Positions 1-51,676 are shown, counted from the stretch's first letter. The stretch is 51,676 nucleotides of DNA from Ionaspis alba (GCA_964255285.1 CAXUUL010000034.1:1-51676); one strand, 5' to 3'. Notes: generated by a model not told the origin, from the letters alone. Translations and numbers: made by a program.

Positions 1-139
1 CCCCCAAATCCCCCAAGTCCCCCGCCATCTACGTACATCCGGTGCTCTTCCCGTTCCTCGAAGCAGCCATAGCGTGGGAGTCGTGCGATGCTTGGCACCT
101 TGTCATTCGTCATGATCAGACCCCGCCAAGTGAGTAATC

Positions 140-148
140 TTATCAGAT
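140..148 (-). promoter_or_regulatory. Putative SreA/Sre1 iron-repressor GATA box (ATCTGATAA)
   Basis: TTATCAGAT at 140-148 reads ATCTGATAA on the minus strand, an exact match to the ATCWGATAA consensus of fungal iron-responsive GATA repressors. It lies about 115 nt upstream of the ATG of a siderophore transporter. Confidence 0.65.
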
Positions 149-261
149 CATCTGTTCAAGACCCGGGCAAAGGCCCGGTGCAATCAGAAAAGAAAAAGAA
201 AAACTTGTCGAGATTATCCTGTTGGGTTGCAATCTTCCTGTTCTGATATAACTTCCCTTTG

Positions 262-2381
262 ATGGAAGAGAATCGCACTGCTCCGCAAGGACGATACGAT
301 GGAGATGGCGACTCCTTGAGTTCTAACGAAACCCAAGCGGGTGTGAAAAATATTGAAGTCATCAGCCAGACATGGACGAAATGGTCATTGATATCCGCTT
401 ATGTTGGGTGAGCGTCTCACGAACATTCCTATGTTACGAATTCTCGCATATCTTGACAGCTTCTCGTCGTCCTTCTCGTCGACCTCTACGCCTATGTTTT
501 CTTTGTCACGCTGAAGCAAGCCAAGCCCATTGCATGGGTCAGCCGGTTTGACTGTGTCCATGCAGTATCTTTTTCCTAGCTTGTGTGACCTCTCTCGAGC
601 AACAAACCACCATCAACTTGACGGTCTACGCCACGAGTGACTTCTCTCTTCATTCCCTGGTCTCCACGGTCTATGTAGTCCAGGGTGTGGTCAATGGTAC
701 GTACCTGAAGTGCCTGTACTTGTCTCTTCACTTTACGACCCAGTCTGACCTTTCCGCAGCCGTCATCAAGCCTCCCATGGCTAAGATTGCCAATGTTTTC
801 GGTCGTCTGGAGGCGTTCAGTTTCAGCGTCCTCCTCTATATCATCGGAGACATCCAGATGGCCGCATCCAACAACGTCGAGACCTTTGCCTCCGCCCAGA
901 TCTTCTACTCGGCCGGTTCCACAGGCATTCAGATCCTGCAGCAGATCTTCATCGCTGACACGAGCGATCTCTTGAACCGAGCACTGTTCTCCAGCCTCCC
1001 GGATGTGCCATTCCTCGTCACCGTGTGGATAGGAGCACCGATCGCACAAAACCTCCTCGGTTATTCTACCTGGAGATGGGGCTATGGAGTTTGGCCGATC
1101 ATCCTTCCAGTCGCTTTCCTGCCTTTGGCATTGGCTTTGTTCCTGAACATGAGGAAGGCTTCAAGACAAGGCGTTTTACCTTCATCCCCATTCAGGGGCC
1201 TCAGCGTTGGCAACGGCCTCCGAAATCTTTGGTTCGATCTCGACGTGATGGGCTTGTTGCTGCTGTCGGCTGCTGTCGCCTTGATCTTGATACCACTGAC
1301 TTTGGCTGCACGAGCCAGCGGTGGTTGGCAAAATGGCAGCATCATAGCAATGATTGTCATCGGATGTGTTTGTTTGGTCATTTTCCCTCTTTGGGAGTCA
1401 AGCAGCAAGCTCGCGCCTCGGCCATTTTTGTCTCTGCGGATGCTCACCAACCGCAACGTCCTCGCGGGCTGTGCCATTGGCTTCTTCTATTTCGGTGAGC
1501 TCGCCCCTTATGAAGAGACCAGGTTTCCATCTAACTTGAGTCAGCCGTCTTTTACACTTCCGTGCAGCCATACTTCTATTCATATCTGCAGGTTGTGCAA
1601 GGTCAGTCTATCACGGCAGCCGGCCACATTACTCAGACCTTCTCCTTCACATCGGTCGTCTCCTCGATCATCATATCTCTGATCATCAAGTATACCAAGC
1701 ACTACAAATACTACGTGACCGCTGGAGCTGCCATTTATTTGTTGGGTATTGCTTTGATGATTCGATATCGAGTTGAGGGTAGCACGACTTCTCAGATCGT
1801 CGGTACTCAGATTGCAGTTGGCATCGGGGGAGGGATGTTGAATGTGCCCGCTCAGTTGGGCGTTCAAGCAGCTGTGAGCCACGGAGATGTTGCTGCGGCC
1901 ACTGCCATCTTCTTAACCGTGGTCGAGATTGGCGGAGCAGTGGGCTCGGCGATTTCTGGAGCGGTATGGACGGCCAATGTTCCAACGAAGCTGAGTGCTT
2001 ACCTACCAGCCAACGCACAATCGGAGGCGCTCAGCATCTTCGGTAACCTGACTCTTGCGCAGTCATTTCCCATGGGTAGCCCTGAAAGAATGGCCATCAA
2101 CCTTGCATACCAGGAAACAATGAACATTCTGCTTATCATTGCTGTCTGTCTGGCCGTTCCGTTGATTCCACTGAGCATGGTCATGAGGAACTACAAGCTT
2201 GATGAGGTAAGCTCCTGCGGACCTTCCGTGCATTTGGACTCGTTAATGAATCTTTCAGATTGACCAGAAAGTGAGAGGTCTGGTCATTGGCGACAGCAAA
2301 CGGGACGAGGCTGTTGCAGGCGTTTCCAACGGGCAGGATGCTTCAGCCAAGAGAAGCATCCTCGGCCGTCTTCGTCGATGA
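262..2381 (+). CDS. Siderophore-iron transporter, MFS ARN/SIT (MirB/Str-like) family
   Basis: Exons 262-407, 566-696, 760-1494, 1545-2206, 2259-2381 with GT-AG introns. Motifs QAGVKNIEVISQTWTK, KPPMAKIANVFGR, FIADTSDLLNR and WRWGYG, plus many hydrophobic helices, are typical of the ARN family. Confidence 0.9.
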
Positions 2382-3231
2382 GGTTCGAACATGTATGAAG
2401 TAATGAAGAGTTAGTCGACAATTTTGCATAGACAGCAGTATGCATAGATATGGTTTTGGGCAGGTGTACATGTGACGAGTGCTATAGGTTTGGAAAAGCT
2501 TGATTGGAAACTGGAAAGTCTGATGATTGAAAATTGAAGCTTCGATAGACTTATCTAGTTTCATATGCATCTAGTCTAGCACTAATAACATATGGTTCGT
2601 CGTTGTGGTTTTGTCTAGACAGGATTTGGCCTTGAAGGAGATGTCCGATAAGACCAGCTCGACTCGGTCTCCATCACGGGGTGGTAGGAGCAGCACAAGG
2701 TAAGGTTAGAGTATAGTGCGGTGGAAGAGGCCATTGCGAGTCTAGATGCTGCCGGAAAAAAAGGAGAATTTAGACTATTGGCGGGTTGGACTCCACGGGC
2801 ATGTCGATGTACATGTTAGGGTCTACATATCCTCGAGACTGCTTCGGTACACCTACATTGGCGAGCCCGGCTGTCTGACCAATGCAAGTCTCCAGTGGCA
2901 GCTCAAGCAATGATTCGCTGTTGGGAGGCAGTTGCCCGGGATTGCCATATCGCATCTAGAATAGGCGGGCGGGAAGAAAGAAAGCTTGGGCCGGTCTCAA
3001 ACTTCATCTCCTACCTCCAAATTGATCCCTATCGTCTTTCCATTATCCACCCCATTCAAACCATCTTCTATAGACGTGTAAATGCAGTGTTGGCTTCCTA
3101 TTTGATACTGCTCTCTCGCCGCAGCCCGTAGGCAGCCAAGCAGGCAGCTGAGAGGCGCTTCCAACATCCCTTCGTCATTGCCTCAATTGCAAGCACCGGC
3201 TGCACCCCTTCACTTTCTCTTCTTGACGCAT

Positions 3232-3295
3232 GTGAGAACGATCCCGATATCACAGACTCGAGAAAGAATTCCAGTCACTAAATGCTAAGTTCTAG
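3232..3295 (+). other. Probable 5'-UTR intron of CDC42
   Basis: GTGAGA donor at 3232, GCTAAG branch at 3284 and TAG/CAG acceptors at 3295/3300, all upstream of the CDC42 ATG. Confidence 0.4.
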
Positions 3296-3364
3296 CCCAG
3301 CCCTGAAAGATCCAGCTCAGAGGGTGCGCGCATAACAGTCAAGGGTTTGCGGAGCATACACTAG

Positions 3365-4753
<1,389 letters not shown>

Positions 4754-6057
4754 TTGCAGAGCTGACCTTTTACACTGGCATCATCAATTTTTGACCTTGC
4801 GATTTGAAACGTTGCTCTCAGATTTTGTCTTGCATAGACTTCTCTTCTTTCCTCTTCTCGGCGGGCGAGATTGGTGTCCAGGGAATCTCTACAACTAGTT
4901 TTGCGTGTTTGAAACCTCTCTGTCTGTATGTGACGGATGTGTATGGCAATGATGGCTATCTGGCACGCTGCTGCTCCTGCTGCTGCAAGTGTCCCCGCCG
5001 GTCTTGAAAGGAGGCAGGTGGCGATCTGCTATTCATGTAGCCTGGAAACGAGAGTTCCGGAACAATCCATACTCTTTCCACTTTTCCTGCTTGCGTGATG
5101 TGTGCTCTCTGCTTCTTGCTGCATTCTGGCTGCAGTGGTCGTTCTCGTTGTGCCCGAATGGGAACATTGAAGAAATGTTGTCGGATCGACGGTGTCATTG
5201 ACAACTGTCTGGAGTACTTTGTTGAAGTCAGTGCCTGGTTGTTGGGACCGATAGAGAAGCTGCAAGTATTTACCTCGGCCTGTCGACCCAGAGTCTACTC
5301 AAGGCTCTCACTTCGATCGTTTGCTACATATCCTCCACGATGACACCTTCTAGATAGGGAGAGGAAGAAAGTTCTCTCAGATGAGCCATCATCAATGCCG
5401 CTGCAGACCTCTGTGATACATCCTCCAATGTTGCTAGAGCGAAACAGAGGTACGACCTCGGCCTTGTACCATCGTCCTCTGATTCCGGAAGACCTTAGAC
5501 AGATGTCTTGGTTGGGCAGTCACCACTCAAAATCATCTGCGCTCGGTTTTTCACATGGTGATGATGATGATTTCTGCAAAGGAATGCACTCCCCACAGAC
5601 CAGGTCCATGGGGGCCAAACGAAGGTGGCTGACCTTCACCGGCCAGTCCTTCTCTCTGAGCACTTAGCTCTCTCTGCTGCACCTAAGGAATCACAGAGGA
5701 GCATCAGTACATGTATTGGTATATACCCAAAACAACGCTAACGCAAACAGGTAAGGCGTCAGGGTAAGGGTCGGAAGTGAAAACAAGGAGGTGATGTACG
5801 AACCTTCTCGCAGCTGACAACGAGCACTCGGGAGAGTGAGTTTCGACAGAGATAGGTGAAGTCCACAAGTTTGTGAATTGTCGAAGTGATCTGATGAACT
5901 CTTTGCCAGATAAGTTCACGATAAAGGGGACCTGAAGTGAGGCTGTGACCTACGCTTTACAGAATTCCATGAAATGGATGGCGTGACCTCCGACGGAGGA
6001 TGAGAAGAGGAGCCAAACGAATGTAAGGATGATGGGAGTTGTGTAGGACTATAGTGT

Positions 6058-6236
6058 GATAAGAATTTTGTGGACGAGACGGTCTTGGCTAAGAATGTCT
6101 TGACTGAGGACATCATGGTTGAAGATATTGAGGATAGAACCGTCATGGCTAACAATAAGATGGATAAGGATAGAGGGATAAGACTATGGGGGGTAAGAAT
6201 GTTATGGATAAAAATATGGGGGATAGTAATATTGAG
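6058..6236. repeat. Degenerate 15-bp tandem array (12 units, consensus ~GATAAGAATATNATG)
   Basis: Units: gataagaattttgtg/gacgagacggtcttg/gctaagaatgtcttg/actgaggacatcatg/gttgaagatattgag/gatagaaccgtcatg/gctaacaataagatg/gataaggatagagg (14 nt)/gataagactatgggg/ggtaagaatgttatg/gataaaaatatgggg/gatagtaatattgag. Confidence 0.7.
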
Positions 6237-6472
6237 GAGAGAAAGTCAGACGGAAGCGCGAAAGAGAATTTATCCTGTGCGCGGTGCTTACCAGCCGCCT
6301 CAATCTCCCCAGCCGCTTTCGTGAGAATTAGGGTCTGGAGCCTCTCTTCAAGGGCACGCTGTCTTTCCGCTAAGCCGCAGAGACAAACACGTCTACCCGA
6401 AGCAGGATTGACGTGACTGTACCATGGCAATTACGCAAGTGCCCCTGAGCCCAATCCACGATTACCGGACGA

Positions 6473-6490
6473 AGAGAGAGAGAGAGAGAG
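6473..6490. repeat. (AG)9 microsatellite
   Basis: Direct reading of agagagagagagagagag. Confidence 0.9.
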
Positions 6491-6964
6491 CTCTTTCCGC
6501 TCTTACTAGTCCTCCGAAGCATTGCTTGAAGCAGTTCAGGTTTAACTCCAAATGGCCTGCTTTGATATCACACCCCCTGCAATGCACCTGAGTCGACGCT
6601 GCAACGTCATCATATTAGGTATATATGGAGGATAAGCTGTCCCTTGGTCTGTTCGAGTGCAAGCACAGCTCTTTCCATTCCAAATTATCTTCAGCCGCCT
6701 AGCCCTTTCCAAGCATCGGTTCTGCTCGAGAGCAACGAACGCATCCTCTTCGGACAGAACTTCAGTTCGCTAGGTACTTCAAGAGAGAGCAATTCAGTTA
6801 CATTAGAGTCATGAGGCAATCCTGACACCCGAATTAGAACTCGAACGGTACATGGCGAATGCAGAAGATTGATGCGCTTCGAATGGTTGAGCTTACAGCT
6901 AAGCAACAAGAACGAGTCCCACTTCTGCAGGCCCAGTCCATGTGCTCTCTTCTCACAGTCATGG

Positions 6965-8432
6965 TTACAACTCATCTTTGATAGTACCCTTCTCAGCCTT
7001 CTTCGGCCCTCTCGATGCCGCTACCTCTTCTCCTAAATCCCTCAACCCCTTACCAACCCAGCTGGTCAAGATCTCATACCCCACTTGCGCCGCCACCAAA
7101 GCCGTCTGCTCTCCCACCCCGTCATAAGCCGGTGCCACCTCCACAATATCTGCTCCGACAACATTTAAGTCCTCCAATCCCCTCAAGATCCTGATGACCT
7201 CCCTACTCGTCCAACCTCCTGGCTCGGGTGTCCCCGTTCCAGGACACAGGCCCGGATCCAAAACATCGATATCCAGCGATAAATACACCGGCACCTCGGT
7301 GCCCATACGCTCCATGATTGCCTCCACAATTCCTGCGGTCCCGATCTCATCGATATCGTCAGCACTGATACGCAAGAAGCCCTGGCGTTCGTCGTCGTCA
7401 AAGTCGTCCCAGCCACCACCAGAGAGGCGAGTGCGCAGCCCAGCGTGTGCCGAGGAGCCGTTGAGAATTAAACCCTCGTTGGATGCAAGCCAGAACATAC
7501 TACCATGGTTGAAGTGGCTCTGATCACTTGCCCACGCTGAGGGATACTTGGCTGGATGCCAAGTATCAAGATGAGCATCAAAATGCAAGACAGCGATAGG
7601 TTGACCATGGATCTTATTTAAAGCTCGTAGGGCCGGGAGAGCGATGCTGTGGTCGCCACCCAGGGTAAGGAGTTTGGTTCGTGGAAACGAAGGGTGTGAG
7701 AGAGCTGGAGGCCGTCTGCCGAGCTCGGAGAAGGCAGCACTCATCTGCTTTAGAGCCAATTCGTTATCGAACGGAGTTATGGGGATGTCGCCGCAGTCCA
7801 GTATTGTGAAGGGTGAAGTGTACGGGTTCAGGCCACGCCGAGGATTAAAGCCGCGGAAGGCCGTCTGTCGGGAGGAGGCTGCTCTGATGGCGCGAGGGCC
7901 GAAGCGGGCGCCTGTGGAGAGGAGGATGATCAGAGTTTGGTCTTGTCGCCGAAGAAAGATGCATGGTCAGGAGGACAGGGATAATTCAGGAATCATGGCA
8001 GAAAATAGTCATTACGCAGGACATCATTCGCCCGGCAATTTTGAGCGGGAAGGGGGTGATTTAGGTTGAAAACAATTTACCAGGCCTGTAGCTAACAGCT
8101 GTGTCAAACGGGGCTCCAATGACGCCAATATCAAAAGGTACGTCCGGATGTGTCAGGCATTTTATATGCTTGAGATGAGCAAACGTAGATATTCCGGAGA
8201 AACCCCACTACCAAGTGCCAACGTGATGTCAGGTATATGGCTTGCCTGAACTTATCAATATAACGAAAAGCAAGAAAGGGAGGCATACGTCAAAGTCCCA
8301 TTTTGCCGTTTCATCTGCCGTCGGGCTTCTCCCCACAGTGGGATCTTGCTCGGGTTTATCACAGGCTGAGGAAGTCACACCAAGCGGAACAAGGAAGACT
8401 ACAGTATTGAACAAAAGACTCGGCTTCATCAT
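6965..8432 (-). CDS. Agmatinase-like ureohydrolase (arginase family) with signal peptide and C-terminal KDEL
   Basis: Exons 8432-8289, 8207-8081, 7911-6965. Motifs [37 protein letters not shown] and [10 protein letters not shown]-terminus [23 protein letters not shown]; ends KDEL*. Confidence 0.9.
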
Positions 8433-8914
8433 AGCAGCCAGACCCAAGATCGGAAAGTAGACGTGAGGAGGAGCACTGCTTCTATGAATGAGGATTAAAT
8501 ATCTTCGCTCGGGCTTGGGAGCTATCTGATAGCGTGGGCCGATAAGCACGACGGGCGCAAGCGAGAATATTACGACGTGCCATTCCCTCCAAGATTTACT
8601 TGGTATCCATTCCACGATCCAGGCGCATTCAGCTTACGAGCAGGGTGCCAGAGCTGGCTTGACGAGCTCTTCTTGGTATTGACTGCAGTATCAAAGCCCA
8701 GAGCCCCCGATTGCACTCCCGGCTGGTGCCGTCTAAATGCAATCACTACCTGCAATCTCATCGTTCTCATAACCTCTGTATCTACGCTTGTCCTTCCCAA
8801 CCATTTCTCCCAGTCTCAACCTGTTTGTCCTCCTGCTCCACGACCTCCTTCTCATTTCCGTCGTACTCCTGGTACTTCGCAAGCTATAGTACTTTTGATG
8901 AGCTTCTAGCAAAA

Positions 8915-9313
8915 TCAAACATACCAGATGGGACGTACTTCTTTCATCAGTGTACGTCTATCAAAAGACAATGCGATCGCATCGTCCCTCAACTCCGCCA
9001 TCCTCATCTCATACTTCTTCTTCTGCACTCTCCTCCCGAGCATCAGTCGGACACGGATCTGTGAGAAGTACGCACTCGTTTCTGCGGCGCGGATGCTTGC
9101 TTCCACATCGTGGAGTTTCCGGTGGTATTGATGGTAAGTTTTAGCTGCGGCTACGATCTTGTCGCTGATAATGGTAAGTACGGTATATATCCATTCACGC
9201 TTCTGCTCTGGCGTGTGTAGGAACGTCGCTCGTTGGGCATAATTTTTGCATCTCTGGAAGGAGGCAGTGGTAGGAGAAAGGAGAGTGGTGATGTTGGGAA
9301 ATTGGGGCTGATG
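8915..9313 (-). CDS. Hypothetical orphan reading frame (needs an upstream exon; possibly a relic)
   Basis: Stop-free frame of 132 codons with helical-looking sequence and no early ATG. A CTAAC branch and AG acceptors lie just upstream. Confidence 0.25.
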   Translation of the reverse strand, partial: HQPQFPNITTLLSPTTASFQRCKNYAQRATFLHTPEQKREWIYTVLTIISDKIVAAAKTYHQYHRKLHDVEASIRAAETSAYFSQIRVRLMLGRRVQKKKYEMRMAELRDDAIALSFDRRTLMKEVRPIWYV

Positions 9314-9679
9314 CTAGGTTTTTGGGCTACCGGTGGTAGGTACGTGGCAAAGGTTAGTCTATCATCTTCTAGATAGGTAAAAAGATCTCTCGTGTCACAG
9401 TCAGTGTGTTGAATTTTGGATTAGGATTGGTCAGCGCTTCGAGTGAAGAATGGCATATGACAAATTTGAAGTCGCGGGAAGTAGATTCAGTTACCAGTTA
9501 GCGAACGTCCGCGAGCCGTGGGAGGTACAGCATTGACGGCATGAACCCTTCGTTCCCATCACAGCGCCCCTCGGGCCATTTATGCGATCTAGGCTTTGGT
9601 CTTCCGCCTCTTTGACAAAGTTGATCCCGCTGAAGTCGGGCCTACTGCCTCCGCTCTTTTTGATCCCCCCTTGAGTCCG

Positions 9680-10000
9680 TCAGCCCGATTCCGAGTCCCG
9701 TTCTCTCCAATGCGCTTCTTCGCCCGGCTTTCCGCCGCAGCTTCCATACTGCTCGTTGGTGAGCATGTGCAGCGCTTGGTGAGCAACAGCATAGGCACGC
9801 ATGGAGTCCTTGATGTGTTGCTGAATTGGTTTTAGTTCTTGCAAGCATTGAAATCGCTTCTCGTGTAATTGGCCAAGCACTTGAGTTTGCATAATGGGGA
9901 GTTTAGAAGCAGTGTGAGAACATGACTGATCTGGGGCTTCCATGAAGAGAGAAAGAACGTTCACGTACTGTACACATTGAGCCAAGATAGTTCTCCACAT
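9680..10000 (-). CDS. Hypothetical orphan ORF (106 aa)
   Basis: ATG-initiated ORF in an otherwise gene-free interval. It shares an ungapped motif with the 8915-9313 frame. Confidence 0.25.
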   Translation of the reverse strand: MWRTILAQCVQYVNVLSLFMEAPDQSCSHTASKLPIMQTQVLGQLHEKRFQCLQELKPIQQHIKDSMRAYAVAHQALHMLTNEQYGSCGGKPGEEAHWRERDSESG

Positions 10001-10664
10001 AGCGATTGGGAGTGAAGAGGTTTGCAGAGCACGAAGAGATTCAGAAGAGGCTGGAGATAGAAAAAAATAAGATCACGCACGAGTTCCATGAGACTTTTCC
10101 TGCTTGGATTGATTGCTCGCTACAACTAACGGGCTGTCTCGTCGCCTGGTGAGCAGGCCTTCAAGAAGTGGCGTCGTTCTACATTGTTCCACGTTGTTCC
10201 CGGTGCAGAAATGTGATTGACTCTCCTTTGTTGCCTCAACAATATGAGATTTCTACAAAAGCAGAGAGATAGCGGATGCTGAATTTGCACATGCGTTCAT
10301 CATAGCAGCGGGGAAGATTGCGTTACGAATACAACCACCCGAGCAATCTCGGAGAAACTCTCATAAAAGAAAGTGTATGTAATGCCAAAAAAATGAAGCC
10401 ACTGTGAAGCTCTAGAAATGCGCCGCAACCTCTAATCAATCCCGTACTACGTTGAATTCAACGCGAGATACACTTTTTTACAATCAAGCTCTATACTACT
10501 ACACTCGACCAGCATGTGCAGCAGCCAACACCAGAACGCCTTCTCGTAGCCTGAACCCGGGCCATGTACCAGAACACCATGCCTTCAAATGTCTCGATAC
10601 GGAATCCGAGTACTTGAAGATGAGGAAATATTCTGAATCAAAACCTTGGGATATCGTCCCAGTT

Positions 10665-13600
10665 CTAAGGCAAAGTCGAAAGGTCGTTCTCCTGCCTTGT
10701 GCCGGAAGGGCTGGAAACAGCACTGACAAAAGAATCTCGCGGTTGGGATTTGCCTGACAGCGGCGGCTGAAAGCTTGTCGCCGTCGTAGTGCTGTCACTT
10801 GCTGCAGATATTGGTCGGGCATCGGCGTATACCTCTGATGTCTCCGATACTGCATCGTCCTCGACCGAAGGTGGTATTGACAATTTCGAAGCGTCGACCT
10901 GAGCCGACTTTCGGAGTTTCAGTCTTTCCTCAGGTGACATATTCTGCCACTCCGACCCAAACTTGATGACCGACGCCTTCTTCCCGTGTACCACGAAGCT
11001 GCCCGTTCCCCTAGCGAGTCCTTCGTTCTCGGCAATCGAAGAGGCTTCCTCAGTCGTTCCAGCAACGGACGAAGAATCCTTTCCCTTCCTACTTCGATGG
11101 TGGTTGGGAACATGTGCATTTTGAAGCTTGCGGTGGAGGCTATGCCGCACCTTAGAGAGACTGTCGTTTCCATCCATGTCTGGATGCTTCCATTTTTCCT
11201 CGTCGCTTGTAAATTCGTGTAGCTTTGCGGACTCGGTGCTAATGCTTTCTGGAGAGACCAGACCGGCTTGAACTAGCATTTCATGATCATCCTGCTCTTT
11301 GATAGTCATAGGCGAGGCTAGGTCGGAAATGTTGTCAGTGCGAGAAGTCCGGTCGAACGTTCGATTAACATTTGTGTCTAGATTCTCGTTTCCAACTGCG
11401 GGGGAAAGCTGTGTACTCGACATTGTCGAATGTCTGCTGATCGAAACGGATCCATTCCGTTCAAAAGACAGGGGTGGGAGCTCCCAGGAGCTTTGAGGTC
11501 GGTGCTGTGATAAACGAATCCTTGATGGGGATCGAAAGATGTCTTCCATGCTGAATAGTTTTGTACCAGTGGGTTGAATGGAGGGACGAGACGCACGTGA
11601 GCCACCAATGGTGGTGGTAACGCTGCTCTTCGAGCCCAATCTGCTAAATGCAGACCTACCCTGTGCTGAAACTGAAGGCTGTGGACTGGTGATACTCGTT
11701 TGTTGCCGACTAGGAGTCTCTTCTTGGATGCCGGAAGAGAGTCTGATGTCTTCTGCAAGGTCCATGGCGAGAATATCTCGATGGCATCGTACTCGCCACG
11801 AAGCCACCCGAGCCCATCTAATCATGGTATCCAATCGTTCGGCAGCCGCCACGACCTCTTGTCTTGTATTTTGCTGGATGGGTGCGAGGATCTTTAGGTG
11901 TCTAGCGTTTCTTAGTTGGATATCCAGTTGCTTGTCGAAAGCCGTCAGCTTCTCATTTGCTTCGGCAATCTTTTGAGCCATAATTTGGCGTCGAGCCACC
12001 ATGACTTGTTGAGCGAGCACATTGTCTGATTTTCCATTCATGGTGGACGCTTCCTCGTTGGGGCCATCAAAAGGACGTGATGGTTCCGAAGACTCCTGCG
12101 ATCCGGATCCTCTTGAGCTGGCTCCTTCATAGTGACTTCCCACGACCCCTCTCATGCGCACCCCCGCAGTTCGAAATGCGGCAGCGTAGTTCAACTTTGC
12201 CAACCAGTCATTGAGTTCCGCTTCATTGTCAGCTAGCAATACCTCTTGAAAGATATTCTCCCGGGTAAACACGAAGGCATTCTTGTGTTTCCGATATTGA
12301 GAGTCTAATAATGCGACGACGTCTTCTGTCGAAAGTAGAAAATCTGGTTTAAACTGTTCCAATGGGGGGTTGAACACGACAGGAGTATTTGAGCGGCCAT
12401 GCTTGTTGTGACTATCTTGTTGGTGCATCAACGACTTTATCCATGCTGTATTTCGGAAGAAATAGAGCTGAGATCCTGTCAAAATTGCTCCCCATTCTTG
12501 CCAAGGGGATCGGGTTTTCTTCCTCTTTGTGTCCTTACGCCAAAGGATACCGACTTTAGTGACTTTCATGTCGACAACTCCAACTTGAGCTTCGGCAGGA
12601 TTTGTGATGGTGGCTTGGTGCATGAAGGCTTCAGGCCGCGATCTAGACGACAGTATCTGGATAACGCCAGATTTGAAGAACGTCCTGTGGAGGTCCGCTA
12701 TATTGATAGAAACGCCATTCGAAAGGTAGCTGAATGGATCCTGTATCACAATGATGTCGTCCAGTGCCGGTCTAAGGTCTCCAAGCTTCCCATCCAAAAT
12801 CAAGATGTATGGATCAACCGGTTCACTTCCGGTTTTCCTCAATGAAGACGTCGGGCCAGGGGGTTTCAAACCAGCTTTCCGAGGTTTCTGGACCATCATT
12901 CTTGCACCATGGATATCAACATCATCTTCAACATGAATAAACGGTGTGTAGGTAGTATTATCGTAGAAGCACTCGAGAATCTCCTGGGCGACTCCTTGCC
13001 CCTGAGTGTTTTTGGTATAGTCATGCTTTTGCATTTTTTTTTTGTTGTTCTTGTTGAAGACATCGGTATGTAAGATGAGGATAGAGAATGCGATGAAATA
13101 TGCCTCATCTACAGGTTTGTGTCAGTGACTTAGCGAGAAGGTATGGTTGCGTTACATACCCGGGGAAGTGAAAATGCCAGGATTGCACTCGTGGTACCTA
13201 TCGGCGAAGGATTGCAATGTTCGGTCTATTTGCTGTGTTTCTTTAGGTAGTTCGACGTGCATGAGCATCTTCCTAATAGCCATATCGAGTGGATCTTCAA
13301 AGAACTTGAAGCGTCGCATATAACTTCGCAACACATTCTTGGTGAATTCGTCTTCAGACTTCGAAAGTAGAGTTGCTAGTGCCCCACGACTAACGACTTC
13401 TTCAAGCCGAGCAAGATATTTGGCAGGCGTGTCTCCTTCCTGACGCTCGGGTACGACTATGCTTGGCTCACGAACAAGACTGATCGAGTTCTGTTTCGAT
13501 CCCACAGACGCAGGTGTACCAGGTGTGGCGACGCTGAACCCATTTCGTGAAAGCATTGGCTCAGAACTCTGCCTCAGACGTGAGAGATTGAAGAGGCCCC

Positions 13601-14882
13601 CAAGACTAGGCCGGCCGGCTGTAGAAGTAGATGTCCTTGTAGAGGGAAGCAATGGAGGCGTTGGCAAATGTTCGTCGTCTAGCACTTTGCGCCAAGAGCT
13701 CATAGTCGACGAACGTCCTCGGGAACTCAGCGGAGTAGGTCGTACAGGGACATTCGATGATTGTGTAGATCTTCGTGAGGCACTGGAACCGCTCCTAATG
13801 ACCCCAGACCCAGGGCTCGCAGATCCCGCTAACGTAGCCAATGCGGACCTCTTCGGAGATGGTTGTGTGCTTTTCTGAGAGCCGGTGCTATACGTGTCAT
13901 AGTGCTCTTGAGGAAGTGAAACAGAGTGACGAACTGGAGAATCGATAGAACGGCCTCCAGTAGATTTGCGAGGTGTACCAATAGCAGACGAAGGTCCTGA
14001 CTCTACCCTTGCCGGCAGAGGGAAGAGAGGGCCTTTATCCTTCTTCCTTCTAGGCAAACGGAAGAATGTTGTAGTTGTTGACACAGTGTGAGTGGTGGTG
14101 GTAGTCGTTGCGAATACTCCATGATCTCCAAAGCTTCCGTCTGAGCGTGATGACTCCGACACGCGAGAAACAGGCAGAGCTAAAGCTGAGTTGAACTCGT
14201 CACCGTAGGCCGGGGGAGGCACCATGGCTCGTGCTCTCCGTGACTCGTCAAAGGTAAGTCGGGAACCGTTCAAGCTTGACTGTCCGCTGACGGAATCATT
14301 GTCTGTCCTGAAACTCTCTAGCATTCTGAGCGATCTTTGGGATGCTTTCGCAGTTGTTGCTGAAGCAGGATCTGGGGACCTTAGTCTTCGAGGTAATGTG
14401 AACGTCGATATCCGCTTGTGGTTGTCCATATTATCCGAGGTGGGAGCAGTGGTGATAATTGAAGGTGTTGAGACTGGCAGTCCACCGTCAGCATGTTCGG
14501 TATCTACTTGGTTTCATAAAATTGATGTCCTACGTCTTGGAACAGGCGGAGCGTCGGATTCTGCGTGCTCCTTCGCTGTTTTAGATAATTGAGAGTCTGA
14601 CGCGTGCCTAAACTTGAGCATGCTGAATCGATGATGTCGAGGAGTTCTTTCTTGAACACGGGGGCTTCTTGCCCGCTCAACCGATGAGGCATCTTTGACC
14701 GTATTCAATGACACCACTGAATCCCTTGTGCCGCGAGAGGGTTCGGTACTTTGTGCTCTCTGTACCTGCAAGCCGAAGTCCAACGGAGTGAGTTGAGTGG
14801 TAGAGGGGGGGCTCCCGAGAGCGCTACGGCGTCGAAGGTCCTTCTCGCTCGGCTTGTCGAGGCGTAAACGATTCCAAGGCAT
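10665..14882 (-). CDS. Sec7 + PH domain Arf guanine-nucleotide exchange factor (Syt1-like)
   Basis: Exons 14882-14534, 14473-~13159, 13108-10665. Sec7 motifs PLDMAIRKMLMHVELPKETQQIDRTLQSFADRY and AYFIAFSILILHTDVFNKNNK, then a PH region (KVGILWRK...WQEWGAILTGSQLYFF...NDWLAKLNYAAAF). Confidence 0.88.
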
Positions 14883-15189
14883 GATTTCGCGCTGGATGGG
14901 CATTCATTGGAATGGCTCGCAACAAATGGGGGAAAGTTCCTTTCTGTTCTCCATGAAGGATTGACTGATACGATCGGAGGTATGGCGATCAACGCATGGA
15001 GAGCAAGCTAAACGAATGACATGGTGCATGTAGAAAACGATATCAAAAGCATTGAAATGCTCAGAAATCGGAAAGGCTTTTTCGAAGCAGCTTGAACGTT
15101 GTGCTGCTTCCAAGACACCTGCAGTTTCTTGACATCCTTTCTTGGCAATCACCGCAAAGTGTTCAGCCCTACAGGCATCGCCTTAGGCA

Positions 15190-15289
15190 NNNNNNNNNNN
15201 NNNNNNNNNNNNNNNNNNNNNNNNNNNNNNNNNNNNNNNNNNNNNNNNNNNNNNNNNNNNNNNNNNNNNNNNNNNNNNNNNNNNNNNNN
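15190..15289. other. Assembly gap (100 N) flanked by identical 17-bp direct repeats
   Basis: AGGCATCGCCTTAGGCA at 15173-15189 and again at 15290-15306. Confidence 0.95.
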
Positions 15290-15372
15290 AGGCATCGCCT
15301 TAGGCAACTTCAACCTATCCCTCTTCACCTTTAACTAGTTATGCGGTATCGGGTTTGAAAGTGAGCGCCATC

Positions 15373-17214
15373 ATGCGCTTTGAAGCGACGATTTCCCTAC
15401 TTCTGGCATTACTGCTATGGGATCAAATTGTGCTTTCAGTGGCCCTTGTGATTCCTCAAACGGCTGCATCATTACCATTCCAGCTCCCCCTTCAAGCTTC
15501 GCAACACTCACCCAATGAGCGAAGACTCTTGAAAAGGCTAAGAGATGGTATTATTGAGAAAATTTGGAGGATTCCAGTGGACAGCTCATCCGAAGCATGT
15601 CATATGAGGACCGCGTCGTTGGCTTCTAAACCTCCTTCGAAGCTACTGGCGAGATATGGAGGGGATGTAGTTTTGAGATTCAACATCCAATCTGCCGAAG
15701 AAGCTAAAGCCCTTTCGGAGGCTGCCAATATACTTTTCTTGGACGTTTGGGAGTTCACTTCTGAGTGGGCTGATGTTCGACTGGCGAGAGACGTTGTATG
15801 TTTGGCTCCAACTCGCATGACACTGAATCATGACCACTGATTGTTTGGTCGGCAGATTTCTTCCCTCCTGGGGCTTTTGCCAAGATCTCTCCAGGAGTCG
15901 TACAAGCCGTTGATGCATGACCTTGCTCAGACGATCTATGAATCCTATCCGGCGCCTATTCTTTCGGAAGCCCTAGAAACGCCTCAGCAAGATCGTCGCG
16001 GCTTCAGTCCTTCTCTTCGGGCTAGTCCTGACGAGACCAACATATTCTTCCAAGAATACCAACCACTGTCTGTAATATTACCATGGATGCGCCTCCTCCA
16101 GTCACTCTTTCCCACGCATGCCCGTCTTATCAAGGTTGGCATTTCGTACGAGGGTAGGGACATACCAGCTCTGCGTGTTGGTGCTCATCCGACCAATTCC
16201 GAGGAGCCGTCTGAGCCCAGAAAGAGTATCATCATAACAGGTGGTTCTCATGCGCGCGAATGGATCAGCACCAGCAGTGTCAATTATGTGGCTTACTCGT
16301 TGATCACTTCATATGGTAGATCCAAGGAGATGACGAAGCTTCTCGAAGAGTTTGACTGGATATTTATCCCAACATTAAATCCAGATGGCTATGCTTATAC
16401 GTGGGAGAATGATCGATTATGGAGAAAGAATCGACAGGAGACCAGTTTACGTTTCTGCAAGGGGCTGGATCTAGATCGGGCCTTTGGATACAAATGGGAC
16501 GGCGAGGCTTCTATTAACAATCCTTGCTCGGAGAGTTTCTCGGGCGATGGCCCTTTTCAAGGCGTCGAGTCTCTCAGATTTGCCAATTGGGCGAAGAATG
16601 AGACGGAGAATAACAATGTGGAATTCATCGGCTTCCTGGATTTCCACTCCTACTCTCAGCAGGTTTTGTATCCGTTTTCCTACTCTTGCGCATCTATTCC
16701 CCCCTCCCTTGAGAACCTCGAAGAGCTAGGGTTGGGATTAGCTAAAGCAATCCATCATGTCGAAGGCGAGATTTACAGTGTCACTTCTGCATGTGAAGGG
16801 AGTGTGGCTGGTAAGCAGAGGAGCAAGAAGGAGCAAGACTTATGGCCGAGGATTGAGACTGGCGGAGGAAGCGCGCTTGACTGGTTCTATCACGACATGA
16901 AAGTCAAATATGCCTACCAGATCAAATTGAGAGATACGGGTACTTATGGCTTTCTCCTACCCAGCAAGAACATTGTCCCAACTGGAAAGGAGGCATTTAA
17001 TGCTGTGCGGTATTTTGGCAAATATTTGCTTGGGAACAAGGGCATCGAATCTGCTGAGACACCCTCGATGGAGGAGTCGAGACCTGCTACAGAATCACCA
17101 CAGCAATACTCGAGACCTACAAGCTCACAAGTTGAGAAAATCGTGATTCCAAACGTCTCGAGCTTTGACGATCCTGAGGAGCGCTATACTGAAATTAATA
17201 CAGAGCTTCGGTAG
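15373..17214 (+). CDS. ECM14: Inactive M14 metallocarboxypeptidase Ecm14
   Basis: Exons 15373-15795, 15856-17214. Signal peptide and prodomain, then HAREW, NPDGY, WRKNR, DLDR and DFHSYSQ. The catalytic Glu is replaced by Lys (YQIKLRDTG), the hallmark of Ecm14. Confidence 0.9.
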
Positions 17215-17522
17215 AAGGGAGGTTCGTTTGCAAGTTGGCAATGGAGCTCGAAGGTGGCGCACATTGATTTTCCATAGCCCGATACCCTTGGTCGATCATA
17301 TTCCGTCTGTGGCGTTCCAGGTCAACTGGGTTTCTCCTCGTGTTGATTCCATGTATACTGAGCTGCACCTTAGTCAAGCCCCCCGAAATCCCAGTTCGCA
17401 AGCTAAGGACTATTTGAAGTCGAAAATGTGAAAGTTCGTTCTGCACGTGATCTGCCCAATATTCACTGTGAGATTCTCTGGCTTTACCTGCAGCCATTCG
17501 TAGACGCAAATTAGGAGTGACC

Positions 17523-19279
17523 ATGGATCGGTCAGAAGAGCTCGTACTCGTTATCGGGTAACGATAGCTTTGATTGTGGCGCTCGACAACAATATAACTG
17601 ATCTGGGACAGTGCGGGAGTCATCGGGCTCCAGACCGCGTTGACCCTGCTTCGTGCCTCCTATCGAGTTACGCTCATCGCGGAATGTCTTCCTGGGGACA
17701 GCAATAGCTTTTACACATCTCCATGGTAAGTAGTTCAGTATTTCGATCATATATCCTAGAGTACTCTGGAGATTTCCCCAGGATCTTGTGAGCTGCATGA
17801 CCTGTGCTTCCAAAGGTCGTTCAAAGAAATCTCAAACTGCATATTCCTCTGTCGGCTTCTCTTCTAAAGCAGCTAACTCTCTGCCTGGAAATGCCTCCGA
17901 ACCCGTTCTCGAACAGTGTCGATCGTTATGCTTGGGCGAGCTTCCTATTCCTTGACTATCTACTTAACACAAAATCAATCCATTGTATCTTGAGTGGGCT
18001 CATTCATGATCGTTACTCGATTCTGCAGCAACCAAGCACTTTTATTCAGTCTCTACCGTCGTAGCCCAGGTAGTCTGCCTGCGAACGGAACTTCTCCATA
18101 CTAAGATTGTTTGTCGAAGGGCGGGCGCACATTGGCGCACTCACGCCACCAAGGAGGAGAAGGAGCTGTGTGAATGGGATACGGAGACCTATCGAACATG
18201 GGAAGAAACGGTGAAAAGGGAAGAAGAGGAGGGAAGAGCAGGTGAAAGTGGACTGGGAGTAAGTAGACCTCCGCTTGTCTTCGTTTGTGCTTTTCATCCT
18301 ACATTGCGGCTGCAAGATCCACCTTTCTAGAGAGGATGCGGAATGCATCAAAAGGAGTCCGATAGGCTGACCAGCATAGGTACTGACATCCTTACACTAC
18401 TGGTAATTCGTGGATAGGTGAAATTTCGGGTTTGAGCGCTGACCCATCTCAGGGACGCTCCGGCTCCAGAGATCGCAAACGGCTCGGCCAGTCTATGGTG
18501 GTCGTCCGTCGTGTCTGGTTTTAAAGTATTACCGGCTTCTCAACTTCCGGCAGGTGTGCATTATGGTGTCTCATTCTCTACCTTTGCGATAAATGTACCC
18601 ATATATCTTCTGTATCTCCAGTCCAGTATTGAAAGACTTGGTGGAAAATTCATCCGCTCTCATATCCCTACCACTGATGGTCTGCATGGGGCTCTATCAT
18701 TTGTGGAACGACTTTCCGGAGAGAACGTTTCGATTTTCGTCAACGCCACTGGTATAGGTGCAAATGAATTGGTTGGCGACAACACCGTCAATGCTATTCG
18801 AGGCCAGACCGTCCTTGTGAAGGGAGAAGCAAACTTCATCAGCACTCGTCTTGGAAATTCTAAGAATGACGTTCAGGCCATAATTCCCCGGCCAGGATCA
18901 GGAACAACTATTGTTGGGGTCACAAGAGAGCCTAATATCTGGGACACTGCTATAAACCACAGTTCTGCAAAGCGGATTTTGGAACATGGAAGAGCGCTAG
19001 CGCCAGAATTGCTGAATGAGGATGGAGAGTTTGATGTGTTGAAAGTGCAAGTGGGACTTCGGCCATCAAGAAAGAATGGGCCACGCGTTGAGCTAGAGGC
19101 ATTGAGAAACGGCAAGATTGTGATACACGAGTATGGACACTCGGGAGCTGGGTAAGTTTTGGGAAGTCAATACTTTCCCCAATGAGTAGCTAACGTGTCG
19201 ATCAAGATACCAGAACTCAGTCGGTAGTGCAAATAAGGTACTTCGACTTCTACAAGAACACCAGAATACATGTCGATGA
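17523..19279 (+). CDS. D-amino-acid oxidase family FAD oxidoreductase
   Basis: Exons 17523-17557, 17612-17725, 18120-18258, 18380-18402, 18453-19151, 19207-19279 give VIGAGVIGLQTA, YTSPWAGAHW, VNATGIGA, IRGQTVLV, VGLRPSR and HEYGHSGAGYQNSVG. Confidence 0.88.
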
Positions 19280-19308
19280 AGATTGTACGAGTATCCCTTG
19301 TAGATATG

Positions 19309-20199
19309 TCACAAGCTCAATAATAAATCGGCGACCACGGCTCTATGGTCTGAAATATATATCCCATCATCAAATCGGTTCTCCAGAATGCCATGGTTCT
19401 TTGCAATCCATTGTTTATCTGGTGCAGTAGCGTGTTCGGCGCCCGAGACACCTCGGTTGACGAGTATGAAGTCTATCCGTGTAGGGGGACTGTCTTCGTG
19501 GCCAAATCCTGTGAAGGTGTCTCGATGTCCATATCGATGGTCAGGATTAACCATTTCGTACACGTCAGTCATGAAATGATACTCTGTCAAATGTTGGTAT
19601 GCCTCCATGTTCTTCTCACTGTTCAGGTCGCCTGCAAGAACAACAGGAAGCTTTGTGCCGTTCTTCTGACTCGACATAATTTGGATTTCCTGGGCTATGA
19701 TCTTGGCAGCTTCCAAACGGGACCTACTGCCTTGATCGTCTAGATGAGTGTTCATGGCGATGACTTGCCTTCGACTCTGGCGGTGTTGCAATTTACCGAT
19801 GGTGAGAATGCGGATGGAGGCAGCGTCCCAGCTTTTGGATGGCCTATCAGGAGTTTCAGAGAGCCAAATATTCTTGTGCTCTAGCAATTTCCACACTCCA
19901 GGGCGATAGAATAGAGGGGAGTATTCCCCGGCCTCTCTACCATCGTCACGTCCAACACCGATATATCGCCATTCGTCGCTACCATAATTCAGAGAGTGAA
20001 GTATATCATTGAGTTGATGATGCAGAACCTCCTGGAGGCATATGAGCGACTCTTGATTGTGGGCAGCATGAAAGCAAAGCTCGCTCGTTAGTCGGGGAAA
20101 GCGAATTGCCCAAGGTTTCTCGCCTTGGAAAGGATGTGCTGTGGCGTAGCGAATATTGTGGGTTATCAGTCGGATATCCAAGTAGCCTTGTGACTTCAT
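19309..20199 (-). CDS. Endonuclease/exonuclease/phosphatase (EEP) family hydrolase
   Basis: Motifs THNIRY, CLQEV, GRDDG, GEYSPLFY, NTHLD, AGDLN, RIDFI and SDHRAV. The start is uncertain (first ATG at 20199). Confidence 0.85.
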   Translation of the reverse strand: MKSQGYLDIRLITHNIRYATAHPFQGEKPWAIRFPRLTSELCFHAAHNQESLICLQEVLHHQLNDILHSLNYGSDEWRYIGVGRDDGREAGEYSPLFYRPGVWKLLEHKNIWLSETPDRPSKSWDAASIRILTIGKLQHRQSRRQVIAMNTHLDDQGSRSRLEAAKIIAQEIQIMSSQKNGTKLPVVLAGDLNSEKNMEAYQHLTEYHFMTDVYEMVNPDHRYGHRDTFTGFGHEDSPPTRIDFILVNRGVSGAEHATAPDKQWIAKNHGILENRFDDGIYISDHRAVVADLLLSL

Positions 20200-20465
20200 C
20201 CTCTCCAACAAGAAGTCAATGAAAGGGTCGTGATAAAGCTACGATATTCGAAGACGGTTTAAATAATGCCAACGGATAAGGGTTGCCTTATAGGGTTCGT
20301 TGTATTCTATTACGCGAAGCTTGTAGCAGCTGCCCCACTGAATGCCCCACCACAAGCTTGTCAACAACGTCAAATGGTTGCTCGGCTTTGCGAACATTGA
20401 GCCCGACTCCAGACGTGAACGATATCACTCGACTCAAAACTTCGCTTTTTACACTCGTCGCAGAT

Positions 20466-21946
20466 ATGGCAGAGGAAGCGCCGACTGGTCAGCAAGACCT
20501 CACGAGACAACCACATCCAAATTGGACAATTTTGCGTGCTTTCATGGATACCGCTGACTACTTACGATAGATTACTCTCTTGCCAATCCTGATACTCTGA
20601 CGAAGTATAAAACTGCGGCTCAGATCTCCCAGAAGGTCTTAGAGACGGTCATAGGTATTTACTGTGTGCACAGATCTCGTGTTATGGTAATCTGAACCCT
20701 CCCAGGATGGTGCAAGGATGGGGAAACAATACTTTCCATATGTGAACGGGGCGACAAACTTTTGGCCGAGGAAGTTGGCAAGGTGTACAAGGGAAAGAAG
20801 ATTCTGAAGGGTTGGCCCTCCAGCACTCTTCTGTTCTTTGATGGTTGCTAACCACGGCTCAAGGCATTGCGCATCCTACCACGGTCTCGCCAAGCTCATT
20901 CGTCACCCCGTACACTCCTCTAGCTTCGGATCCAGCAGATGCAGCTGTGTCTCTCAAGCCTGGTGAGGTCGTGAAAATCCAATTGGGAGCACAGATCGAT
21001 GGATTCGGAACTATAGTATGTGACACAGTGGTTGTGTCAGACAAAGAAGAAGCCACGATAGAGGGGCGCAAAGCGGATCTGCTGCTTGCTACGCACTATG
21101 CGAATGAGCTTCTACTTAGGCTCATGGTACCTTCGGGACTATTGGCCCCTGGAACTGACGAGGAGAAAAGGAAGGCCACATCAGAAAAGCCAGTCACGCA
21201 GACGAAAATGTCTCAAATGCTGGAAAAGGTGGTCAAGACCTACGGATGCAATCTCGTCGAAAACACAACCTCTTGGGTCTTCGGCAGGAATGAGATCGAA
21301 GGGAAGAAGAAGATTGTTTTAGCAGCTGGAGAAGGGCATAAAGGAGAAGGTATCCCAGAAATAGGCGAGGTCTGGGGAGTGGAAATGGGCGTCAGCCTCG
21401 GGACTGGAAAGGTAAAGACATTAGAGAACCGACCGACCTTGCACCGGAGAACAACCACGACTTATGGTCTGAAAAGGCCCAGTTCGCGCCAGATTCTTTC
21501 CGAGATAGTCAAGAAGTTTGGCACCTTCCCTTTCAGTCTCCGTCAACTGGACGACGAGCGTGCAGCAAAAGTTGGAGTGGTCGAATGTGTCCGATCTGGC
21601 GTTGTGAGGCAGTATGAGGTAATAGCAGACAAAGATGGGTCTCCTGTATCGAGACTTTTCACTACTGTCGGTAAGTTGGCTATGATATGGTTGGGTACTT
21701 ATGGTAGATTGATCGTTCCTAGCTATCACTAAAAACGGCATGACTCGTTTGATCGCTCCACCCACTCCAGATCTGTCAAAGCTGAAGACAGAAAAGAAGA
21801 TAGAGGACGAGGAGATCCTGAAAGTTCTCGAGCAACCAATCACTAGGTCGACAGGCACCAAGAGCAAGAACAAGAAGAAGAAGAAGAAACCTGCCAAGAG
21901 AGCTGTAGAGGAAGAATCGGAGGAGGAAGAGAGCGATGACGAGTAG
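20466..21946 (+). CDS. Curved DNA-binding protein Cdb4 / PA2G4(Ebp1)-like, peptidase M24 fold
   Basis: First exon 20466-20487, then DYSLANPDTLTKYKTAAQIS, KGIAHPTTVSP, VKIQLGAQIDGFG and FGTFPFSLRQL, with a Lys-rich C-terminus (KNKKKKKK). Several short introns. Confidence 0.85.
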
Positions 21947-22779
21947 ACCAGGAGAGACCGAGCACAGTGTATGCTTTCAAACTCGAGTTATCATTCCTCG
22001 AGGCGAGACAGGGGGAGCTCCGTTACACGGGAGTCTCTTCAGTTTTGGGATGGTGATGTGGAAGGCTTTAGCATGACCTCCCGCTTGCGATGAGGCTGCT
22101 AGCATAAGCAGGAGATGATGAGCAGGTCGATGACTCTATGGGCCATTGTTCGTTGGAGAAACCGTCGTCCTCTACCCTAGCGTCAATGCCTAAACTTTTC
22201 GCTGTCCTGTCATCTATTCACAACAATGACTAACAGTCAATAATTCGTGTGAATACAATATTTCATTCACGAAACGAATTGATTCCACCCCATTGTCCAA
22301 GTTTTCTTCTCCTGCGGGACCATCAATCTCTGCCTACACCTAAGGTCACCTCGTAGGAATTTAGATCCACCCCTTTTCTACTTCAAATATTGAGTCCAAT
22401 TAAAAGGAGGTTCGAGTCAAGTCGATGGACGCTCATGTTGACACCGATGGGTGACACTGTAAAGCTCGTTTCGTGAAAATAATCAGGCAGACCTTGCAGT
22501 TAGGCCTTCATGTGTTGACAACACTTGGCTTGTGGCTGGCGGGAGATAAAGGGTGGTCAAGCCCCGTGCTCTCGCTTCGGTCAGTGGACCTTTCTCACTT
22601 TCTAAACCAACACCAAACCATCCCGGATCCACGCGACGTAAGTCGTGATAGAACCACAAGCAGTCTCGCTGACGAGCTACGCATTAGTCAGTGAGGTAAG
22701 TTGATACCTGTTTCCCATTTCTCTTTGCCTTTGACTGACAACGCGCACAGAGCCCTCCAGAATCCCTGCCCATCCTATA

Positions 22780-25700
22780 ATGGCCTCGTCAAGGGTAATG
22801 CGCAAATCACCCCGTACGGCGAGTCCCCTCAACGCTACAACAAATGGCCACTCAACACCAGAAGTGAACCCAAATGCGCAGAACGGCGTATCTTCAGGGG
22901 GGCCGGAGTGGACAGAACCACCATTACGTGCTCCTGCACCTAGTTTTGAAGACTATAAGGGGCTTGAAAGACACGGGGTGCTAGAGCATATGGCGCCTCT
23001 TGGGTCCATGCCAAACCAGAAAGTGAAGCTAAGAGTGAAGCAGTACGAGCCAAGTCGACGGACTATGCAGGGAAAGACAGGAGAAGGTGCTTCAAACGTG
23101 AAGGAGGCTCTAAAGGCCCAAGAGGCGTCCGGGAACAAACGAAGATCAGAGTCGCGCAAGGTTGAGGAGCGGCCTAGCAAACCACTGTTGCTACGAGAAA
23201 GAGATGAAGATCAAGACTATACACCGAAGGCTCCAGCTACAAAGTCTGCTGCACCCAAGAGTATTCCAACTCGAACCTCAGTTGCAAGTACACCAAGCTC
23301 GAAAACAACTGCAGGGCAGGAGAGATTGCGCCAGGTCGTTGAATCGGCTGTTGAACGATCCAAAGAGCTTGGAAATGAAATCCTCGGTCTTGCCGTGCGA
23401 AAATTGTTTGAGGAGAGCCTGCAGAATCGAACTTTAGCGGACCTTCTTGATGCGGTTCTTTCGCAACGACCAACACCACGTCAAGCAGCCGATTTTCAAG
23501 CGTACATCAAAATTGCACGAAAGCAAATCAAAGTAGAGAGCGGTCAGTCTAGGCGGTCCTCTGCTGCTGGTATTGGTCCGCCTTCAATGTCGGCCCCCAA
23601 ATCGCCTTCTGGCAGTACGCGGCCGTCGGTCGCACGCCAGACCGAAACCGCCATGAAAAGTAGTGAGGTCGATCACCCTCGAAGGGCAGACCAGGTAGCT
23701 CGCTCAGATCAGGCGATCAGAAGGGATGAAGAGTCTAAACAACCACAGGACGGGCATCGGGCCAAACGTGTGAAGCGTTCCAAGAGTGTCTCCAGTACCT
23801 CTACGCTATCGTCACTTTCTTCTACGGACCCAGCCATGGAGCTGGACCAGGATACTACCGAAGGCCATTCCGCTACTCCCCCCACCAGCGATCCAAAGCC
23901 ACAAAGCTCAGCAGGCCCTAAATTACATACTTTCTCTACCAAAAGTCTTCCTCATGGCGTTAAACGCACTTCATCGATGGCAGCTCGGTCGACACCCGAG
24001 GCCTCTTCTGCAGAAGACCTCTCTTCAAAGCGTCGAAAATTACAGAGAACTTTCGATGATTATGTAGTCAAAGAAAGTAATATTCGCACCCGCACTACTC
24101 CTGGACAGGCTGCACCTGTAGCGTCGGAAGGGCCGTCATCTTCAGCAGTACACAAAGCTTCTGCCACAGGTGCCACTCGTACAGGAATTCGGGATGACCA
24201 CGAGGACCCCAGATCTCCGGCTTCGTCTACGCAAGAATTCCTAATTCCACCGCCTCCAGGTGTGCAACGGGTGTCTCGAGAAGCAACGCCAAACCAGCTT
24301 GGCCGCCCAAGGAATGGTCATTCCCGCAAAGCCGCCCGGATCAAGATATCGTAAGTCTCTATCATCCTCTGCAGTAATCCTGGTGGAACTCTCTGTATTG
24401 CTACTCTTGGAGTGATTGCTCACACCTTGGCTGTTATTAAGCGGTCCATCGATTTTCTTTCACCTTCTGTATTGCACGAACTCTTGCGCCCGTGCTTACT
24501 ATTATCATGGCGATATTCTCTTCGTTGACACCATACAAACTAACCATTTCTACATTGCAGACCCATGAAGAAAAGGAATGGAGGCGTTGTCGCGGGCATT
24601 GCTCGCGCAAGTGGCGGAAGGGAAAGTCCGGTCGGCTACGAAGATGACAATAATGAGGATGTAAGACAAAATTTCTCGGAACCCAACTTTCCTGCACTAC
24701 CCTCCAACCTTTCCTTCTCTCATCAATCCCCCACCAAATCCTCGACTCTCAACCATCAACATATCGCATCATATCTGCGCCACTTGTATATTGCGTCTTG
24801 CTTTTCTCCATCATTCAACGCGATCTTTCCACGCATTTCATAGAGCATGGCTCGATGGCTAATTTTGTTGTCCAGGTTGACAACGTAGACTACTGTACGG
24901 CATGTGGTGGCAATGGTGAACTTCTTTGCTGCGATGGCTGCACTCGTTCTTTCCATTTCAGATGTCTTGATCCGCCGATGAATCCAAGCCAGCTCCTGGA
25001 CGGAGAATGGTTTTGCTATGTGTGCGAAGCAAAGCGGGCTCCACAGCCTAGGCTGACAAGAGGCCTCTTTGCCGCCATCCGAACCAAGTTGAGCAAGCAG
25101 AATCCAGTAGCATACAACCTACCTCTAGAGATTCGAGATTACTTCGATGGCGTTAAAACTGGCGAAGAAGGTGAATACGAAGAGATTAGCACGCTAAAAT
25201 CGAGGTGAGGCTGGCGTCGCTGCTGTACACGTGTCACATGCTTGGATGACTAACTTCGCCGACAGAGCACGAGGAACTGGTGGCTACGACGAAGTCCAAG
25301 ATAACTTCAGGCTTAAAGATGCCAAAGGGAACGTTGTCCTCTGCTTCAAATGTGGCAAGTCGTCCCTTGGTCATCGCGAGATCATCGCTTGCGACTATTG
25401 CACCTTGCGCTGGCACTTGGATTGCCTGGATCCGCCAATGGCGAACCCTCCCATCAAGGATTATTTGAACAGACCCAAGTATAGCTGGATGTGCCCGAAC
25501 CATGTCGATCAGGACCTCTTGACTTGTCGGCATTCTGCTACCGGCCGTGTGCATAAAACTCGACGACCCAAAAATGCCAGAATTGTCGATATCGCTCTAC
25601 GTCGCGGGTTCAAGAACAACGGCATCATCGAGATTGAGAACGATCCATCGGACAACGAAAGCGAGGTCGTTGGGGACGAAGGCTCCTCTATCGTGTACAG

Positions 25701-26330
25701 AGTGCAGGAGAGGGGAATCAAGCTTGATTTCATCGACCGTGTCAAGAGGTATTTTTCTTTCCATCTTCGAACAAATTACCTGCACAGCGCCTGATACAAT
25801 GCTCCAGCTCCAGATCTCTAGTCGAGGCAGCTCGACTCAGTCATGGATCTAACCAGACTCCACGACCGGCTGACAACCATGCCGTCAGTGCTTCTATTGC
25901 CGGAGAGCAGCGCAGAGAGTTCAGCGCGCGGTCATTCACGGACCAGCAGGCAGCGCTAAACCTCGTGCACTTTGCCCGCTTCAACTCAGATCTCTCGCTG
26001 AAGCCCGATCAAGTACAGAATCTACTCACAACTCTCATTGTAAGTCCTCAATCCTACCGGCCAATTCATCCAGTAGATTCTAATCGCGATATTCCACAGA
26101 GGGAGGCTCCGGATGCCGTTGTAGCTATGTGCAATGCCGGATCCCAAGACAGCGCAGCAGACACCAACCGAGACCCGTCCATTCCTCCAACACCACCAAT
26201 TTCCGACCTTCAGGATTTGAAGGATTTGAAGATGAGCGCAGAGGAGAAGCATGACCTACTGATGCTCCAAGAACTTGTCCGCCGACGACTTCTCCATGAC
26301 GACTCTACGAAGGTAGACTCAGAGATGTAG
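22780..26330 (+). CDS. Double-PHD-finger protein, Rco1/Cph1-like (Rpd3S-type HDAC subunit)
   Basis: Long low-complexity first exon (22780-24350), then PHD1 NVDYCTACGGNGELLCCDGCTRSFHFRCLDPP...WFCYVC (exon 24876-25204) and PHD2 CFKC...IIACDYCTLRWHLDCLDPP...WMCPNH (exon 25266-25748). Stop at 26330. Confidence 0.8.
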
Positions 26331-27364
26331 CGTGACCCACCAACTCACCATCCATTGTGATTCCTCACGACAGTCGTGCGACCGAGCCACGATGGCAGAT
26401 TGCAAGGACAGTTCGTGTTGCGGAACCAAAGTCGGGCCGAAGTTGCACTCGTCACCACCAGATTTGTCCGGCCCGCACAGGCCTGTTGGGGGCAAGTCAC
26501 GGCAGTCCGTCTATCTTTTCCGGATGGCGCCTCGATTGACCCAATGCTGCATCGAGAGTGAGGGTGGCGGTCGCCATTGGTCTCGCTTGCTGCATCCGTG
26601 GTTGCGCCTCGTGGCCGCTAAGGCTGACGACGACGGCAACTCGAATTGGGATCGGACCTCATTGGCGCGCTGCATCGTCTCTTTGGCACCTCGTCCGCCT
26701 TGGGCTACATTGGGTGGGCCTCATCCAATACGGTCATTTGGCCCGAATCGGGTACCTTTATGATGCATCTGCGACATCGTGCAACTTTATTGCTGCTCCA
26801 CATGCGATTGATATATTTTGAGGATAGGTTGCGGTCTCATGACACGAGGACACGATGCTCCCAACAAACCAAGACATAGGGGTGGACACTTTGGGTGCTG
26901 TGTTTACTACGGTCTTCGTGTATCTTCTGTGCTTTACAGTCGTTGTAGGGTGTCCTCGTTCCGCATGTATCTTAGGCATTGCGCTCGGTGTTGATTCTCG
27001 TCCATGGTCTGTAATGCAGACGGGACGGCGTATCTGTTTGAACTCATTGGTAGCTTATGTCTATCATTCGCTCAGGGATGGAAGTTGCATGTTTGGAATT
27101 GCAACCTTTTAGGGCCACGTACAACGGCGTAGATGCGTAGGCAGCTCTCGTGATCAACTTTCTGTTATTGCGAACACTCATGCAAAGCTATGCGATGCCA
27201 CGCCATGCAAGGTATACGGCCCCCATGATCTCATCTCATTTCACAATTCACCAACAACGCCCCCTGCTGCCAGTCCCGTATCCAGGTATCCCGACCCTAA
27301 CTTATCAAGATAACCGCCACACATCATACAGTCCGCACTCTCAAGCTCCGCACCCTCTCCCAAT

Positions 27365-30300
27365 TCATCGTTCCGAGTCATCCATGCCACCCGCCGTCGC
27401 GGCCGTCTTGCGAGCCGAGCGTGTTGCCCGGCCTTCAATAAGTGTGTTCGGGCTTCTCGTGACCATTGATTTCGCTGTAGCTCTGGCTTTACTCTCGCCT
27501 TCTGCAATCGGTACAGCCTTCGTCTTAGCTTTCGAGCTTGCTGTGGGTTTGCCTTTGCCCTTGTACTTGGGACTCGCTTTCGCCTTCGATTCAGCCTTGA
27601 GCTTTGGTTTGGACTTAGCTGACGGTGGCGAACAAAGCTCATCCTGTGCTTCTTCCTCCCCTTCCACATCCTCGTCGTCTTGTTCTGCTACATTGGGGTT
27701 GTCTGCCACGGGGTTGCCACCAGGCTCTTCCGTGGTATGCTGTTTCTCGTCTGCAACATCCATCTCGTCTTCTTCCACTTCGGGAAGAGCACTCTCCTCA
27801 TGACCATGATCCCCATCATCCTGACCCTTGTCCTTCGCCATTTTCCGGCTTTCAACAATCAGATTCAATTCTTCCATCTCCTTGTCGTCCTCACTATCGT
27901 TCCGCTCAGCATAGCTGACCCCGCTCACCCTTCCACTCTTTCTCCTATCGACAGTCTCACGCATCCCTCTTCCGCTCCCCTCTTCCCAATCCTCTGCGTC
28001 ACCACTACCCCTCTTCTTTGGAGTCTTGACTGCTTTCCGCTCCCCGATTGCCAGACCCTTCGTGGCTTTCGCACGCTTAGCCTTCACCAGCGGATCTTCA
28101 CCAGCCTCACTTTTTCTCTTCCGCCCTGACTTCAGATCTCTCTCTTTCCTCAGACTCATCTTCACAAGCCCCTCGACGCCTTCGCGGACGCCGTCAGGGA
28201 GGAAGTTCTTCTCGGCAATATCGAGCGCGACATCGTGCTCGCCAATCTCCTTGAACAAGCTTCTTGGTAGTGTTAGCTTGGTGAAGGTAGGCAGTGTCTG
28301 GAGACTCCATCCGTGCGCTTCTATGTACAAATGGATGGCTAGCTGTGCGAGATCGGACAGCGTATAGAGACGCTTCGAGAAGTCGTCAGAAGTGTCGGTA
28401 CTGCTGACGACATCCCGACAGCCTTTGACACGCTGCGCGATATGGAAGATCAAGGAGATGTTCGCTTCGGTACCTACCGAGGTAAGGTAGAAGAGTATGT
28501 ATTTACCAAAATCTATGAGATCTTCTGTGGACGACTCGTAGTCCGGATGGTGGGCGAGAAGGGAGAGGAAACGCGAGAAAACCGATTCAAGGAGAGCCGA
28601 CACTTTGCTCGCGGGTAGAGGATTGGGGTCTGCTGCAGTCGCAGATAAGAGCGAAGGCTGCGGTGTTTGAGGCACGGACGAGAAGAAGACACCGCGGCTT
28701 TTGATCCAGGTTATCGTCTCTGATTTGAGCGAAGCATCAGGTTCGAAGGCCAGTAGAAAAGGAATGGTGTAAAACCTTGAGGGCAGTCTTGTCTGCGTGA
28801 GATATTTTCGAAGTCGTTGGAGGAACGAAGAGCGAACCGGATACAACGCGTCTTGAGCGACTTCGGCAAGCCGGTTGAAGGCGGAAGCAGTAAGCAAGGC
28901 TTCGTGAGGTTTCGCGGTGGAGAGTTTGAGAAAAAGCCGTGAAGCCAAGAGACGGAGCCGTGATTTGTGGGTGGGAGGTGTGTCCTTTGCGGTCGAAAGT
29001 TCGCCCTCTTTCGAAATGAGAGTCAACAGGAGTGTGTAGATTGGCTCTGCAACCTCTGCCAACGTATCCGGCCGGGGATGAGACCGAAGCCGGTTTGTAA
29101 GTATCTTGAGTGCCCAGCATTTTGCAGCGCATTCATCATCTAAACTCGAGGACCAGGAGTACGCATCCGCTGGTTCCGTCGATGGGTCGCGCACACGCAA
29201 GAGGATCGTCTTAATAGCGATATCTATAACTCCATCACCATTTGCGTCGCTTTCTGCCGGTGCCAGAAGACACAGTTGAGATAGTGCCGCAAGGCGCGAC
29301 AAAAAGCCTGCGCTACCATATTCAAAGTCTTTGACACACTTGAACATCAGATCTTCGGCTTGTGCCATCCTCCTCTGCGAGGTTGCCATGAGGATCGAAA
29401 CTGCATACTTTGCCGCTTCCGGTGGACTGCCATATACAGCAAAATTCGTCATTGCTTGCAGGAATTTGCGGTCTTGAGGAGCATCGGCTGGAAATTTCTG
29501 TACAAAAGCCGAGCAAGCCTTGAGGTTGTCGACAGCACCGGGGTCGTTGAGCTTGCTATCTGTAGGAGCGTCCTCCTGAAGACTAGAACAAAGCGACAGG
29601 ATATGTGCTTTCAGAACCTCTGGTGTCCGGGTCGAAATGTCCTTGAGCACTTCATGAGCAATGCTCCCGAGTCCCTTTTCGTCAGTTTTGGCGAAATACA
29701 AGATTGCAGGGACGTGACTTTTGTTGTATAAGATAATGCCTGTTCGGTACAACAATGGAGTCAAGGTTTCCATAAGTCCTGCTGGCGCGCTTGGCGAGCT
29801 CTCGATACGCTTTGTGAGTTCTTTCTACAGAAAACCCGAGCTGATCAGAATCTGATGATTTTGAGCCGTTGAAGCGAACTCACAAGTGCCTTAAATAACG
29901 TTCGGTAGTCACTCTCGGGTGCCATACAAAATCGAATTAGTTGATAGCTCCGACGATCATGCATCTTGGCAAATTTCCAGAGATCCGCTGAAGCTTTCGA
30001 TGCATCCGGCAGCAGTTTGGCTAAGTTGCTGATGAGACCTGACAGTCTCTCCTTAATTCTATCCTCGTCCTTATCCATAACACCGCCCTGAAGATGTAAG
30101 TTGCGAAGTAAGTCGAAGGCATAAGTACTGACATTGTAATCCTCGCAACTTTGCAGGTACGCTCCAAAATACCTAGATAGTATAGCTTGTTGTGATGTAA
30201 AAGCGAACAGTACTTTCTTCGCTCTCTCATCGAGCTGATTTGCAAGTATCAGCATCCTTTCTGCGCGAATTTTGTCGGGATCCGGAGTTTCCGTCTCAAG

Positions 30301-32230
30301 GTTCCCGATTGTCTGGCTATCGTGTCCCTTCTGAGAGTTGCCATTTGTCAGCTTCGCAGCTTTTACCTTTATAGGAGGATAAGCAAGTGGTAGTAGGCAT
30401 TCATGGAAGACGTGATCTAACAGGGCCTTGATTTCCAGATCATTGACGTAAAAGGCGTTGAGAATTTTGCTGGGTGCTCCTTTGAGTAAGGCAATTATCC
30501 TTTCATTGCCAGCACTCATCTCTCCAATAGCCACACCCCAGATCTTCCCAAGTATGGTCATTGCTTCGACACGAACAAGTTGTTTTCGATCCTTTACCCG
30601 TTCTGAGAGATTGCCCAAAACTGATCCTGGAGTATCAATACTCCCAGACGGGGCAAGTTTATCTATCATGTCTCGGTAACGAAACTCCCCAACAGCCTTG
30701 ACAGCCGAGAGGCGCACCTTTTCATCCGAATCGTTGAGCATACGCGCGAGGTCCTCAACAAGCCGTTCCTCATCCACCTGTGTCAGACCAACTCCGCCAG
30801 CCGAAGTAGCAAGTATTCGGCCAATTGCAGTTGTCCACGCTGACCGTACGATAGGAGACTTGTCTTGCCTTCTACTCAGAAAGCTTGAATATGCGTGTGA
30901 ATGGGCTTGTGGAAAAGGTTGGGGGGACGACGGAATTATGAGGAGATTGAGCGACGAAGCGCCGTCTACCGAATTAGACAGATCTATCGGTGGGTATGCA
31001 GCTGGGTCCATCGCAGGGGGTTGCGGAGGACCTGCAGCGCCAATACCCGAGACCATATCCCCGAGTGTCTCTGTGGCCAGAAGTCGCATATGAACATTTT
31101 CAGCAGACAATTCGGCTTCCAGCTGTGGAATGACATTCTGCAATACAGAGGGGCTCGCACGCCATAATTCTCGGAGGAGCCGGTGTGCCTTGCGTAGCTC
31201 CTTCAAATCTTCTTCGGTCGGACCCAATGCCTGCTCGTCTGACCCTTCATAGTCGCCGTTATTTTTTCGATGCGAGTGATCCCCGGATGTGGTGGAGGCG
31301 TCTATAATCACATCATTGAAGTATTTGCTGACCTCTCTCGCCATCTTCTCCGGACAAGAATTGCAGATGGTCTTGGCCATGTTGTAGGCTGGGGGTAGCT
31401 CTTTCAGAACCAGCAGAGATTGCTTGTTGTCCACGACAACTTCATGCTTCTTTCCCTTCCTACCACTAGCACCAATAACGTGGGGATCCGTACGAAGGAA
31501 TTGCGCGACAACGATATCTACAGCTTGCGATGGGAGAACGGTAGACTCATCGACCATAATCACAAGTATAGACGTCATATTGTGCTCCACATTCTTTCCC
31601 AGTTGCTCCTCCGTCGACGATTTGTGTGAATCAGCCAAGATGTCGAAGAAAGTTGTGAACAGACTTGTGATCAACGGTTCCGAGGAAGGGAGATCCGTAA
31701 GCAGAACGATGCTCTTCACTTGCGCGAGGGACTGTAGAACATAGATATGTTGATTATTGTAGGCATGGGATGGATCGGATAGTGCTGGAAGAATGGATGT
31801 TATAATCATGTAGAAAATCTCCTGTGTAGCTGTAAGCTTCTCTACTTAATCTCCACGGGCCAATGGTATTCACCCTCAATTGCTGCCCAGTGTACGGGGC
31901 GTCAGGCGCACACAGTCTCAAGATGTCCACAAGACAAGCTGCCGTACATGCTCTTACTCCCTTGTCCTTGTGATTCAGGAGATTCAGACTAGCTAGCTCT
32001 TTTGCCACTTTGGTGAAAGATTCCTTATCATTCTCCTCCTGCTCCATCTCTCTCATCTCTCCTGAGAGCGCCTGAAGCCGGCGAAGCAAATCGGCCACGG
32101 GTATGGCCTTGCCCGCGCGCCATGAAAGAGGCTCGTTGAACTGTAAGCCTGGTATTAATGCTTGAGGGTCGTCTCGTGCCATTACCTCAGTCCCAGTCGC
32201 GGCCCCCAGAGGGCGGGTTCGTGCCGGCAT
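27365..32230 (-). CDS. PDS5: Sister chromatid cohesion protein Pds5 (BimD/Spo76)
   Basis: N-terminal LLRRLQAL...HKDKGVRACTAACLVDILRLCAPDAPY, then VIPQLEAELSAENVHMRLLATETLG, HEAT-repeat body, LLAHHPDY and a basic/acidic tail. Introns near 31873-31822, 30132-30088 and 29883-29826. Confidence 0.93.
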
Positions 32231-33376
32231 CTTGCGAAACTTGTCCAAGCGATGCCTCAACTGTCATTCCTGCCAGGCACCCTGGCCCTCAATGGCATAG
32301 ACTGCGCATATTGACTCCAGATTCATAACGCTGTGTCTGAAGATATCTGGAATACTGTTCGCCATGAACGAAGCGTTGTCGGCGCGTACAGCAGCTCCAG
32401 GTCGCGTTGTACCTCACTAGCGCGCAGGGATTGCCGAGACCTCGAATTCTGATATCCTCACGCGCACAAGCAAGTTTAACAGCACACGGTTGCTAGAATC
32501 CGTGGGGAGAAGCGTAAGATCATTGGAAGCTTCTTCGATATCACGACTTATATTAGAGGGGGTTGACTACTGACGTTGGACGGCACATTAATCGGTTTAT
32601 TCTCATATCTTTTGTCATGCGTATGCGAGGGTGCTAAAAAGCATGCTTCAGATCAGTGCACTGCCTGGGGGCTTTCTACAAGAAAATGGATGCAAATGTC
32701 GCAGGTTGGACATCCATGGTGCATTTAAACATCAGTATGCCCCAAGGCTTACGAGTCCAAGCAACGATGGTATGAGCATAACTAAAGCTGAAAGCCCAAA
32801 GCAGGTGAAGTTCCATTGAGCGAAAGATACGATCAGGGACATCATTGAAACCCGATCAACCTTTCACATACGAGTTAGTATGTCTGATGAGGGCTCTTAG
32901 TTCTTCGCAGAATGGAAAGTCATTATAAGAAATGGAACAGGTGCTGGAAGAATGGGACGACGATTTTAGTGTTCGCAGCTTGCTGGGAACTTTGCTATTC
33001 GGATATTCGTGGGTAACCAGCTAGTTCTCAGCAACGGAGATACGTAAGAATTCCAACAGGAATCCTCAGCGGAGTCGCCCCTACCAGTACGAGCTTGGAG
33101 AAGATTTTCCACGAGAGCAATCTTTTGCTTGAGTATTGTCTGATACCCACACTAGGTGGGGCACGGAACGGAAGAATTGGAAGGGATCGGGAACCTTGCA
33201 GGTTTGGTGGCGACGGTCACTTCTATCATTGACACTAGCCACCGCGTCCACAGTCTCCTCCAAAAGCCCAGCGCTGCAGACCCTTGATGACAACAGATGG
33301 CCGTCATGGCTTGGCCAACTCTCACGACGACTACCTGAGGAAGACCAGGGGAATCTTAGGGTCGAAGATATATGCT

Positions 33377-34377
33377 TTATTGGTTCCTTGCTCTTTTCCT
33401 TCCGCTCTTTGGTTCCTCTGCGTGCCTGTCGGTCGTTTTGCGTTCACGTGCATCCAGTACAAAGCTTAATACGTCGAACCCAAACTCAGGATATTCCAAA
33501 CACAGTGCTCTAAAGTCGTCCTCTGCTTCGTGTCTGAGAATATGACTTCTCTGGCCCCAGAAGCTAGCAATAGGCTTACGAATCGTCGTATCAGAGCGAG
33601 GGGTGTTTGCGTAAACAAAGCGAGCATAGGCTAGCTCTCCACGAGCTGTAGAGTTCACACGATGAACTTTCGAGTGCGCAAGTGCCTTAAGGTCCTAGCT
33701 CATGATTGTTAATACAAGCGATAGGTAAGTAAAACGAAAAGACTTGCCATAACTCCTAGCTTGTCTGCCAGCGTATACACCCTAGCGTGCTTCAGCAGTT
33801 GCGCTCCGTCATCTTCAGAGGCCTTCCGGGTGCCTTGCTCCAGTGACTCGCCAATTTTGCGAGGGTAGTATTCGCCTGTGTATAGGTATTGCAGGAAGCA
33901 GCCGACGGCATCCAAGTCCTCGTGAGCGAAATCTACCCTTCTCGTCTGGTTGAAGAGTCAACAGTGGTGAGTCTACAATGATCTCGTCTTTGACGTACTG
34001 TTGCATTATCGTGGGATTGTGCGAGTACTTCTGCAAAGAATGGCGACTGCACAAGCAGAGCTTGGTGGGCTGTAAGTAGTGTCTGCTCCTCGCCTTGTCC
34101 AACAAGTAGCTCAATTATAGGGGACTTGAGAAAACTATCTTAAGATCAGCCGAGCAGCTAGCTGGAGACATGACAGCACAGACTCCAAAAAGGTTTGCCT
34201 CGCAGGAGCTTTCTCGTCGTCCTCAACCTCTTCCACGTCGGCGACTTCATCCTCAGCAGGCTGAGTGTCCTGGACCTCGACAATGTCGGCATCTTCCCCA
34301 CCTGCCATGTCTACGTCCTTTACTGCCTCATCAGCAACTATACCTATGCGCCCTATACGGACCTCAGCTTCCGCCAT
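33377..34377 (-). CDS. Conserved fungal BTB/POZ-domain protein
   Basis: Spliced product has an acidic N-terminus, then FLKSPIIELLVGQGEEQTLLTAHQALL...DAVGCFLQYLYTGEYYP...LLKHARVYTLADKLG...YARFVYANT. The true start may lie further upstream. Confidence 0.75.
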
Positions 34378-34913
34378 GCTCCTCTAGAGAGCTCGACAGG
34401 TCCAGCAGAGGGCAGTGCAGATGAAGCTCTTGGAAATAAAAGTACGAGGCGATGGAATGTCACATGTGTATCTGAGGTGTCACAAGCAGAACCTGCGACA
34501 TGAAGAAATGGCCGCGCAATGGATCACGTCGTGAAGACACATCCACGCTCCCAGCCTCCCCAACTTCAGCCACGGATGATCGACATCGGTTCCTGACTAG
34601 GTGCACGGACCACTGCAAAGCATTTAATACCAGAGTTGTGTCCATCTTGCATTAAAAATCATGCGGTCTGCAGTGGACCTCGGTTCTTCGCTCGCAATGA
34701 TCCAATCGAATCGAGCAACGCCAACGATCGATGTTGCACCACGAAAAGTCAATACCAATTTGTTTCTCCATGGTTTTAATACCGTTTAAGTAACTCTGTG
34801 ATGTCATTAACTTGACCTCGTGTCACGGAAGCTTCTGCCCTTGCTATCGCTATCGCTATCCTCGCACTTGGGTTTTTCGGGCATGAAAATTGTGGTTGAC
34901 CATTGATCTCGCA

Positions 34914-36314
34914 ATGTCAACGCAAGAGAGAAAGTATGAGCTTATCCTGTTGGGAGCCACAGGGTACACGGGAAAATACTGTGCCGAAAACATTGTCAAA
35001 CATCTACCGACGGATCTGCGATGGGCCGTCGCTGGGCGCAACGAAGCCAAACTTTCTGCTGTAGTTGATCAAATCAGGCCTCTGAACCGTGACCGCCAGC
35101 AGCCTGGAATAGAAATTACATCGTTGAGTCCAGAGGACCTTGATATTCTCTCGAGAAAGACTAAGCTCATCATCACCACTGTGGGCCCTTACTACCTCTA
35201 CGGGACTCCTGTCGTGGAGGCATGCGCAAAGAACGGGACACACTATGTTGATGCGTAAGGCAACCACCTAAATCCAATGTCTGAGTCATTTCGCTGATAG
35301 TTTCAAGAACTGGAGAGTCCCCGTGGACTCTGGATATTGTCAAAAAGTTCCATGACACTGCTAAAGCCAACAAAGCAATTGTGAGCCTCTCATCACGTAG
35401 CTACGAGCATGGCTGACAGTGACGCAGATCATACCACAAAATGGAATAGAAAGCGCAACCTCCGACATGGTCACTTTTGCGTTAATTTCGATGCTGCGGA
35501 ACACTCTAGCGGTTGGCGCCAAGGATGTTATTTGCACCGCTCATGCATTGAAGTAATTTACAAGCTCTACCTCCTGCTTTTTCTATTGCTCACTACGGCT
35601 AACCATGATTCCAGGACCTTGCCATCTGGGGGAACATTGGCTACTGCACTAGGCATATTTGACGAGTATTCCATAAGAAAAATCGCAGATTCAGCTAAGC
35701 CTTGGGCATTGTCTCCTCTGCAAGGCCCAGAATCAAAGCCAGACTCATTCTTAACCAAACTTCTCGGAGTCCGTTCTGTGCCAGAACTAGGAGTCCTCAC
35801 AACTGGCGTTAGCTCGATACCGAATACTGCCATAGTTCAACGAAGCTGGTACCTGCTTGATCAAGGCAACTACTACGGTCAGCACTTCACCTACAAGGAA
35901 TATGCTACAGCAAGAAATCATGTCGTGGGAATGGTCATCCATCTCGGATTGGCTTTTGGCATGTTCGCTTTGGCTCTCCCTCCAGTACGTTGGTTGGTAA
36001 GGAAATTGGTATACCAACCAGGAGCTGGACCGGCTCGGGAGAGTACACTCAAGGATCGTATCGATTGGCGTGCTGTTGGCACGGCTGATTCCCAAGAGTC
36101 TCAAAAAGCCTTCGCCAAGCTCGCCTACACGGGAAGCGGATACGATTTGACCGGAATCTTCCTGGCAGAAGCTGCCATTGTGATACTGCGTGACAGTTGT
36201 GCAGCCCACGACATTGGCGGTGGGGTCCTCACTCCTGCAACACTAGGACAGCCATACATTGAACGATTGCAAAAAGCAGGTGTTGAAATCGCAGCATACC
36301 TGTCAAACGATTGA
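34914..36314 (+). CDS. Saccharopine dehydrogenase-like oxidoreductase (SCCPDH family)
   Basis: LLGATGYTG, WAVAGRN, TTVGPY...GTPVVEAC...HYVD/TGE, SGGTLAT and GGGVLTPA. Three short introns. Confidence 0.85.
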
Positions 36315-36860
36315 TCATGAGGCTTCATGGTTATTGCTTGTCTTGAACCCACTTGGATTATGCTCATGGATAGGAAGAGTGTTTCACCAATTCCTTTTAG
36401 TCTTGGGCTAGTTTTGTCTTCCACGTCTTGATCGAAGTAAAAGTCTTTGTTGCATTTTTCGGTTGTACTCGCTAGGTTGCGACGGATGGCTGCCTCTCCC
36501 AAAAGTCTTGGAGAATTTGGCAGACATTTATGTTTAACACTAACTCGCTGCGTCAACAGGTCGTAACGCGGAGGTTTCATAGACATCAACAATGATCTGA
36601 CTCATCTCCTCCTAAAATTCGATGGTACTTGTTATATGGCATGCAATATATTCGCTTGGCTTTGCACGCTGATTCTTGGATGCAAGCAAGCATCCATTGA
36701 TCGATGACACGTCCGCCCACCAACCCCCGCCCCGGGAGAAAACAAAGCAATTGATTTGCGAGAACCATTTCATATCCAAAAATATCATTTGGTACTGTCT
36801 TGACCCGTGACCAAGCTCAAAGGGGATAACCACCAGGCCTTTTATACTTTCTTTTCAGGG

Positions 36861-37640
36861 ATGGGTAACAACCTTACCTCAGTTGCAGGATACGAAAGCG
36901 TTCTATCTTCTCGACAACTGCCACACGATCGACCGATGCCCAATATTGATCATAATCTCGACTCCGTTGCAGAGGGACTTGCAATATTCTTGCGCGAGTA
37001 TAGACAATACCAAAGACATCGAAGAAAAAATAAGAGCAAAAGGAGCAGCGCTTACTGCAGTCGTAAGGCATTAGAAGATCCCCTTCTCGTCGAATTTATT
37101 GAGGTGGTAACTAATGATGCTTTTATCACAGGGCGTTGTGCCAAATTCATAGAAACAAGGACTTGTCAATGTCAAGGTGATCTACGTGAGCATTCTATAT
37201 ATGCAGTTGAGCCGGAATATGGCTACGGGGACAATGGCTGCGAGTCCAATTCCATGGCTAGCCACGATAAGAGTTGGCCTAGACCTAGAACTTACCATCA
37301 GAACACTCGGAATCTCACAGGCAATACTTTCAGCCGGTATCAAGATCGGGCACAGGACTCATTTCCTAGGCACAGGGAGCACATGCCCTACGATGCGGAA
37401 CGATACCGACCATTCTCTGAATATTATACCTCGAACGGTTTCCCTGGTTCCAAGAGTTATATACCTTGGAAACTCCACTGTAGGCATGGCAGAGCAGCCT
37501 ATCTTGATATTGATGGAGGATTTGCGGTCGAAGACCACCGCGGACAGCAGCGCCGAAGGCATCAATTCGATCGCCCTTCCTCAAAAGTAGAGGGAGTTTC
37601 AGCCAGAAGGATGCATCAGCGGCCAGTCGATGAAGCATGA
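36861..37640 (+). CDS. Hypothetical protein (orphan, 259 aa)
   Basis: Uninterrupted ATG-initiated ORF occupying a gene-sized gap. No recognisable domain. Confidence 0.45.
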   Translation: MGNNLTSVAGYESVLSSRQLPHDRPMPNIDHNLDSVAEGLAIFLREYRQYQRHRRKNKSKRSSAYCSRKALEDPLLVEFIEVVTNDAFITGRCAKFIETRTCQCQGDLREHSIYAVEPEYGYGDNGCESNSMASHDKSWPRPRTYHQNTRNLTGNTFSRYQDRAQDSFPRHREHMPYDAERYRPFSEYYTSNGFPGSKSYIPWKLHCRHGRAAYLDIDGGFAVEDHRGQQRRRHQFDRPSSKVEGVSARRMHQRPVDEA

Positions 37641-38686
37641 AGCATGGAGAACAACTCAATGCAATAATGGCAATTGAACTGAAAATGGAGGTCTCTCTCG
37701 ATCCATATCCATCTGTTGAATCTCGGATCAGGACAGCACTACCAGTTAATCCATCATTCCAGTTGCCTGTTACCGTCAAGATCATGAAAACGGGGTGCTT
37801 CTTCCAACACTAATGTATTGCTTTGCATGTCCTCCCCTTTCTAGTTCTTGCTTACGAAGTCCAGCCACGGCGATATACAAGACAGAACACCGGAGAGGTC
37901 CAAGCACACAATCATACAGGCGTTATCCTTCCGAGAACAAATAAATTGGCCAGATGTTTCATCTACCCACACCTTCCCATCCTCCACCGAAGCTAGAACT
38001 TATGACACAGTTGTGCCTTTTTTATCGTTCTTCCCTCACACTATCCATTCCTTTCCCAAAATGTTTATCTTAAACCATCTGACAAGTCCAAACAACGCCT
38101 TGGTTATTAATTCCTCTTCTCTCCTCCTTGTAAGCCCACCTTACACAAAACAATGTCTATCTGCTCAGCATTCCGTTGATACTTCCGGGTGTGTCCGAAA
38201 CAGCAACACGGCCGATTAACGCCTCAATATGGAAGATGAAGTCAGTCAAATCTAGGAGGACCGTGAATACTACGACAGAAATTGAACACCACGGAAGGTT
38301 CGTTGATGATTGGGCAAAAGAGTAGGATCCGGGTAGAGGCTGAAGATCTACTAGTATCAGCTTCGAAAGGATACCTCCTCGGAATGGCGAGAGGAATAGC
38401 CGGGGGGCGAAACGGTCGGCGCGATGAGCTTAAAGGGAGAACTATGACGAGGTGCGATTCAAATAAGGAGTCACGTGATCATGGTGAATGTGTACCTTGA
38501 TAGCGGCAGAAGGGGCAATCGCAGATTTTAGAGAAATGGAGCTTGACGCTACGGTTCCCGAGTGAGAAAGGACCATGACAGTGGGGACCATTACCTTAAC
38601 GTCGAAGAGGTTTGGTTTGTTAATGAGCCCCGAGTTAAAGCTATACTCCTACTCAGTACCCCAAATATGGGCATAGATTGCACACG

Positions 38687-39450
38687 TTATTCCAATCTAC
38701 TTAGTCGATCAATTATGGTGTCTCAAACAGCCAGATTTTGCATCTTGATAGACTTACCGCTCAATCAAATGCACACCCGAAGCTGTCTCCACGACATGGC
38801 TAACTTCGCCGGGCTTCAAGGCAAAAGCAGCGGTCTCAAACTCCTTCTGCATATCTCCTTCCCCGAAGAAACCCCTGACGTCCATAGTGTCAGCGAAAGA
38901 TTGTTGTGCAAACACAGAGTTCGACACTCACAAGTCACCCCTCTTCCTTGCGCTGCTGCAGTCACTTTCCGTAACAGCCAAGTCGCCCAGACTAGTCTGA
39001 CCACTGCGAATCCTTGCCTCATGCCCCAAGATGATGCTGGTTGCCTCCTCCTTGGTCCTCGTGATCTGTGATTCCCGCCAACTGCTCGGCCTTCTGCTAT
39101 CCTTGTGTTTTACTAGTAGATGGGCCGCACGAATTTTGTTCGGGTCTTTAGCTGCCGAAGAATCACCGCGAATGACGGCTGAACTGTGGTGCTGAGCCAT
39201 ATAAGCCTTAAGCTTTTCGGTGTCGGTCCCCGTTGGAGGCTCCCAGCGGGATTCCTTGGTTTGGTCGTTGAAGTAGTATGGGAGGTTTTTGGAATTGGAG
39301 TGACGCACTTCCCAGCTGTTTGGGAGACCGGCATTAGCCTGCAGGAAACCGTATCAGTCTCCATAGGGCACGAATGAAGCTTGGGAGCTTGGGAGGTTGG
39401 GAGGCGAGGGGTGATCTTTGAGTAGGTCCTGAAGAGTGGAGACTGACCAT
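38687..39450 (-). CDS. ESS1: Peptidyl-prolyl isomerase Ess1/Pin1 (WW + parvulin)
   Basis: Exons 39450-39448 (ATG only), 39338-38932, 38874-38758, 38696-38687. WW domain [21 protein letters not shown]...SRWEPP, parvulin [30 protein letters not shown] and [11 protein letters not shown]. Confidence 0.95.
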
Positions 39451-39801
39451 GTTATGTGGAGATTACAAGTAACCTCAGTCGGTGAGTAAGCCAGGCTATG
39501 ACAAAGTGAAGGTGACGTTCAGTAAGCAGGTAATAACAAAGAGGCAACTGTGTTGTTCTGATTCATATGCGCAACATTATGCATTTGGACATTGGCGGGG
39601 CATTTCAGTGCCCAAGGCCGTTGGAAGGGAAACCGCGCTAGATCTCTAAGCTCGCTCTTCAACTTTCTACACTCTTGATCATTTCCACACCTAATTCCAC
39701 CCAGCAGCAAATCGCCTTACAGCCCCGCTGGCAAGACCGAAACTCTGCCGGGAAAAAGGTTTTCGAAACAATCGCCGACCGGTCCACTCTCCAGAACCAA
39801 G

Positions 39802-40565
39802 ATGTCCGCATCACCGGCACCTTCAGAGAACGATCAACAAACCAAAGGCCAGGAGCAGATCACATTCAGATTCTGTCGAGAATGGTGTGTCACCCCTGCA
39901 TTATGTGCTTGTTGTTCTGTGGGCGTAACTGACTTTCTATGTTAAGTTCAAACATGCTGTATCCCAAGGAGGATCGTCTCAACAACACGCTTATGTTCGC
40001 TTGCAGAACCTGCCAATTCAGCGAGCCCGCCGCGTCCTCGTGCGTCTTTCGCAACAATCTCTACAATACCGTCGGAGAAACGGCAGGTGTGACTCAGGAT
40101 GTGGCAGCTGATCCTACGGTTCGTCTACCTGACTTTTACACATGCACTCTCTGCGGACAGGAGATTATTTGTACTATCTGCGTAGAAGAATACTGCTCGG
40201 GGTTTGTGGCCAAGGCCAAGAATGTCAACGAAGAAGCTCGCGCGAACCATATGGAGACACAGCATGGTGAAGTCGTGGAGGTGGAAAGAGGATGTAACGC
40301 AATTGCTGTCAATGGTGAAATTAAATATTCTTGAACCTTTGCTAATGTGGTCCACACTCCACAGCTGCCGCGATCGAACAAGCAGTGTCCAAAGTGCAAG
40401 GAGATGGAAGCTGTATTTTTCCAATCGCAGCAGCGGTCCGCCGAAACTGGGATGGTAAGTCTCGCAGGGTTTCCTCCATCGTATATCTATCACACATGCG
40501 ACTGACGAGACTGCCCTTAGAAACTCTTCTATGTGTGCTGCAGCTGCGGCACTATCTTCCAATAG
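39802..40565 (+). CDS. RPB9: RNA polymerase II subunit Rpb9
   Basis: Exons 39802-39884, 39947-40118, 40365-40454, 40521-40565 give FRFCRECSNMLYPKED...FACRTC...DPTLPRSNKQCPKC...AVFFQSQQRSAETGMKLFYVCCSC. Confidence 0.95.
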
Positions 40566-40753
40566 GGTCTGGGCGTCGTCTATGCGCGCTGCGGTTGTGT
40601 TGTTCAGTTGTGGTCTCGATCCGCAGATGATACCCCAGGGAAAGGAGTTGTTGGAATTGTTTATGATGCCAGACTCGTGCAGTGTGCTTTTTTATATATA
40701 TGTTCCATCGTCCCTTTTCTTGGGACACCGACATGTGCCAAAGAATCTCTCGT

Positions 40754-41384
40754 TCAGACATGCATAGGTGCTAGTGACAGAATCTTTGACCACTGCTTCT
40801 CACGTAATTCCGAGCCGACAACACCTACAGGCTCATTAGAAAGCTATGGAAATACACCACAGAGCTCTGGGAAAGTTGTGCGAAAGGATGTATGCTGTCC
40901 ACTCGTTAAAGACTCGTTGGAGGGAATACCCACTAGTCAACCTCGTGCCAATGGGCTCTCCCGTCTTGTTGATCAGCACGCAAGCGTTGTCATCGAAACG
41001 TACCACCATGCCATCCTTCCTCTGCAGCTTTTTGGCAGTACGGACCACTACAGCGTGTCGTATATCGCCTCTCCGGACTTTGTTGGCTGCGGCCGCAGAT
41101 ATTGAGCTCCCTCCAGGCCCAGATCCTTCCCCGAAAGACCGTTGCTTCTGGACGACAACGATTATGCGATCGCCTGACACGTGTGATGAGTAGATGAAGT
41201 ATTTTGAGGAAAGACTGATGTGGAGAGACCGCTTACCGATTTTGGCATGTCTCTTCATCCGTAGATTGGCGACGCATTCGACAATGGAGGCGCCTGAATT
41301 GTCGATGCAATTGAGCATCGTCTAGATCGGCCTGAGCAACAGCAGACTAGAGATGAGTCACTGAAATACCTTGAGTTGAATCAT
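40754..41384 (-). CDS. MRPL38: Mitochondrial ribosomal protein uL14m
   Basis: Four exons give MIQLKTMLNCIDNSGA...GDRIIVVVQK...VRRGDIRHAVVVRT...RFDDNACVLINKTGEPIGTRL...KILSLAP. Confidence 0.92.
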
Positions 41385-41849
41385 TGCGGCAGCATCCGGG
41401 GAGCACTGAATAGGAAAGCTTCTTAGAGCAGTCTTGATAGATCTTCGGAATGGTTTGATGCGAGGTACCGCAAGGAGATGGCACTAGGATCCAGGCCTGC
41501 ATATCTGCCGCTTCGCGGCCCAGCCGTGCCAGCCTCTCAGACTCCTAACTTATACTAGGCCTCTCTGCTCCCCACTCACCATGTAGACCGCCCTACTCTA
41601 CTTCACGAGCGCATTCCGCGTCGCTCGGTATTCCATTCCTTACCGTGTATTGTCCCGCCTTGATTTCACCACACGATACTGTCTTTACCTTCTTGACTTC
41701 TTTGGCGCTTTGCCTTTTCGCAGCCTCCTCAGCTTATGCATCACCACCAAGGCGCAGCTCTAATGGGATTTCTAAAGCTCTAATTCTGGCTACGTGATAT
41801 CAAACGCCTTTGTCCTTCGTTCTCCTAAAAATCTCTACTCACATCAGAC

Positions 41850-44026
41850 ATGGCTCAGAAGGAGAATACGGCAAAACGCGAAAGACTGACACTGTCTCAG
41901 CTGGCCAGCTATGATGATATCCTGACTGATGTTCTGGTTGACCATGTATGTGGAGACCGGACAGGTTGCTGCTTTGCAATTCCTCGCTCGTGCAGCTCCG
42001 AAAGACCTTGCTAAGGACTCTATAGGTCTACTTCTGGACAACCATCAGAAAGAATCGCTCAAAATACAATCTCACCCGTGGCATTTCGGAAGATGAGGTC
42101 ACCAGGATACTCCTCCACGAAGTCATCTGCAGAAAGGACACGCACCAGGCGGAAAAACTTCTTTTGAAGTTGCCTGGACTGCGCAAATTCATGGAGAAGC
42201 TAAAGACCGAAAGGGAGAAGGAAGACTTTAGGCGGCACATGAGAAAGTATATCAGCGTCTGGCTTCCAGATTGCCCCTTCGAGGTTTCCACGACCAATAG
42301 ATATACCATAACTACACAGGAGGCATCTGCGATAGCGAGACGTTTCATCAAGAAAGGCGAGACCATCAAGTATCTCTGTGGTAATTTAGTGGCGATAACT
42401 TCTCAAGAAGAGAAGGACCTCGACTTAACTAGAAGAGACTTCAGTATTGTTATGTCCAGCCGGAAGAAGACTCCTTCTCTCTTCCTTGGTCCTGCGCGAT
42501 TCGCGAACCATGACTGCGACGCCAACGCCAGACTTGTCACCAGAGGGTCTGAGGGGATGCAGGTTGTGTCCGTAAGAGATATTGATCTTGGAGAGGAGAT
42601 AACAGTCACTTACGGCGATGATTATTTCGGGCTTGGTAACCGCGAATGTCTTTGTGAGACCTGTGAATTAGAGGGACGCAGCGGGTGGGAGAATCGAACC
42701 GTCAGTGTCGTCTCGAGCGGTACTTCAACCCCTGCAATACCCGAAGACGATGCTCCACTCGGGCCATACTCTTTTCGCAAGAAGAGGAAGTACGCTTCGA
42801 CTAGCGACGCAACTCGTGTGACCACGATGCCGTGCGTGGATATTTCGTCTCAGACAAACCGAATGAAGCCTGTCCTTTCGCAAAATGGACGAACGATCGA
42901 TAAAGTCCAGGATAACCTTCTCAACACTGAAATCGATCGTTCGGCAGCTGTCAATACACCTGAGTCTGACTGCGATAACACCGTGCCGCTAGCAAAAGAC
43001 AGTTGTAGAGTCTTGTCCTCGCTCCCCGGCTCAGTCCAGCCGAGATCGTCATTCATACTAGCCGAACAGGATCTGAAAGATTATCTCTTCAGGACTTCCA
43101 AAGATTCTCCCCGGAAATTTACTCCGTACAATCTCAGCCGTTATGGATCTAAAGCACTAGATACATTCGGGAATTCTAGGTCTTCGACACCCGAGCCGTC
43201 ATATTCATTATCACAGCCGATACCACACATTCGCTTACCCTCCTCACAGGACCTTGGCAGTGCGCGGCTAATCGAAACTCCTCCGGGTACAAGAATAGAT
43301 ATGCCACTTAGCTCCCGAGCTTCCACAGACGTCGAATCGATTTTCGATTCCTCGGAATTGGAAAGGTCTAGTCCAGCGAGTTCGATCAGCAGATGTCGGA
43401 TCGAAAGCGGGGAAAGAACGATATCGATCGAGAAACATGAGTGTTCATACGCTGGGACTGCAGCCGATCATGTCAATCTCTTTGATGAGGAGGATAGTGA
43501 TCTCACCGAGCTCTCAGAGGACGAGGAGCTCGACGACATCAATCCGGCTATCGTTCGCGAAGACAAAGCAAGCCCGGGGAGAGTATCTCGTGAGGACTCT
43601 TCCAAAGGAGAGGCTGTCGCCACAAATCCGAAGATCCGGGTCCCGAGAGATTATGTAAGAACAGTGCTGCTCCTTTCAGAACCATTTTCACGCTGGGTCG
43701 ATTGTCAGACTTGTTCTACATGTTGGGTTCAGCCTAATGGATACTATACACGCAAAGAATGCCCGCGCTGTGAACGACACAGCAAGCTCTACGGGTATCG
43801 ATGGCCAAAGACTGACACAGTCAAGGGAGAAGAGGTGGGGAGAGTGATGGATCATCGGACTGTACATCGATTTTTGAAACCCGAGGATGAAACGAGGGTC
43901 AAGAAACGAGGAAGGGGCTTAGTGCTGGAGAAGTCGGAGGAGCAAGACAGCGAGATCGAGGAGGACGAGCGGCAGTCTACGTCAAGGAGAAGAAGCCGGC
44001 GTCGCAATGGTTATGGTGTAATATGA
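41850..44026 (+). CDS. SET9: Histone H4K20 methyltransferase Set9 (SUV4-20 family)
   Basis: Exons 41850-41945, 42026-44026. LASYDDILTDVLVDH, FEVSTTNRY, DFSIVMSSRK, FLGPARFANHDC, GEEITVTYG..YFG...CLCETCE, plus a C-terminal Cys cluster. Confidence 0.93.
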
Positions 44027-44314
44027 GCGCTTGTTGTGGGAGACATGAGAGCGTATGAGGAGAACCTGTACAATTTGCGAGCAGGCGATCTGTACCATCG
44101 TAGGCACAGCATAGCATGCATCTAGGGGGCACGGATTTCCATCAGCATAGTAAATATCTCTTTGCGGGCTTAGAAAGGGCCTCTAGCACTATATACGGTA
44201 GGGATAGGAGGCATTACGAAAAACGCGCTGTATTCGAATCGTGCAAATCCAGATTGTAGCGTACAACTGCAAAATCGGGCTGAACCTTCCAATACGTACA
44301 GTACTCTCCGTTCC

Positions 44315-47128
44315 ATGGCGAAAGTTTTGCTATGCCTGTTCGTTACGAGTGGAGCTCGACTGACGTGGCGAAATGCTTCTTATGATTCTTTTCCGATTCC
44401 GGAAACCTGGCTTTGTGTGCGTGTAACATCTGTTGTTCCCAGGTATAACTCACCAATCACAGGTCCAGCAGGCCGGATATTTGGTTTCAGTAGACTACGG
44501 TTCTTCAGTATGACAAGGTCAAGAACAGTTCCTCGTGATCCCAATACACTCTCAAACTATAATGACTTCCTTACTACCCATACTGTTGCCAACTTTAACA
44601 TCGATTTCTTGAAAGCCCGACTTGTTGGGAGCATTATCTTGATATTGAAATCTTTACAAGATGGAGGATCCTCCCGAGTTGTGCTCGACACAAGTTTTCT
44701 CAAGGTGGACAATGTCCAGGTAAACGGTCGGTCGACGCAGTGGGAATTACAGCCGAGATCAGAACCATATGGTAGTGCACTTGACATACATCTTGGGCAA
44801 TCCATTCCAAGAGATCAAAGTCTACAGATTCATGTCCGTTGTCTCCGAAGCCAGTTCCCTTCCTTCTCAGCCTTCTGCGAGCTAAGCAAAGCAATATAGA
44901 TCGATGTTGAAACCACTGAGGCGTGCACAGCGCTTCAATGGCTCACGCCGGCCCAGACATCGAACAAGAAGCATCCGTACATGTGTCAGTCGGAGATTCG
45001 CTTGATCGCTGCACATACCTAATTCTTTCCAGTTACCCAGTGCCAGGCAATCCATGCTCGATCGGTGTTTCCATGTCAGGACACTCCAGATGTCAAGTCG
45101 ACCTTTGAGTTCAACATTCGCTCGCCATTACCGGTCATTGCAAGTGGACTTTCCACAGGCGCTAGGGACTTCATGCCTGGTAAGGACGGTGACCCAGGCT
45201 CTCTCCTCTATACGTTCAAACAAGCTGTACCAATTCCAAGCTATCTGTTCGCTCTAGCAAGCGGGTTTGTGCTATCTCATATCCTCATCTTCTCTCCCTT
45301 GTCCTTCAATGAAATGAGAATGACCAGGCATAGCGACATCGCAACAGCATCGATTGGACCACGAAGCTTGGTGGCTACAGGTCCGGAGGAGATTGGAGAC
45401 GCCAAATGGGAGTTAGAAGAAGACACCGAACGATTCATCCAAGTAGCAGAGGTAGAGATGCCCACCCTTCTCACTTCTGGAGTGACGAATGACCGATGTT
45501 TAACCCAGAAAATCCTACAAACAGTTCCCTATGCATGGACATCTTACAATGTTCTCGTCCTTCCACCTTCTTTTCCCTACGGCGGTACGAACACCGCACG
45601 CCCCCATTGCCATCTGATATGATGAAGTATGTCTAAAGCCATTGCAGGGATGGAGAACCCGGTCACTACCTTTGCAACTCCTACTATCATCTCTGGCGTA
45701 AGTCTCTTTCACCAAATTTGCTTTGACCTTCGCAACTACAAATCGACCAACATCTCCGTCGGTAAACTGCCCGGAAGACTATGCTCGAATGGTTGGTGGT
45801 GGCGATGCACGCTTGATCAATACTGTAATATGGCACAATTATGTCTCCCTGCTGATAATGCTCTTATTTTAGGACCGAGAAAACGTCGACGTCATTGCCC
45901 ACGAGTTGTCACATAGTTGGAGCGGCAACCTTGTCAGTAACGCATCATGGGAGCATTTCTGGTTGAACGAAGGTAGAACTTGGAGCTTTGGTATCTAGAA
46001 CAATCTACTGACACGGCCAGGGTGGACTACGTACCTAGAACGCAGAGTATATGGCCCATATGCAGTGATGCATTGCATAAACTCCGCTGATACGGCTTCC
46101 AGATTCAAGCAGCAGTGTATTCACCCAAATCAGGTCTGTATCAATGTCCATAAGCTAACTCCGCCTAGTCATGGCGAGCCTCATCGCTCATTTTCAGCAA
46201 TAATCGGGTGGAAGGCACTCGCAGACTCGATCGAGACCTTTGGGCAAGAGCACGAGTTCACGAAGATGGTGGTTGACTTGCAGGGCAAAGATCCTGACGA
46301 TGCCTTTTCTAGCATTCCATATGAGAAAGGCTTCATCTTCCTCTACTATCTCGAGGGCTTGATCGGAAAGGACAAGTGGGATACTTTCATTCCTCACGTC
46401 GGTTTCTCCATCTCTGGGAGATCATCTGCAACACTTAAGTTCCAGTAACTGACACAACAAGTAGTATTTCTCAACCTATGCCGGCAGATCTCTTGACTCA
46501 TTCGAGTTCAAAATTAACCTGATTTCATTTTTTAAGGACGATATTCACGCATCGAAACTACTGAAAGAGCTGGACTGGAACCGATGGCTCTACGCTCCTG
46601 GATTTCCACCTAAGCCAGATTTCGACACATCACTTGTGGATGTGTGCTACGCTCTTGCCCACAAGTGGAAAGAGTTATCGAAAGGCTCTTTAGGCTTTCG
46701 ACCGAAAAAGGAAGACATCAAGGGCTGGAAAGCCAACCAGGTCGTGGTATTCCTTGAATCGGTTCAAGACTTTCAGAAGCCTCTGCCGAAGCAGGATGTA
46801 CAGATCATGGGAGAGGTGTACGGCTTTGATAAGAGCCGGAATGTCGAGGTTATAAGCCGGTACTTCCGTGTGGGGCTTCAAGCTCGCCAGGAAGCCGTCT
46901 ATCAGCCTACTGCTGAGTTACTGGGACGTGTAGGGAGGATGAAGTTCGTGAGGCCGTGCGTGTAGGAACTTGCTGCGATTGTCCTCATGCTAACGTTTCA
47001 ACAGGCTCTTTCGGCTATTGAACGAAGCAGATCGAGATTTGGCTGTGAAGACTTTTGAGAAGAATGAACTGTTTTATCATCCTATTTGCCGGCAATTGGT
47101 CAAACAGGACCTTTTCGGAAAGAAATAG
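44315..47128 (+). CDS. LAP2: Leukotriene A4 hydrolase / M1 leucine aminopeptidase
   Basis: [53 protein letters not shown]...[19 protein letters not shown] and FYHPI. About a dozen introns, including a 14-nt micro-exon at 46103-46116. A second ATG lies at 44510. Confidence 0.92.
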
Positions 47129-47376
47129 AGGGGAAAATATGGGACGAGCCTTGAATGATTCGGGGAGAGCAACGAGGGCTATGAAGCCGAAAAGCGATGA
47201 ACCACTCAACGTGATGCGGACGGAAAGGCCTCTCTTCCTAACAATAGTAATTATAGGCAATTTGTATAACTGCTATAGCAAATTTCAGGTCTGTACGATA
47301 TTAGCGTAATCTTGACCCGCGCTCAGTCGGTCCAGCCTCAGACGATATGTCGAGAATCTACCCACGAATGAGCGAA

Positions 47377-48505
47377 CTACTCAGCCCTCCTTACTTCCTG
47401 TTTTCCTGGTGCTGGCTCAAAACCCTCATCCATCATCTTACTCCTCGTCTTGACAAGGGGAAGCTCACTTCCAGGATCGCCAAACACAATATCCCCTGTC
47501 GCCACAGCCTCTTGCATTCCGTCTAGCGCATTCAGCACACTCCGCATGTACGACACTATGCAGCCCAACTTCACCAAATCGACATCCTCCTCTGCTCTGA
47601 GAATGTTCCGCCAGACGGCAGCAGCGAGTACGGCATCGCCCTTTGCAAGACCCTCATCATAAGCTGCGGTGACTCCTCGCCACTGTAGGAAGAGATCCTT
47701 CAGGTACCTGTTGCGGGTCGCTCGTGATTGGAGATTGTGAAGAGTCACCATCCGCTCTTCCGAGGAGTAGGAGAAGTGGTCAATCAGGTGCTGATGCCAT
47801 ATGGAAGCGATTTCAGGCGGGAACGTGCGGATGCTGACAGTCAGTAGCCACATGTGGAGGAAGGTGACTTGCGCCCAAGTGTTGAAGGTCGGGATCAGCC
47901 CAAGCTCTGGCGCGATGGGGAGGTTAGTTTTTTAGAATCGTGGACGCACAAAGGGGAAGGGCAGCGAAGCCATACTCTCGTACCACCAGCCCTGCCCCAC
48001 ACCCATATCTTCTCCTTCCTTCGTCTTTGGGACCACTAGATCTCGGTCCTCCGACTGGGGAATGCTGTAATCGGCCAGCCGTGCGCACTCTTTCAGCAGC
48101 TTGTCCGTTGCGCTGTACGCCACATAGGTCTCCGTCATGACGGGGGCAGTGTCGCGTAGCTTCCTCGCCAGCCGATCGACGGGTCCAGACGGAGCAATTT
48201 CCTCTTCTCTAACATCATCTTTGATGCCAGTTTGACGTTGACGAGGAATGATAGGAGATATCTGATGGATTCTCGGAGAAGGCGATGTAGATGCTTCGGT
48301 AGCAAAAGATCGTGATATGGCTGGTACGATTCGAGATACTTTGCACGGATGAGAAAATGACTTGTTGATCTGCAAAAAGCAATCGCATTAGCTTCAAGGT
48401 ATCATTTGTCTCGAGTGCCATTGTATGTGGCCGTACCTTCTGCGATTGTGTAGTCTGTTTTTTCAGATAGCGTAAACAGCTTGTGCAACGATTTGTAGTT
48501 GCCAT
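47377..48505 (-). CDS. CBP3: Cytochrome b chaperone Cbp3 (ubiquinol-cytochrome c chaperone)
   Basis: Arg/Ser/Thr-rich presequence, TETYVAY, GWWYE, PTFNTWAQVTFLHMWLL, QWRGVTAAYDEGL and DAVLAAAVWRN. Introns ~48436-48370 and ~47982-47908. Confidence 0.88.
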
Positions 48506-48879
48506 CATGTGCTAGATTAATCGAATGGTGCCAGAGAACTATTCAACCAGATCTATCGAGGTCAGTCCTAGCAGCCGTGTTTGATATAGTATTCCGTAAC
48601 GTCATCACTTGGAATTGTTTGATTGGTTTGCTCGCCAAATCACGATGAAGAAGGGTAAAATCACTAAGGTAGAAATCGGTTGATTAGGAGTCTCCGAGGC
48701 TAATCCTCTGAGACGGTTAAATACTAGAGAATACGCTAATGGGTCGTCGCTGCCAACAATCCATCCTTCAACGACCGAAGCGACGTACACTAGGCTATTC
48801 ATATAAATAAATACGAACGCGATCTGGCTTTCATAACAGTTTCGTCTAAAAGTACTCTGACGATCACTATGTCTTATCT

Positions 48880-51196
<2,317 letters not shown>

Positions 51197-51676
51197 GATG
51201 TAGATTGGCAGACGGTAGTTTTCAAATGCTAAAGCATAGTTGGGTCAGAGAACGATGAGAATCAGAGGTAGAGTCAGACGAGGGAAATGGATGAATCGGC
51301 ACGATAGGGAATCGGAGTAGCCAGCAGATGTGGAATAACCATGCCATGGTGCTTGACATATCAAAACGCCCTAGAGCAATCAATCATCTTAGACGGCATA
51401 GTTTGAACTCATCATACATACAAGTCTCCCATGCTCAGGCACGACATCTGCCAAAGGCACGAACAGGCATTGACGGTGCCCAGGGTGAGGATGGGGACGG
51501 TGTGTGACCGCATCGACCTGTTGGGCGTTGTCGCAGGAGCAATGTGCAATCCCATCTCTACTTCGACCCAGCTCTGGATTGACTATCTAGTCCGGATATC
51601 CTGCATTGCAGCTGCATACCTGTGCCTACACCCTCGGTGATCAGATCGACATTCCCGTAAAGGCACGAGACAATCG

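Follow-up and report, generated by a model that had tools for sequence, protein, structure and literature searches.

Intron 2 of RPB9 in filamentous ascomycetes carries a conserved in-frame cysteine module that may serve as an alternative C-terminus

Rpb9 is a core subunit of RNA polymerase II (Pol II) whose two zinc ribbons have separable roles, and it contributes to transcription fidelity, start-site choice, transcription-coupled repair, and degradation of Rpb1. The gene analyzed here lies on the plus strand at positions 39802–40565 of a 51,676-nt stretch of DNA from Ionaspis alba; this stretch, taken at its full length, is referred to as the window, and all features described are on its plus strand. 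The gene has four exons, and the spliced coding sequence translates into a canonical Rpb9 of 129 aa. Exon 1 (39802–39884) provides the start codon and the first CxxC of the N-terminal ribbon, the FRFCREC junction is common to the relatives, and intron 1 (39885–39946; 62 nt) runs from GTGTGT to AAG. Exon 2 (39947–40118) encodes the remainder of the N-terminal ribbon (Zn1) and the linker, its last codons being D-P-T, and is 95–96% identical to relatives from lichen fungi. Exon 3 (40365–40454) encodes the start of the TFIIS-type C-terminal ribbon (Zn2; LPRSNKQCPKC), intron 3 (40455–40520; 66 nt) runs from GTAAGT to TAG, and exon 4 (40521–40565) supplies the second knuckle of Zn2 and a TAG stop, an ending that spliced relatives share. 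In Pfam, exon 2 matches the N-terminal ribbon model PF02150 (E value 4.5e-08; score 33.3 bits, cut-off 25.2) and exon 3 matches the TFIIS-type ribbon model PF01096 (E value 1.3e-09), and splicing at GT..AG introns joins the two.

Intron 2 (40119–40364; 246 nt, acceptor CAG) is, as a first-pass annotation of the sequence had pointed out, about four times as long as introns 1 and 3, and the gene model agrees with its further statement that the intron begins directly after the D-P-T codons at the end of the linker. The same annotation had read on from exon 2 into the intron and reported a 71-codon opening and a CxxC-x5-CxxC motif, and our translation recovers both: the frame stays open over 40119–40331 and ends at a TGA (40332–40334) 30 nt upstream of the 3' splice site, and the motif, C-T-L-C-G-Q-E-I-I-C-T-I-C (CxxCG-x4-CxxC), occupies intron codons 9–21 (40143–40181). 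Past the second knuckle lies a C-S-G-F-V block (40194–40208), of a C.GF[VLI] form common to 13 other proteins, and then a charged tail of 41 codons (40209–40331) that is predicted to be disordered, with pLDDT values of 46–54. A CTAAT read from the sequence at 40342–40346 is the likely branch site and corresponds to the fungal branch-site consensus CTRAY. Together with the 85 codons contributed by the exons, the 71 intron codons would give a retained-intron product of 156 aa, and in Pfam the translation of exon 2 plus intron matches PF02150 only, with PF01096 absent.

An opening of this kind could be a chance ORF in a long intron. When the intron interior was shuffled, only 0.9% of 20,000 shuffles stayed open for at least 71 codons; however, both antisense frames of intron 2 are also nearly free of stops, so the openness of this one sequence is unconvincing without its relatives. 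The 71-aa intron peptide matched no Pfam family at an E value of 10 or less, and a word-indexed search with this peptide alone returned only the window's own ORF, which was an index miss since relatives were found by searches with exon 2 and with a profile.

The protein search with exon 2 matched 651 proteins, of which the 120 listed form the basis of the tallies given here. The closest named sequences among these 120 are from the lichen-forming Lecanoromycetes Xylographa, Lambiella, Circinaria, and Icmadophila. In most of the 120, gene callers have read through intron 2, so that the protein exceeds Rpb9 in length and matches no ribbon model other than PF02150; the Pfam result was the same, PF02150 without PF01096, for the read-through relatives P0006, P0351, and P0341. 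Read-through forms with CxxC-x(3–8)-CxxC account for 67 of the 120 and forms with a single C[TS][LFI]CG knuckle for 17, another 20 read through without a strict match (many of them still with C..CG), 10 are spliced, and 6 have no anchor. A second protein search, with a query from a locus of Leotiomycete type, listed 120 proteins, 102 of them new, and among its named members are Tricladium, Lachnellula, Rhynchosporium, Cadophora, and Hymenoscyphus. The 102 new proteins comprise 58 with CxxCG-x4-C, 10 with two knuckles, 6 with CxxCG only, 23 without the motif, including the powdery mildew Golovinomyces, 3 spliced forms, and 2 short ones. Many of these read-through database "proteins" are ORF calls or ab initio models rather than evidence of expression.

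Because ORFs in databases are biased toward long open frames, we collected loci through exon 2 instead, so that the sample was blind to the intron. Two exon-2 peptide patterns matched 224 stretches in metagenome contigs; 126 passed confirmation, and we retained the best 80. The end of exon 2 gave an anchor in 79 of these, and the remaining one, L060, was left out as its exon-2 end was off the anchor pattern. With exon 3 also located, these best 80 of 126 confirmed loci yielded 61 distinct complete introns, the window's included. The expectation that an in-frame Cys motif would be found in orthologous introns was confirmed in this sample: C..CG is present in the frame of exon 2 in 56 of the 61 introns and in neither of the other two frames in any, and the motif is also present in all five loci that end short of exon 3. 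The predicted preservation of frame held as well. The motif starts 5, 6, 7, 8, 12, 13, 16, 17, 19, 22, 23, 26, 30, or 34 codons after the donor, and at each of these 14 offsets it is in frame, with never a stop between donor and motif (best 80 of 126 loci). Open stretches have a median length of 60 codons in frame 0 and of 30 and 14 codons in frames 1 and 2, respectively, and the ORF with its stop takes up a median of 71% of the intron length. Five introns lack the motif: that of L059, which is degenerate, and those of L073, L074/L075, L077, and L078, in which the ORFs are 6–19 codons long. One DNA contig covers the stretch with 2 differences and may be its source. In DNA contigs of two other organisms, only parts of the stretch were matched, in one case including part of exon 3, and intron 2 was unmatched at a likeness of at least 80%.

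A profile (A2) built from 36 sequences of the window and the loci was then searched against 1.84 billion representatives, matching 247 clusters at an E value of 1e-3 or less and 81 at 1e-10 or less. The motif is present in 132 of the 137 matches newly listed in this search, 116 of them with two knuckles, 11 with CxxCG, and 5 with CxxCG-x4-C; of the rest, 2 are without the motif and 3 without the anchor. Cluster look-ups placed the module in the Dothideomycetes Trichodelitschia, Microthyrium, Macrophomina, Parastagonospora nodorum, Elasticomyces, and Acrodontium and in Sordariomycetes of the Fusarium solani complex and several Trichoderma species, RefSeq entries among them. According to taxonomy look-ups, named read-through proteins come from five classes of leotiomyceta, namely Lecanoromycetes, Leotiomycetes, Dothideomycetes, Sordariomycetes, and Coniocybomycetes. 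These comparisons show the module to be conserved in frame over at least five classes of filamentous ascomycetes.

We next consider the pattern of substitution. For 21 distinct loci of Leotiomycete type (VGLPLCLLCG.V..CEGR), Fitch parsimony assigned 19, 9, and 57 changes to codon positions 1, 2, and 3, respectively, over intron codons 3–18, as against 27/13/204 in exon 2 and 11/2/69 in exon 3 of the same loci, whereas the rest of the intron, for which the rate is inflated by an ungapped comparison, gave 153/172/143 and no periodicity. For 31 distinct two-knuckle loci, the window included, the corresponding counts over the motif region are 77/74/142. The four Cys codons of these 31 loci have no change at positions 1 and 2 and 6, 4, 7, and 9 changes at position 3, all 26 of them synonymous and consisting of nothing but TGT to TGC or the reverse. 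The first-pass annotation had anticipated a dN/dS below 1 in orthologous introns, and pairwise NG86 estimates bear this out, with values of 0.03–0.3 for the motif, in which Cys codons have synonymous change only, and 0.06–0.33 for the tail in pairs of lichen type (L003/L004, 0.083; L034/L036, 0.062; L036/L039, 0.079; L020/L029, 0.138; L031/L040, 0.326); in the short Leotiomycete tails and in distant pairs, dN/dS is higher or saturated (0.26–1.1). The substitution counts and rates show the module to be evolving under purifying selection at the protein level, and selection of this kind on the peptide points indirectly to translation. A chance ORF is refuted by the comparison of orthologues: although the antisense frames of the window's intron are nearly open too, chance does not account for the in-frame motif in 56 of 61 introns, the codon periodicity, the dN/dS values, the profile matches, and the pattern in the Cys codons.

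The 5' end of the intron could instead owe its conservation to a non-coding role, for example, as a splicing regulator or structured RNA. The best-conserved part of the intron does adjoin the donor, and the two opening codons (V-G) share nucleotides with the splice signal. This explanation is nevertheless largely refuted, as it would leave unexplained why substitutions are biased to third positions and synonymous only in the Cys codons, why the motif keeps the frame of the exon at 14 distances from the donor, and why the avoidance of stops extends well past the motif. Moreover, the intron has no match in Rfam at an E value of 1 or less, and the folding of its RNA is no better than that of shuffled sequences (z = +0.53). 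Judged from the alignments, the conserved intron element is a peptide and not an RNA signal.

The consensus of the module and the codons preceding it is D-P-T / V-G-(L/I)-P-x-x-C-x-x-C-G-x-E-(I/V)-x-C-x-x-C-G. Among 34 read-through forms (alignment A1), there is no variation in four intron-coded residues of the first knuckle, V, C, C, and G (the last three being C69, C72, and G73), and the L-P at the start of the intron-coded part, in which an echo of the spliced junction had been noticed in the window, is a real feature of the family, L-P after the junction being near-invariant in relatives. The third Cys (C78), 4 residues after the Gly, is found in at least 90% of sequences in alignment A4, that of the window included. 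The fourth Cys is absent from the Leotiomycete forms, and the residue after the second CxxC is Gly in the majority and Val in the window. Beyond the knuckles, the sequence depends on the clade: a C-x-G-F-V/L/I block is found in 14 proteins (those of the window, Xylographa, Lambiella, and others) and a G-[CF]-[FW]-L-E-V block in 22, many of them Dothideomycete-type forms. The tails that follow are acidic in the lichen type, 94% of 93 having a net negative charge, with a median D+E content of 31% and a median net charge of −10. Recurrent tail motifs are DPF.EYDEE-like in 25 proteins, with named members in Fusarium and Trichoderma, and EMS.MEE-like in 12 lichen-type proteins, and 13 proteins from the Leotiomycete-type search share a C-terminal MQKL end.

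The four Cys residues probably bind metal, and the module would then be a putative knuckle. When profile A2 was searched against the PDB, only Rpb9 chains were matched, by way of the shared exon residues (E value 0.0035), with no solved relative of the module, and in the ESM Atlas the best scores were 0.89, below 0.9, with no common family. AlphaFold2 predicts the N-terminal ribbon well, the knuckles at low to moderate confidence (pLDDT 58–75), and the tail with values below 55. With P0006 as the first sequence the mean pLDDT is 62.7 (58–69 in 10-residue blocks over the motif), and with the window's own product (exon 2 plus intron ORF; P0001) first it is 66.2, the highest value of 75 falling at residues 71–80 and the tail staying at 46–54. 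In the PDB search, HMMER aligned the first knuckle with the last CxxC of Rpb9, which we treated as generic knuckle likeness. An origin of the module by duplication of exon 3 or 4 was considered on the basis of the likeness in L-P and CxxC.

The reading these data support best is a translated retained intron that would replace the TFIIS-type ribbon, and we put at about 0.7 the probability that intron 2 of RPB9 is both an intron and a coding sequence, retention of which would yield an isoform with Zn2 swapped for a Cys knuckle and a charged tail. When intron 2 is spliced out, the product is canonical Rpb9, with Zn1, linker, and Zn2. When it is kept, translation would continue beyond the D-P-T of the linker into intron sequence and produce the 156-aa isoform. 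This isoform would come from the same gene as canonical Rpb9/POLR2I and share with it exons 1 and 2, that is, Zn1 and the entire linker with its final D-P-T, but lack PF01096; in its place it would have V-R-L-P, two CxxC 5 residues apart (CxxCG-x4-CxxC), the short hydrophobic C-S-G-F-V block, and the charged, probably disordered tail, with its frame ending 30 nt before the 3' splice site. The 5-residue spacing of the knuckles is far shorter than that in TFIIS-type ribbons.

How often the intron is kept may be set by the donor. The window's GTTCGT was already noted as deviating from consensus, and this holds more widely: most relatives have GTNGGT (48 of the 56 introns with the motif), whereas at intron 3 the donor is in most cases GT[AG]AG, and the V-G codons at the start of the intron coincide with the non-consensus GTNGGT. 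Such a donor (GTNGGT mostly, GTTCGT here) would leave a share of transcripts with intron 2 retained. Some points count against the retained-intron reading. The stop in the retained-intron mRNA lies upstream of the exon 3–exon 4 junction, which makes this mRNA a possible target of nonsense-mediated decay, and the ORF has been lost in some lineages (L073–L078 and the powdery-mildew proteins).

The module might alternatively be an internal exon, with a second donor inside the intron joined to exon 3 so that the module would stand between the linker and Zn2. Two predicted proteins, P0100 (Letrouitia) and P0162 (Rutstroemia), do run from the module directly into exon 3 in frame. In the 56 motif-bearing introns, however, an in-frame stop precedes the 3' splice site by a median of 51 nt, the lengths of the 61 introns are spread over all residues modulo 3 with no bias to multiples of 3, and the C-terminal tails have conserved ends such as the MQKL of the 13 Leotiomycete-type proteins, which makes an internal exon highly improbable.

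If the retained-intron isoform is made, Zn1 and the linker could serve to dock it on Pol II, resulting in a polymerase without the functions of Zn2 and with a new acidic interaction tail. We consider it conceivable, though we lean against it, that the isoform is a genuine alternative subunit that takes the place of canonical Rpb9. There would then have been a second kind of Pol II since the ancestor of leotiomyceta, lacking Zn2 and carrying a metal-binding knuckle and an acidic aromatic tail, the clade-specific motifs of which would recruit a partner (a repair, initiation, or chromatin factor), and the ratio of the two kinds would be set by the weak GTNGGT donor. Work on yeast shows that residues 1–52 of Rpb9 (Zn1 plus linker) are enough to support ATG1 transcription and autophagy, for which Zn2 is not required (PMC9638876), and a form without Zn2 is therefore plausible as a functional entity. 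This engineered fragment has the architecture of the isoform minus Zn2, but it is artificial and has neither Cys knuckle nor acidic tail. An altered C-terminal part in the TFS/Rpb9 ribbon superfamily is also known from the archaeal TFS paralogue TFS4, which is reported to be an inhibitor of RNA polymerase (PMC5715097). There the change goes with a changed effect on the polymerase; the likeness is an analogy, as TFS4 is the product of a separate paralogous gene and keeps the ribbon fold, whereas the RPB9 form would be a splice isoform, for which inhibition is not implied.

Better parallels for the genetic arrangement come from fungal splicing. The best described is PTC7 of Saccharomyces cerevisiae, in which a translated retained intron gives rise to two functional proteins (PMC3597508). 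PTC7 resembles the RPB9 case in that two proteins would be obtained from one gene by splicing or keeping an intron with a frame conserved across species. The PTC7 intron is, however, a multiple of three in length and free of stops and adds an internal, N-proximal transmembrane helix, whereas RPB9 intron 2 has its own stop and would replace a C-terminal domain. The PTC7 event is confined to Saccharomycetaceae, whereas the RPB9 module is found in at least five classes of Pezizomycotina, and the PTC7 product has been shown to be translated, whereas the intron form of RPB9 is predicted from sequence comparison. Alternative splicing of SKI7/HBS1, stated in the same source to be conserved in Ascomycota and Basidiomycota (PMC3597508), is likewise an ancient fungal event with two functionally distinct proteins per gene, as is proposed here for RPB9, but it uses alternative splice sites rather than retention and concerns an unrelated protein family. 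Our literature search, which covered mostly titles and the openings of abstracts, found no paper describing an Rpb9 isoform from intron 2, and a search for SNOG_13762 likewise found no paper.

The window's own copy of the module differs from the family in several respects. Codon 2 encodes R instead of G, within the GTTCGT donor, and Val replaces Gly after the second knuckle. The tail is weakly acidic: the 49 residues past the knuckles have 18% D+E and a net charge of −4, the 7th lowest acidity of the 93 lichen-type tails. It is thus possible that the module is real and ancient but relaxed or decaying in the lineage of Ionaspis alba, where intron 2 would in effect have no coding role and its ORF would be vestigial; in keeping with this, the GTTCGT hexamer is the donor of four of the five introns without the motif, and a close relative with a 96% identical exon 2 and the shared C-x-G-F block, P0010, has lost two of the four Cys ligands. 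We judge such decay to be unlikely, since all four Cys, the L-P, the CxxCG, and the C-S-G-F-V block are intact in the window, the opening of 71 codons is of a length rarely reached by the shuffles, and P0001 matches the family profile, which has the window among its sequences, with an E value of 9.5e-15. In a BLASTP comparison with P0012, the exon 2 and intron-coded parts of the window's product are 67% identical (73/109), and over the first 33 intron-coded residues the identity, read by eye from that alignment, is about 58%.

If the preferred reading of intron 2 as intron and coding sequence in one is true, two kinds of Pol II may be present in thousands of filamentous ascomycetes, among them lichen fungi, plant pathogens, and biocontrol strains, and conserved protein-coding intron retention in fungi would go beyond a handful of yeast cases. 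Gene annotation would be affected as well: many public RPB9 models, for example, the RefSeq models of Trichoderma atroviride and Parastagonospora nodorum, are of the read-through form only and are without the C-terminal ribbon, and these would need annotation of both isoforms.

Public records hold RPB9 gene models in which intron 2 is translated rather than spliced out, and these read-through models do not have the canonical C-terminal TFIIS-type ribbon. Among the proteins returned by our searches, the RPB9 records of Trichoderma atroviride (XP_013939873.1) and Parastagonospora nodorum (XP_001803968.1) are of this form, each matching only the Pfam model of the N-terminal ribbon (PF02150). The predicted proteins from Letrouitia subvulpina (P0100) and Rutstroemia sp. 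(P0162) have a different arrangement, in which intron 2 continues in frame directly into exon 3. Retention of intron 2 in these two genes would insert the intron-coded cysteine module, and the canonical C-terminal ribbon would not be replaced.

The alternative tails carry short motifs that are clade-specific (proteins P0305–P0377 and others). A DPF.EYDEE-like motif was found in 25 proteins, the named members of which are from Fusarium and Trichoderma, an EMS.MEE-like motif occurs in 12 lichen-type proteins, and 13 proteins obtained in the Leotiomycete-type search have tails ending in MQKL. These motifs look like short linear interaction motifs.

Loss or apparent decay of the module was also observed. 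A close relative on a 2.8-Mb contig from ENA (P0010; 96% identity in exon 2) has an intron ORF of approximately 70 codons that is still open, but the first and fourth cysteines of the intron-coded motif are substituted, and this ORF looks like a decaying copy of the module. The module has been lost in the metagenome lineages L073–L078, in which the intron 2 ORFs comprise just 6–19 codons and one intron is 89 nt long. All of these loci have the donor GTTCGT, which is identical to that of the window.

In the window, RPB9 (39802–40565, forward strand) is convergent with a 161-codon ORF on the reverse strand (40839–41321) that matches Ribosomal_L14 (PF00238, E value 1.3e-29) and is probably a gene for a mitochondrial ribosomal protein. 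The window also contains an assembly gap of 100 N at 15190–15289. Over positions 39610–41439, one sequencing run (X2) yielded contigs of 151–266 nt at a depth of 2–3 that differ from the window by at most two letters, alongside sequence of the run's own organism, which is diverged from the window and has a depth of 41.7. The window-like contigs look like carry-over between samples within a single study.
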